A DNA stretch of 64,000 bases from an uncultured delta proteobacterium (GTDB lineage: Bacteria > Desulfobacterota > Desulfomonilia > UBA1062): assembly GCA_963752595.1 (NCBI GenBank), contig CAVVYZ010000017.1:160001-224000 (forward strand). The letters run 5' to 3'. The notes under the pieces were generated by a model. That model saw only the letters and a program-made list of their open reading frames with translations, was not told where the DNA came from and did not search any database. The position numbers and the translations under genes were made by a program. Shown here one piece after another: positions 1 to 64,000 of this stretch. The first letter of the stretch is position 1. Each line of letters begins with the position of its first letter.

Positions 1-1272
1 CAGCTTATTGAGCGCCCAGTAGTGCTTGCAGGCCATGTGGCCGCCCATGATCAGCGCATCGACCTTGAACGCCTTGCAGATGTGCACGAAGTCGTTGATC
101 CACACGTCCGAGAAGCTCATGGTCTGCCTGGCCATGGGCATCTGCATGGACCGCCATGCAAGCCCCTCGATCATGGTTTCCATGTTGGTCGTGTCCACCT
201 TGCCGACATCGGCTGGGAAATAGGTCAGAGTGTCTTCTGTATAGATTGCGCCATGCTCGTTCTCCAGCCAGTTGAAGAAGGGCAGGTCGAAGCATTCCCA
301 GGTGTAACCCCATGCGAGCCTCCTCTCCTTCTTTCCCTCCGGAAGAACCCCTTCTCCTTTGTCTGCGCGTTTCTTGACGATCCCATAAAGGTCTCTGAAG
401 TACTTGGCCCCGTGGGGGGTGCCTATCTGGCACATGAAGATGGTGTCTGCCGGCCTGTGCCATCCCGTGTCGGGACAAGGGACCATCTTCTTGAGCTCCT
501 GTATCTTCACGATATAGTCCACGGCCTCATTCCCGTACTCCACATATTCCCTGAGCCTTCCCTCATCGATCTTCTTCCCGGCGATCTTCTCGAGGTTCGC
601 CACCAGCCTCCTCGTCTCGCCTATCATGAACCGATGCGCCCGCTCGTTGAAGTAGTAGGGTGTCTCAGTGGTGAGGAGGGGGACCTTGCACTTGTGGGCT
701 GCCCATTCATAGATTCGATTGCTTGCATCGCAGGGGTTCGCACCCTTAAGAAACATATCCGGTTTCGGGAGGTATCCCTTGAGCAGGAAGCCTGCCGCAC
801 CCTTGTTGGATGAGCATAGATGGTCCGGGTAGCCCTCGCCCTCTATGGCGTCGATACCTTCCTCGCAGCCGTCTGTGTAGAGCGCCGCGGTGAGCCCCGA
901 GAGTACCTCGAAACAAATGGGCACGATATCGAGGGCCAGCATGGGTTCGATGCTGTGGATGAAGTAGTGGTAGCACACCTTGTTCCCGGCATCGAGGCCC
1001 TTGTGCATCTCATCCACATAACTTCCAATATTATTCACGAAGTTCAGGGCGGTTTCCTTGTTCTTGTCCTCGAGGATGCAGTTGATGAGGTCGGTCTGGA
1101 TCATATCGAAGTTTTTCTGGAACACTTCTGGGAGGATATCCCTCACTACCTCCTTCCCACCCCAGTCATCGAGGTGGGTGATATCCTGGCTCAGGATATA
1201 TTTTGCCAGATCCGCGGTGACCTGCCACCATGTCGTCACTGTCCTGTCTTTACGATCACTGTATTCTGCCAT
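1..1272 (-). CDS. 2-hydroxyacyl-CoA dehydratase family subunit (HgdA/FldB/BcrB-like); 3' end runs off the window
   Basis: Not in the ORF track because there is no stop in the window. Manual translation from ATG 1272 (SD GGAGG) is open to base 1: MAEYSDRK...EGYPDHLCSSNKG...NPCDASNRIYE...GGHMACKHYWAL. The three spaced Cys match the [4Fe-4S] ligands of this family; paired with the upstream subunit. Confidence 0.85.
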   Translation of the reverse strand, partial: MAEYSDRKDRTVTTWWQVTADLAKYILSQDITHLDDWGGKEVVRDILPEVFQKNFDMIQTDLINCILEDKNKETALNFVNNIGSYVDEMHKGLDAGNKVCYHYFIHSIEPMLALDIVPICFEVLSGLTAALYTDGCEEGIDAIEGEGYPDHLCSSNKGAAGFLLKGYLPKPDMFLKGANPCDASNRIYEWAAHKCKVPLLTTETPYYFNERAHRFMIGETRRLVANLEKIAGKKIDEGRLREYVEYGNEAVDYIVKIQELKKMVPCPDTGWHRPADTIFMCQIGTPHGAKYFRDLYGIVKKRADKGEGVLPEGKKERRLAWGYTWECFDLPFFNWLENEHGAIYTEDTLTYFPADVGKVDTTNMETMIEGLAWRSMQMPMARQTMSFSDVWINDFVHICKAFKVDALIMGGHMACKHYWALNKL

Positions 1273-1276
1273 GGCT

Positions 1277-2410
1277 CTACCTCCTGGAAATCCTCTCAAT
1301 GAATGCCTCGATCCTTGTCCTGAGCCTCCCCGTGTCGCTGAGCATGTGGTCCCTGTCGAGGTTCAGCACCGGTATACCCTTTGGCTCAAGCTCGTCCGCG
1401 AGCATCGTGGAATCCACGGCGTGGTTGTCGCAGAACACGATCTTCTGGAGGATGATGCCGTCCACATTGGCCTCCTTAGCCATCTTTTCGGTGTAAGCCA
1501 GCCGCTGTTCGAAGTGACCCATCATGCGCGGGCACGGGTTGCTGTAGTAATAGCTGCGGGCTATAGCCTCGACGGCATTGCCGTTCTTCGGTGTGGCGAC
1601 AAGGTCCTGAAAGCTCCGGGAACCGGAGCAGAGGGTATCGGTCACGATCACCGCCCCCAGGTCCTCGATCATCTCGAAGAGCTGCGGGTTGTCAAGCTCA
1701 GAGCCGCCCACCATGACCCGGGCCTTGTAGTCCGATATACCATCGGCCTTCCGGATTTCATCGAGGGCATCCTTAAGGAGCGTGTTGAACCTTTCCCTCT
1801 GCATGATGCCTGCAGCCAGAACGATCCTCAGGGCATCCGAACCCTTGATGGGAACGTTGTCCGCCTTCCTCAGCTCATAAAGATCTGCCACCAGTCGTTT
1901 CGATTCGTTGTAGATGTCGATGGACCTGGCAAGGTCTTCGGCGGTAAGTCTCGGGGCAAAGTCGCTTCGGATCTTCTCGCTGAACCGCATGATTTCATCC
2001 AGGTACCACTCGAAGCCTGCGTCATAGATGGAGTGCGGCAAGGTCACCATGTACTGGTAGTCGGTGGCGGAAATGTGCTTATCCCACACCTCGTACATGC
2101 GTCGGATCTGCTCGCAACCGTTCAGAAAGCACAGCCCGTCCAGGAAGTCGTACTTTCCGGAGAGGCCTTCCTGGAGAAGACATCGGGAATAGGTGCAATT
2201 GAACCGGTGGTAGTACACGTCCGCAAGCCCGGTCTCGGTGCACCCCCTCGCTTCCATACGGTAGGGGAATATCCCTGCTGCATGGATGATCTCGGCCGGG
2301 GCATAGTGGCATGTGTACCCGACAATGCGGCCGCCGGTTTCTTTCCATTTCGCGATGTACGGGTTCTTGTCGCGTTCGGGAAGCGATTTCAGTTCTTCAA
2401 GAGCCGTCAT
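1277..2410 (-). CDS. 2-hydroxyacyl-CoA dehydratase family subunit (HgdB/FldC/BcrC-like)
   Basis: Motifs GYTCHYAPAEIIHAAG, FNCTYSRC, NGCEQIRR, IVFCDNH, GRLRTRIEAFIE; ATG 2410 preceded by AGGAGG. Confidence 0.9.
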   Translation of the reverse strand: MTALEELKSLPERDKNPYIAKWKETGGRIVGYTCHYAPAEIIHAAGIFPYRMEARGCTETGLADVYYHRFNCTYSRCLLQEGLSGKYDFLDGLCFLNGCEQIRRMYEVWDKHISATDYQYMVTLPHSIYDAGFEWYLDEIMRFSEKIRSDFAPRLTAEDLARSIDIYNESKRLVADLYELRKADNVPIKGSDALRIVLAAGIMQRERFNTLLKDALDEIRKADGISDYKARVMVGGSELDNPQLFEMIEDLGAVIVTDTLCSGSRSFQDLVATPKNGNAVEAIARSYYYSNPCPRMMGHFEQRLAYTEKMAKEANVDGIILQKIVFCDNHAVDSTMLADELEPKGIPVLNLDRDHMLSDTGRLRTRIEAFIERISRR

Positions 2411-2448
2411 AGAAACCTCCTTTACTGGATTAGACAAAGGGAATATGC

Positions 2449-4130
2449 CTATCCCTTTTTCTGCTTCATGATCTCCTCTTCCCTGAGCTGACGTTTGAAG
2501 ATCTTCTCCGTCACGGTCAGGGGGAGATTGTCCCTGAATTCCACAGCCTTCGGCACGGCATACGGTGCAAGGTTGTTCCGGCAGTGCTCAATGATGTCCG
2601 CTTCCGTTGTCGTTTCCTTACAGGCGTCCTTCAGGACCACGAATGCCTTGATCCGCTCGCTTCCGTCACGTTCCGGGTCGGGGATTCCGATGGCCACCGC
2701 CGCGGCTACGGAAGCATGCTCGAAGAGCACCGTATCCACAAGGGTGGTATAGACCTTGTTGCCCGAGACATTGACCATGTCCTTGTCGCGGTCCACGAGG
2801 TAAAAATACCCGTCCTCATCCATCCTGCAGAGATCGCCGGTCCTGAGCCAGCCGTCAATGAGACCAGAACCCGGTTCCGGCCAGTACCCCATCATCACCT
2901 GGGGCCCGCGCACATAGAGCTCTCCCACCTCTCCGGGGAGGAGGTCCTCTCCTGTGGTTTCGTCCACGACCCTGGCATCGGTATCCACGACAGGCACCCC
3001 GATAGAGCCGACCTTCTCGAAAGGCATGAAGCCCGTTATCTTTGAAAAGCTGGAAACATTGAAGTGTGTCACCGGGCTGGTCTCGGTGAGACCGTACGCC
3101 TCGGTGATGGGCATGCCGGTCTCCTTCTTGAACTCGACCCTGACCTTCTCGGGAAGGGGTGCAGCACCGGAGGCAAAGGTGGTGTTCGTCCTGCCGATCT
3201 TCTTCTCCACGAGCCTCATGTACTGGGTGGGGACCAGCGGCGCCATGAAGGGACGGTACTTCTTCAGGAAAAAAACTATGGTGTCGGTGTCCCTCGGGTC
3301 GGGCAGCAGGAGCATCTGGAGTCCCCAGTAAACGCAGGCCCGGATAGTCCAGTGGCCATAGGAGTGGAACGTGGGAATCCCGATGAGCATGGATGCCTTG
3401 CCGATGATCCCCTTCTCAGCGGTTTGAGAACCCAGGGGAAAGCCTGGATCGTGTTCGTGACCAGGTTGCAGTGCGTGAGCATCACCCCTTTGGGCACGCC
3501 GGTGGCGCCTCCGGTGAACACCAGCTCGGCAAGGTCTTCCTTCGGGTTCACCGGGACCGCGGTAAGCATGGGATCATGGCCCGCGATCACCTTCCTGAGC
3601 TGAAGAGTCCCCGGCCTCTCTGCCAATGGCTGCTCCTCGGAGGAGAAGTCGCTCACCCTGGTGATGATGATGTGCTCAAGCTTGGTCTTGTCACGTATGG
3701 AGCTTATGAGCTCAAGTGAGTCCTCAAGGCAGATCAGGACCTTGGCACCTGACTCGCCGATCTCGTAGGCGAGTTCCCTGCTCCGGTGCAGCAGGCTGCA
3801 CGGCACATGGACCGCCCCTGCCTTGAGTATGGCATAATCACTGATGATGAACTGGGGCGAAGTCGGCAGGATGGTGGCCACCCTGTCCCCCTTGGAGATG
3901 CCCAGCGCTGCGAGCCCGGCTGCAAGCCTGTCCACCAGGTTCCTGAGCTCTTCCCAGGTATATTTTTTCCCCAGGTACTCGCATGCCGACCTTTTCGCAT
4001 ACCTTGCAGCAGTCCCGTCAAAGACCGTGGAGAGAGACACATCTGGGTATGGCGCCATGGAATCCTCAAGTTTGAACGGTCCGAGCTTGTAGTTCTTGAT
4101 CCAGGGTCTCTTGCTGTTTTCACTCATCAT
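2449..4130 (-). CDS. Long-chain acyl-CoA ligase (AMP-binding enzyme), split by one frameshift near 3418
   Basis: N-part has FTGGATGVPKGVMLTH; C-part has YGLTETSP and WLRTGD. The halves join by restoring one G in ccgctgagaagggg. Confidence 0.88.
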
Positions 4131-5991
4131 TCATTCTCCCAGTTCATCGATTACGAAATCCAGACCGAGCTCATGGAGCTTCTCCGGGGTGGGTATCCCG
4201 GTCTGCTTGTCCCAGCCCCTGTACCCGTAGTAGGCGTCCAGGAGCGGCTCAAGGTCAACGGTGAGCCCCGCGGCAGGACCGTCGGGCAGTGGATCTTCAA
4301 GCAGTCTCTTTGGCAGGGTGTCATCCTTCCTGCTCAGCCCCTCCCGCACATTGAACGCACGGGCCAGGTTGAAGATCCTCTCGCCAGCCTGCCTGAATCC
4401 TGCAACATCAAGATTCCAGCCCGTTGCGCCGTTGATCACCGGCACGATGTCTTCGGCCATGAGGGCCATGCCCATGAACTTGCAGGCGCCCAGTGCATCG
4501 AAAGTGGTCAGGGCGTCTTCCATATCCTTGACGACCTTGGCCTCCAGGGGATTCTCTTTCGTTACATCCTCGATGGTGTTCTCCTCCACAATGAGGAAGG
4601 GGATGTCCAGGAAGGTGGGACCCTGCACATAGGCCGTGATATGATCGCCGCCCCTGTTGGCGGTGACATACGCCAGGCCCGTGATCTTCGTGGCCCGGCA
4701 GTCATAGGCGGGCAGCTCCATGCCCTTGACGTTCATGGCAAACCGCTCGCTGCCGCCTCCCAGCTGCTTCGCCATATCCTTGTCCCCTCGGCCAGAAGGT
4801 CTCCGACACCTTCCCTGGCGGCTATCCGGCGTACCAGATCGACCATGGTGTCCGTGTCTCCGAACAGGATCTCTTTGCCGCCCGTGTTCTTCTTGTTCAG
4901 GATACCCTTCTCGTAGCACTCCATGGCAAAGGCGATGGTGCTGCCGGCCGAGACCGTGTCGAGCCCGTAGTCGTTGCACAGGATGTGTGCATAGGTAATG
5001 GCCTCGATGTCACTGATATCGCACATGGGGCCGAAGGTGCCGATGCTCTCATATTCCGGGCCTTCTCCCTTTATGGCGTATTTTCCGGTCTTGATGTCCA
5101 CAAGCCTGCCGCAGGCAATGGGGCAGGCATAGCACGCCTTCCTCCCCACCAGGATCTTCTCATTGAGGGACGGAGCGTTGATCTTGTCCGCATAGGTGCA
5201 GACACCGCTCTGCCAGTTGCGCGTGGGAAGGCCTCCCTTGACGTTGACGAGATCGAGCACCATGGAGGTGCCATACACCTCGAGCGTCATCTTCAGGAGG
5301 CTTTCGCTGATGAAGTCGGATGCCACCTTTGCCGCCGCCTCAAATGCATCCTGGTCGAAGATGGGGATCTTCAGCTCACCCTTAACCGCAACGGCCTTGA
5401 GCTTCTTGGAGCCCATGACGGCCCCGAACCCGCCCCGCCCCAGAGCCCGGTGGCGCTCATTCATGATCGTGGCATACTTGACTAGGTTTTCCCCGCCCGT
5501 TCCGATGCAGGCGATGCAGAAGCCCTTGCCGAGCTGCTGCTCAAGTATCGTCGTAGTGTCGAAGACGTTCTTCCCCCAGAGTCCGTCCGCATCCTTGAAG
5601 ACCGTCTTTCCATTTTCAATGATCAGATAGACCGGTTTTTCGGAAACCCCTTCGATAATGATACCGTCATACCCGCTCCTCTTGAGCTCCCTGCCCCACT
5701 TCCCTCCTGAACCCGACTGGCCCCAGAGGCCGGTAAGCGGAGACTTGGTGACGGCATTGTACTTCCCGGAGCTGGGAGAAAGTGTCCCGGTCAGAGGACC
5801 TGACATGAAGATCAGCTTATTGTCGGGTCCGAGCGGCTCTATCCCCGGCTTGAGCTCCTGGTACAGGTACTTGGTGGCAAGGCCGCACCCTCCCAGGAGA
5901 AGGGAGGCATCTCCCCTGGGAAGGGCCTCTTCCGATAACACTTCCTGTTCGTCAGATCGACTCTGAGAATCTTACCCATGAAACCGGACAT
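4131..5991 (-). CDS. aor: Aldehyde:ferredoxin oxidoreductase (tungstopterin AOR family), frameshifts near 5940 and 4780
   Basis: Start MSGFMGKILRVDLT at 5991; GRGGFGAVMGSKKLKAV, CYACPIACGR, EGPEYE, NDYGLDT, NRGGDH, LGACKF, YYGYRGWD motifs distributed across three frames. Confidence 0.88.
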
Positions 5992-6017
5992 GTCTCTTTC
6001 CCCCTTGCTGTATAGTG

Positions 6018-6380
6018 TCAGTCGGACCGCATGATGGTTACCATCTTCAAGAGCTTGAGGAGGTTTCCCCTCACTTTGATCCTGCCCTTGAGCACCCCTA
6101 CGATGGGGTTAAGCTCGCCACAGCTATATGCGGCCACGGTGTCGAAATCGGCCCACAGCGCAGCCGAGGGTTTCTCAACAGGGCCGTCCTTCAGCGAGAC
6201 GCTACCCTTTTCAAAGATGATGGTTATAGCCACGCCGGTGCTTTTTCTCGTCGCAACCAGGCTCCCGGAAATTTTGCAGAGCTTCTTCATTCGATCCGGG
6301 TTATTGATGTTCTGCTCCATGATGGGCAGCAGAGTGGCGCCCAGGCCGTTGAGTTCTCCGATGATATGGATCTCATCCAT
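6018..6380 (-). CDS. SCP2 sterol/lipid-binding domain protein
   Basis: 120 aa with C-terminal GELNPIVGVLKGRIKVRGN typical of SCP2. Confidence 0.75.
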   Translation of the reverse strand: MDEIHIIGELNGLGATLLPIMEQNINNPDRMKKLCKISGSLVATRKSTGVAITIIFEKGSVSLKDGPVEKPSAALWADFDTVAAYSCGELNPIVGVLKGRIKVRGNLLKLLKMVTIMRSD

Positions 6381-6407
6381 GTTCGGCTCCTGATGAACGG
6401 CAAGCCC

Positions 6408-6831
6408 TCACTCGCCGAGGTACTCATTCGGGAAGGAGCTGATGGAATTGGCTACGGCCCTGACGAACTTGGCATTGCGCATAATCTTGCTCATGTCGCC
6501 CTTAAGCTTCAGGGCACCGCGCACGACCATCTCGATGAAGTCCTTCTCGCCTTTTACGACCAGCTTGAAGTCGCCATAAGAGCCCGTTACATAGAAACCG
6601 GGGTCTAAACTGCCCGCGATTATCCATCATTTTGCTTTCAAGGCATTTGCCTTCCTTGGCATCGAGAAAGATATAATGGGTCTTTTCCAGGCCGCTTCCG
6701 GGGCTTACCTCGAATACCAGGCTTCCTTTGAATCCTACACCCCAGTTCTTGCCGGACTCGGCAACCGCAGGATCATTGTTCAATGCATCCTTCCATTTGT
6801 CACACCATTCCTGAGATGGATACAGAGCCAT
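6408..6831 (-). CDS. Second SCP2 domain protein, frameshift near 6615
   Basis: MALYPSQEWCDKWKDALNND (SD AGGAGG) continues in another frame as PGFYVTGSYGDFKLVVKGEKDFIEMVVRGALKLKGDMSKIMR, stop at 6408-6410. Confidence 0.78.
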
Positions 6832-6881
6832 GCTACACCTCCTTAATGTCAGTCTGCAGGCACGCTTGCGGCGGGCCTTTT

Positions 6882-8141
6882 CTACAAAGTCTCCAGTTCG
6901 TACCAATACCTGGCGTTCTCCAGGTGCTTCAGTCCAAGACCGCCCATCCAGAGTCCGATCATCTTGCTGTCCCGCCAGTGCTTCTCCACATCGAACTCCC
7001 GGGAATAACCGTAGGATCCCATGTAGTCCATGGCCGTGCTGCATACCTTTTCAACGGCCTGGCTTGCGAATATAGCCAGCCCACGGCTTTTGTGCGCCAT
7101 CTTGTTACTCCATGGGTCTGTACCATAGATTTCAGGATGATCCACCTCGCGGCAGTACATATGAATCCAAGCCGATGTAGCCTCGATGGAGATAGCTATC
7201 TCTGACAGGGCTGCCGCGACCATGCTGTGTTCTTTGAGTGGCTTGCCCGCAATGATGCGCTCGGTGGTCCACCGCTTGATGATTTCATAGATATTCTTCA
7301 TCACGCCCAGGCACATGGATGCCGAGGCCATGTTTCCATAGGTGATCATCTCGGTGAAGTACTTCAGATCGTCTCCCGGCCCGTGAGCGCGATAACTCTT
7401 GGGCACGTGCACATCCTCGAACCATATATCGGTGTTCATATCGGCTGCCATGCCGGCCTTCTGGTAGGGACCTCCCATGGCTACACCGGGTGCATCGGCA
7501 GGCACATAGATGAATGCAAAGTCGTTCAGGTCAGTGGATCCCTTTTTTGTAGTGCACACCACGCCATAAAGATTTGCCACATCTCCCGAATTCGTGGGCC
7601 ATATCTTGTGGCCATTGATCACCCACTCGTCGCCAATCAGCTTGGCTGTGGTCTGGATGGTCTTGCCGCGCATCCTGTCCATATTCTCAATGTCTGCACC
7701 GCTCGACGGCTCGGTCATGGCATTGCAACCGACATAGAGCGTCTCGCCGCAGAATTTGGGTCCGAGAACCTTAATGAGCTCCATGTTGCGATGGGGCTTG
7801 AGTATGATCGGCAGCATGGGCCACAGTGAGCAGAGGACTGCGACCGTGAACCCCGAATCGATGCGCCCGCCCTCTTCGGCGAGGATGCAGACCAGCGTAC
7901 AGGTATCGGGTATGTCGGTCCCTCCCACTTCGGCAGGGAAGAACGCAGCGTTTATCCCTAGGTCAACCAGAACCTCCTTGAGGAGGGGCTTGACAAGCTT
8001 ATGGTCTCTCCAGTCCTCATCGATCTGCTGCCTGATGGGTATGTATTGGTCCTTGCCCCATTCCCGCAGCACCTTGCCGATATCGGTTACAAAGTCCGAG
8101 ACCCATTCCTTCGGCCTGATGAAATCATCTATATTCGCCAT
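6882..8141 (-). CDS. Acyl-CoA dehydrogenase
   Basis: AMTEPSSGAD, WVINGHKIWPTN, MGSYGYSREFDVEKHWRD motifs. Confidence 0.92.
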   Translation of the reverse strand: MANIDDFIRPKEWVSDFVTDIGKVLREWGKDQYIPIRQQIDEDWRDHKLVKPLLKEVLVDLGINAAFFPAEVGGTDIPDTCTLVCILAEEGGRIDSGFTVAVLCSLWPMLPIILKPHRNMELIKVLGPKFCGETLYVGCNAMTEPSSGADIENMDRMRGKTIQTTAKLIGDEWVINGHKIWPTNSGDVANLYGVVCTTKKGSTDLNDFAFIYVPADAPGVAMGGPYQKAGMAADMNTDIWFEDVHVPKSYRAHGPGDDLKYFTEMITYGNMASASMCLGVMKNIYEIIKRWTTERIIAGKPLKEHSMVAAALSEIAISIEATSAWIHMYCREVDHPEIYGTDPWSNKMAHKSRGLAIFASQAVEKVCSTAMDYMGSYGYSREFDVEKHWRDSKMIGLWMGGLGLKHLENARYWYELETL

Positions 8142-8181
8142 ACCTTACGTCTCCTCCTGTCTATGAAATTCGATCTACACC

Positions 8182-8547
8182 TTACAGATTCCAGCCTAAC
8201 GTGGTGCTGAGAAAACCCTTGAGCCGGTCTTCATCTGCCACACCCAGCAGACGGTCCTTTTCTTTGCCTTTTTCGAAGAGCAGGAAGGCGGGACTGCCCT
8301 GAAGATCGAGCTTCTCCTTGAGTGCCGTGTGAGATTCTTCATCCACCAGGCACACCTTCAGATCTATAGGGTAGTCTTGGGCCATCCTTCCGAGCACATC
8401 CCTGATCAGATCCGTCTGGTTGCCGAACTGGTAGTCCCTGCGGATGCACAGCATGAGCACGGGCTTGTCGTCAGAACCGATCTCACGGTCGAACTCGTTG
8501 AACTTGATGAGCTTGATTGGATATTCCCGTTTCCCTCTTCTCTTCAT
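8182..8547 (-). CDS. Thioredoxin-fold protein lacking CxxC
   Basis: KPVL...KVCLVDEES...LQGSPAFLLFEKGKEKDRLLG matches the thioredoxin cis-Pro region; no CxxC. Confidence 0.65.
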   Translation of the reverse strand: MKRRGKREYPIKLIKFNEFDREIGSDDKPVLMLCIRRDYQFGNQTDLIRDVLGRMAQDYPIDLKVCLVDEESHTALKEKLDLQGSPAFLLFEKGKEKDRLLGVADEDRLKGFLSTTLGWNL

Positions 8548-8615
8548 ATCACCACACCACGGCAGAATTATGTTCCCGATTCAAAAGCCCCCGAGGGGCG
8601 AATGTTCTCATATAT

Positions 8616-8631
8616 TGAAAATTCCATGCCA
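8616..8631 (-). promoter_or_regulatory. sigma54-like -24/-12 element for the lipid operon
   Basis: Minus strand TGGCAT-GGAAT-TTTCA about 70 bp before the first gene; a sigma54 activator gene is adjacent. Confidence 0.55.
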
Positions 8632-8697
8632 AGAGGGACATGGCAGAATATCTTCAGGGATTTAGGTTAGTTGCAAAAGAAGCGAGCGGATATGCAC

Positions 8698-8765
8698 TGG
8701 TAATATACACAATGTTAAACCATTTACATCATAGTGTATCTGATACATAAGGTGTAAAAAATACA
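8698..8765. promoter_or_regulatory. Candidate enhancer array (TGT-N7-ACA-type boxes)
   Basis: TGTATCTGATACA (8735-8747), TGTAAAAAATACA (8753-8765), TGTTAAACCATTTACA (8713-8728); TACA ends fall at 8709, 8728, 8747, 8765. Confidence 0.55.
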
Positions 8766-8789
8766 GCGTAGAGAATCATTGGAGACCTC

Positions 8790-10534
8790 TTACCCCTGCT
8801 TGTGGATGCCATACTCCTGCAGCTTCCGGTAGAGCGTGGGCCTGCTCATAGAGAGCACGCGGGCTGCCTTGGCTATATTCCAGTCGGTCTGCGTGAGGAT
8901 ATCGAGGATAAGCCCTGCCTCGCTGCCGGAATGCTTTTCTTCGGCTCCCCCCTCTGCGCTAGGCCGAGCATGTATGGTGGGAGGTGCTCCGGCAGGATGA
9001 CGCGGTCGTTGCACAGCACGAACGCATGCTCTATGGCATGCTCCAGCTCCCGAACGTTTCCGGGCCAGGGGTAATTGATGAATATTCTCATCACCTCTTC
9101 GGAGATGCCGCTGATGATCTTCTTGAACGAGCCCTCGAACATGGTGCGGAAGTGATCCACGAGCAGGGGGATGTCCTCGATCCTCTCCCGCATGGGCGGC
9201 AGGTTTATCTCGACCACGTTGAGGCGGTAGTACAGGTCTTCCCTGAACTCACCCCTCTTGACCTTTTCCCTCAGGTCACGGTTCGTGCTGGCTATGACCC
9301 TGGCCTCGGTCTTCCGGGTGGCGGAATCCCCCACACGCTCGTAGGTCTTCGCCTCCAGGACCCTCAGGAGCTTGGCCTGGATGCGCGGCGGGATGTCCCC
9401 GATCTCGTCGAGAAGAATGGTGCCGTCCTTTGCCAGCTCGAACCGGCCCTGCTTGTCCTTGATCGCACCGGTAAACGCCCCCCTGATATGCCCGAAGAGC
9501 TCGCTCTCGAGAAGGCTTTCAGCCAAAGCCGCGCAGTTCACCTTTACAAAGGGCTTGATGGATTTTTTTCCTGAATGATGGAGGGCGTTCGCCACAAGCT
9601 CCTTTCCGGTCCCGCTCTCACCGGTTATGAGGACCGTGGTCTCATGATCCGAGAGGGCCTCGACCAGTTTGAAGATGTTCTGCACGTTTCTGCTTTTCCC
9701 GATGATGTTGTGAAACCTGCTTCTGTCTCTCAGCTCTTCCTCAAGATCGTGAAGCCGGGTGATATCCCTGACCACGAGAACGGCGCCCATGAATGCTCCC
9801 TGGTCGTCCGTCAGTGGTGAGCACGAGAGCAGCACGACCTGCCGGGGCCGGTCATGATGCTCGCACTCCATCCTCAGCTCCCGTATAGGTAGTTTATTTT
9901 TCAGGGTCTCCCTGATCACCTTGGAGCAGTTGTGACTGCACTTTGTGAAACAATCGTCAAACGCCCTTCCTGTAATCTTTCTTATGGACATGCCGCTGAT
10001 GCTCTCGATATGCCTGTTCGCATCGATTACGCGCATGTTCTCGTCAACCGTTATGATCGCGTCGTTCACGCTCTGGAAGATCGCCTCCAGGTTCGTGCGG
10101 TATTTCTCCTTCTCTCTCGTTATCTGCTCTTTCTCATCGAGGAGAGCTTTATGGCTGATGGCCATGGAGGCGGCACGAAGCAGGTCGTTTTTCCGGACAG
10201 GCTTTATCAGAAAATCAAAGGCCCCGCGCCTGAGCGCATCGGTGGCATTATCCAGGGTCGGGTTTCCCGTTATCATGACCACCGGATGCTTCAGATACAG
10301 CGACTTAACCTGTTTGAGCAGGTCCAGGCCCGATTCCCCCCCGAGCACGATGTCGATGAAGATGAGGTCTACCTGGGTGTGGAACAGGATCTTCCGGGCG
10401 CTTTTGAGGTCCGATGCAGTGACTACGTCATACCCTTCTTCCTTCAGGAAGTGGGAGAAGGTGAACCTGATGCTTTCCTCATCGTCAACGACGAGGATCT
10501 TCTTTTTGAGTCTCTTTTTCTCAGGCTCTGACAT
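8790..10534 (-). CDS. sigma54-dependent response regulator (REC-PAS-AAA+-HTH); frameshift near 8950 separates the HTH
   Basis: ILVVDDE, GESGTGKE, GAFTGA, WPGNVREL; HTH WNIAKAARVLSMSRPTLYRKL lies in the adjacent frame. Confidence 0.92.
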
Positions 10535-10548
10535 GATTTCCCCTTCGT

Positions 10549-13014
10549 TTAACGTGCCGGCAGGTCAATGATAACCTTAGTGAATTCGCCGACTCTGCTA
10601 TCGAACCACAGCCTGCCGCCGTGATTCCTGATGATCCCATGGCTGATATTCAGTCCTAGACCCGTCCCCTCGTTCAGGGGCTTCGTGGTAAAAAACGGAG
10701 AGCCGATCTTGTCGAGGATCTCTTCCGGTATTCCCGTGCCATGATCGCAGACAACGATCCTCATGGCTTTCCCCTTCTTCATCCTCGCTTTCTCGGCGCG
10801 GATCTCGATGATCTTGTTCCGGTGGACTCCCCGGTATTTCTGGTTCAAAGCATAACGGGCATTGCTTATGACATTCAGAAAGACCTGCTGGAGCTGCTGG
10901 CTGTTGCAGTAGAGTTTCGGAAGCAGGCCGTTCACATCGATCTTTAAGGAGATGCCGTCATTCTCGAGCTGCTTGGCGACCAGCCCGAGACAGGAACTGA
11001 GGATCTCATCCAATGAGGTTGATATAAATTCATCATTTCTCACCCTGGCGAAAGAAAGGAGATTGTGGACGATCCCTGCAACACGCTCCCCTTCTTGGAC
11101 AATTCTCTGCAGGATTTCATGGTCTGCAGGCGTTTTCCCTGTCTCCTCCAGAAGTATCTGGGCATAGTTGAGTATCCCGTTGATCGGGTTGTTGATCTCG
11201 TGAGCCACGCCTGCGGCAAGCTCGCCGAGTGATGCAAGCTGGCCGACGCGGACAGCCTCGGCCTCATACGCCTTCTTCTCCGTGGTGTCCCTGATAAGCT
11301 CAAGTATAAGCTCGGGTGAACCATCTTCATACCTGGTCACGATGCTCGTGGTGCTCCAGAAATCCATCTTCTTTTCGCTGCCGGGGATCATGCAGCTGCC
11401 CTCCCGCTCATACGTGCCCCCTTTGTAAAAGCACTGTTCGCCGATGCACGGGTCACAGGGGAGATCACTGCCGTGGATGATCTGATGGCATTTGTTGCTC
11501 ATCAATTCCGGGAAGAGGGAAAGGGCCTTTTCATTGGCCCATACCACCGAGTACGACCTGTCGATGATGATCATATAGTCTGTGACCGATCCCAGGATCG
11601 CAGAAAGCTTCTCTTCGCTCTCCCTGAGCGCTTTTTCGGCACGGACTGCATCCGAGGTGTCGATTCCCACCCCGACCTGATACATTTTACCGTCGATCTG
11701 TGTTCTCACCCCGGTGAAGTAATGAGGGGCCTCTATGCCGTCCTTGCTGACGACGATGGTGTTGGTGAACGCCTTGCCTCTGCTGAAAACTTCATGAATC
11801 TTATCTGCAATATTAGCCTTCTCCCTTTGCGGGAAGAAATCAAGGGCACGAACACTGTCCATCTCATGGGTAGAATAACCACCTACATTCTCCACAGGCT
11901 TATTCCATTTTATGAAACGGCCCGATTTATCGATCATGTAGAAGATGCATGGCAGCGACTTGACGATGACTTCAGAGAAATTCTTCTGCTTCAGCAGATT
12001 TTTTTCCGCTTTTCTCAAATTATCGATGACCTTCTCGAGCCTCTTGTTTGTCCGGTTCAGCTCGTAGGTCCTTTTCTGGACAAGTTCTTCAAGGCGGGTT
12101 TTGTACTTGCGCAGCTCTTTCTCGGCACTCCTTGCATCAGTGACATCGCGGACGATCCCGCGGAACCCTGTCGGGACATTGGATGCATTCATCATGAGAG
12201 ACACCGAAAATTCGACAAGGCGTTTTGTCTTGTCCTTTCTGATTATCTCCCACTCGAAGGCCTTGACAGGTTTGCCTGTCCTGAAAACTCGGTTGTATAT
12301 TGTGAAGATCCTTTTGGTGTAGCTGGGTCCGGCGAACACTTTGTACGGCATGCCCACCATGTCTTTCTTGGAGTACCCTATGATTTTGCAGAACGCATCA
12401 TTGAAGAAAATCACCCTTCCCTGGAGATCCACCTCGTAATACCCGTCCTCGATCTGGTCAAGGATGGTCCTGGACTTCTCTTCAGACTTGAAAAGTGCCT
12501 CTTCCACCTCCTTGTGGGAAGTGAGGTCCTGGAGCGTTTCCACTGCGCCTATGGTAACACCGTCGAGGTCCTTCAGAGGGGAGGCCGTGCAGAAGATCCA
12601 TTTCCCTTTGTCCCCGAGATGGGGGAAAAAGAGTTCTACTGCATAGGCCCCTTCTCTGCGGCTTATCCTGCGGAAGTTCTTACCGTAGTAGGCCTCTATC
12701 TGTTCTCTTGCGGTATTGTCGACTACAAGATCCGCAAGGGTCTTTTTTTTGCGTGAATAAAAAGGCGACCATTGCCTTTTCGTATGGAGAATCTCTACCC
12801 TGTTATACCCGGTAAGTCGTTCGTATGCCTTATTGCAGTGTGTGACGCGATGTTCCCTGTCAATGACAAAGGCTGCGATGGGGATGGATTCGATTATGTT
12901 GGAAAGTTCGTGTTCTTTCTCAAGAAGCAGTCTGATGGTGAGCTGCGTATCGTGCAAGTTATCCTCAAGCCTGCAGATCCTATCCTTCTCCATGCTGATC
13001 GTGGGCCCACCCAT
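10549..13014 (-). CDS. Multi-PAS cytoplasmic sensor histidine kinase
   Basis: Four PAS-like repeats, AHEINNP H-box, NARYA, DHGTGI, GTGLGL; no obvious TM segment; GGAGG 8 nt before ATG 13014. Confidence 0.92.
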
Positions 13015-13402
13015 ACCCACCACCTCCAGGGTTTATTCATACAAGGATCTTCAATCCATAAACAAATCATACAGCATTTTTAGATAAATAACCACTTGTG
13101 CAAGATGCTGATATCAAATTGATTCTTTACGGTCACATAAAGCTGCATTGCTGCCTGGCCGTATTCTTGGGAGAAATAGCCCACCTATAGGGCGTAAATA
13201 TTTTGAGGAGAACCGAGTCTCCTCCCCTTGACAGCAGAATAGGAGACAGATAAACATTCACGATTGTACGAAAACATCTTGGGCAGGGGATGGACAGTCT
13301 CTCATTGATTCAGGGACGATGGCTCCGGAGGAAGCTCGCACATCGACATTGGTCGTGATTAAGAAGCGGGTCGGGCTTACTATAAGCTGTGAAGGAGTTT
13401 AT

Positions 13403-13888
13403 ATGCAGGAGAAGGCATTTCAGGACTATTATCCGGATCATTTCAGCCACTGCTACGGATGCGGCAGGTTGAATGAGCATGGACTGAAGATCAGGAGCTT
13501 CTGGGATGGAGAGGAAACCGTCTGCACCTTCACCCCTGAGCAGCAGCACAGCGCGATACCCGGATTTGTCTACGGAGGGCTGCTCGCATCCTTGATCGAC
13601 TGTCACAGCACCGGCTCCGCCGCGGCTTTCGCCCATCGGGATGAAGGCAGGGAGTTCGGCAGTGAGCCGGCTATCCGTTTCCTCACCGCATCTCTTAACG
13701 TCGATTTTCTCAAGCCTACGCCGCTCGGGGTTCCCCTGACCTTAAGATCTCATGCCAAAGAGATCAAGGGGCGCAAGGTAATAGTTGTTACCGAACTTTC
13801 GGCAGAAGGAAACGTGTGCGTAAAGGGAGAAGTGGTTGCTGTAAGGGTCCCCGAGCATCTTCATGGACAAGCAGAAACGAAATTTTGA
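13403..13888 (+). CDS. PaaI/hotdog-fold thioesterase
   Basis: HCYGCG, VYGGLLASLIDCH, LNVDFLKPTP; SD AAGGAG. Confidence 0.85.
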   Translation: MQEKAFQDYYPDHFSHCYGCGRLNEHGLKIRSFWDGEETVCTFTPEQQHSAIPGFVYGGLLASLIDCHSTGSAAAFAHRDEGREFGSEPAIRFLTASLNVDFLKPTPLGVPLTLRSHAKEIKGRKVIVVTELSAEGNVCVKGEVVAVRVPEHLHGQAETKF

Positions 13889-14118
13889 CAAGGAAGCCTC
13901 TTTCTGGGACAACGCGCCCGGCCGGGTCACACTGGCAAACGATGTCGTAATAGTCGTCATGGAAGAGATCAGTTCAATAGCCGAGAGGAATGTATAAAAG
14001 ACTTCCTTTTTTATAAACGTGCTTAAAAAGGCACATCACCTGTACTTTTAGGGGTTGTGTCGAAGGGAATGTGTGTAAAATATGTGCAGACTGCCAGCAA
14101 AGCAAGTCTGGGTCTAAT

Positions 14119-14149
14119 CTGGAGGGGGTTCGATTCCCCCCCTCCACCA
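14119..14149 (+). other. Isolated tmRNA/tRNA-like 3' end (T-arm plus acceptor 3' strand with CCA), probable att-site remnant
   Basis: CTGGA-GGGGG-TTCGATT-CCCCC-CCTCCACCA; no matching 5' half found upstream. Confidence 0.6.
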
Positions 14150-14219
14150 TTATGGTATTGATCCCAATGAGATAAGACTGGTCAAGGTCCTTTATTCATC
14201 AGCGCAACCGCTCATCGAC

Positions 14220-14846
14220 CTAATTCCTGTATCTCAATCTGTGTCTTGCCAGGCAGATTAAGCCTGATCCCAGAAGAAGCAGCGTGGAAGGCTCTGGAAC
14301 CGTGGAACTATTATACTTAATGTCATCCATGGTAAAAACACGACCTGGAAACTCGAAATCACTGCCGAGACGTTCCACCCAGATTGTCGAAGCCCCAGTG
14401 AAATTTGCCTCCAGGAAACTGGGAGCTTCTGAAAGTGTGGACCATGCACTCAGATTCCCCAGATTATCTCGCAGTCGTATCTGTGTTGCCTGGAACTCGG
14501 TAAACGCACCTTGTGCTAAAGCAAACCATGCTCCATTAAAGAAAACCGGTGCGGCAAAAGAGAAAGACAGATTGTTGGGGCCGAACGCGTTATAAACAAA
14601 ATTGGAGCCTGAATGAGACGTTGCATAAGAAGAATCATCATATACCGACCAGAACCCTGCTTCACCGGTACTCGTTTCATCGCTGGATGTTCCCCAGGTT
14701 AGACCTGCATAGCCGCTGCCGGTCAGATCAGTCCCTCCATTGAGAGTGTCGGGTATCAAATCATCAAAGGTGATCACGATAGCCTGGGCAGGGGATATAA
14801 CGAATACTGCGCAGAGCATGAACAAGAACATTGAAAATCTCTTCAT
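14220..14846 (-). CDS. PEP-CTERM sorting domain protein
   Basis: Signal peptide ending AQA; C-terminal VPEPSTLLLLGSGLICLARHRLRYRN. Confidence 0.93.
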   Translation of the reverse strand: MKRFSMFLFMLCAVFVISPAQAIVITFDDLIPDTLNGGTDLTGSGYAGLTWGTSSDETSTGEAGFWSVYDDSSYATSHSGSNFVYNAFGPNNLSFSFAAPVFFNGAWFALAQGAFTEFQATQIRLRDNLGNLSAWSTLSEAPSFLEANFTGASTIWVERLGSDFEFPGRVFTMDDIKYNSSTVPEPSTLLLLGSGLICLARHRLRYRN

Positions 14847-15184
14847 AAAACCTCCTTGAAGTTCTGAACAAATTTTATAATGGAATGCATGATATGCATT
14901 CTTTATTTCAATGTTTTACCTGTACACACATACCCTCATCTTGTGAGAGCCTTGTCTCTATTCTCTTTCGTTAAGTGCTTCTCCACTTAATGGAGTAAGT
15001 ATCCTAGAAATAATTATACAAATGCTTTCTGTTAACTCAATATCATGACGGGATCAGTTATCAATTTTCATAGATACGAATAGCTACCGAGGCTTCACAT
15101 GAGATGCTCGGCGTTCTCTTCCACGATCCGGATTTCAGGAAAGACCAAAGACACATAATAAATTTTTCCGCATAGGGGAATGAT

Positions 15185-16198
15185 TCAGTGGTCAAGGATC
15201 AAATCACTGCACACCATCTGCCACGTGACTAGGGAGATGAAAAAGAAATTGAGGATAAACCCCAGCATACCTAACCTTCTCTGAATTATGGGTAATGAGT
15301 CCTGCAGGCTGGGCACCTTACGAAAAGGTTTCAGGATGCCGACGCCTGCCCCTGAGATAACACCACCAAGGAGCGTACAATAAAGCAGATAGCCTACATA
15401 GGAGTATTCACGCTGCAGGATGCAGAAAGGGCAGTGATGAGTAGGGAGCTCATAAAAATAGAGACAGATGAACGAGATGAGCGCGAGCACTGACACCAGG
15501 AAGAATCCTGTACTCGAGATCGAAAAGATACTTCCCAGCTTGTCGAAACCTCGATAAAAGAGAACGTCCAAACCCAGCGAGATGAATGCTGTTCCGTAGA
15601 AGGTTGCCCGGAGATACCCTACCGGAAGACTTATTATCATGGAAAAAGGACCTCTGCCGTCTGCCTGACCGGCACTGAAGAGGCTTTCACAGCAGGATGT
15701 AATGACATCGGCCTTCAAACTGAGGAAATATGCCCCCTGAAAGGCTGTCTCAGCGAGCATAAGCGGGGCAAGAAAGAGGAGGAACACATATTTTTTCCTG
15801 ATGAGGGGATGATCTCTGGCCCGGCTGTCAACATGGTTCATGACAAGCCAGAGGCCTGCCAGGATGAGGGTCAGGCCTTTTATCCCAAGCGTAAGGTACC
15901 CATACTCGCCGGCATTCAGGCTTCCTGCTGCGCACATTGCCCCGATGAACAGGCTGTGCAGGTTATCGGCAGCATAGATGAACAGAAAGAAAGACAGGAT
16001 CTCGAAGTCGAAGGCATATGCCATCAGTGTGGAAACAAGGTAGGTCCTTTTTTCCAGCGCGAGCTGTCTTTCGCTCCCGCTGTGCAGGTCCCAATGCCAC
16101 ACTATCTGCAGGCCGAACCATGATGCGATCATGATCATCAGGCTTATCAGGAATGAGCCCGAGAGAAGGGCTATGACGACAGGATTAAGGATCATCAT
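15185..16198 (-). CDS. Polytopic membrane protein with Cys/His motifs, function unknown
   Basis: Many hydrophobic segments; [23 protein letters not shown]; overlaps the stop of the ABC ATPase. Confidence 0.75.
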
Positions 16199-16872
16199 CC
16201 ATGCTCCGTAATGAAGCCGTCTCTTATCTCTATGACGTGGTCCACGATTTTTGAGCCATAAACAATGGGGTCGTGGCTTGCAAAGAGGACTATCTTCCCA
16301 CTGTGTTTAAGCTTCTCCATGGTATCCATGAAATCAATGGACAGCTTCGTGTCCAGGTGTGCGGTCGGCTCGTCGGCAATCACGACATCCGGATCATTGA
16401 TCAGTGCTCTGGCAATGGCTACCCTCTGGGCTTCGCCTCCGGACAGCCATTCCACCTTTGCATCTGCCCTGTGGACAATATTCAGCATTACAAAGAGGCG
16501 AAGCGCTCTTTTCTTGAGCGCACGATATCCCTTCCCGGTCGGATAACCGGGAAGCATAACATTCTCCAGGGCCGTAATCCCCCGGATGAGATTCAGCTGC
16601 TGGAAGATGAAACCGAAGGTTTTTCTCCTGATCTCCGTCAGGAACCGCTCGGGAAGGCTGGATATTTCTTCCCCCCTGATGTAGATCCGACCCGCTGTAG
16701 GCTTTGCCATACAGCCGATCAGAGAAAGGAGGGTCGTCTTCCCTGACCCGCTGGGTCCCCTGAATACCATGATACGGCTCCCGTCTATCTCCAGGTTTAC
16801 ATCTCGTAATGCAATGAATTCATTGGGCCTGCCCTTGTTGAACACTTTGGTGACTTTCTCAAGATCTATCAT
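16195..16872 (-). CDS. ABC transporter ATP-binding protein (LolD/MacB-like)
   Basis: [28 protein letters not shown]. Confidence 0.92.
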
Positions 16873-16895
16873 GGCGGCCTTTAAAGAGATCCCTG

Positions 16896-18029
16896 TCAGA
16901 AGCGCATTGCCGAGTCGGGCTCTATGGTTGATGCAAGCCATGACGGGATGATGGTCGCAACCGTGTAGGGTATGACCGTAAGGAAGAGAAGCACTGCTAT
17001 CTCATAGAGATCGATCGCGGGGACAAGCCTGAAATGAGGATACACGACCGCCCACCCTTTCAGAACCGGCTCGAAGAGGGTCGAAGAGGCAAAGAAAACA
17101 TGGATATAGGCAAGGATAATACCTGCAAGGAATGACGACAGAGAGATAATAAGGCCTTCCCATGACTTCAGAGCGATCACCTCGCGGGTATCCCACCCGA
17201 TTGCTTTGAGGATGCCGATCTCCCTTCTCTCTTCCATGCTCAGACTGGTGGCCTTGTCCCAGGCAAAGATCAGGAAGGCCAGGATCGCCCCGGTGAAGAT
17301 GACCAGCAGGATGCCGCTGCGCCATGCGAATGCGGCTTCATACGTCCTCAGGATTTCATCCCGGAGGATCGGCCTCGTGTCAGGGAATAGCCTCAGAATC
17401 TTATGTGCAACCGCGATCCTCTCACGTGCATTCCTGACCTTCATGGTGACATCGGTATAATACGTCTCCGGAATGCCGAAGAGGCCCCTGAAGTCATTCT
17501 CCGACAGTTCGATGAGATCAGCCGACACCAGTTCCGACTCGCTGGAAAACGTATCTACTACCTCAAAGCTCTGGTAGGACCCGTCATGTCCCCGGAGAGC
17601 TATCATATCACCTTCCCCTGCCCCGAGTGCCCTTGCTACACCCTGGCCCATTACAACATTCCCTTCTTCCCGGTCTGTTCTATCGGTTGCAAGAATGGTA
17701 TAGTTGGCGGACAGGGATGCATCGGAATAGTAGGCCCACAAGCGGCCCTGCACATCGGATACACCGGTAATTTTCAGCAGTTCATCTATATAACGGGCAG
17801 GGATCAAAGCCTGCCTCCCGGCAACGAGCCGCTGAACGACAATGTCCGGGCTTCCTTCAAGCACGGCATTCGCCTCTTTCTTGATGGCCTGGGTGAAAAA
17901 GACGATCGAGGCCAGGATAAAAACGATAAGGGTATACACCGCCGTGAGCGCAAGGTTCTTATTCGATCGCCGCATCAGCGACAACAGTGCAAAATCGATT
18001 AAGTATCTTTGCCTTTCAATCCAGATCAT
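16896..18029 (-). CDS. FtsX/MacB-like ABC permease
   Basis: N-terminal TM, periplasmic domain, [13 protein letters not shown] motif, three C-terminal TMs. Confidence 0.88.
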
Positions 18030-18324
18030 ATCGGGTCAGGTGAGGCGGCGGCAACATAAGCGCACCGGAAGGAAAATAGTCAAGGGACATCGGGCTGTCC
18101 TGGAAAGAAGAATGGATATCAGCCATTGACGGGTTCCTTGTGTACCGGGCATCGGTGAAGAGGCAGATATCAGTGAGTCTGTAAACTTCGACCAGATGTC
18201 TTTCATCTTTCAGCATTGCTGCCCCGGCTTTTGAACAGATATGGGCGTGAAGGAAAAGGATTGCCAGAATCGTGAGGTTCAAGACAAGGTAGAGCATGAA
18301 AGCATTCGATTTTCTTTGCCGCAT
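18016..18324 (-). CDS. Small membrane-anchored hypothetical protein
   Basis: 102 aa with N-terminal TM; tightly packed in the operon. Confidence 0.65.
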   Translation of the reverse strand: MRQRKSNAFMLYLVLNLTILAILFLHAHICSKAGAAMLKDERHLVEVYRLTDICLFTDARYTRNPSMADIHSSFQDSPMSLDYFPSGALMLPPPHLTRYDLD

Positions 18325-18798
18325 TCAGTCGAGACCTCTGATGATTGAAGCCGTGATATCATTGTACCCGAGTGTGGCTTTCCCATGGTGATCGGTCATG
18401 AATTCCCTTGCCTCGGACTCTTTCTCGAAGGGTATGAGTTCTCTACCCATGGGGCCATAGACATCGCTGCCCATGACATAGAAGGCCTTTCTCGCATCAA
18501 TGGGGGTGAGCCGGTAGTACTCGGTCACGTAAAGAGAGGCTATGTCGTCCGGGTTTTTTCCCGGGCTGTACTTGGAAAGGGCATGAAGATACTTGAACAT
18601 ATCCTTTGCTCCGTCAAAGAAGCCGATGCTTGAATCTCTGAAGATTACCCGGGCAAGAAAATCCGGATATTTAAAGATAAACATGCCGCAGACAGGGCAC
18701 TTGTCAGCCTTCCCGGGTTTCCGGAACTCAGAGGTTCCTGCCTGTGCGAGGGAAACCGCCATAAGCATCATGAATCCGATGCACACGGTTCTTTTCAT
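18325..18798 (-). CDS. NosL-family copper chaperone-like protein
   Basis: Signal peptide, CPVCGM, FDGAKDM, GSDVYGPMG, FMTDHHG. Confidence 0.82.
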   Translation of the reverse strand: MKRTVCIGFMMLMAVSLAQAGTSEFRKPGKADKCPVCGMFIFKYPDFLARVIFRDSSIGFFDGAKDMFKYLHALSKYSPGKNPDDIASLYVTEYYRLTPIDARKAFYVMGSDVYGPMGRELIPFEKESEAREFMTDHHGKATLGYNDITASIIRGLD

Positions 18799-18859
18799 GA
18801 TTATACCCATCCGGATTTTCATCCTTCCCGTGTAAGACCTGTTACCCACATTGGCCTTC

Positions 18860-19378
18860 CTACATGTTCATTTTCCCCATCTTTTTCATCTTCCTTTTTT
18901 CTCGGATCATCTTTGTGTCCGGATACATGTCATCATACGAGCACTTGATCGCTTCCTCAAAGCCCTGAAGCGCCCCGCCGTTTACCTTGATAAAATCCTC
19001 CGCATCCGCCTTGTTCTCAAAGGCCCACTTTGCTCTCTTGGTCATTACTCCGGGCTTGCTTCCTCCGATAATCCAATAAGCCTTCTCCGTATCAATCAGC
19101 TTCTTAGTCTTGTGGTCCCCCACCTCGATGGATTTGGGCGTTTTGTCCAGGCTCAATGCCAGCTCTACTGCGGCACAGTGCAGGCTGCATGTGCCTGCAG
19201 AAGTTCCGTCGTCATAGGTTATGAGCACCCGGCTGTGCGAGAACAGAGTTCGATCCATGCCGCAGTACTTGCAGGCCTTGTACATGCTCAGATCATCATC
19301 CTGAGCATTGCAGAGGCCCGCAGGCAAGCCGAAAGCAACCATTGCCATCAAGAAAACCATGCTTTTTATCGTTCCCAT
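18860..19378 (-). CDS. Second NosL-family protein
   Basis: Signal peptide, CKYCGM, CSLHC, PGVM; Met-rich C-terminal tail. Confidence 0.8.
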   Translation of the reverse strand: MGTIKSMVFLMAMVAFGLPAGLCNAQDDDLSMYKACKYCGMDRTLFSHSRVLITYDDGTSAGTCSLHCAAVELALSLDKTPKSIEVGDHKTKKLIDTEKAYWIIGGSKPGVMTKRAKWAFENKADAEDFIKVNGGALQGFEEAIKCSYDDMYPDTKMIREKRKMKKMGKMNM

Positions 19379-19483
19379 AATGAAACCTCCTAATGGGGAC
19401 TAGCCGTCCCTTTATTTATTGCCGGAGCATTTCTCCCTGCACCGGCTATGCTCTTCAGTGATCAGTGCCGGTGCTCTATAAGT

Positions 19484-22400
19484 TTACATGACCATCCGCT
19501 GATTCTTCATCTGAGCCCTTCCCCACAGCAGGAATATGGCGGGATAAATAGCCAGCTCAAGGATCGTCGAAGTCACTACCCCGCCGATCATGGGGGCAGC
19601 TATGCGCTTCATGACCTCCGAGCCCATGCCGGTGCTGAACATAATGGGCACCAGACCCGCAAGTATAGTGGTGACGGTCATTACCTTGGGCCTTAGTCTC
19701 CTGACAGCGCCGTGCTTGATCGCCTCTCTGAGGTCAGTATCTGTCTTCAGCCTTCCCTGATCGCGCCACTGCCGGAAAGCCAGATCCAGGTAGAGGAGCA
19801 TGATGACACCCGTCTCTGCATCAAGGCCTGCCAGGGCAATGATCCCCACCCATACGGCTGTACTCATGTTGTAGTTGAGCAGATGGATGAGCCAGAAAGA
19901 GCCCACTAGAGAGAAAGGTACAGCCAGAAACACGATGGCTGTTTTTGTTAATGAGCGGGTATTGAGGTAGATGATGAAAAAGATAATGCACAGCGTGAAT
20001 GGGATAACGACCATTAACCGGCTCTTGGCCTTTTCCATGTATTGGTATTCGCCCCCCCACTCCAGACGATATCCGTCAGGGATCTTGATGCTTGCAATAT
20101 TCTTGTTGACAGCATCGATGTACGAACCTGTGTCGATGCCGGCAAAGTGGATATACACGGAGGCGCTCAGCATGCCCTGCTCGCTTTTGATGAGCGATGG
20201 ACCGTTGGTGATGCGGATATCGGCAAGCTCGCGGATCGGGACTTGGGCAATGGTGCCGATGCTGGGGCCGGAACCGGAGAAATATACAGCAGGGGCACTA
20301 AGCTCAACCGGAACAAGCACCCTGCCGACAGAATCAAGTTCGCCCCGGAATTCCCGTTCGTAGCGGACATTGACAGGATAACGCGCCCTGCCTTCGATGG
20401 TCGTCGTCAGGTTCACGCCGCCGATTGAGGCCTGGATGGCTGAGTTCACATCGTCGACCGTGAGGTTGTACCGTGCCGCCTCATCCCTCTTCACTGTTAT
20501 GTCGAGGTAGTATCCGGTATTGACCTTCTCGGCATATACGGTGACCGTGCCCGGGACCTGCTTGATCAGCTTCTCCAGATCGGTCCCGATACGCTCTATG
20601 GTCGAGAGGTCGGGTCCCAGGATCTTGATCCCCAGAGGTGTCCGGATGCCTGTCGAGAGCATGTCGATGCGTGCCTTGATCGGCGTGGTGAAGGCATTGG
20701 CCAGGCCGGGTATCTGCAATCTCTCGTGCATCTCTTCGACGAGCTTCTGGACCGTCATGCCCGGCCGCCATTCTGACTCGTCCTTCAGGTTTATGACTGT
20801 TTCGAACATCTCCAGAGGGGCCGGATCTGTGGCTGTTTCAGCCCGTCCTGCCTTGCCGAATACCTGTGCCACCTCAGGGATGGCTGCAAGTGTTCCATCT
20901 TGTACCTTGAGCAGATTCGAAACCTCCGAAATGGACACGCCGGGTGCCGTGACCGGCATGTAGAAGATCGAGCCCTCGAAAAGTGGGGGCATGAATTCGG
21001 ACCCTAGTTTCATCACAGGGTACAGGGTAATTGCGATGACGATCAATGCAGCAATGAAAACCTTGTTCGGGTGTTTAAGGCTGAAGCTTACGACCGGCTC
21101 GTAGATCCGTTGGAGCGATCTGTTCAGGGGATTATCATGCTCTGGTCTTAACCGCCCCCTGATGAGGATTGTCATGAGTGCAGGCGTGAGCGTCACTGCA
21201 AGCAGCGATGCCGTGAGCATGGCAAAAGTTTTGGCAAATGCCAGGGGTCTGAAGAGCCGCCCGGCTTGATCCTGCAGGGCAAAAACCGGCAGGAAGGCCA
21301 CGGTAATGACCAGAAGGGCGAAAAAGAGGGAAGGACCCACTTCTGTTATTGCAGAGACGAGCACCTCTGCCCGACTTTCTCTCCGCCCACCCGCCTCCCA
21401 TTCCTCAAGCTTCTTGTGGGCGTTTTCCACCATGATGATTCCTGCATCCACCATGACCCCGATGGTGATCGCAATGCCGCTCATGCTCATGATATTGGAG
21501 GTGACGCCAAAGAAGGAGAGAAACAGGAAGGAAAGGATAATGGCACCCGGTAGTGTGAGGAGTATCACCAGGGCGCTGGGCAGGTGCATGAGGAATATCA
21601 TGCAGACGATGCTCACTGCGATGATGAGCTTGGTTATCTCGTCGCGGAGCGTGCGGATGGATTTCATGATGAGGTCCGACCGATCGTAGGTGGTGATGAT
21701 CTCGACACCGTCCGGCAGGCTGGGCGCGATATCGCGCCCGATCTTCTCCTTCACCCGCTCCAGCACCTTGAGGACGTTCTCGCCGTACCTGACGACTACG
21801 ATCCCGCCTACGACCTCTCCCTTACCGTCTAGATCGGCAATCCCCCTGCGGATCTCGGGCCCGATCTGCACTCTCGCAATGTCGCGGAGGTATATGGGGG
21901 CTCCCCTGCCGTCAGTCCCCAGGGGAACGATCTCCAGATCCCTTGCCTCACGGATGTAGCCCATGCCCCGAACGATGTATTCCGCACCGGAGAACTCTAT
22001 GACCCGCCCCTCTATGTCGTTATTGCTCTTCCTTATGGTTTCGAAGACCCTGGTAATGGGGATTCCGTAGGCCAGGAGGCGGTTCGGATCGATGTTCACC
22101 TGGTACTGCTTGATGAAGCCGCCGATGGTCGCCACCTGGGCAACACCGGGCACGCTTTCCAGCGACAACTTCAGGTTGTAGTCCTGGAGGGAACGCAGTT
22201 CAGACAGGTCCAGAACTCCTTTCCTGTCTTTGATTGCATAGCAGAAGCCCCATCCCACGCTCGATGCATCCGGCCCCAGGAGGGGATTCACCTCTGCCGG
22301 GATTTTACCCTTCACCCCCTGCAGGTACTCAAGGACCCGGCTCCTGGCCCAGTAAATGTCTGTCCCGTCCTCGAAAATGGCATAGATGAAGGAGCTGCCA

Positions 22401-22666
22401 AGAAAGGAGTATCCCCTTACTGCCTGCACCTTAGGCATGGCCAGGAGCGTCGAGCTGATTGGATAGGTGATCTGATCCTCCACCAAGTGTGGGCTTCGGC
22501 CGGTCCATTCGGTGTAAACGATGACCTGTGTATCGCTCAGGTCAGGTAGTGCATCGAGGGCTATCCTGTTCATGGCCCAGATGCCCCAAACAATGACGAG
22601 TGAAATAAACAGCAGGACAGCGACCCGGTTCTTTACACTGAATTCTATGATATGCCTGACCATCAC
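19484..22666 (-). CDS. cusA: CusA/CzcA heavy-metal RND efflux permease (Cu/Ag type)
   Basis: 1060 aa; DALPDLSDTQV, GSEFMP, DPAPLEMFET, RIDMLSTG, AVRRLRPKVMT. Confidence 0.93.
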   Translation of the reverse strand: MMVRHIIEFSVKNRVAVLLFISLVIVWGIWAMNRIALDALPDLSDTQVIVYTEWTGRSPHLVEDQITYPISSTLLAMPKVQAVRGYSFLGSSFIYAIFEDGTDIYWARSRVLEYLQGVKGKIPAEVNPLLGPDASSVGWGFCYAIKDRKGVLDLSELRSLQDYNLKLSLESVPGVAQVATIGGFIKQYQVNIDPNRLLAYGIPITRVFETIRKSNNDIEGRVIEFSGAEYIVRGMGYIREARDLEIVPLGTDGRGAPIYLRDIARVQIGPEIRRGIADLDGKGEVVGGIVVVRYGENVLKVLERVKEKIGRDIAPSLPDGVEIITTYDRSDLIMKSIRTLRDEITKLIIAVSIVCMIFLMHLPSALVILLTLPGAIILSFLFLSFFGVTSNIMSMSGIAITIGVMVDAGIIMVENAHKKLEEWEAGGRRESRAEVLVSAITEVGPSLFFALLVITVAFLPVFALQDQAGRLFRPLAFAKTFAMLTASLLAVTLTPALMTILIRGRLRPEHDNPLNRSLQRIYEPVVSFSLKHPNKVFIAALIVIAITLYPVMKLGSEFMPPLFEGSIFYMPVTAPGVSISEVSNLLKVQDGTLAAIPEVAQVFGKAGRAETATDPAPLEMFETVINLKDESEWRPGMTVQKLVEEMHERLQIPGLANAFTTPIKARIDMLSTGIRTPLGIKILGPDLSTIERIGTDLEKLIKQVPGTVTVYAEKVNTGYYLDITVKRDEAARYNLTVDDVNSAIQASIGGVNLTTTIEGRARYPVNVRYEREFRGELDSVGRVLVPVELSAPAVYFSGSGPSIGTIAQVPIRELADIRITNGPSLIKSEQGMLSASVYIHFAGIDTGSYIDAVNKNIASIKIPDGYRLEWGGEYQYMEKAKSRLMVVIPFTLCIIFFIIYLNTRSLTKTAIVFLAVPFSLVGSFWLIHLLNYNMSTAVWVGIIALAGLDAETGVIMLLYLDLAFRQWRDQGRLKTDTDLREAIKHGAVRRLRPKVMTVTTILAGLVPIMFSTGMGSEVMKRIAAPMIGGVVTSTILELAIYPAIFLLWGRAQMKNQRMVM

Positions 22667-23910
22667 TCGCTGCAGCCTTTCAGCTTCGCCTCTGAATCGA
22701 CGAGAAAGACAGGCCTGGCAACGATCCGATCGCCCTGCTGAAGGCCTCCTAAAACTTCCACCAAGGTATCGGTCCTTATGCCCTGCCTGATACGGCGGGC
22801 CTGGAAGAAACCGTCGCCTACATCGACATACACAATCTGCCTTATGCCTGTGTCAAAGACTGCTTCTCTCGGTATGGCGAGCTTTTCACCAAGATCAAGG
22901 ACCATCTCCACATTGGCAAACATCTGGGGCTTCAGGATTTTATCAGGGTTCGGGACGATGAACCTTACCTTGACAGTCCTGGTGTTCCCCGAAAGAGCCG
23001 GATACACGAAGTCGACCTTTACAGAGAAGGCCTTTTCAGGATAGTTGCTCAAACTGATACTTGCTTCCTGGCCCTCCTGAATGGAAACAAGCTCGTATTC
23101 ATACACATCAGCCAGAACCCAGACAGTAGAGAGGTCCACGATATCGAACAGCTTATCCCCGGGGTTGACACGGCTGCCCCTGAACGCGGGCTTCTCGAAT
23201 ATATAGCCGCTGACAGGGCTTCTGACCATGATAGTCCGATATGCATCCCCTTTCTTCTCGAGCCTCTCGATATCCTTGTCCGTGAATCCCCAAAGCTTGA
23301 ACTTCTGCCTGGCCACTTCGACGAGGAGCTCGGGGTCGTAGGTGACAAACCGGCCGTTTGTTCCGTAACGGTCTCCCCACTCGAATTCTATTGTCCGTTG
23401 AAAACGGGGAACCTGATTCTTCCATTTCATCAGATTGAGGTATTCGAGCTGGACAGATGCAGCCTCTGGGCTGTAGATCTCCGCCAGGGGCTCGCCGCGC
23501 CTGACATATTTACCCGAATAGTCGGCATACAGTTTTTCCACCCACCCCTCGTATTTCATGTTTATAGTCGTCAGCTTTCTCTCATCGAATTCGATCCGTC
23601 CTACCGTGCGGATGGTCTTGACCATCCGGCTCCGTGAGACCGCAACGGTCTTGAGCCCGATTAGCTTCTGTCTGTCCGGAAGGATATCGAATGCCGGTGT
23701 CTGCCGAGTGTTAACTTGGTCAGGAACATGAGTCGTTCCTGCCGTATCCAAAGAAACATGATCAGAGGATGCCGGGTTTTCTTTTGAATATATGCGAGGA
23801 GAGGATAAATGCCGGGATGACGAAACATCGCTTTGATGAACACCGAAAATGAGCGCAGCCATAAGAGCGGCAGCAGTGAGTAGAAATACTGCAATAAGAC
23901 CCTTCCGCAT
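22663..23910 (-). CDS. cusB: CusB-like RND membrane fusion protein
   Basis: GWVEKLY, IYSPE, DLSTVWV, LKPQMFA, FLVDSEAKLK; stop overlaps cusA start. Confidence 0.88.
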   Translation of the reverse strand: MRKGLIAVFLLTAAALMAALIFGVHQSDVSSSRHLSSPRIYSKENPASSDHVSLDTAGTTHVPDQVNTRQTPAFDILPDRQKLIGLKTVAVSRSRMVKTIRTVGRIEFDERKLTTINMKYEGWVEKLYADYSGKYVRRGEPLAEIYSPEAASVQLEYLNLMKWKNQVPRFQRTIEFEWGDRYGTNGRFVTYDPELLVEVARQKFKLWGFTDKDIERLEKKGDAYRTIMVRSPVSGYIFEKPAFRGSRVNPGDKLFDIVDLSTVWVLADVYEYELVSIQEGQEASISLSNYPEKAFSVKVDFVYPALSGNTRTVKVRFIVPNPDKILKPQMFANVEMVLDLGEKLAIPREAVFDTGIRQIVYVDVGDGFFQARRIRQGIRTDTLVEVLGGLQQGDRIVARPVFLVDSEAKLKGCSE

Positions 23911-23964
23911 GGTTGAACCCCCCTTTAAGCATTACAAAAAGCTTTAAGTTACTGTTCCGACGCT

Positions 23965-24486
23965 TCAGCGTACATCTATCGGAAAGACGACCCGACAAAG
24001 GTCCGCCTGATTGTGTACGATAATCACAATGTTCCAGGGTCCTGTCATGATGAGATCCATTGTTGCCGTATACTCGTCACCTGTCATGTAAGCCGGAATT
24101 GTATAGTTCATCGGGGGCATGCCCGGCATGGGGGGCATGAAATAGTTGATTGTAACAACAGCCCCTCTCACATAATTCCCATGGGCATCTTTGATCCGGA
24201 CCCGGGTTACGTTTTTACCTATGATCGGCGGGTTCCTGTTTATGAAAGCTTCAACCGTATACCCGCCTGCTCTTCGCCTGACCTGGTAATCCCTGGCATC
24301 GGATGCCCCCCGCCCCAAAATCACCATGACCAGAAACACAACGAGACCCGTACGGAGGCCCCACAAGCTACGTTTGGCTTTTATCGCCGGAAAGGGGCGC
24401 TGTGCCCGATAACAATCAGGGGGTCCTACCGAAGGGAAGCAACGGCTCCTCCCGATTAAACCGGCTGATATGTGCGGAACGTTCAT
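23965..24486 (-). CDS. YtkA/FixH-like Met-rich periplasmic protein (true start probably downstream of 24486)
   Basis: FMPPMPGMPPM and MTGPWNI motifs; immediately upstream of cusB. Confidence 0.7.
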   Translation of the reverse strand: MNVPHISAGLIGRSRCFPSVGPPDCYRAQRPFPAIKAKRSLWGLRTGLVVFLVMVILGRGASDARDYQVRRRAGGYTVEAFINRNPPIIGKNVTRVRIKDAHGNYVRGAVVTINYFMPPMPGMPPMNYTIPAYMTGDEYTATMDLIMTGPWNIVIIVHNQADLCRVVFPIDVR

Positions 24487-24513
24487 GATGCGATGCCGGC
24501 TTGAACGCTCAGG

Positions 24514-24891
24514 TCAGGGTACCTGTTTGAGCACCTCGACCCTATCCGCTTTCCGCATCGAGTCGACCCTGGCTTCAATCACATCCCCGATCTTGAGATC
24601 TTTCCCGCTTATCTCACGGTCATTCCGGATGATCTTGGATCCATTCCGGATGTATACTATCTGCGATTTGCCGGCTGGATTCATGATGACCAGTGATCCA
24701 TCCCGTTCGATGAACGTGATCGTTCCCTCCACCTTTGCTGCTTCTTTTCCTGTTGCTGTTCCAGTGCCCGTCGCCTTCATTACTTCCTGTGCCGCTGTCG
24801 TGCTGCCGTCTGAATCAGCAGAAAGAGATGCCGCGCTGATAATGAACACCAGGATAAACAGGGACATGAGAGTCCTCGACCCGAAACCCAT
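24514..24891 (-). CDS. Exported hypothetical protein (OB-fold/DUF5666-like)
   Basis: Signal peptide, EGTITFI...DLKIGDVI; SD AGGAGG. Confidence 0.6.
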   Translation of the reverse strand: MGFGSRTLMSLFILVFIISAASLSADSDGSTTAAQEVMKATGTGTATGKEAAKVEGTITFIERDGSLVIMNPAGKSQIVYIRNGSKIIRNDREISGKDLKIGDVIEARVDSMRKADRVEVLKQVP

Positions 24892-24973
24892 AGCTGGTTA
24901 ACCTCCTATTTTTTAAGGTGAAACTACATGAGAGGGGTCGCACATGCGGCCCCTCTTTGCATTCATGCCGATA

Positions 24974-26838
24974 CTATGGACAGCCGTCCGGCCCTGCACA
25001 GGCGCAGTTGTTTGTTGCCGGGTCGTTCACGCAGTACGGCCTCATCATCTCATGATCTTCATGAGAGAGGATATGGCAGTGCCAGACATACTCACCTGCA
25101 ATGTCGAACTTGGCAATGATACGGGTTACCGAACCCGGATTCATTACAATGGTATCCTTCCATCCTTTTTCGTTGTCAGGTGGCTGAACGGGGCTGCCGA
25201 CAAGCTGAATATTCGTCAGCGATCCATTACCGGCCTGGTCGGCAGTGAATTCCTGCCGGTCCAGGACCTGGAACTGGACGAGATGCAAGTGGATGGGATG
25301 GGCATCCGGGGTCGTGTTATATATCTCCCAGATTTCAGTGGAGCCAAGTTCGGGATTCTCTGTGATCGGTGACCTGTATTGAAGCGCACCGTCAGCTACT
25401 GTTCCCAATAGAGGCTCCAGACGGCCATATCCGTTCGTTGCCTCGGCCAGGATAAGCTGTCGCGGGGGTAATGATGTTGATAGTGGTGGTATGGGCGTAG
25501 TGCGCAGCTGAGTTGGTACCGTGCCCGGCACCACGGGGGTTGAAGCAACCCGGAAGGCCATGATCCGGCCCCCGTCCTGGGGTCAACCGGGGCCCCGGTC
25601 GGGAAAGGTACATTAGCATCGTTGGTGAGGATCAGCGTATTGCCGGCAAAGGTCGAGAAATCAACCAGTACATCCATCCTCTCGCCCGGTCCCATGAGCA
25701 GGCGCTGCGGCGATGCAATCGTCACCGGTGCATTGAGCAGGCCTCCATCAGTGCCTATCTGGACGAAGGCAGGGCCCGGTTGATTGGTGTTCTTGACCAA
25801 GAGAGCTGTATTATAGAAACGAGAGTCTGATCCATTCAAGAGATGCAGGCGGTACTGCCTGGGCTTCACATCGAGGACCGGCCATGCCTTTCCGTTGACG
25901 AGGATGAAGTCACCGAAAAACTCGGGCTGGGCGCTTGGAGCGCCACCGGGGAGAAGAGACGGCTGGGTCGGATAATACAACTGCCCGTTCGGAGTGAACA
26001 TCCGGTCCTGAATGACGAGAAGGACTTCATACGGATACTTGGGAAGATTGAGGGCAGCCTCCTTAGCATCACGAATCAGGCAGAATCCGGCAAGTCCGGC
26101 ATACACGTTCAAACGCGTGAGTCCCAGGGCATGATCGTGATACCAGATAGTCGCAGCCTCCTGGTCCATCGGGTAATTGTAGACCTCGTTGAAAAGCCTT
26201 CCCTTCTGCGCATATCCAGGGGTAAACCATGCATCCGGCAGGCCGTCACTGAGCGATTCGGTATGGCCGCCATGGAGGTGCATGCATATGGGCACAGGTC
26301 CCAGATAGGGGCCGGGCACCCTGTTTGGAGGGTCATTAAACGGGTCTGCCCAGTCCAGTGTCGAATCCACAGGAAGGAGATGCGGTAACGGATTTCCAAG
26401 GGTATCGACGAGGTTGTTCTTCCATCTGACTGTGATCGGCTTGGACGGATTTGCCCCTTTATCGATCAGAAAGGTACGGCCTGGATAGGTCGGTGACTGC
26501 GTCTTCGAACCATAACCCCAGACAGTCGTCTGCATGGGCGCCATGGTCTTGAGATTGACGAGTCCGAGGTTCTGCTTGAACTGGTATGCCCCGATCTCAT
26601 AATGAGACCCGCCGGGTGTTGTGGGCTGCCATATAAAGCCGGGACTGAGCGGGTTGGGGCACTGGTTCAGGAACTTCGGCTGAGCCACTGCATCGAGTAC
26701 GCATACCCCATTAGGGTCAAGCACCGATCCCGTCGGGCACACAGGTTGCGCACTGACTATGAGAGGCAGGGAAAAGGCCATGGCCGGCAGAAATAAAAGC
26801 CATATAAGGCTCTTCAGCATATTATTTCGCAGCATCAT
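24974..26838 (-). CDS. CotA/bilirubin-oxidase-like multicopper oxidase, frameshift near 25570
   Basis: All four Cu motifs present: HLHGG, WYHDH, HPIHLH, WHCHILSHEDHEMM; signal peptide. Confidence 0.9.
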
Positions 26839-27211
26839 GAGATAACCTCCTATTATTATTACGCAATATAATTATAATTTAAAATTGGATGAACGTGTTG
26901 GTAAATGCCTGCAGACTCTAAGGAATAATCAATAACCATGATCAGGTAAATCTCAATAAGCAAATCTTCTGCGTGGGCTGCACATAAAAATATTTCTGTG
27001 GATTCGCATGGAAAAAATATAATGAATTGTTGATATAGGTATGATACCAACAGGTACTCTTGAAAAGGATGTCACAGGTGTGCATCGCATGAGGACACAC
27101 GGAAAACTTCGGCAGAGATGACCGGGGAAGCAACCCGGGCCGGCTGCGAAAAGGAGTTTTGGGCATTATGAACCGAAACAGCAGGGCGTATCCGGAAAAG
27201 ATGGTGCCGGC

Positions 27212-28342
27212 TTGCTGAAAATCCTCTCTTCATTGAAGTTCACGGTAATGCTTTTCTTCAGTATTGCCCTGCTCTGCCTGGTCGGGACCATCTTCCCCCA
27301 GGAAGGTACCGTGATGCCTTTCGGGCACGGGTGGGTCTCCGGGATACTATCTCTACTCAGTCCCTATGACATCTTTCATTCGATCTGGTTCATGACCCTC
27401 GGATTTCTGCTCTGTGTCAATCTCGTGCTGTGCATGAGGCGGAGGATATATTTGCGCAGGAGAAGTCTCCTGATGCTGCTCCTGCACGGCAGCATTCTCG
27501 TGATCATTGGTGGATTTGCCCTCGGCGCCTTCGGCCTGGACGGTTTTATGGATATTCCGGAGGGAACAGCCGTATCCGGGGTGGTTTTGAAGGGAGGAGC
27601 CTTCAAAGACCTCGGTTTCTCTGTCCGGTGCGATCGGTTCACGGTGGATTATCACGAAAACGGCATGCCGAAGGAATTCGTGTCCGGTCTGACCTTCATG
27701 AAAAACGGCCAGGCGGTCGGTCAGGCACAGGTGAGCGTCAACCACCCGGCCCGTTTCTCCTGCTTCGGCTTCTATCAGGAGAGTTACCGGCAGGTCTTGT
27801 CCGCAACCTTGACTGTCTCCGAAGATGAGACAAAGATGACGGTCAAGGCATCCGAGGGCGATATCATCCCTCTTTCACGCGCAGGCACCCAGGCCAGAGT
27901 AGTAAAAGTCTGGGATGACCTCATGGAGGCAGGGCCTGCTGTGAAGCTCTTGATCGAAGATTCCTCAGGGGTGCGGTACCTGTGGGTGTTCAAAAATATA
28001 GACTTGATCAGGAGCCAGGCATCTGATCTCTTTGAAAGGGCACCGGAGCTCAACCCTTCGGCAGTCAGGCCCTACACGTTCTCGGTTGAAGAGACGGCTG
28101 CCTCGTACATAACAGGCATCAGGGTCAAGCGGGACCCGGGTACCCCTGTGGCAGCATTTGGCGGGGCGGTATTTCTCGTCAGTCTGATGCTTGTCTCCTT
28201 TACTCCGCGTACCAGGAAGGGGACAGGACCGGATTCCTCACGCGGGGATGCTGCCGAGACCGGCATACACCCGGGCCAGGATCAGGAAGGCCCTGCAGAG
28301 GATCTCGCGAAGGCCGGCAGAGGCAGAGAGGGCGAGGATTGA
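27212..28342 (+). CDS. resB: Cytochrome c biogenesis protein ResB/Ccs1
   Basis: LVGTIFPQ, IFHSIWF, LLHGSILVII, VNHP, RDPG. Confidence 0.85.
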   Translation: MLKILSSLKFTVMLFFSIALLCLVGTIFPQEGTVMPFGHGWVSGILSLLSPYDIFHSIWFMTLGFLLCVNLVLCMRRRIYLRRRSLLMLLLHGSILVIIGGFALGAFGLDGFMDIPEGTAVSGVVLKGGAFKDLGFSVRCDRFTVDYHENGMPKEFVSGLTFMKNGQAVGQAQVSVNHPARFSCFGFYQESYRQVLSATLTVSEDETKMTVKASEGDIIPLSRAGTQARVVKVWDDLMEAGPAVKLLIEDSSGVRYLWVFKNIDLIRSQASDLFERAPELNPSAVRPYTFSVEETAASYITGIRVKRDPGTPVAAFGGAVFLVSLMLVSFTPRTRKGTGPDSSRGDAAETGIHPGQDQEGPAEDLAKAGRGREGED

Positions 28343-29142
28343 GAAGCGGGATCATCATCGGCATGGTGACCTTCATCTACCTCGGGTCGTTCTCCCTGTC
28401 GCTGGTAAGCCTGATATCCGGGAAGGAAGCCCTGGCATGCCTTGCCTTCTTCGGCGCCATGGGCGGGTTTCTGATGCATACGGCAGGAATTCTCCTGCGG
28501 TGGCATGAATCCTATTCTCTGGGAATCGGCCATGTACCACTGGCAAATTTTTATGAGTCCCTTGTATTCTTTTCCTGGGCAATTGTCCTGATTTCATTCC
28601 TCGGCATCAAAGGCAGGATAAGAGATCCGATGCCGGCCTTTGTCATGCCTGCGGCTGCCCTGATGCTCGGCTATGCGTCGTTTTCGCCCGGCATAGAGAA
28701 CAGCATCCAGCCCCTCATCCCTGCGCTGAAGAGCAATTGGCTCGCCATCCACGTCATCACCTGTTTTCTTGGCTATGCATGCTTATCAATGGCCACGGTC
28801 TTTGGATTGATTATGTTGAGAGGGAGCAGCGTGTCATCCGGTGAGAAAACCTCGGGTCTGATCTTCTACCGCTGCGTGATCATCGGGTTCATATTCTTCG
28901 CCGTGGGCATCCTGACCGGATCTGTGTGGGCTCAGGTCGCATGGGGAAGGTACTGGGGATGGGACCCGAAGGAGACGTGGGCGCTCATTACCTGGCTCGT
29001 CTATGCAGCCGTGCTCCATGAGAGGATAAGGGGCGGCGGGATGACAAGGAGGGTCGCCGTGCTCGCACTGATAGGATTTTTAAGCATTCTGTTCACGTAT
29101 TTCGGGGTAAACTATCTCCCGGGGCTGCATGGTTATTTCTGA
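28339..29142 (+). CDS. ccsA: Cytochrome c biogenesis protein CcsA/ResC (system II)
   Basis: WWD domain WGRYWGWDPKETW; WLAIHV; GLHGY. Confidence 0.93.
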   Translation: MRSGIIIGMVTFIYLGSFSLSLVSLISGKEALACLAFFGAMGGFLMHTAGILLRWHESYSLGIGHVPLANFYESLVFFSWAIVLISFLGIKGRIRDPMPAFVMPAAALMLGYASFSPGIENSIQPLIPALKSNWLAIHVITCFLGYACLSMATVFGLIMLRGSSVSSGEKTSGLIFYRCVIIGFIFFAVGILTGSVWAQVAWGRYWGWDPKETWALITWLVYAAVLHERIRGGGMTRRVAVLALIGFLSILFTYFGVNYLPGLHGYF

Positions 29143-29274
29143 CCACGTCATCCGGGAGAACCCGGCAGAGGTATGTGCAGGCCCTTTCCCCTGTATATGA
29201 TTCAGGCAGCCGGGCCAAGATAGTACGGGTTCGATCCCCCTACCTTCATTCATGCAGCTTCCTGATCGCATGCT

Positions 29275-30102
29275 TCAGTTTTGCACAGTTTCCTGGTCAG
29301 GGAAATCCGGCTTCTTTTTCGAGAGAAAAGCCGTAATTCCGTAGATGCATTCACCGCTCGCAATCAGGTCAACCGCCTCTTGCGTCTCCAGGGCTAACGC
29401 CTTGTCATAGGGCAGGTCAGGGGTGGATCTGATAACTTTCAGGGCATGGCGTACCGAGAGGGGGCCGTTTTCTGCAATAACCATAGCGAGTGCGAGAGCT
29501 TCTTCACATGCCTTGCCAGGCGAACTGATGCGGTTGACCAGGCCGAGCGACAGAGCCTCCTGCGCATCTACTTTCCTGCCCGATAGGATCAGGTCCGCAG
29601 CTCTTGCAGGGCCGATGAGCCTCGTGAGCCCGACAACTCCCCCATGATCCGGCATGAGGCCGAGCTTTACCTCCGAGAAGCAGAACACCGCTCCCGGGTC
29701 CATGACCCTCAGGTCGCACCGGGAAGCGATCTCTGCCCCGCCGCCATAGGCAAGGCCGTTGACTGCAGCGATCACGGGCACGGGAAGCAGGACAAGACTG
29801 TCGGTCGTTGTCCTGACGAGGCGTATGAGATCCATGGCAGGTCCCTTCTCATGCTTCTGGACTGCGTCGATAAGACTGGTAACCTGAGGATTCTCCGGGC
29901 TTACGTCAAAGCCTGCGCTGAATGCTTCGATCCCGGCTCCCGTAACGACAACGGCGCGGGGCATGAGGTTTTTGAGGTCGGATACTACCTTCCCAAGAGA
30001 AGCCCACATGCGCTCGTCAAAGGCATTCTTCTTTTCCGGCCGGTTGAATGTTACGACCGCAATCTTGCCGGTACGCTCCAGGAGCACTCCGTAACCTGAC
30101 AT
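29275..30102 (-). CDS. Enoyl-CoA hydratase/isomerase
   Basis: AFSAGFD, AAVNGLAYGGGAE, SEVKLG. Confidence 0.9.
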   Translation of the reverse strand: MSGYGVLLERTGKIAVVTFNRPEKKNAFDERMWASLGKVVSDLKNLMPRAVVVTGAGIEAFSAGFDVSPENPQVTSLIDAVQKHEKGPAMDLIRLVRTTTDSLVLLPVPVIAAVNGLAYGGGAEIASRCDLRVMDPGAVFCFSEVKLGLMPDHGGVVGLTRLIGPARAADLILSGRKVDAQEALSLGLVNRISSPGKACEEALALAMVIAENGPLSVRHALKVIRSTPDLPYDKALALETQEAVDLIASGECIYGITAFLSKKKPDFPDQETVQN

Positions 30103-30125
30103 TGGGCATGCCTCCTTTTATTGCT

Positions 30126-30680
30126 CTAGAACGCTTCTCCGAATTTGTCGCGGTACAGGAAGCCGGAGAGCTCCTTGCGGGGCGGCCCTGATTTGGGCGG
30201 TGCGGCGGGCTTGCCGATCGGCAGCACGGCAACGACCTCATAGCCTTCGGGCACGCTCAGGAGCTTCCTGCAAGCCTCGTGGTCCATGAGCCCCACCACA
30301 ACCGTTCCCAGTCCCATGGCATGGGCCTTGAGGCTTATGTTCTGGACCGCTATCCCCAGGTCGAACATATACCAGTTGGAGAGCTTGGTGACGTTTTTGC
30401 CTCCGTAGCAGCCGGATACGCCGGTCTTTGCACAGGCTACAATGAGGACCGATGCGGAGAGCGATCCTTTGGTGGCCGGATTCTTCTCGGCATAGGTGCC
30501 GACTACTTTTTCAATAAGACCTGAGTCCCTGACCGCGATAAATTCCCAAACCTGGGTATTGGCCCAGGATGGAGCCCATCTCGCTGCCTCGATGAGAGAC
30601 CTGATCTCCTGGTCGCTCACGACATAGTCGGTATATTTCCTTACGCTTCTCCTTCCAACGATTGCCTCATCGAGCTCCAT
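30126..30680 (-). CDS. Nitroreductase family protein
   Basis: RRSVRKY, APSWANTQ, GLGT. Confidence 0.9.
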   Translation of the reverse strand: MELDEAIVGRRSVRKYTDYVVSDQEIRSLIEAARWAPSWANTQVWEFIAVRDSGLIEKVVGTYAEKNPATKGSLSASVLIVACAKTGVSGCYGGKNVTKLSNWYMFDLGIAVQNISLKAHAMGLGTVVVGLMDHEACRKLLSVPEGYEVVAVLPIGKPAAPPKSGPPRKELSGFLYRDKFGEAF

Positions 30681-30919
30681 ACATCCCTCCTGCTTCATTA
30701 TGGCTTTGATCCGTATATCAGGAATGATACACGTTCGTAGTGATATTTTCCACTGATTTCAATGGCTCGGATGAAGGAATGTGATATTCCCGAGTAAGAA
30801 ACAATGATCGGGTAAAAGTTTCTCAAGGGCATAAAGGCATTGTCTGGGAGATACGAAGTGTGGCAAAGTAAAGGGTGCTAAAGCGAAATTGGTAAAAGCT
30901 CTGGTCCGGAGGTTGCGGC

Positions 30920-32101
30920 ATGAGGATTCTTATCATCGATCCCGTGGGCGGGATCAGCGGTGACATGCTGTTGGGGAGCCTGATTCACCTCGGGTGCCCG
31001 GTGGACTACCTGAAAGGAATCTTCGATATCCTTCCCCTCGGCGGGTTTTCCTTGGAGACATCTCACCGCCCTGTCCATGGGATCGATGCGCTGGACCTGA
31101 CGTTTACCTGTGCAGAAGAGACCCATGAACACAGGACCTATGCCCTTATCAGGGATACGATCCTTGCCCCGCTTTCCGTCCCGGTAAGAGACAGGGCTGT
31201 CACGGTATTCAAAGTCCTGGCCGAAGCCGAGGCAGAAGTGCATGGTGTCGGTGTGGATGAAGTACATTTTCACGAGGTGGGAGCCGTGGATTCTATCCTG
31301 GATATCGTGGGCATCTCTGCGGCCCTTGAATATTTTGCAGCAGATGCCCTCTACAGCCTCACCGTTCCTCTCGGCACGGGCATGACGAAATCCATGCACG
31401 GAACCATTCCCCTGCCCGCTCCTGCAACCATAAAACTCCTCCAAGGCAGGCACGTCAGGTTCACCGACATCTCCTCAGAGCTCACCACGCCCACCGGTGC
31501 TGCCGTCATTGCTGCGCTTGCGGAAAAAGGCGGCCCTCCGTCAGACCTCACGGTCCGATCCGTGGGCTACGGGTGCGGCAAACGGCAGATTCCCGGCTGG
31601 CCCAACCTCTGCCGCACGATCCTGTGCGAATCTCGGTCGGCGGAGCCGGGGCTGCAGGCATACCTGGTGGAAGCAGATGTGGACGATATGATCCCGGAGG
31701 ACACCGAGGCTGCCCTGGCGAGGCTGTACGATGCAGGCGTGCGCGATGCGGGCCTGACGCCCAAGATCATGAAGCGGGGCAGGCCGGGCTTCTGCATACA
31801 GGCGATCTGCACCCTTGAGCACCTTGATGATGTCCTGAATTGCCTGCTGGCGCATACCACTTCCATCGGCGTCCGCTACCACCCGGTTGAAAGACGGGTG
31901 CTTGAGCGGAGCGTTTACCGCATCAGCACATCCCTGGGCGAGGTCAATGTCAAGGAGAGCAGGCTTCCGGACGGTTCAAAACGCATCAAGCCCGAATATC
32001 GTGACCTTGCAGAGATCTCTGAAAGAAAAGGAGTTGCAATAGCAACCGTCCGGGCGGAAGTGGACAAGGTCTTGGCAGAAAGGAAACGGCAAGATCCGTA
32101 A
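30920..32101 (+). CDS. larC: Nickel-pincer cofactor nickel insertase LarC
   Basis: GISGDM, VHFHEVGAVDS, PAPAT, ELTTPTGAA, MKRGRPG, KPEY. Confidence 0.93.
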   Translation: MRILIIDPVGGISGDMLLGSLIHLGCPVDYLKGIFDILPLGGFSLETSHRPVHGIDALDLTFTCAEETHEHRTYALIRDTILAPLSVPVRDRAVTVFKVLAEAEAEVHGVGVDEVHFHEVGAVDSILDIVGISAALEYFAADALYSLTVPLGTGMTKSMHGTIPLPAPATIKLLQGRHVRFTDISSELTTPTGAAVIAALAEKGGPPSDLTVRSVGYGCGKRQIPGWPNLCRTILCESRSAEPGLQAYLVEADVDDMIPEDTEAALARLYDAGVRDAGLTPKIMKRGRPGFCIQAICTLEHLDDVLNCLLAHTTSIGVRYHPVERRVLERSVYRISTSLGEVNVKESRLPDGSKRIKPEYRDLAEISERKGVAIATVRAEVDKVLAERKRQDP

Positions 32102-32143
32102 AAAGAAGCAGGTGAGTAGGCGGATAGCATGGTGGAGGGACGA

Positions 32144-32920
32144 ATGATCAAGAACCTGATAGAAAAGGCCAAGAACGGCGAGCTCAGTATAGAAGAAGCA
32201 GAGGAGATGATAGTCCGCACGCTCTATGACCATGGGGAGGATTTTCTCCTGGACCTTCACCGCCATAACCGGACCGGCTTCCCCGAAGTGGTCTATGCCA
32301 GGGGCAAGAGCGCCCGGCAGGTGGAGGAGATTGTCGGGAAATTTCTGGAAAAGACCAAACAGGTGTTCATATCCCTGGCAGATGAGCAGACACTGGAAGA
32401 CCTTAAGAAAGCCTTCCCCACGGCACGGACAGCGCAGGCCGGAAGCCTGGTGGTATTGAAATCCGCCGACATGGAGCTGCACCGGGAAACCGGAATTGTG
32501 GGAATCATCACGGCAGGGACTGCCGACACCCCCTTTGCAAAGGAATGCGCCCTGCTCCTGGAGGAGATCGGCACTGAAGTCATCAAGGCTTTCGATTTCG
32601 GCGTATCCGGCCTGCACCGGCCGTTCCTCGGAATCCAGAAGACAAAAGATGCGGACGTGCTGGTGGTTTTTGCCGGAATGGACGGTATACTCCCCACCAT
32701 GATTGCATCGCTGACCGACAAACCGGTGATAGCCGTGCCCACCCCTATCGGATACGGTCTGGGGGGAGAAGGCGATACAGCCCTTCGGACCATGCTGCAG
32801 AGCTGCGTGCCGGGCCTTCTCGTACTGAACATCGGTAACAGCGTGGGCGCAGCGGCAGCAGCAGTAAGGATCCTCAGGGCAGTAAGGAGGCGAAGCAATG
32901 GTAAGGCTGGAAGCGATTAA
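32144..32920 (+). CDS. larB: LarB carboxylase/hydrolase
   Basis: RTGFPEV, AGTAD, AGMDG, PVIAVPT, LQSC, NIGN. Confidence 0.9.
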   Translation: MIKNLIEKAKNGELSIEEAEEMIVRTLYDHGEDFLLDLHRHNRTGFPEVVYARGKSARQVEEIVGKFLEKTKQVFISLADEQTLEDLKKAFPTARTAQAGSLVVLKSADMELHRETGIVGIITAGTADTPFAKECALLLEEIGTEVIKAFDFGVSGLHRPFLGIQKTKDADVLVVFAGMDGILPTMIASLTDKPVIAVPTPIGYGLGGEGDTALRTMLQSCVPGLLVLNIGNSVGAAAAAVRILRAVRRRSNGKAGSD

Positions 32921-33741
32921 AGAGTCCATGATGAGCAGGGGCAAGCTCGCGGTCCTGCTCTCCGGAGGGCTTGACAGCACCTTTCTGGCTTGGCTTGCCC
33001 ATGAAGCCTTGGGCACTGAAGCAAAGGCGCTCACCTTCCATTCCCCCCATCATCCACGAGAAAGATGCTGCAGACGCAAGGATGCTCGCCGAGCTTATCG
33101 GCATCGCCTGCGAGGAGATCTCTATCAATGAGCTGGAGGCGGACTCATCCTTCTCCCGGAACCCTGCCGAGCGATGCTACCTGTGCAGGAAGATAAGGGA
33201 CCACGAAGCGAGGCAGTGGGCGGACGAAAAAGGGATAGAGACAATAGCGGACGGTCTGAATGCCACAGATTTCACCGACTACCGGCCCGGCATGAAGGCC
33301 GGCCGGGAGGACGGGATATGGCAGCCCTTTGTCGAGTTCAGTATTACCAAGGACGAAATACGACATTATTCAAGGGAGGTCGGACTGCCAACCTGGGACA
33401 AGCCCAACACGGTGTGCCTGTGCTCCCGGATTCCCTTCGGCATTGAGATTACCGGGGAGCGTCTCAGGAGGGTGGGGGAAGCAGAGACATTTCTGAAACG
33501 GCTCGGGTTCATCGCGTGCAGGGTGAGGTATTTCCCCTTTGAAACCGCTGTCGTGGAGATTGATGACATGGAAAGGGCATTTGCCCATAAGAGGGAAATC
33601 GTCCAGGTCCTTCGGGATATGGGCTTCCAGTTCGTCACCCTTGATCTCGAGGGATTTGCAAGCGGCAAGCTGAAAAGGATTTTGCAGGCAAGGGCTCCGC
33701 AGGAGGAAAAGCTCTCTGGTGAAAAATTTCCTAAAACTTGA
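32898..33741 (+). CDS. larE: LarE sulfur transferase, frameshift in the C6 run at 33043-33048
   Basis: SGGLDS PP-loop in the first frame; RCYLC, DYRPG, WDKP..CLCSR in the second. Confidence 0.9.
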
Positions 33742-34044
33742 TCACCGGCATGATATTTTCCTTGGAGCCGTGAAACTTGGCTGGATGGACAGAAAAAAAT
33801 ATCCTGTTATACCCTTGACATATACATCTTGCTGATTATTGTTTTTAAACTCCGTACGAATGTCCTTTTCCCTATTCATGTGTAGCGGACTCACCCTGGG
33901 ATTCGATACTGATTTGACTCATTACCTGATCAAAACAGTGAGAACAGGCTTTATGCATCAGCAAAGTTTCCGCAGCGAGACAAAGGAAATCCTCCTTTGG
34001 CGTGGAACTGCGGAATACGGCTGTGAAAGCCGGAAGGGAGGCCC

Positions 34045-34458
34045 ATGGATAGCCAAACCGGCCGATTTGACCTTCATATCGATCAGGAACTGGGCATGGG
34101 ATATATCCGGCATCATGGAAAAGTCAGCCTGAAGGATCTCAATGCAGCGATAATCGAAATGAGGAGCGACCCGAAGTTCGAATCCGTTAGAAGTGGGATT
34201 TCGGATTTCACGAAAGCACGAGGCTTGTTATCCTCTGATGACATCAGGAGTCATGTAACCTTTGTTGCAAGCCATATCCCCAGGAACAGAAGGTTCAAAT
34301 GGGCCATCATCGCCCAGACAAACCTTGCTTACGGCCTTGCCCGGATGTTCGATATCCTCAGCGATACACAAGAGCTCGGTATCGAGCTGCAGGTTTTCAA
34401 AGACCCTCACCAAGCAAAGGTATGGCTCGGGATCAAGGAAAACAGGCACGTTTCCTGA
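34045..34458 (+). CDS. STAS/SEC14 (SpoIIAA-like) domain protein
   Basis: KWAII...YGLARMF...LQVFKDPHQAKVWL pattern; SD GGAGG. Confidence 0.6.
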   Translation: MDSQTGRFDLHIDQELGMGYIRHHGKVSLKDLNAAIIEMRSDPKFESVRSGISDFTKARGLLSSDDIRSHVTFVASHIPRNRRFKWAIIAQTNLAYGLARMFDILSDTQELGIELQVFKDPHQAKVWLGIKENRHVS

Positions 34459-34658
34459 CTGCAGGAAGGCCCGGATCCATACTCCATGATATAATCAAGC
34501 CTTGCAGTGATTGTGTTTTAAGATATCGAGTAAGTCGATCCCGTCTTTCCTTCGGTTAAGCGGTTTCATCCTTCTTAACCATGTCTTTTTTGATATGCTG
34601 TCTTGTCATGAGATCATTCAATCATGTAAATAAAGAGAATATTCTGTTGACAGTGTAA

Positions 34659-34886
34659 GAGTGGGGAAAAGACGCACCCGTCAGGAGTTATTCGGATGCA
34701 GTCAATCTCGATAAGGGGTACGCAGAGGCCTACAATAATATGGGCAATGCCTTGGCAACGCTCGGAAAGAATGGTGAGGCTATTGTCTGCTATAAAAAGG
34801 CCATAGAAATCAAACCGGGCTTTGTCGATGCCGTAAAAAACTGCCATATCGTTGAGTCGCGTAAAGGACCTTCGGCAAAGAAATAG
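34659..34886 (+). pseudogene. Start-less TPR gene fragment
   Basis: Reads YAEAYNNMGNALATLGKNGEAIVCYKKAIEIKPGF; in-frame TAA immediately upstream. Confidence 0.65.
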
Positions 34887-34994
34887 GGAGCTTATCCAAA
34901 AGGATGCCACCCATTGACGGCGGTTTCTCCCTGCGCACTATATGTATAATATGTAGGATAAGGAAAAGACTGACCGGACAGAAGGTACCGTTAA

Positions 34995-35435
34995 ATGGAA
35001 GATCTGTATTATAGACACACGCAGAGAGGATACCTGCTTTCAGGAACCCTGATGGGCGCTGCGGTTATCGTGTTTGTCTTGTCTCTGAGTATCGGCTGGA
35101 ACATAGCAAATATCCTTGTGGGAATTGTCTTTGTTGCAATGGCGTTCCTCTTTTACTCCATGACTGTGGAAATCAGGGGTGATAATCTCTTTATCCGCTT
35201 CGGGCCCGGGCTCATCAGGAAGCAGATCCCTTTGTCCGGTGTCAGGGACGTGAGGATCGTCAGGAACCCCTGGTATTATGGCTGGGGAATCAATGTTACG
35301 CCGCAAGGGTGGCTCTACAACGTATCAGGTCTGGCTGCTTTGGAGATCGAACTTGAATCGGGCAGGTGCCTCAGGATCGGTACGGATGATCCCAAAGGTC
35401 TCTCGGAGGCAATCAGTGAATGGAGCAGGAAGTGA
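34995..35435 (+). CDS. Membrane protein with bacterial PH-like C-terminal domain
   Basis: Two TMs, then WYYGWGI...LYNVSG...IGTDDP. Confidence 0.7.
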   Translation: MEDLYYRHTQRGYLLSGTLMGAAVIVFVLSLSIGWNIANILVGIVFVAMAFLFYSMTVEIRGDNLFIRFGPGLIRKQIPLSGVRDVRIVRNPWYYGWGINVTPQGWLYNVSGLAALEIELESGRCLRIGTDDPKGLSEAISEWSRK

Positions 35436-35513
35436 CCGGCCGTTTTTTCAGGCCATCCGGATGTCGCAAGGAAGGGCTTTTTAAGAAATTCATGAGAAGA
35501 AGAGGCATTTGAT

Positions 35514-35930
35514 ATGAAGTCATATAGGAAGGAGCTCTGGTTCAATACGCAAAAACGCCTAGATTTCATCAACATCACTCCCGAGGTGGAAGGGTGTCTC
35601 CGGGAAAGCGGAGTCAGGGAAGGCCTCGTGCTCGTGAATGCGATGCACATAACGGCCAGCGTATTTATCAATGACGATGAATCCGGGCTCCATTATGATT
35701 TTACACGATGGCTTGAGGAACTCGCGCCCCATGAGCCTGTGTCGAGCTACCGGCACAATGTGGGCGAGGATAATGCCGACGGCCATCTCAAGCGGCAGAT
35801 CATGGGCAGGGAGGTGGTGGTTGCAGTTACGGACGGCAAGCTCGATTTCGGCCCCTGGGAGCAGATCTTTTATGGCGAGTTCGACGGCAGGAGGCGCAAG
35901 CGAGTACTGGTCAAGATCATCGGGGAGTAA
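35514..35930 (+). CDS. yjbQ: YjbQ/UPF0047 family protein
   Basis: [30 protein letters not shown]. Confidence 0.93.
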
Positions 35931-35984
35931 GTCTCTCCAGGATCCCACACACACGCACCAGGTAAAAACCCATAAGGAAAGCTC

Positions 35985-38732
35985 TCATCGTTTGTTCGAA
36001 TTCGGCACTGCCTGACGAGGCTCGGCCCTGCTGCCGGTTCTTTCTTGCTGAACGGGTTGGGCAAGATGTGTTTTCAGCTTGTCCATGGCACGGCCGAAAG
36101 CGGTCCAGTTTCCCTGTTGGAGGGCTTTCTCAGCTTCCTGCATCAGATCGAGCACGTCTCTTCCCGGCTGGGGCTGGGCGCCCTGCTGAGGGGCAGCCGG
36201 TGCCGGCCCTGATATTTGGGGCTGCTGCATGCCGAAAATGGCGTTGATTGCATCCTGGACAGACATCTCCATGACCACCTTTCCTCCGTAAACCATGATG
36301 ACCCGTTTCAGCTGGGGGATGTTGGCTCCTTCTGCAAGGATATACACCGGCTCGACATAGAGGAATGAAGTGTTGATGGGAATCACGAGCAGGTTGCCTC
36401 TGATCACCCGGGAACCCCGCTGATCCCACAGGGAAAGCTGCTGCGAGATCAGCGTATCCTGATTGATCATGGCTTCGATCTGTACGGGGCCATAGATGAT
36501 CCGCTCCTTGGGAAGCTTGTATACGATGACCTCTCCATACCAGGGGAAATCCGATCTGCTTGCCATCCATGCGATCATGTTGTTGCGGTTCTGGGGGGTG
36601 AGCGGCACCATCATGATGTACTGGAGATCCTTTTCTTCCGGCAGGCGGACGAGCACATAATACGGCGCCATCGGGCCTTGATTTCCCTGATAGTTCTGCT
36701 GGGGGAAAGCCCAGAGATCCTCCCTGTTATAAAAGACCTGCGGGACGGTCATATGATAGGTGCGATACATGTCGACCTGGATGGTGAAGAGATCTTCCGG
36801 ATAGCGTACATGCCCTTTCAGATGCGAAGGGAACTCGTTTCTGTTTTTGAAGACGCCTGGGAATGCCTTGTTGTACACTTTGATGATCGGATCTTCGGGG
36901 TCGAATATGTAGAAACCGAGGGAACCGTCATAGGCATCCATGACCACCTTGACCGAATTCCGGATGTAATTCAACCTCCCCCCTCGAATCTCGGAATAGG
37001 GGTAGTTTCTGGAGACCGTGTATGCATCCTGTATCCAATACAGCTTTCCCTGGCTCAAGACCAGGTAGGGATCTTTATCGAGCGCGAGGAACGGTGCAAT
37101 ACGACTCACCCGCTGGGAGATATTCCTCCATATCTGGATGCGGCTCTCCGGCTTCAGGTAGCGGGATATCAAGATGTTGATATCTCTCAAATCCCAGGCA
37201 AACAGGATCTTCTTCCAGACACTGTCGAGCAGGATACCTCCGTAGCCCCGGTACCGGGTATAGACGTTGCTGTCCCCCTTCGGGTAGTCGAGTTCCATGA
37301 TGCCTGTGTTTACGATGCGGTAACCCGGTGTTTTCTCCGCAAAGTAGAGAGCGGCCCGAACTACCTTCAGGGATTGAGACAAAGGCGGGATGTCCTCGAT
37401 CACATACCTGGGCAGCCCTTCACCCAATGATTCCGACACGGTGTTCATGACGAGCCCGTAGCCGTGCGTGAACTGGAGATTGCTGTTCACCCAGGTCCTG
37501 GCTTTTTCCGGAAGTTCTTCGGCAAGCTCTCGCGCGGACAACATCACCTGGCGGTATCCCTCACCCGGAATGTGATACCTGTCTACATCAACTTCGTAGA
37601 ACTGGTAGTAGAGGCGTATCGCCTGGGTCTGGTTATAGGTCTGCAGGATTGGACGCCAGTCCCAGAGACGGATATTTTTGATCGTATCGTTATTGTCCGC
37701 AAGATCGGTCTGGGTGAGGTTGTCGGCCGCGGAATAGGACCGCTCGTGAATCCGGTCGAGGCCATATGCCTTCCGGGTCATCGAAATATTGTGTTCGAGG
37801 AACGGTTTCTCGAGGTCCAGCTCGTTCGGCCGCACGATGAACTTCTGCATGAAAGCAGGCAGGATCCCGAGAGAGAAAAGGGCAAGCAGGATGAATGTTC
37901 CGAATGCGAAGACGAGATAGCCGATACGCTTGAGGTAGGCGGTAAGTGCGATGGCCGCAGCAAGGGCAAGGCTTGCAAAGAACATGACCAGCAGGCTTGT
38001 GCGGACTAGGTGGTAATCCACATACCCCATGCCGGAGACAACTCCTCGCGTGGAAAAGAGGAGATCGTATCTATCCAGCAGGTACCCGGCTCCCAGGGTC
38101 ACAACGAACAGGATGCTCAAAACTGCGATATGAGTAAGTACCGGCCTGTCGATCGAGATGAGCATAGCGCTTTCCAGAGGGATTTTTTCCAGCGAGAAAT
38201 AAATCAGGAGCACGGTTACCAGGGCAATAAGGAACAGGCTGGCGAGGCTGTTCTGCACAAGGTTATAAAAAGGGAGTTTGAAGAGATAAAACATCAGGTC
38301 GAGGTGATAGATCGGGTCCGTCCGATGCACGGGCTCTCTCCAGAGATACTCAAGCAGGGTGTTCCATTGGTTCATGAGCACCAGGGCGAACAATACGGAG
38401 AAGATCAAGACGCCGCCTATGGCTATGAGCCGCGCCTTCTGCAGGCTGATCACGGTATTCTGATAGCCCACGATGAAGAGCTCTTCCTTGCGGAGGCTGA
38501 ATCTGACAGCGGCTTCGATATTGGTCCAGGAGAACAGAAAGATGAATGCGAACGCAACAGTGAAAACAGCTGCCTTGAGGAGGATCGTTCGGGAAAAGAT
38601 CGTAAAGAACCCGAGATTATCCATCCAGAGCCATTCTACCAGGGTGCCTGACAAGAATGAGAGAAAGACGGGGATTGCAATGAGGATGATTGCCCCAATG
38701 CCGGCAATGACGGATCTCTTTCTATACTTCAT
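35985..38732 (-). CDS. UPF0182 family membrane protein
   Basis: NIRLWD, YYQFYEVDVDRY, FTHGYG, NYIRNSVK, RYPEDLF, LYVEP. Confidence 0.92.
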   Translation of the reverse strand: MKYRKRSVIAGIGAIILIAIPVFLSFLSGTLVEWLWMDNLGFFTIFSRTILLKAAVFTVAFAFIFLFSWTNIEAAVRFSLRKEELFIVGYQNTVISLQKARLIAIGGVLIFSVLFALVLMNQWNTLLEYLWREPVHRTDPIYHLDLMFYLFKLPFYNLVQNSLASLFLIALVTVLLIYFSLEKIPLESAMLISIDRPVLTHIAVLSILFVVTLGAGYLLDRYDLLFSTRGVVSGMGYVDYHLVRTSLLVMFFASLALAAAIALTAYLKRIGYLVFAFGTFILLALFSLGILPAFMQKFIVRPNELDLEKPFLEHNISMTRKAYGLDRIHERSYSAADNLTQTDLADNNDTIKNIRLWDWRPILQTYNQTQAIRLYYQFYEVDVDRYHIPGEGYRQVMLSARELAEELPEKARTWVNSNLQFTHGYGLVMNTVSESLGEGLPRYVIEDIPPLSQSLKVVRAALYFAEKTPGYRIVNTGIMELDYPKGDSNVYTRYRGYGGILLDSVWKKILFAWDLRDINILISRYLKPESRIQIWRNISQRVSRIAPFLALDKDPYLVLSQGKLYWIQDAYTVSRNYPYSEIRGGRLNYIRNSVKVVMDAYDGSLGFYIFDPEDPIIKVYNKAFPGVFKNRNEFPSHLKGHVRYPEDLFTIQVDMYRTYHMTVPQVFYNREDLWAFPQQNYQGNQGPMAPYYVLVRLPEEKDLQYIMMVPLTPQNRNNMIAWMASRSDFPWYGEVIVYKLPKERIIYGPVQIEAMINQDTLISQQLSLWDQRGSRVIRGNLLVIPINTSFLYVEPVYILAEGANIPQLKRVIMVYGGKVVMEMSVQDAINAIFGMQQPQISGPAPAAPQQGAQPQPGRDVLDLMQEAEKALQQGNWTAFGRAMDKLKTHLAQPVQQERTGSRAEPRQAVPNSNKR

Positions 38733-38807
38733 TTCCACTCTACCTATACGGCTTATCAGAAGTAACTTCTCAGTCGGGGGATCTCTTGGAGTTTACAGCA
38801 AGAGCTC

Positions 38808-38823
38808 TTCAAAAAGAATGCCA
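38808..38823 (-). promoter_or_regulatory. sigma54-like element for the UPF0182 gene
   Basis: Minus strand TGGCAT-TCTTT-TTGAA. Confidence 0.6.
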
Positions 38824-38923
38824 GGGCTTATCATGGAAAGCCTCGGCAGGGTTCTGATGAAGGTAAACAAACGATATACACCCTTTTTGAGCCCGAGAAG
38901 AGATCTGCAGGGAAAGTCTGCTT

Positions 38924-38963
38924 TGTCCATTTGCATGGGAAAGAAATCCCTTTTCTCCGGACA
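38924..38963. promoter_or_regulatory. Tandem enhancer-like boxes between divergent promoters
   Basis: TGTCC-ATTTGCATG-GGAAA and AATCC-CTTTTCTCC-GGACA. Confidence 0.6.
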
Positions 38964-39043
38964 AGTTTCGAAAAAAAGCCTTTTCGCCCAGGCAATAACC
39001 TTTTTTTTAAGATTCGGCGTAAGCCCATTTTTTTACCGGCCCT

Positions 39044-39059
39044 TGGCATGCTCATTGTA
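39044..39059 (+). promoter_or_regulatory. sigma54-like element for the site-2 protease gene
   Basis: TGGCAT-GCTCA-TTGTA. Confidence 0.6.
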
Positions 39060-39174
39060 TCTCCCTATATAAATACATACAAAAGAGCACATCCCTGCCG
39101 CCTCTCGAGAACTGCTTTCCGTATTGAAGTGACAGACCGGCGAATAAAGGTATCTGCTCGAAGGGAGTGTGTAT

Positions 39175-40329
39175 ATGTTCGGGAAGAGGATTAAGATATT
39201 CAAGCTCTTCGGCTTTTCCGTATATATCGATTTGAGCTGGCTCATTATAGCCGTACTTATCACCTGGACACTGGCCCAGGGCTACTTCCCTTATTTCAAC
39301 AAAGGCTTTTCCCCTAGGACATACTGGATCATGGGAGCTTTCGGAGCCCTTGGGCTCTTCCTGTCCATAATATTCCACGAGATGAGCCATTCCATGGTAT
39401 CAAGGATGTTCGGGTTGGAAATGAAAGGAATAACCCTGTTTGTCTTCGGGGGAGTCGCGGAGATGGGAGAAGAGCCTGCAAACCCGAAAGCCGAATTCTC
39501 CATGGCCATAGCCGGCCCCATTTCGAGCATTGCGCTCGGTTTTGTGTTTTACGGCATCTCCAGAATCGGGATGCAGCTTGCCTGGCCTCAGCCTGTCTGG
39601 GCGGTTCTCTCGTACCTGTCCGTCATCAACTTCGTTTTGGCCGCGTTCAACCTTATCCCTGCATATCCGCTGGATGGAGGCAGGGTTCTGCGTTCCGTGC
39701 TGTGGTCATGGAAGAAGGACCTGCGGTCTTCTACGCGCATCGCCTCCCGGATCGGTTCCGGATTCGGGATGGGCCTTATCATCCTCGGTGTGCTCAACGT
39801 ACTGACCGGGAACTTTATTGGGGGAATGTGGTGGTTTCTCATCGGCCTGTTCCTCCGCAATGCATCGAGCACGTCCTATACCCAGGTTCTCATAGAACGG
39901 GCGCTCAAGGGAGAGCCTGTCAGTCGGATCATGAAGACGCATCCGGTATCCGTTTCTCCATCGACATCCGTGGATGAGCTGGTCAACGATTATTTCTACC
40001 GCTATCACTACAAGATGTTCCCGGTGGAGAATGAATCCGGGAAACTCGAAGGGTGCATAACCATTGATAAGATAAAGGAAGTGCCTCATGACAAGTGGAA
40101 GGAGACGATAGTCGAGGACGTGGCATCCGGGTGCACCGAGAACAATACCGTTGATGCCTCTGCCGATGCCCTGAATGTCATGGCGAGGATGAACCGGCAG
40201 GGGGTGAGCAAGCTCCTGGTCACGGACAATGGTGAGCTGGAAGGCATCGTCACCCTCAAGGACCTGTTCGATTTTCTTTCCATCAAGATGGATCTCGAAG
40301 GTGAAAAGGTCATACCGAAGCGTCCATGA
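39175..40329 (+). CDS. Site-2 (M50) metalloprotease with two CBS domains
   Basis: HEMSH zinc motif, AGP, FNLIPAYPLDGG, C-terminal CBS pair. Confidence 0.93.
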   Translation: MFGKRIKIFKLFGFSVYIDLSWLIIAVLITWTLAQGYFPYFNKGFSPRTYWIMGAFGALGLFLSIIFHEMSHSMVSRMFGLEMKGITLFVFGGVAEMGEEPANPKAEFSMAIAGPISSIALGFVFYGISRIGMQLAWPQPVWAVLSYLSVINFVLAAFNLIPAYPLDGGRVLRSVLWSWKKDLRSSTRIASRIGSGFGMGLIILGVLNVLTGNFIGGMWWFLIGLFLRNASSTSYTQVLIERALKGEPVSRIMKTHPVSVSPSTSVDELVNDYFYRYHYKMFPVENESGKLEGCITIDKIKEVPHDKWKETIVEDVASGCTENNTVDASADALNVMARMNRQGVSKLLVTDNGELEGIVTLKDLFDFLSIKMDLEGEKVIPKRP

Positions 40330-40345
40330 AGAGTTTTTATCAAGG

Positions 40346-40384
40346 AATCCCATCTCGTAGGATTATGTCCTGCCCGGCAGGACA
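40346..40384. promoter_or_regulatory. Tandem enhancer-like boxes
   Basis: AATCC-CATCTCGTA-GGATT and TGTCC-TGCCCGGCA-GGACA. Confidence 0.6.
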
Positions 40385-40457
40385 AGGAGGCATATGCCTG
40401 CACGGGCTGTTTATTGCAAGAGACTGAAATGATAGTTGATATATAGTTAGACCCCAG

Positions 40458-40473
40458 TGGCATGCTCTTTGTA
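40458..40473 (+). promoter_or_regulatory. sigma54-like element with no long ORF downstream
   Basis: TGGCAT-GCTCT-TTGTA, 15/16 identical to the element at 39044. Confidence 0.6.
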
Positions 40474-40777
40474 ATAACAAAGAATATTGGAATTTGGAAT
40501 TCTGTAGCAGGGTTGAGTCTTGGTAAGATTGGGGAACGCATATAAGGGGGCAAAGGAAGTTTTTCCTTAAACCTTTTTAATAAAATAAAAACCCCTTGTG
40601 AAATGATTCAGACAACACATTATATAAATTTATACGGCGGCCAGAACACAAAGGAAGATGGTTTGATGCTGATCTACAGAAGAATAGAGGATAGGGCAAA
40701 AGCAGTGAGCACCGCAATCATACTAAACGTTAGGTGTAAGGACAAAGCAGGAATGGACCACGTATGCTCCTCTTAGC

Positions 40778-40825
40778 GGGGGTTGGAGAACCTACCTCAG
40801 CCCCGTTCTCCAGCCCCCTTTTTTT
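40778..40825 (+). terminator. Intrinsic terminator
   Basis: Stem GGGGGTTGGAGAAC / GTTCTCCAGCCCCC (one G-U pair) followed by T7. Confidence 0.85.
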
Positions 40826-41158
40826 CTCTCCTTCTAAGGAGAGAGACGAGCGAGGAGATATTCAATATGCGCACCATGCGAATTATGGGGAATTCGTATG
40901 GTGCTTCTTTCATTACCCGCCTTGATACAGAGACCCCGATAATCCTGCAGAGGACAGTATAACCAGGAACATCCTTTCCATAAGACCGGCACTGCGCCCT
41001 GTTTGAATTCACAATAAAACCAGGTAGTTTGGGATATTTCGAGGAGGCTGTATGAAAGACAACCATTTCATTGGGTATTTACCCCTTTCTTGGGATGGAG
41101 CGTTCTTGGGGAAAGCCCTGCCGAGGTGGTATATACTGTTATGATATAAAGGGGGGTG

Positions 41159-41443
41159 ATGGAGGTAGTTTGTCCATTTTGCGGAAAGGCAAAGGATCTG
41201 CAAAGAGATTATCTCGGGCTTGTCAATGTACCGTGTGAATGTGGTGCTGTGGGTGTGATCAATAGGGCGGATGCCTTGCACATGATGAACATAGAGCTGG
41301 CTGGCATCTTTGCAGTCCCTGATATAGCGGCTTCGGAATTCGACCTGCATGAGCCCGTAAAGATAGATATGGGAGCCGAAGCAAGGAGCGTTGAAGTACT
41401 TATGATGATCAAGTGGGCCAGGAGGAAAGTTATCCCGGCTTGA
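41159..41443 (+). CDS. Small zinc-ribbon-like hypothetical protein
   Basis: CPFCG...CECG; G-rich SD. Confidence 0.6.
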   Translation: MEVVCPFCGKAKDLQRDYLGLVNVPCECGAVGVINRADALHMMNIELAGIFAVPDIAASEFDLHEPVKIDMGAEARSVEVLMMIKWARRKVIPA

Positions 41444-41470
41444 CGAGCTCGATCTCTTCTTGCGTTTAAT

Positions 41471-43195
41471 CTACCTTCGTCTGATCTTTTTTTTCAGCTT
41501 GTCTATGTGTAGGCAGTTGAGCACATCGCCCTTTCCCAGCCATCCCCGCCGGGCCTGGTTGACTCCGAGGTACATGTAGTTGAGGTCGTGGATGCTGTGG
41601 GCATCCGTAGAGATCACGACCGTAAGGCCCATATCCTTGGCTTGTTTGCAGTATATGTCATTCATGTCGAGCCTGTCGGGGTGTGAGTTGAGTTCGAGGA
41701 AGCAGCCCCTTTCACGTGAAGCTTCCATAACCTGCTCAAGATCTATTTCGTAGGGCTTCCGTTCGTTGATGAGCCGGCCTGTTGGGTGTGCGAAAATGGT
41801 GAAGTAGGGGTTGTCCATGGCTCTGATCACCCGTTCGGTCTGTTTCCATTCAGGAAGTTTCTGGTAGTAATGAACGGAACAGACCGTGAGATCGAGCCTT
41901 TTCAATACTTCGTCGGGATAGTCGAGAGACCCGTCTTCGAGAATATCGACTTCGGAAGAATTCAGGATCGTGATATCCGGATAGCGGTCGCTGAGCCTGT
42001 CAATCTCTTTCATCTGCTCCATGAGGGCATGCTTGTCAATCCCGTGGGCAATGGTCGTTTTAGGAGAATGATTGGTTATGGCGATGTATTCATACCCGTG
42101 CCCGACGGCAGCCCGAACCATTTCTTCGAGGGTGTTCCGGCCATCGGTTGCCTTTGTATGCGTATGGAGATCACCTTTGATATCATTGATCGTGATGAGT
42201 ACTGGCAGCGTCCCATTTTGTGCCGCTTCGATCTCTCCTCTGTCTTCCCGTAGCTCCGGCTCTATATAAGGCAGGCCTACCGCATTGAAGACCTCCTCCT
42301 CGGTATGCCCTGCAATCCGCTCTTCGCCGTGGAATACGCCGTATTCGTTGATCTTCAGATTTTTCTTCTGGCCCATCCTGCGTACGATGATGCCATGCTG
42401 CTTTGAACCTGTGAAATAGTGCAGGGCAGCCCCGTAACTGATCTCGGGAACCACCCTCAAGTCCACCTGGAGACCTGAGCGCAGTATGACTGTGGATCTG
42501 GTCGTGCCTTTGGATACAATGGTGATAATGTCTTCGTACCGGGTGAAGGAATCCATTACCTTTTCATGATCCGAACAGATCACGAGGATATCGAGGTCTC
42601 CGACCGTCTCCATCCTGCGGCGGTAGCTTCCTGCCACCACAACCTCTTCCACCTCGGGCAGCGTTTTGAGGATACGTACGATGGACCGTGCCGTCTCATC
42701 GGCAACGATATATTTCACCCGTTGTTTTCCCTGCTCTGACTTGTGAACGATATCTTCGAGGATCTTCTGCTCTATTTTGCTTCCGAACCCCCCGAGCTTG
42801 CTGATCTCCCCATGCAGGGCAGCCTCTTTAAGATCCTTTTCCGTGCTGATGCCGAGTTCGTTATAGATGGTGCGGATTCGCTTTGGCCCCAGGCCGTCGA
42901 TACCCATGAGCGAGCCGAGCTCTTCAGGAATCTGTTCTTCGATCTTATCGAGCTGGTGGAGCCTGCCTGTACGGGTTATTTCTCCGATCTTCGCAGCCAG
43001 ATTTTTTCCTATCCCGGGCATCTGTGTGAGATCCTCGCCTTCACGAATCATGTCTTCAACGTCCCTTGGCTGGGATTCGATGATTCTCGCAGCATTGCGG
43101 TAAGCCCGGATGCGGAACTGATTCGATCCCTGGATTTCCAGAAGGTCTGCCATCTTGTCAAGAACTTGTGAGATGTCATGATTGTGCATGGGCAT
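41471..43195 (-). CDS. polX: DNA polymerase X with PHP domain
   Basis: FRIRAY, AGSYRR, GDLDIL, YFTGSK, DLHTHT, STDAH. Confidence 0.95.
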   Translation of the reverse strand: MPMHNHDISQVLDKMADLLEIQGSNQFRIRAYRNAARIIESQPRDVEDMIREGEDLTQMPGIGKNLAAKIGEITRTGRLHQLDKIEEQIPEELGSLMGIDGLGPKRIRTIYNELGISTEKDLKEAALHGEISKLGGFGSKIEQKILEDIVHKSEQGKQRVKYIVADETARSIVRILKTLPEVEEVVVAGSYRRRMETVGDLDILVICSDHEKVMDSFTRYEDIITIVSKGTTRSTVILRSGLQVDLRVVPEISYGAALHYFTGSKQHGIIVRRMGQKKNLKINEYGVFHGEERIAGHTEEEVFNAVGLPYIEPELREDRGEIEAAQNGTLPVLITINDIKGDLHTHTKATDGRNTLEEMVRAAVGHGYEYIAITNHSPKTTIAHGIDKHALMEQMKEIDRLSDRYPDITILNSSEVDILEDGSLDYPDEVLKRLDLTVCSVHYYQKLPEWKQTERVIRAMDNPYFTIFAHPTGRLINERKPYEIDLEQVMEASRERGCFLELNSHPDRLDMNDIYCKQAKDMGLTVVISTDAHSIHDLNYMYLGVNQARRGWLGKGDVLNCLHIDKLKKKIRRR

Positions 43196-43227
43196 GAGAA
43201 CGCTTCCTTTCGTGGATATGTATGAGT

Positions 43228-44457
43228 TCAGAGATTGCCTTTCAGGCGATAGATGGTTTCGAATGAAGAAAAGAGGTCGAGGTAACTCTCCAGGCTCCGC
43301 GTCATCAGAAAATTATCCCTGACTTGCTTTCGAGCCTCTTGTCCCAGCCGCCTGCGCAGGTTTTCATCCCTGATCAGGCGGACGATCCTGTCTGCCGTTT
43401 CCTCGATCGATGATACCAGGAACCCGTTGACGCCGTCTTTGATCTGGTAACGGATCCCTCCTGCATTTCCCCCGACTACCGCTGCCCCTTTCCACATTGC
43501 CTCGGTCACGGTAAGACCAAACCCTTCACGAAGGGATTTCTGTACGATCACGGCTGATTTACGCTGCAGTGCATTTACCAGGGCGGTGTCCTGCCTGCTG
43601 ATGATAATGATGTTCTCTTCCCGCTTGCTTAAAAGCAAGTCGTACACCTGCTCGCCTTCCGGGTCATCGGTGGCGATGTTTCCCAGCAATACCAGGGTGC
43701 AGGGGACTTCTTTCCTGGCGATCTTGAATGCCCTGATCACGCCTTCGGGATCCTTCCACCTGTCGAAACGTGAAATTTGAGCAACAATAGGCAGGTTGGT
43801 GGGGATATGGTAGTAATCGAGCCGTCCCTGAATGTCTTCATCGCTCATCTCCCTGTTCTTGATGGAGAACGGATCGATCGAGGGCTTGAAAAAGAGCTGG
43901 GGAATGGAGAGATCCTGCCGATACTCCTCAAGTGTGAAGATCACTGCATCATAGCTTTCAATGAAGGGTAGGAGATAGTTCCAGAGTTTCTGATTCGGAT
44001 TGGTGAGATCTACATGGCAACGCCAGATCCAGGGGCCGTTTTTCCTGTAGTGTTTGATCATAGGAAGAGGCTGGGGATCGTGGATAATGACGAAATCATG
44101 ATCGTCCAGGTGATTGCGGATCGAATTCTCGAAGATGATATCCTCGTATATCCGGCATTTCCGCACAGAGAGATTGATATCATCTCCCTGCAGCGCATTA
44201 TGCATCTTCTTTGTAATACTGAAGAAATCAGCAGCTCCTTCAATTATACGCCATCCTGTTTTGATCCCGATGCTGTTCATGAGAAGGGTGAGAGGAGAAA
44301 GCAGCTCGGCAACACCTCCGCCGTAGTAGGTGGAATTGATGTGGGCGATATGCAGATCGCCCAGCTTTTCTGCTTTTCCCCTGATCCGGGCGACGGCTTC
44401 CTGCCCGATATAGGGCTCATAGTCCTCAACAGTTACCAGCTTCAGGTTCTTATCCAT
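43228..44457 (-). CDS. treT: TreT-like trehalose glycosyltransferring synthase (GT4)
   Basis: NSTYYGGGVAE, IHDPQP, WRCHVD, SRFDRWKD, EGFGLTVTEAMWK. Confidence 0.85.
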   Translation of the reverse strand: MDKNLKLVTVEDYEPYIGQEAVARIRGKAEKLGDLHIAHINSTYYGGGVAELLSPLTLLMNSIGIKTGWRIIEGAADFFSITKKMHNALQGDDINLSVRKCRIYEDIIFENSIRNHLDDHDFVIIHDPQPLPMIKHYRKNGPWIWRCHVDLTNPNQKLWNYLLPFIESYDAVIFTLEEYRQDLSIPQLFFKPSIDPFSIKNREMSDEDIQGRLDYYHIPTNLPIVAQISRFDRWKDPEGVIRAFKIARKEVPCTLVLLGNIATDDPEGEQVYDLLLSKREENIIIISRQDTALVNALQRKSAVIVQKSLREGFGLTVTEAMWKGAAVVGGNAGGIRYQIKDGVNGFLVSSIEETADRIVRLIRDENLRRRLGQEARKQVRDNFLMTRSLESYLDLFSSFETIYRLKGNL

Positions 44458-44479
44458 GGGTTTTTCCTTTCTTTAAAGC

Positions 44480-45508
44480 TCATCCCTCACAACGCAAGAA
44501 AGATGCATCTTCTTCGGGAAGATGGGTATTGATGCTCATGCCGGAACCCATCTCGAATCCTGCTCTGGTCGTGATGCGGGGCTTGACCTGGAGAAACCAG
44601 TGCAGATGGGGCTCTTCCGAGCGGTATTTTATGCAGGAGTGTATCATGTAATTATAATCCGGATTCTCCAACCTCTCGAAGAGACTTTTCAGGAGTATAT
44701 GGTGGATCGATGACAGATCGGATTTCTCTTCATCCGAGATATTTCCGAAATCGGCCTTGTGGGCTTTGGGCATTATCCATACCTCGAAAGGCTGCTCGGC
44801 TGCATAGGGCACGAAGGACACGAAGGAGCGGTTCTTGTGGATAACGCGGCTCCCGTCTGCAAGCTCTTGTTGAATGATGTCGCAGTATATGCAGGTCCCC
44901 CAATCGTCAAAGTAGTTCTGGGCACGGCATTCCCGGGTACGGATATATTCCGGGGCTATGCCTGTCGAGATTATCTGGGAGTGTGGATGAGGTAACGATG
45001 CTCCCGAGCGTGGACCGAAATTCCTGAAGATAACGGCAGTCATGTTTCTGTCAATCTTCATCAGGGTCACATACCTCTGGTGGTAGGATTCGATAATAGT
45101 CTCAACCTCTTGCCTCGACATGACCGGGATCTGCCTGTTATGGATCGGACTCTCGATGATGACCTCATGATGTCCATACCCTGCCATTGAGACATGGTTT
45201 CCCTCTTTTATCCTGTATTGAGCTCCACCAGGTGTGAGTGCAGGATATTTGTTTGCAATGGAGCGTGTCTGCCAGTGTGGGCCCCGACCCTTGCATTCCA
45301 TGATGATCTCGGTGAGCTTGTCTTCATTGCCGGGGCAGAACGGGCAGTTCACATCATATGCCGGGAGGTTTTCATGCTTCCGCCCGGTGCTTAAATTATC
45401 CTCCGGCCTCTTTCTTCTTGACAGGGCATAGATTACCCATTGGCCTGTAACGGGATTCCGGCGCATTTCATTCCCGGGCAGCGGAGGTAGGTTCATGTCC
45501 TTTTTCAT
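44480..45508 (-). CDS. galT: Galactose-1-phosphate uridylyltransferase family protein
   Basis: CPFCPGNE, NKYPAL, GASLPHPHSQ, AGFEMG. Confidence 0.85.
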   Translation of the reverse strand: MKKDMNLPPLPGNEMRRNPVTGQWVIYALSRRKRPEDNLSTGRKHENLPAYDVNCPFCPGNEDKLTEIIMECKGRGPHWQTRSIANKYPALTPGGAQYRIKEGNHVSMAGYGHHEVIIESPIHNRQIPVMSRQEVETIIESYHQRYVTLMKIDRNMTAVIFRNFGPRSGASLPHPHSQIISTGIAPEYIRTRECRAQNYFDDWGTCIYCDIIQQELADGSRVIHKNRSFVSFVPYAAEQPFEVWIMPKAHKADFGNISDEEKSDLSSIHHILLKSLFERLENPDYNYMIHSCIKYRSEEPHLHWFLQVKPRITTRAGFEMGSGMSINTHLPEEDASFLRCEG

Positions 45509-45518
45509 TTGGGCTTTT

Positions 45519-46316
45519 TCATGACTCTGGCTGGCAGCGGGGGCAGAAGAATGCACTCCTGCCCGAAATCCTCCGGTGCTTAAGAGCCCTTGTGCACCTT
45601 GGGCAGACAGAACCGGACTTCCTCGTGCGTATTATGTAATCTCCCGGCATGAGATTTGGATCTGCCCCGCACTGGATGGCAGTAGAGAGCACGTCTTTGA
45701 GAGCGGTAAAGATGTCCCGGAATTTTTCCTCCGGCAGAGAGCTCAGAGTCGAAGCAGGGTTTACTCCCGACTGGAACAGGATCTCGTCCGTATACACATT
45801 CCCGAGTCCTGCGATTACGTGCTGGTCCATGAGTATCGATTTGATCATGCCCCGTTTGCACTTGAGTATCCTTTGAAAAAGGGCGAAGTCCATCCTGCTG
45901 TCAAGGGCATCGATCCCCAGGCCGTGTGTATGGATAAACTCGATAGGGGAAGAAATAAGATAGACACCTCCGAGATTCCTTCGGTTGATATACGCCAGGT
46001 GATGCCCGTTGGAGAATGAAAAGAGGATGTTCACATGCTGCGGTTTCGTATCAGGAGGCTCCTGGAAGTACTGGAGGCCTCCGGTCATCCCGAAGTGCAT
46101 CACGATCCACTGTTGTCCGTCCAGGTTCACAAAGAGATATTTTCCGTATCGTGCGGTATCCGTCATGTTCCTCCCCTTGAGGTATTGCTCGAATTCCTGG
46201 ACCGGCAATTCTTTCACCAGGGAGGGGTTGAATACCCGAAGGAAAGCAATATTCCTATGGAGAGATGTATCATGCAGATACTGCCGTAAACATTCAATAT
46301 CGGGGAGCTCAGGCAT
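45519..46316 (-). CDS. Fpg/Nei DNA glycosylase
   Basis: N-terminal MPELP, HFGMTG, GLGNVYTDE, C-terminal CPRC...CPRCQ zinc finger. Confidence 0.92.
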   Translation of the reverse strand: MPELPDIECLRQYLHDTSLHRNIAFLRVFNPSLVKELPVQEFEQYLKGRNMTDTARYGKYLFVNLDGQQWIVMHFGMTGGLQYFQEPPDTKPQHVNILFSFSNGHHLAYINRRNLGGVYLISSPIEFIHTHGLGIDALDSRMDFALFQRILKCKRGMIKSILMDQHVIAGLGNVYTDEILFQSGVNPASTLSSLPEEKFRDIFTALKDVLSTAIQCGADPNLMPGDYIIRTRKSGSVCPRCTRALKHRRISGRSAFFCPRCQPES

Positions 46317-46404
46317 CTTGAATCCTCCTTGATCCTTGATTGCCTGCCGCCCCTTGGCGAATGAAGGGCGGCTTGCGGCAGGTCTTGGAAAAAAAGAGAC
46401 TGTC

Positions 46405-46821
46405 TCAGCGTAATATTTCGATAAGTCTTGCCGAAAACTCCAGATGATTGCCGGCTAGAGGATGGTTGGCATTGATGGTGATGGAAGATCCAGAGACCTT
46501 CTGGATGACGCCTTTCAACACCTCTCCATCAGGCCGAACAATTTCCAGCCACGCCCCCACATCCGCTTTTTCTCCTTCGGGAAGCTCGGTTCTTTCGATT
46601 TCCCTGATCAGTTCTTCCCGATAAACTCCGAATACCATCTGCGGCGGCACCCGGTTTCTGGCTTGCTCTCCCGGGGACAGGCCGATGACTGCATTTTCGA
46701 CTGCGGGAAATACGTCCCCGTTTCCTATGGTGAACGTAAGGGGTGCACTCAGGATCGTTCCGTTTTCCATCAATCCTGAGAAATCGATAATTACCGTATC
46801 TCCTTTTCGCGCTTTTTTCAT
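46405..46821 (-). CDS. FKBP-type peptidyl-prolyl isomerase (SlpA/SlyD-like)
   Basis: GDTVII, NANHPLAG. Confidence 0.88.
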   Translation of the reverse strand: MKKARKGDTVIIDFSGLMENGTILSAPLTFTIGNGDVFPAVENAVIGLSPGEQARNRVPPQMVFGVYREELIREIERTELPEGEKADVGAWLEIVRPDGEVLKGVIQKVSGSSITINANHPLAGNHLEFSARLIEILR

Positions 46822-46845
46822 GGTTACTCCTTTCCCGAAATATGG

Positions 46846-47847
46846 TCACTGCACGAGATTCTCAGGTGTTCCGCGGATAAAAGCATGGATATTCTCCACC
46901 GTCGTATTCAGGATGTCGAGCAGTGCTTCCTGGGTATAGAATGCGCTGTGGGGCGTGATGTAGACATTACGCATGCGAAGCAGGACATGATCCGCCAGCA
47001 GGGTCTGCAGGTCATGGTCCCTTTGGAATATTGTCCTGACGAGCTCGGCCTCCTCGCGTATCACCGGCTCATCTGAAAGGACATCCAGCCCTGCTGCGGA
47101 TAGCTTGCCGGTCGACAGGGCTTCCACGAGTGCCTGCACATTTACGGTAGGTCCCCGAGAGGTATTGATGAGGACCGCTCCGTTCTTCATCAGGCGGAAT
47201 TGTTCGTGCGAAACGAGATTTTTGGTTTTTTCATTGGAGGGGACGTGCAGGGTAATGATGTCCGATTCTTTCAAGAGGTTGTCAAGAGCGAGGTAAGTAA
47301 AGCCCAGGGCACGTGCCAGGTCCTCAACCGGCCTGGCGTCGAAGGCTATTACCTCCATGTCGAATCCTTTTGCAATGCGGATCACGCACTGGCCGATATG
47401 GCCGGCGCCGATCACGCCCAGGGTTTTGCCGTGGAGGTCGAATCCTTTGAGCCCCCTGAGAGAAAAATCACCCTTGCGGGTCCGGTCTATGGCCTCGGTA
47501 AGGTGATGGGATATCGTGAGGATAAGGCCGAAAACATGCTCTGCAACGGTGCATGACCCATAGGCAGGCACATTGGAAACCAGTATTCCGTGTGCTTTGC
47601 AGTAGGACATGGCGATGTGATCGAACCCGGTGGAGCGGGTGGCTATGAGCTTCAGCGATGGAAGCTGCTTCAGCACATCTTCGCCCAGCTCCGAATATAT
47701 GAAAGTAGAAACAATCTCCGCATCGGCATACTGCCTTGCATTGGATTCGTTCAGGGCCTCTTCCCGGAAGAGGACATCGTTGGTATCCTTGAGCCTTTTG
47801 TAAAGATCCTGCTCCCAGTTTTCCGCTTCGAATATGGCTAGCTTCAT
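46846..47847 (-). CDS. D-2-hydroxyacid dehydrogenase (LdhA-like)
   Basis: RSTGFDHI, VAEH, GAGHIG, NTSRG, LDV, TPHSAF. Confidence 0.9.
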   Translation of the reverse strand: MKLAIFEAENWEQDLYKRLKDTNDVLFREEALNESNARQYADAEIVSTFIYSELGEDVLKQLPSLKLIATRSTGFDHIAMSYCKAHGILVSNVPAYGSCTVAEHVFGLILTISHHLTEAIDRTRKGDFSLRGLKGFDLHGKTLGVIGAGHIGQCVIRIAKGFDMEVIAFDARPVEDLARALGFTYLALDNLLKESDIITLHVPSNEKTKNLVSHEQFRLMKNGAVLINTSRGPTVNVQALVEALSTGKLSAAGLDVLSDEPVIREEAELVRTIFQRDHDLQTLLADHVLLRMRNVYITPHSAFYTQEALLDILNTTVENIHAFIRGTPENLVQ

Positions 47848-47902
47848 GATTCCCCCTTATGGAAGAGTTGAGGTTCAAAGAGGGTATTTCTCCCCCAGTC
47901 CT

Positions 47903-48832
47903 TTATGTGTGCATTCTCTCATAGAGCCTTTCGGTATCATCTTTCCGGCACAGTTCGGTGCCCGGAGCCATGACTGCTGCAGCACCGGCTGCTACACCGA
48001 ACCTCACTGCATCGACGACCGTGAAACCTCTCATCAGGCTGATTACCATCCCTGCCACCATACTGTCTCCTGCGCCGACCTTGCTCACGATCCGTACCGT
48101 AGGGGCATGGATGCGCATGCACGTTTCCCCGGTTACGAGCAGCGCCCCGGCCGCCCCGAGCGATACGACAATGATCTCGGCCTTGCCCTTTTCTATAAGC
48201 ACCCTTGCACAGTCCTCAATGTTTTGCTCTTCCATGATATCCTGTCCCATGAGCACACGAAGCTCGTTTATATTGGGCTTGATAAGATACACCTTTAAAT
48301 CCAGGGCACATTTCAGTGCCTTTCCGGAGGTGTCGATGATGCACTTCGCCCCCACATCCGCTGCCTTTTTTGCAAGGCGGGCATAAAAATCATCCGGTAC
48401 ACCCGGCGGCAAACTGCCGCTTCCGATGACGTATTCCGGCGCGAAATCCACCGAATCCAGCTCATAAATCAGGGACTGCCACTCTTTTTCACGTATGGAT
48501 GGGCCCGGCATTCCAAAACGGAACTGACGGCCGCTTGCCTCCTCCAGGATGATGAAATTTTCGCGGGTTTCATCTGATATCGCTGTGGCCCGGTAGCTCA
48601 CGCCGTCCTGCTCAAGCAGGCCTGTGAGCATATCTCCGAAATGCCTCCCGCTAGGAAAGAGGGCAAGTGATTCGCCCCCCAGCCGTCTGATTGCACGGGA
48701 TACGTTTATGCCCCCGCCTCCGGGTTCGTGGCTTGGGGCAGAGCACCGGAGTTTGTGTTCCGCCATGACATGAGATATCCTGCTGTTTGTATCGATACTG
48801 GGGTTTATCGTAACGGTAACAATTCCCCCCAT
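47903..48832 (-). CDS. pfkB: PfkB-family phosphofructokinase
   Basis: TINPSID, GGGGINV, IKPN, VGAGDS. Confidence 0.88.
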   Translation of the reverse strand: MGGIVTVTINPSIDTNSRISHVMAEHKLRCSAPSHEPGGGGINVSRAIRRLGGESLALFPSGRHFGDMLTGLLEQDGVSYRATAISDETRENFIILEEASGRQFRFGMPGPSIREKEWQSLIYELDSVDFAPEYVIGSGSLPPGVPDDFYARLAKKAADVGAKCIIDTSGKALKCALDLKVYLIKPNINELRVLMGQDIMEEQNIEDCARVLIEKGKAEIIVVSLGAAGALLVTGETCMRIHAPTVRIVSKVGAGDSMVAGMVISLMRGFTVVDAVRFGVAAGAAAVMAPGTELCRKDDTERLYERMHT

Positions 48833-48854
48833 GACTTCCTCCCTGATCGTTTCG

Positions 48855-49748
48855 TTAAGTTTCCTGCTCCCCTTCCTCGAGGGCATTGAATCCCGAGATG
48901 ATATCAAGCAGTTCCTCGGTAATCGATACCTGCCTCTCCTGATTGTATTGATTTTTCAACTCGGTGAGCCTTTCCTTGATATTCCTTTCCGCTCCCTGCA
49001 TGGATGAGAGCCTTGCTGCGTTCTCGCTTGCCAGGGATTCGGCAAACGCCCTGAAAAGGGATGCGTTGAGATAGTGCCTGACCAGAGCGGAGAAGAGCGT
49101 GTCCGCATCCATGCGGAATACCGGCAGCTCCCTGGTGGGCCAGGGCTCTTCGGTAATGCCTTCCAGCCATTGTCTGTCAAGGGGCAGCAGCCGCATCAGG
49201 CGGGGTTCATACGAGGCCCCGGAGATATGGTGATTGTATTCGAGTAAGACCTGCTGAATCCCGTATTGGCCGTTCCAGTGGTCGATATCACTGATGATCT
49301 CCTGCACGGTCGGGGTAATTCCCTCCGGTGATACCGGCACCGGTAGAAGTTCCTGAATCGGGAGGCCTTCACTCAGAAGTCGGTCATGGATCCTTTGGCC
49401 TACGGACAGGATCAGACAACTCTGCCGGTTTATGCCAGGCCTTTTCATCGTGTCCAGGGTATGGTCTGCGATCCTGTCGTTGAATTGCCCGCACAAGCCC
49501 TGGTCCGACCCGAAAACAAGGAGGACCATGCGGCCGCGGCCCTGCCGCTGATCTTTACCGGGAGGGAGGTACCTGAGCAGGCCGCGGAAAGCAAGCATGA
49601 CCGCCTTGTTGTATTCGTTCAGCGATTCCTGTGCCCTTTCGTATTCGCGGATGTTTACCGCAGCCATAGCTTTCATGGTCTTGACCATGGAGAGGAGGTC
49701 CTGGGCAGTATCATGCTTTTTTTTCAATACCTGGAGATCCGGCATCAT
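48855..49748 (-). CDS. atpG: N-ATPase gamma subunit
   Basis: [29 protein letters not shown]. Confidence 0.93.
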
Positions 49749-51300
49749 CTTTCCTTTTTGCATATGGGTCTGCAGCATCTCTCGCAATCTTCACGAGAGA
49801 CTCCCAATCCTGGTCCGAGAGCTCCTTGTCAGAATCGATCTTGTCACAGATCTCGGGAAGGCGTTCTTTGACCGATGATCTGATGGCTTTTTCCACCTCG
49901 GGGATATCTTCCAGAGGTATTTCGTCGAATACTCCTTTGGTCACGGCAACGAGTACGGTGATCTGCTCACAGGAGTTCATGGTATCGTACTGAGACTGTT
50001 TCAGCGCCTCTCTGACACGGTGGCCTCTCTCAAGGACTTTGCGGGTCTGCTCATCGAGCCTGGTGCCGATCCGGGAAAAGGACTCCAGCTCTTCGAACTG
50101 CGTGTAGGAGAGCCTTAAATCCCCTGCTACCACACGGTAAGCCCTTCGCTGCGCTTTGCCGCCGACCCGGGACACAGATCTGCCTACATCCACCGAAGGG
50201 AGCTGGCCTTTATGGAAGAGCTCGGGTGAGAGGTAGACCTGACCGTCGGTAATAGAAATCAGATTGGTGGGAATGTATGCGGAAATATTCTGGGCCTGGG
50301 TCTCCACGATAGGAAGCGACGTGAGAGACCCTCCGCCGAGTTCTTTGCGCAGGTGGCCGGAGCGTTCGAGCAGGCGCGAGTGGATGTAGAAGATGTCGCC
50401 GGGAAATGCCTCCCTTCCCGGAGGCCGCCTCAGGAGGAGTGAGATCTCGCGGTAGATCCTTGCGTGCCGGGTGAGATCGTCGTAAACGATCAGCACATCC
50501 CGGCCTCGGTCGAGGAAATATTCTCCTACCGTGGTGGCGCTGTACGGAGCCGTGTATTGCAAGCCCGGCGGGTCTTCGCCAACAGCCATCATTACAATCG
50601 TATACTCCATTGCATCCCGTTTCGTGAGCTCGGAGACGACCTTGGCGATAAAACCGCTCTCTTTTCCGATGGCGCAGTAGATACAGATGACATCCCGGCC
50701 CTTTTGATTGATGATGGTGTCTATGGCGATGGCGGTCTTGCCCGTCTGCCGGTCGCCTACAATGAGCTCACGCTGCCCTTTGCCGATAGGGATGAGCGTA
50801 TCGATGACCTTGATACCTGTCTGCATGGGTTCGGTAACCGGGAGACGGTCCATGATGTCGGGGGCCTGCCGCTCGATATAACGGTACTCTGCGGCTGCCA
50901 CGGGGCCTTTGTTGTCACGCGGCCTGCAGACGGCATCCACGACCCTGCCGATCAACGCCTCACCCACCGGCACCTCAAGCACACGGCCGGTTCGGCGAAC
51001 CTCCATGCCCGAGGAAAGCTCACTTCCTTCATCCAGCAGGACTACCCCCACACTGTCGATATGAATGTCGAAAGCTATTCCCAGCCGGTTGCCCGGAAAT
51101 CGCACGAGTTCATCGGCGCGGATTCCGGGGAGCCCGTTTACCCTGGCAATGCCCTGCTCGACCTGTGTTATTATACCGGTCTCCAGGATGGTGAGTTCGG
51201 GACGATAGCTATCCAGTATTCCGCGAGAAAGAGGAGAGGTCATTTCCAAAGCTGTCCATATATCGGCTTCCGGATGAATGGCGCCTTCAACTTCAGTCAT
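49711..51300 (-). CDS. atpA: N-ATPase alpha subunit
   Basis: [20 protein letters not shown]. Confidence 0.95.
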
Positions 51301-52081
51301 GTGCATTCTCCCGGCGCTGGCCGAAGGTATCGATAATGGATCGTGATACCTTCTCCTCGATATCTTCCAGGAACTGATCCGCGTTCCAGCTCACTTTGTA
51401 GCCATCGGCGTTCACTTCTATCCCCAGGATGAGATCGGATGACTGCTGATACCTGACGGAAATATTTTCTGAAAACTCTTTCTTTAACGCTTCTGTCAGC
51501 ATATGACGCAGATTGTCGGCAAGATCGAACGAGCTGGTGACCGTGAGGGCGGTCTCTCTTTTCCGTATAGCATCAGCCAGCTTTTCTTTTCGATCAGGCT
51601 CAACCCCTTTCAATCGCCGGATGAAAACGTCCACAAGTCCCTCTTCCATATCCTTTCCTGCAAGATCACCGATGATGCGATGAGCAATGCGAGTAGAGTC
51701 CTGAATGCTCATGAGCATCAGGCGCTCTGCGATCTCCTTCTTTTTCTGATCAAGGATTTCACGGAGCCGGTAATGTTCTCTCCGGGCATCTTCACGTGCC
51801 TGCACAAGATATTCTTCACGCTTCCGGCTCCCCTCCAGTGCTGCTTCTCTGAGTATCTGCTGCTTCTGCTCGCTCAGCTTGAGATTTTCTTCCCGGTATG
51901 CATCCAGTTCCTGCGCTGCCCGGTCCTGCTTTTCCTTTGCATCGTCGATCTGTGAAGCGATCTGCGCTTTGCGCTCGCGCATGGCGGTCCTGATCCGGCC
52001 GAAGAGGAAAAACTTCAGGAGAGCGACCAGAATCAGAAAATTGACGATTTGAGCGATTATCGTAAACCAGTCGATAATCAA
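51293..52081 (-). CDS. atpF: N-ATPase extended b subunit
   Basis: [14 protein letters not shown], coiled coil, delta-like C-terminus (LILGIE...SWN). Confidence 0.9.
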
Positions 52082-52092
52082 GGCACTTCTCC

Positions 52093-52362
52093 TTAACGGG
52101 ATAGAAAGTGGTTCCAGAACGGGTTGGCAAAGATGAGGATCATGGATACGACGAGGCAGTAAATGGACGTGGACTCTATCATGGCAAGGCCCACGAACAA
52201 TACCCTGCTCAGGGTTCCTGACTCGTCAGGCTGCTGTGCAATGGCAGTCATGGCCTGTGCAACCGCCCTGCCTTCTCCGAGGGCGGTGCCGATCGCCCCC
52301 ATGCCTATGGTAATACCTGATGTAAAAATCGATACGATTCCGATAACGGTAATTGCATCCAT
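52093..52362 (-). CDS. atpE: N-ATPase c subunit with Na+-binding signature
   Basis: LGEG in helix 1 and IESTSIY in helix 2. Confidence 0.93.
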   Translation of the reverse strand: MDAITVIGIVSIFTSGITIGMGAIGTALGEGRAVAQAMTAIAQQPDESGTLSRVLFVGLAMIESTSIYCLVVSMILIFANPFWNHFLSR

Positions 52363-52410
52363 AAACATAGTCTCCTTTTTCCAAGGGATGATAAGGCAGC
52401 TTTTGATTTC

Positions 52411-53121
52411 TCATCTTTGTTGCCTCTGCTCCGTTTCATATTCTGCGTGACTGGCCGAGGTAATGTAGACCATGGACAGCACGGCGAAAATATATGCCTG
52501 GATGAATCCGGTAAGCAGCCCGAGCACGTGCAGGAACACCGGCATGACGAGTGGGATTACGGTCAGCAGGATTGCGGCAATCTTTGTCTCTGACATGATG
52601 TTGCCGAAAAGTCTTACGGCAAGGGCCAGGATTCGCGTAATTTCACTGATGATATTGAAAGGCAGCATGAAGACCGAGGGCGTGGAGAAGGTTTTCAGGT
52701 AGGCAAGGAGGCCGCCGCTTCCGATCCCGTACAACGGAACAGCGACAAAGACGCAGGCGGCCAATGCCGTAGTGGTTGCAAGGGATCCCGTCGGGGGAAC
52801 GTATCCCGGAACGGTCATAAGCAGGTTCGACAGCGCGATGAAGAGAAAGAGCGCCCCGATGAATGAAAGGTATTTCTCGGCCTTTTCATGTGATATTTCC
52901 TCGATCTGGGACGAAAGGATATCCACTATGGATTCTACAAAATTCTGCCAGGAGCCGATCTCTTTTCCCACCGAAAGGCGTCGGGTGGCGAGCAGCGAAA
53001 TGATCACCAGTATCCCCATGGTGATCCAGGTGTAGAGGATCGTAGCATTGAACTTCAGCCATCCCATCTGCCAGAAGATGACGGCATCCGGTGTTATCTC
53101 GCTGATAGTCATGATATCCAT
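52411..53121 (-). CDS. atpB: N-ATPase a subunit
   Basis: LAVRLFGNI, IQAYIF. Confidence 0.93.
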   Translation of the reverse strand: MDIMTISEITPDAVIFWQMGWLKFNATILYTWITMGILVIISLLATRRLSVGKEIGSWQNFVESIVDILSSQIEEISHEKAEKYLSFIGALFLFIALSNLLMTVPGYVPPTGSLATTTALAACVFVAVPLYGIGSGGLLAYLKTFSTPSVFMLPFNIISEITRILALAVRLFGNIMSETKIAAILLTVIPLVMPVFLHVLGLLTGFIQAYIFAVLSMVYITSASHAEYETEQRQQR

Positions 53122-53423
53122 CGCGCCCCCCCGATATCTCCTTTCCTGCTTATCTTTGAAGGGGTTATGAAAAACAGAAGCAGTTGCCTTGCAATGAAAA
53201 AGCCTGTGATGCACGCGATGTATCCGGTCAGCCGGCCTTGGGAGACCAGGAAAAAAAGGACCAGAACGATACCGGCACGCACAACGAAACTGCCTATGAG
53301 GAAAAGGCCGGGTCTCTGCTTCGAACGTATACGCCTGACGGTGAGCATAAGACCCATAAAATAGCCGAATCCGGCTCCGACTCCTGTCAGGAATACGAGA
53401 AAGAGCGGTAAAGAATCATGCAT
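53109..53423 (-). CDS. atpR: N-ATPase AtpR
   Basis: YFMGL..TV, SFVVR, GFFIAR; position in atpDCQRBEFAG. Confidence 0.8.
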   Translation of the reverse strand: MHDSLPLFLVFLTGVGAGFGYFMGLMLTVRRIRSKQRPGLFLIGSFVVRAGIVLVLFFLVSQGRLTGYIACITGFFIARQLLLFFITPSKISRKGDIGGARWIS

Positions 53424-53441
53424 AATCTATAGCGTTCCTTT

Positions 53442-53760
53442 CTATGCATCTCTTTTTGCTTTCCTGATCTTAAGCATTGCTTTCACCCAGAACCACGCGT
53501 TCAGGCAGCCGAGAGTAAGCCCGATAAAGAGCATCGTCAGGGTCCATGAATGCGTACCGGGCACCTTGGCATCCATCCATGTTCCGAGCGCGATCCCCAG
53601 GAGGGTTGGGATGGCGATTGACCATCCCACAAGCCCGATCATCCCCAAACCGTATATCAGGGTGATCTTACCGGCGCGTTCGGCTTTTTCCCGCCGTATC
53701 TTTTTGGTGTTAATCTGTCTGATGAACCCCTTTTCTCTCTTCTCCTTTTTTTCCTGGAAA

Positions 53761-53768
<8 letters not shown>
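53442..53768 (-). CDS. atpQ: N-ATPase AtpQ (AtpI/AtpZ-like)
   Basis: GMIGLVGWSIAIP, GCLNAW; operon position. Confidence 0.82.
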
Positions 53769-55588
<1,820 letters not shown>

Positions 55589-56017
55589 TCATGAAAGAAT
55601 CCCAATGCACAAGGATTCGCATCATGATCAGGCCGTCCTATTACATCATCTTTAAGGCCGGCTCGCCTACTAGGCGTTTTCCGGAAAATGTATTCATCCC
55701 TTCATTGGATCAACATCAAGGGATCTCCCTGTACAAGAGGGTTTCCCCTAAAAGGCAGTAAGCGAGAAGGTCATTGATGACACGAAAGGTCTTCATAAAG
55801 AGAACCCGTTCTTAGATTCATGAATAGGGCTATACACAAGATTCTCAATTCTTTCCTGCCAGGCCGGGTTTTACTCTTCAGTGGCAGGTGATATTACTGC
55901 AGGTGCAGTTCTTTGACCCGAAACCTTCGGACCGGTAATCTTCCCGTACGGACATAGAGGATGTTTATTGCTTTCTTATGAAGGCCTGTTTCAAACGGAA
56001 TATCTGTTGCAATTCAT

Positions 56018-56095
56018 TATACTCGAGAGTATATTATCAATGAGTTACAGTCACTTACATGATTATAAATTACTATAAGCATTGATTGTTATCAA
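56018..56095. promoter_or_regulatory. AT-rich regulatory cluster upstream of atpD: palindrome, IHF-consensus site, FNR-consensus box
   Basis: TATACTC-GA-GAGTATA (56018-56033), TATCAA-TGAG-TTA (56035-56047), TTGAT-TGTT-ATCAA (56082-56095). Confidence 0.5.
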
Positions 56096-56396
56096 TCATT
56101 ATTGACACTCATATTATATATGTTCTACCTATCCATATAGGTAGCTTGCTTTACAGTTATATAGATTAATTTATTGCCACTTAAATATCTAACAAGCAAC
56201 ATAGCTATAAACTTTAACACTGTTTTCTTTCCTGTATCCTGAAATACAAAAGGTACGGTTTTTTCTTGATGCATGAAAAGGATTTTCGGAGCCTTACCGG
56301 TGTGTGCTCCGGTCTTCAAAGGAGCTCGTTCATATATCCCTGGGGTGTATATGCCGAGCCTCTCGAAAACAAAGAATTCATATATTCAGAAGAACG

Positions 56397-56422
56397 GGAT
56401 TCCCGCTTACACCGGAATGACA
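56397..56422 (+). repeat. Degenerate REP-like palindrome
   Basis: GGATTCCCGCTTACACCGGAATGACA resembles the widespread GGATTCCCGC..CGCGGGAATGAC intergenic repeat; single clear copy in the window. Confidence 0.45.
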
Positions 56423-56559
56423 GGGAGATTCCTGGATCATCTAGGCCGACATGACATATACACTTTTCCTGGAGGCGGAGAAAACCCGGTGATTTCCACC
56501 GGGTCGAACTCCCCCCACAAAGAGATGCTGAAATGGCCGGGTCGAGATTCTGATGTTCC

Positions 56560-57327
56560 TTACTGCCCGGCCAGTCGGCAGGTTTTATCGCCGTTTCCTC
56601 CAGATCTCAAGTCGTCTGAGCTCATGATGGCAATATCCTGGTCCTGCAGGAATTGCTTCATCTTCTGGAGCGATCTTACCTGGAGCTGTCTTACCCGCTC
56701 CTGGCTCAAACCAAGCTGCGAACCGATTTCCATGAGGGTAACAGGCGGGTCCGAATAGAACCGTTTCAGAATGATGAACAACTCCCTCCGTGTCAGCATC
56801 GTAAAGCCCTGCTGAAAGAGAAAAGATACCTGACGGGATATTTCTCTGCCGGAGTAGAGCGATTCCAGATCGAAATCATCAGTCAGATAATCCACCCAGC
56901 GATCAGTTTCGCTGGGATCGCCTGCTATGGTCTCATCAAGAGAAAGGAGATCTTTTGTATGTCGTAAGGTCCCCGTCCGGATCTTACTGCTTTTGCGGAT
57001 AAAATCCTTTATGGATGCCTCGATCCACCAAACGGCATAATAAATGAAGTGTACTCCGCGATCGGGATCGAACCGGGTAAGGGCTTTCATGAGGCCCAAG
57101 TTGCCTTCCTGGACGATCTCAAGGTAATTATGGCCGCTATTGAAATACTTCTGGCTTACCTTTACAACGAACCTCAAGTTTGCATGGATTATCTTTTGGC
57201 CAGCATGCACGTCACCCTGCTGGTACTGTTTCGCAAGTTTATACTCCTCTTCTGGCGTTAAGAGAGGGTATCTTCTTATTTTTCTTAAATACAGCTGTAA
57301 TTCTGAATAATCATGTCTGTTTGCCAT
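56560..57327 (-). CDS. RpoH-like sigma70-family factor with shortened region 3
   Basis: LYL..IRRYPLLTPEEE, ANLRFVV, QEGNLGLMKA..RFDPDRG, YAVWWI, LSQERVRQLQ. Confidence 0.9.
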   Translation of the reverse strand: MANRHDYSELQLYLRKIRRYPLLTPEEEYKLAKQYQQGDVHAGQKIIHANLRFVVKVSQKYFNSGHNYLEIVQEGNLGLMKALTRFDPDRGVHFIYYAVWWIEASIKDFIRKSSKIRTGTLRHTKDLLSLDETIAGDPSETDRWVDYLTDDFDLESLYSGREISRQVSFLFQQGFTMLTRRELFIILKRFYSDPPVTLMEIGSQLGLSQERVRQLQVRSLQKMKQFLQDQDIAIMSSDDLRSGGNGDKTCRLAGQ

Positions 57328-59133
57328 ATATATTTACCTTTCCTGAAAGTAGCTTCACGGATTCTATGAGTTCTTCTGGTTGATGACTTTTACCATTTGC
57401 CTTATATCGCCTAATTGTTCGCCGGCCGGGGATAACCGTCTCGATGAGATGGGCTGTCTCCGGGTATGTCTCTTTTAATGCTTTCTCTATATGCTCAGCG
57501 GTGACCAGACGGGATTCTGAATAATCCTGTCCCTGCTCGATTACGTGTAACAGCTTCATGAGGTGCTTCTCGAAGTCACCCTTCAAGAACTGTGGATGAC
57601 TGCAGAGAGAAAGGATCGCGTGCCGTGCGGATATGTGGAAAAACTTCTTGCTGTTGAGCGTTCGTATTTTATCAAAGGACGGCTCTTTCGGTATCCTGCC
57701 GACTGCAAGTTCCTCCTTGTTGCATGGGCGTCCGACGAGATAGGGAAAGTCCGGGTCTACAAAAGAGAGAATGGAATATTCGCACGCACTGCCGGTTATT
57801 ATGATGGTTGTATTGAGGGGGGTTGCCCCGGATCCGGGCTTCCGGAAGCGAATGTGCCTCCATGCGGAACAGCATGGGTGAAGTTGAGTTCTTTTTGGGA
57901 GATACTACTTTTCAATAACTCCCAGAGATGGAACTGTCGCAGTATCCAGGATGCCTCCAGTATCAGGATCCCCCCATTGGCTTCATGCAGGGCACCGGCT
58001 TTTGCCATGGTAAAGTCTACCCGAGAAAGGGGAAGGGCCTTGGGAGACGAAGTACTGCAGCGTCCGAATAAGTCCTCGAACCCTGCATCCCTGGCAAAGA
58101 CCAGTGGACGGTGCCTCTTGTTTGCCCTGCTCACCAGGACATTTACCGTATAGGGTGAATACAGGCCTTCGCGGGAGGTACCCGCCTTGACTTCCAAGGG
58201 GGCGGGAAGAGAAGTTCCCTCTGCCGGCAAAGTGAAGATCTGGAGATTCCTAAGGATATCTTCCTCCACGTCCTCAAGATAAACGAGTATCCTCGGCATC
58301 TTGCGGTACTTTTTCCTGAGTCTGGCCATGAGAGGGGAAACCCCTTCCCTTGCCTTATCCTTGGTGAATGCATCGAGCTCTTCAGTGCACTTCTTCTTGA
58401 GCGACCTGATCCGGTCGCGGATGAGGCGGTAATCTACGGGTTGAGGCTGGTCGAAAATTGCAACAGCGCTGTTGGCTGCCGGTGTCCTTCCTATTCCGGA
58501 AAACGCTACAACCGGCTCGGTATAACTCTCCGCAATGGGGGCTTTCGATACCTCCCTTGTAATCCTATTATAGTTATAGAGAGATCCTCTGCTGAGGCTC
58601 TGGTAGAGAGGCCGGACAGCGGCCTGTTCCTGCTGGTCATAGCTCAGCATCAACATGTGAACCTTTTTCTGGAAATGATCCGAAAGCAGGATGTTTCGGA
58701 GTCGTTGCCGTGCTTCATCGATGAAGTGCTCCATCTCAGAAAGGAACCGGGGGCCTTCCCCTGCAGGAAGGGCAATGACCCTTGGCCGCGACTCTACCTG
58801 GAAGTTATGGACACAGCACCAATCGCAGGGTTCCGGAAGTGTCCTTCCAAGGAACTTTAAACCGTCGATGAACTCCCTGATGTAGGGAAGATGCTCTTTT
58901 TGAGAGAGGAGAAACAGGAAATCCGCTTCCTTTTCAAAGAGCTTAGTCCATTTCTGAGTAAAAAATTGAAGCGGGTATTGCGCTAATTTTCCGAAAATAT
59001 TGTATATTATTCCTGACAATTTATTCTTTCCCCTTATATATACTTGACTTGCGCCGAGCTGCTTTGCCTTTGCTTCCGGGCGCGGAGGATGATGGCTTGG
59101 ACCATGATAAACCTCCTTCTGCCGCGGAATCAT
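57311..59133 (-). CDS. LonC/LonB-like AAA-region protein lacking the protease domain; frameshift near 57825 (true start possibly 59105)
   Basis: DWCCVHNF, LPAGEG, YTVNVLV, KAGALHEANGGILIL; after the shift PLNTTIIITG..Y..DPDF...VTAEHIEKAL; ends overlapping the sigma gene start. Confidence 0.72.
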
Positions 59134-59194
59134 TTTCCGCGTCCCAACGGATTTCGAGAAGGCTTCATGGAGCATGACCGTCTCAATGGTCAAA

Positions 59195-59461
59195 TCAGTC
59201 GAATAATTCAGGGAAACTTTCCCTGACGTCACGAGGGTGCTTGAATTTGATCCGACCATGTAAAAACATGCTGGAGATCTTTTTGGCGATAAGCCTGTCC
59301 TGCGCCGGAATGGATTTCTCTTGGACAGATCGGGAAAAGCGAAAGCCTGAAGTATTGTCGATGCTCTCGCTGATAGCCTCCATGAGGTCATAGAGGGTGG
59401 TGGTGATTTCTACTGTTTTGCTCCTCGATCCTAATGAACTATAACCACTATGTATGCTCAT
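59195..59461 (-). CDS. Small hypothetical protein (88 aa), first gene of the sigma operon
   Basis: SD AGGAGG; TTLYDLMEAI...GRIKF. Confidence 0.7.
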   Translation of the reverse strand: MSIHSGYSSLGSRSKTVEITTTLYDLMEAISESIDNTSGFRFSRSVQEKSIPAQDRLIAKKISSMFLHGRIKFKHPRDVRESFPELFD

Positions 59462-59545
59462 AGTAAATCCTCCTATGGTCTCTGTTGATGTTCCGGGCAT
59501 TCATCTTTTTGTTCATGATGAAACCCATGCGTCACATCCTCTTTA

Positions 59546-59561
59546 TTCAAATGCTGTGCCG
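59546..59561 (-). promoter_or_regulatory. sigma54-like element for the small protein-LonC-like-sigma operon
   Basis: Minus strand CGGCAC-AGCAT-TTGAA. Confidence 0.55.
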
Positions 59562-59646
59562 ACATTGTGGAATAGAAATAAATCATACAAATCCAAAGAG
59601 ATAAAAAAGGAAGCTCTGAAATACAGATCTCCCACACACTGATTGC

Positions 59647-59684
59647 TGTCCTGTGAAGCGGGATAAGTCCTCTCTGATGAGAAT
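59647..59684. promoter_or_regulatory. Tandem enhancer-like boxes
   Basis: TGTCC-TGTGAAGCG-GGATA and AGTCC-TCTCTGATG-AGAAT. Confidence 0.55.
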
Positions 59685-59958
59685 CTCACTCGTGGTGATG
59701 CAAATTTGGCCCAATTCCCGACATGTTAGGCATATTGATCATGCATGTCTTTTTCTCATGTCTTTGTAATTATTAGATGCATCCGTTCTACCATCCGGCA
59801 TTTTGAAAACCGGTTCCTGTCTGAAGATTTTTAGAAATTATCAGTGTCGGTAGTAAAATAATGAGTGTGCGAACAATTACCGGTCAGTCCCAGGATACCC
59901 TCTCTTCAATGATTTTTTAAACCGGTTTTATTATTCCTGTGGTTCAGGGCAGCGCGGG

Positions 59959-60201
59959 TTACATGTGCCTTGAGAGATCATGTTTATGGAGCAGAGCATA
60001 CAATCTGGACCGGGACAGACCGGATATCCTGCATGCATTCGATACATCACCAGAGGTACATTTCATGAGTTCCATGAGATAAAAACGCTCCACCTCTGTA
60101 ATATACCGGCTACGGATCGGACGCAGCCGGGGAAGGTCGGGTGATGGCGACCGATTTACCTTTGTGAGGATCTGATTGAATGACGGCTTACGAATGTCCA
60201 T
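59959..60201 (-). CDS. Stand-alone Fis-type HTH protein matching the C-terminus of the adjacent activator
   Basis: 80 aa; shares ACRISGLSRSRLYALL exactly with 60468-61871. Confidence 0.75.
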   Translation of the reverse strand: MDIRKPSFNQILTKVNRSPSPDLPRLRPIRSRYITEVERFYLMELMKCTSGDVSNACRISGLSRSRLYALLHKHDLSRHM

Positions 60202-60214
60202 ACATCACAGCTAT

Positions 60215-60230
60215 AACAAGGTATATGCCA
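60215..60230 (-). promoter_or_regulatory. sigma54-like element for the HTH-only gene
   Basis: Minus strand TGGCAT-ATACC-TTGTT. Confidence 0.55.
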
Positions 60231-60467
60231 ACAGCATCATACCGAACGAAAAAAGATCAATTAATATAATTATATCAAATGGATAGAAGCATTAAAACTC
60301 TTCCGGAAGCATACAAAAATATGTGATGCCCGCTGTGCACTTTTCCTGTTTGCGAATACGAAAAGCAAAGGAGTTTCTTGATCAAGCAATGTTCTGCGGG
60401 CAAAACATCCCTGTTTCGGAAATCCTGTTTTTTAATAATAGGGTAATCTGGTCAGGAAACGGGAGGA

Positions 60468-61871
60468 TCAGGAGATCTCGTACCTTTTCAGCAGAGCATA
60501 AAGCCGCGAGCGGGAGAGTCCGGAAATCCTGCAAGCTGTCTTGATGTCGGACTTTGTCTGGCGCAGGAGCTCCTTGAGGTACTGCTCCTCGATCTCGCTC
60601 ACTGCCTCTTCCCGTACATCCTTGAGGTTGGGCAAACTGTTGTCTCCTGAAACTTTCAGGGTTTCGGGGTTAAGCTGCTTTTTGGCAGCGGCATTCCGCT
60701 TTACCTGGACATGGATGTGGTAGGGAAGGTGTTTCGGTACGAGGATCGGGCTGTCATGGGCTACGGCCAATGCGCTCTCAAGGGCATGGATGATCTCCCG
60801 GACGTTGCCGGGCCATGAGTACTGCAGAAGGATGTCGCGGAAGGCCGCACTGACTCGTTTCGGCTTTATCCCGTATTTTTTGCTGTGCCGCTTGAGATAA
60901 TGGTTGGTCAGCTCCTGGATGTCCTCGGGACGCTCTCTTAAAGGAGGCAGGTCGATACTGATGGACCTGAGCCTGAAGAGGAGATCCTTCCTGAACCTCT
61001 TGCTCTGCACCAGATCATTCAGATCACGATTCGTGGCGCAAATAACCCGGAAATCGCTTTCCACCTCGCTCGATTTACCGATGGGCCGGAAGCGTCCTTC
61101 CTGCAGGACGCGCAGGAATTTTTTCTGGATGGAAAGGGGAAGCTCTCCCACTTCATCCAGGAACAGGGTTCCCTTATGGGCCTGGCTTACCAAGCCGGGT
61201 TGGGCTTTATCGGCACCTGTATACGAGCCTTTCTCGTACCCGAAAAGAATGCTTTCCACGAGGTTGGGAGGGAGCGCGGCGCAGTCGACAACCACAAAAT
61301 CGTTCCCTGCCCGGAGCGAGTGATTGTGGATTGCCCGGGCAAAAAGCTCTTTGCCGGTGCCTGTCTCGCCGGTAATCAGGACACTCGCATCATTGGAAAG
61401 CGTCTTGCTCAAGAGCGTAAGGCATTTCTTCATCCCGGAGCTGTGCCCGAGAATCCCTTCCTTCTCGAAATCCAGTACCGTTTGGGGCAGGGTGTTGCTT
61501 TCGTGGTAGAGGATCGCATCTTTGAGAAGCTGCGTCAGATCATTCTTGGAAAAAGGCTTTTCTATATAATCCCATGCACCCCGGGAAAGTGCAAGTTCCA
61601 CAGACTCAGGATCGCCGTAGGCGGTTATGACGATTACCTCGGGGGATCCGCTGTTCCGGCAGACTTGAGGAAGAATATCGATGCCGTTTCCGTCCGGCAT
61701 GCGGACGTCAAGGAAGACGACATCATAGGCATCTGCCCGAACCGCATCGAGGCCCTCCTCGAGGGTAAAGGCCTGATTGCTGTTATATCCCAGGATGCGG
61801 GATACATTTGCAATAGAGCTGCAAACAAGCCTGTCATCATCGATTACGAGGATTTTTTTACGTTCTTCCAT
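60468..61871 (-). CDS. NtrC-family sigma54-dependent response regulator
   Basis: ILVIDDD, LDVRMPDG, GETGTGKE, GSYTGA loop variant, WPGNVRE, C-terminal HTH. Confidence 0.94.
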   Translation of the reverse strand: MEERKKILVIDDDRLVCSSIANVSRILGYNSNQAFTLEEGLDAVRADAYDVVFLDVRMPDGNGIDILPQVCRNSGSPEVIVITAYGDPESVELALSRGAWDYIEKPFSKNDLTQLLKDAILYHESNTLPQTVLDFEKEGILGHSSGMKKCLTLLSKTLSNDASVLITGETGTGKELFARAIHNHSLRAGNDFVVVDCAALPPNLVESILFGYEKGSYTGADKAQPGLVSQAHKGTLFLDEVGELPLSIQKKFLRVLQEGRFRPIGKSSEVESDFRVICATNRDLNDLVQSKRFRKDLLFRLRSISIDLPPLRERPEDIQELTNHYLKRHSKKYGIKPKRVSAAFRDILLQYSWPGNVREIIHALESALAVAHDSPILVPKHLPYHIHVQVKRNAAAKKQLNPETLKVSGDNSLPNLKDVREEAVSEIEEQYLKELLRQTKSDIKTACRISGLSRSRLYALLKRYEIS

Positions 61872-61893
61872 GCGTAATTCTCATAAGACTGTT

Positions 61894-64000
61894 TTATTGA
61901 AATGTAAAGCTTTCTCGGTTGAGCGCCCGGGCAATGGTTTCAGCCAGAAGGGATGTGGAAAAGGGCTTGGAAAGATAGGCAAAAAAACGGGCAGGACGAG
62001 ACTCAAGCTCCTGTAATGCCTCTTCCGATCCGGAACAGATAATGACGGGAAGGTCCTTACGGACCTCGATCATTTTCGAGGCCATTTCGTCGCCTTTTAT
62101 GACCGGCATGATCTGGTCTGTGATGAGCAGATCGAATGCCTCAGGTGTCTTCTGGAAAAGATCGAGGGCCTTGAGCGAGTCGTTCGTCGATGCGACGCGG
62201 TAACCCATCCGCACGAGCATATGGTGGATGCTGCGCAGCTCCATGGCATTGTCATCGACCAGGAGAACCCTTCCCTTGCGGTCTCCTCCGGGGTGGAGTA
62301 TTTCCGATGTGCGTTCACCCGAAGACTCTTCCCTCTCCCCGAGATGCTTCGGAAGGTATACCTCGAAGGATGATCCCTTCCGGGGCTTGCTGTGGACGAT
62401 GATGGAGCCTCCTGCATTCTTGACTACCGCGTGAACGACACCGAGGCCTAAGCCCGATCCCTTGCCGGACTTCTTGGTGGTGAAGAGCGGATCAAAGATC
62501 TGCTCCATGACTTCTGTGGTCATGCCGGAACCGGTATCTTTGATGGTGAGCTTCAGGTACTCCCCGGGACCCAGGATGGAAACTGATGCAGGGGTGGCGG
62601 TATGGATTTCGGTTTCCTCGAGCCTTACTGTAAGAGTGCCCTGTCCCTCTTCCATGGCCTGTACCGCATTCATGCAGAGATTGGTGAGGAGCTGGTAAAA
62701 CTGGGGCGGGTCGGTCCTCACAAGACCCTTGGTTGAGGCGATCTTCTGCCTAAGCGTGATGCGGGGAGGGAGGGATTGGCCGATGATCCTCAAGGCGTCC
62801 CGTACGACAGGTTCTATGGCAACGGGCTTGAAGAGCAACTTTTTTTTGACCCCGAACATTTTGATCTGGTTCGTGATATCCTTCCCGATCCGTGCCGCCT
62901 CGATTATCTGGTTGAGGTACTCCCGTTCAGGGGCATTCTGGGGAAGCGTATCAGCCACAAGCTCTGCATTGATGAGGATGGGTTGGAGGATATTGATGAA
63001 ATCATGGGCGATGCCTCCTGCAAGCATGCCGAGTGCCTCCATCCTTCTTTTGCGCTCAAGGGCATTCTGCAGGGCCCTTTCATCCGTAACATCGTGTTCG
63101 ATGATCGTATAATTCGTAATCTGTCCTCCATCATCGCCTATGGGAGAGATGATGATGTCCAGTTCACGCTTTGAGCCGTCATGACTCGTCCTCTTGATAA
63201 AGCCCCTCCATGGTTTGTCCCCGATCTCTTTTAAGGAGACTACGCCTTCGGGTGCATCATCAGGGGAGGCATGCTTTTCATATGGTTTGCCCGAAAGTTC
63301 TTTGCGGGCGATTCCAAGTGATCGTTCCGCCGCCGTGTTAAGGTACTGGATCATCCCTTTTGAATCGAGGATGAAAATACTCTCGGTGGAGTTTTCAATG
63401 GCTGATATGAGGAGCTTTTTTTCCTGTTCGGTTTTCCGGTAATCGGTAATGTCTACGGATATGCCTCCGATGAGCTTCGGGAAGGTATTCCCGAGGATGG
63501 GAAACTTCTGGGTGAAAAAAGAGAGGCGTCGACCTCTGGCGGAAAATTCTTCAACCCTCTGCAGGTCTTTCCCTGTGGTCAGAACTTCCCTGTCGTCTTC
63601 GTGAATAACCTGTGCAATCTCACCGGACCAGAGGTCGCCGGCGGTTTTGCCGATGCACTCACTGACTGTTACCCCATAAATGTCTTCTATGTAATGATTA
63701 AGGTACAGAAACCGGCCCTGCTCATCCTTGAGATAGACCATTCCCGGAAAATGATCCATGAAGAGGGAAAACTGTTCCTCGCTTTGCCTCAAATCTTCTT
63801 CCAGGCGTTTGCGCTCATCAATCTCAAGCTTCAGGCGCCGGTTGGTCCTCAGGAGCTGGGCGGTACGGCGCCGGACTTCCCGTTCCAGTGTCAGGTGGGC
63901 ATCCTGAAGCACGGCTTCGGCTTCATGTTTCAAAATCAAGTCTTTATGCCGCTGAATAGCATTGCCCAGCACCACGGGGAGCAAATCCGGATATGCATCG
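61894..64000 (-). CDS. Hybrid PAS sensor histidine kinase with C-terminal receiver; 5' end outside the window
   Basis: Two PAS domains, GGIAHDF H-box, NAVQA, DTGSGM, GSGLGL, VLLVDD...TDQIMP. Confidence 0.92.
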   Translation of the reverse strand, partial: DAYPDLLPVVLGNAIQRHKDLILKHEAEAVLQDAHLTLEREVRRRTAQLLRTNRRLKLEIDERKRLEEDLRQSEEQFSLFMDHFPGMVYLKDEQGRFLYLNHYIEDIYGVTVSECIGKTAGDLWSGEIAQVIHEDDREVLTTGKDLQRVEEFSARGRRLSFFTQKFPILGNTFPKLIGGISVDITDYRKTEQEKKLLISAIENSTESIFILDSKGMIQYLNTAAERSLGIARKELSGKPYEKHASPDDAPEGVVSLKEIGDKPWRGFIKRTSHDGSKRELDIIISPIGDDGGQITNYTIIEHDVTDERALQNALERKRRMEALGMLAGGIAHDFINILQPILINAELVADTLPQNAPEREYLNQIIEAARIGKDITNQIKMFGVKKKLLFKPVAIEPVVRDALRIIGQSLPPRITLRQKIASTKGLVRTDPPQFYQLLTNLCMNAVQAMEEGQGTLTVRLEETEIHTATPASVSILGPGEYLKLTIKDTGSGMTTEVMEQIFDPLFTTKKSGKGSGLGLGVVHAVVKNAGGSIIVHSKPRKGSSFEVYLPKHLGEREESSGERTSEILHPGGDRKGRVLLVDDNAMELRSIHHMLVRMGYRVASTNDSLKALDLFQKTPEAFDLLITDQIMPVIKGDEMASKMIEVRKDLPVIICSGSEEALQELESRPARFFAYLSKPFSTSLLAETIARALNRESFTFQ

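Follow-up and report, generated by a model that had tools for sequence, protein, structure and literature searches.

The HTH-only gene that follows an NtrC-type activator gene in the window (the whole stretch of 64,000 nucleotides that was analysed) probably encodes a competitor of that activator. On comparative sequence evidence, the small protein would be induced by the activator and would give negative feedback through enhancer boxes that the two share. Sigma54 systems are usually tuned through the sensor domain of the activator or through anti-activators that bind it; if the reading is true, a dedicated paralogue that only binds DNA, and is a target in its own right, would act at a different point of control. 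The features on which the argument draws are listed here.

59959..60201, minus strand: HTH-only, Fis-like gene of 80 aa, predicted helices at residues 8-14, 23-48, 53-60 and 64-73
60216..60230, minus strand: sigma54-type -24/-12 element of the small gene, predicted +1 near 60204, no Shine-Dalgarno
60468..61871, minus strand: NtrC-type activator with receiver, AAA+ domain with GSYTGA loop and SRSRLY-type HTH
61894..64000, minus strand: PAS-PAS hybrid histidine kinase directly upstream of the activator, continuing beyond the window end
59935..59949: single TCCTG-N5-CAGGA box with 1 mismatch just 3' of the small gene stop, candidate downstream enhancer
59649..59682: box pair (59649-59663 and 59668-59682), about 100 nt upstream of the next sigma54-type promoter
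59547..59561, minus strand: sigma54-type promoter of a cassette of a 101-aa gene, a LonC-like gene and an RpoH-like sigma factor gene
38809..39058: box pair 38926/38947 flanked by divergent sigma54-type promoters (38823 minus, 39044 plus), likely the same regulon
40348..40472, plus strand: the genome's best-scoring box pair (40348/40368) and a sigma54-type promoter (40458), likely the same regulon

The small gene and the neighbouring activator

An earlier note, made from the sequence of the window, had likened the 80-aa protein to the C-terminal 55 aa of the activator and had found neither a receiver nor an AAA+ domain in it. Both points hold: residues 23-77 align with activator residues 413-467 at 52.7% identity, and Pfam finds the Fis-type HTH_8 only. 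This HTH_8 match (PF02954) scores 20.7 bits (E 3e-4; the gathering threshold is 22 bits), and a precomputed HTH_8 match exists for 9 of 13 close homologues. The ORF lacks the AAA+ domain with GAFTGA-type loop that defines membership of the bEBPs. Remnants of such a domain, which the note had named as the sign of a truncated paralogue, are absent both from the 270-nt gap between activator and small gene and from residues 1-21. Derivation of residues 1-21 from the activator's post-lid helix was considered and rejected (hhalign with 61 full-length activators: a probability of 0.7%, and at a different place).

The 16-residue HTH core is identical in the small protein and the activator, with 9 of its 16 codons synonymously different, exactly as had been noted. 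Within the assembly, which is 84% complete, the 80-aa protein matches the neighbouring activator alone, and this neighbour is the sole activator with an SRSRLY-type HTH. Across same-genus genomes (n=11) 0-3 residue changes and 7-11 synonymous codon differences separate the core from that of the local activator, which argues against recent gene conversion. The recognition helix of the SRSRLY-type activator subfamily, LSRSRLY.LL, is present identically in the window's small protein, and S63, S65, L67, Y68, L70 and L71 are invariant among 25 aligned small proteins. The caution that this HTH might be common to a wider subfamily proved apt: among the matches listed by a homologue search that favours 16-mer-like matches, 49 of 120 activator homologues have the identical 16-mer, 45 have one difference and 26 have two. 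The description of the small protein as a twin of its neighbour therefore stands as regards specificity within its own genome, but not as proven ancestry, the 16-mer being a subfamily trait. In domain trees the small proteins form one clade (SH-aLRT 100; 92 in a second tree). Duplication from the neighbour is neither supported nor rejected (p-AU 0.47) by these quick trees of 55-56 columns, on which the sister group of the clade is not settled; the small domain has on average 55% identity to cognate activators and up to 61% to other activators. Tandem position suggests descent from the neighbouring activator. A search of the ESM Atlas returned generic HTH_8 clusters only.

The AlphaFold monomer of the small protein (mean pLDDT 82) contains the four helices listed above, the first at low confidence (pLDDT 63-70), while residues 31-70 reach pLDDT 91-96. 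The B-C-D bundle superposes on 3e7l, 1fip and 1etq with an rmsd of 0.8-1.2 A over 46-49 columns. Fis gives the best PDB matches, followed by the ZraR, NtrC4 and NtrC1 domains, with weak E-values throughout (Foldseek E to Fis 0.19 or above). As modelled, the small protein resembles Fis; it has one additional helix at the N-terminus and shows no remnant of an AAA+ domain. In the model of the activator, a disordered linker (401-413) precedes the matching long helix. According to a preprint (10.1101/2023.05.30.542961), bEBP DNA-binding domains with helix A dimerise stably and those without it do not.

The small gene, which belongs to anaerobic deltaproteobacteria, occurs in 15 genomes from three genera of one family and encodes exactly 80 aa in each. 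Of the 11 other genomes of the same genus, 10 have it directly after the activator, and a profile search of 52 genomes of the order adds four members from two further genera (G050, G062, G065 and G060; 44-53% identity). The search for stand-alone homologues proposed in the earlier note places the gene directly after the activator in 14 of 15 genomes; in G060 it does not adjoin the activator, and a search of that assembly (71% complete) found no cognate one. A scan of about half of a metagenome collection added two distant loci, L138 and L142; four further matches duplicated known proteins and were left out of the count. Purifying selection rather than decay, as the note had proposed, is borne out in the 11 same-genus genomes by a median pairwise dN/dS of 0.089 (55 pairs, some of them saturated), a pooled pN/pS of 0.20 and the lack of indels. 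By part, dN/dS is 0.035 for the HTH core and 0.23 for the N-terminus. Some distant members have an altered recognition helix (R64L in P0143; R66Q in G060 and P0145).

Some genomes do without the gene. In G009 it is gone, but a broken trace of its promoter remains together with the box pair and the target promoter; an unrelated ORF with a signal-peptide-like start occupies its place after the activator stop (L031). In G020 a start-less remnant lies right after the activator, followed by a box pair and promoter (L032, C36:150275-150379). The activator was found without a small gene in the fetched stretch in G022, G048, G053, G054, G058, G059, G061, G063 and G064. Short-frame stand-alone HTHs were sought in 401 genomes of the phylum, and the 7 examined among the matches listed (G116 and G322 being left out) were 4 frameshifted activators, 1 contig end, 1 start-less remnant and 1 real gene. 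Several activators of the source assembly itself are frameshifted from their own HTH (8873-10534; contigs C5, C9, C14 and C22), which suggests indel errors in the assembly.

Promoter, enhancer boxes and regulon

The earlier note's sigma54-like element was recovered as TGGCATATACCTTGT at 60230-60216, with a start near 60204 and the ATG at +4; here +1 is taken to be the 12th base after the -12, the canonical sigma54 spacing. Its -12 dinucleotide is GT, not GC. In 15 of 15 genomes the pattern TGGCAY-N5-TTG(T/C) lies just 5' of the start codon, which it places at +2 to +6; L138 and L142 have the same layout (ATG at +3), so that the element is present at 17 of 17 loci. The pattern occurs 86 times in 8.2 Mb of strand sequence, or about 8e-5 per 8-nt register, and its presence in register in all 15 genomes is therefore not chance. 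The intergenic remainder (44-398 nt) has diverged in the 11 same-genus genomes compared, and in G001 and G062 only 12-20 nt separate the activator stop from the sigma54 element. Pairing to the anti-Shine-Dalgarno is weak or absent in the 15 genomes (best -3.7 kcal/mol), which suggests that translation is tied to the sigma54 transcript. With a conserved -24/-12 element, rpoN found in the genome and a box in reach downstream, the small gene has the features of a sigma54-dependent gene with a predicted start. A scan of the minus strand over 59400-60600 found nothing like a terminator, so read-through from the activator is possible. Neither a box nor a sigma54 element was found in the 700 nt before the activator in 11 genomes.

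Footprinting gives TCCTG-N5-CAGGA as the consensus of the candidate box. The earlier note was right that no box is conserved upstream of the small gene and that the nearest pair is 59649/59668, but it missed the nearer single box at 59935-59949, which begins 9-10 nt beyond the stop and is conserved. In 13 of 15 genomes a post-stop box of at least 10 bits lies within 43 nt of the stop, compared with a 99th percentile of 8.1 bits for background 30-nt windows (the matrix was trained without post-stop sites); G004 has no post-stop box and G050 has one only at +69. A single box stands 8-10 nt past the stop in 10 of 11 same-genus genomes. At loci from other genera and metagenomes the box or pair 3' of the stop is the target promoter's own enhancer, and pairs follow the small gene at both metagenome loci. 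The box start lies 100-104 nt before the sigma54-type promoter in 14 of 14 loci scored, with or without a small gene. In a scan of the genome the two best pairs near a sigma54 element are both within the window (40347 and 59648). Two other arrangements were rejected: an upstream enhancer for the small gene, which reaches a score of 12 or more in just 2 of the 15 genomes and in differing places, and a terminator function for the post-stop palindrome, given the terminator result above and a 5-nt spacer that varies freely. A review (PMC7408454) allows bEBP sites up to 1.5 kb downstream of the start, and the post-stop boxes are thus likely to be the enhancer of the small gene's promoter. Judged by its position, the activator would drive this promoter.

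That the small protein shares the activator's boxes, as the earlier note had supposed, is made likely by covariation of helix and box. The 500 nt past the stop were searched in 40 activators (L093-L132; full-length, the best 40 of about 140 phylum matches), with a background box rate of about 3% per 500 nt. Those with Ser at the S65 position (n=17) have 7 TCCTG, 0 TCTTG and 10 without a box; those with Pro or Ala (n=16) have 12 TCTTG-N5-CAAGA (11 perfect), 0 TCCTG, 1 tie and 3 without; other residues (n=7) go with 2 TCCTG, 1 tie and 4 without. The Fisher p of 2e-5 for the association is overstated, because kin activators are not independent. A further 18 loci gave 6 TCCTG, 3 ties and 9 without a box, and 65 Ser-type activator tails from metagenomes gave 27 TCCTG, 5 TCTTG, 10 ties and 23 without, so the code is a preference, not a rule. 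Ser65 is invariant in 25 of 25 aligned small proteins, which supports a specificity shared with the activator. The one-residue code (Ser with TCCTG-N5-CAGGA, Pro/Ala with TCTTG-N5-CAAGA) is testable and would serve a widespread activator subfamily of the Desulfobacterota, and its boxes are located just downstream of the activator genes (L093-L132).

Likely targets are the cassette of the 101-aa, LonC-like and RpoH-like sigma genes, a UPF0182-like gene (a match to NCBIfam PRK00068 under the cut-off, for which we take UPF0182 to be the family name) and an M50-CBS peptidase gene, presumably of M50 by its motif. In relatives the M50-peptidase gene has a promoter upstream at 12 of 12 loci and an upstream box of at least 7 bits at 11 of 12, the window's own pair, at less than 7 bits, being the exception. 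The target genes sit in a cluster with an alternate F1F0 ATPase, a TreT-like glycosyltransferase, Fpg and PolX, a content that suggests a stress response. The 101-aa gene (59195-59500) is the first after the box-bearing promoter and has a strong Shine-Dalgarno, a conserved N-terminal VEITTTL(Y/F)(D/E)LME motif and no Pfam or NCBIfam match. Only pieces of AAA and helical domains are recognizable in the LonC-like gene (56560-59391), which is variable or missing in relatives; the RpoH-like sigma factor after it is highly conserved (85-98%). Downstream of the sigma gene lies the alternate F1F0 ATPase operon (48855-55585), which we take to be N-ATPase-type. The promoter with the genome's best box pair is followed by about 700 nt (40458-41150) without a clear long ORF; its product is possibly a non-coding RNA or small proteins. 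The five regulon promoters (38823, 39044, 40458, 59561 and 60230) have TTGT or TTGA at -12, not TTGC, and this is conserved in relatives.

Proposed function and alternatives

A protein without an AAA+ domain cannot itself open a sigma54 promoter. In the circuit that we propose, the kinase would control the activator, which through the boxes would serve the sigma54 promoters, that of the small gene included. Phosphorylated activator at the post-stop box or boxes, about 285-320 bp from the -24, would drive the small gene's promoter. The ORF has no Shine-Dalgarno and would be translated mainly from the near-leaderless transcript and not from read-through of the activator operon, so that synthesis of the small protein would be tied to activator activity. 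Its N-terminal helix, predicted to correspond to 'helix A' of Fis/NtrC, would give a stand-alone dimer. The protein lacks receiver and AAA+ domains and would be unable to activate; judging by the covariation it would read the activator's box, and the dimer would occupy the boxes and damp its own promoter and others, including that of the RpoH-like sigma cassette. The outcome would be negative feedback or adaptation. Relatives without the small gene keep the box-promoter layout, so the gene is not needed for activation and would be a modulator. Against a brake, a near-leaderless mRNA may yield little protein.

An architectural role is unlikely, though it has more in its favour than the other alternatives. 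Here a dimer like Fis or IHF would bend the DNA at the post-stop box and help pair-bound activator to reach the promoter, giving positive feedback. The predicted Fis-like fold would suit this, as would, in 9 of the 11 same-genus genomes, the position of the single box about midway, 286-290 bp from the -24 and about 286-293 bp from the pair's proximal box; an IHF consensus is matched in this stretch in only 2 of 11 genomes, and Fis is described as cooperating with LuxO and sigma54 at Qrr promoters (PMC11407668). However, the midpoint layout is missing in G001, G004, the other genera and the metagenome loci, the post-stop boxes in these other genera and metagenome loci are the enhancer of the target promoter, and the layout is kept in relatives without the small gene. 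A protein with the activator's specificity would, moreover, compete for the pair too.

Two further readings are each improbable, to about the same degree. The small protein might pair through helix B with the C-terminal domain of the activator in inactive mixed dimers. Helix B has a mean net charge of +2.2 in the small proteins and -2.4 in the cognate activators, with fixed swaps between them (A33Y, E32R, E39R and Q40F), but a stronger homodimer would account just as well for the added Tyr and Phe and the new helix, and the intact recognition helix and strong selection point to DNA binding. Alternatively, the protein could be a downstream regulator that relays the signal to targets of its own (single boxes, sigma70-type promoters) without acting as a brake. 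The genome has, as a raw count, 323 single boxes of at least 11 bits, and the recognition helix varies in distant members and in a second HTH-only gene; yet conserved non-sigma54 targets were not identified, and shared specificity would still bring competition. That the gene is a functionless, decaying fragment of a duplicated activator, as the start-less remnant in G020 and the gene loss and broken promoter trace in G009 might suggest, is very improbable and largely refuted by a dN/dS far below 1, the fixed length, and a non-homologous N-terminus and promoter conserved across three genera.

Returning to the activator-induced competitor, a broader form of this reading is more tentative: a Fis-like protein would have arisen from a sigma54 activator for a second time, independently, and would be wired as an inducible repressor. 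Its gene would lie between its own sigma54 promoter and the driving enhancer and would yield mRNA only when the activator fires; the protein would then shut the enhancers and turn a stress signal into a pulse. HTH-only offshoots of the activator subfamily recur, which would point to a general layer of sigma54 control that has been overlooked. The second HTH-only gene, of separate origin, encodes 67 aa with an SRPRLY (Pro-type) helix and is found in all three genomes of one genus from another family (L059:4343-4546 in G234, L074 in G456 and L075 in G455), not beside an activator. It has a sigma70-like promoter and a Shine-Dalgarno, and about 61 nt beyond its stop stands the matching TCTTG-N5-CAAGA box. 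As the host lineage of the 80-aa gene is represented here by metagenome-assembled genomes, direct genetics is limited, but the circuit could be rebuilt in E. coli.

Comparison with known systems

In open-access literature, with subscription papers largely missing from the search, no HTH-only competitor of a sigma54 activator was found, and the available part of PMC10162802 holds no competition data. The C-terminal domains of NtrC4, NtrC1 and ZraR (PDB 4fth, 3e7l, 4l5e and 1ojl) have the same B-C-D bundle; these domains, like those of DVU3220-like Desulfobacterota activators, are parts of full activators, whereas the small protein is stand-alone. DVU3220 carries a GSFTGA loop, and its HTH, with ISGLSRS, is related (PMC4641369, table 1 and supplement). 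In the available part of Kazakov et al. 2015 (PMC4641369) this D. vulgaris member appears without a motif, and no stand-alone partner of it is mentioned there.

The small protein resembles Fis of E. coli (PDB 3iv5 and 1ety; HTH_8) in being a small stand-alone four-helix DNA-binding protein of the Fis/NtrC type. Fis is an abundant nucleoid protein. Unlike Fis, to which its identity in structural alignments is only 22-28%, the small protein comes from another activator subfamily, keeps a sequence-specific recognition helix, has a sigma54-type promoter beside its cognate activator and is narrowly distributed. Whole-length orthology to Fis was not found: the match is limited to residues 54-96 at an E of 0.004 or weaker, and the NCBIfam Fis model gave no match to the small protein at E up to 1e-5.

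MerD against MerR, Cro against CI, and ICER against CREM/CREB are activation-less competitors that are induced by the activator they oppose. By analogy, the small protein is proposed here to be a related DNA-binding protein that would damp a response on a common operator; the folds and polymerases of the three known systems are unrelated, and none of them is a sigma54 enhancer system. The origin of Fis from an NtrC DNA-binding domain was put forward by Morett and Bork 1998 (as cited in PMC11407668), and the small protein, if the reading is true, would be a living model of that origin.
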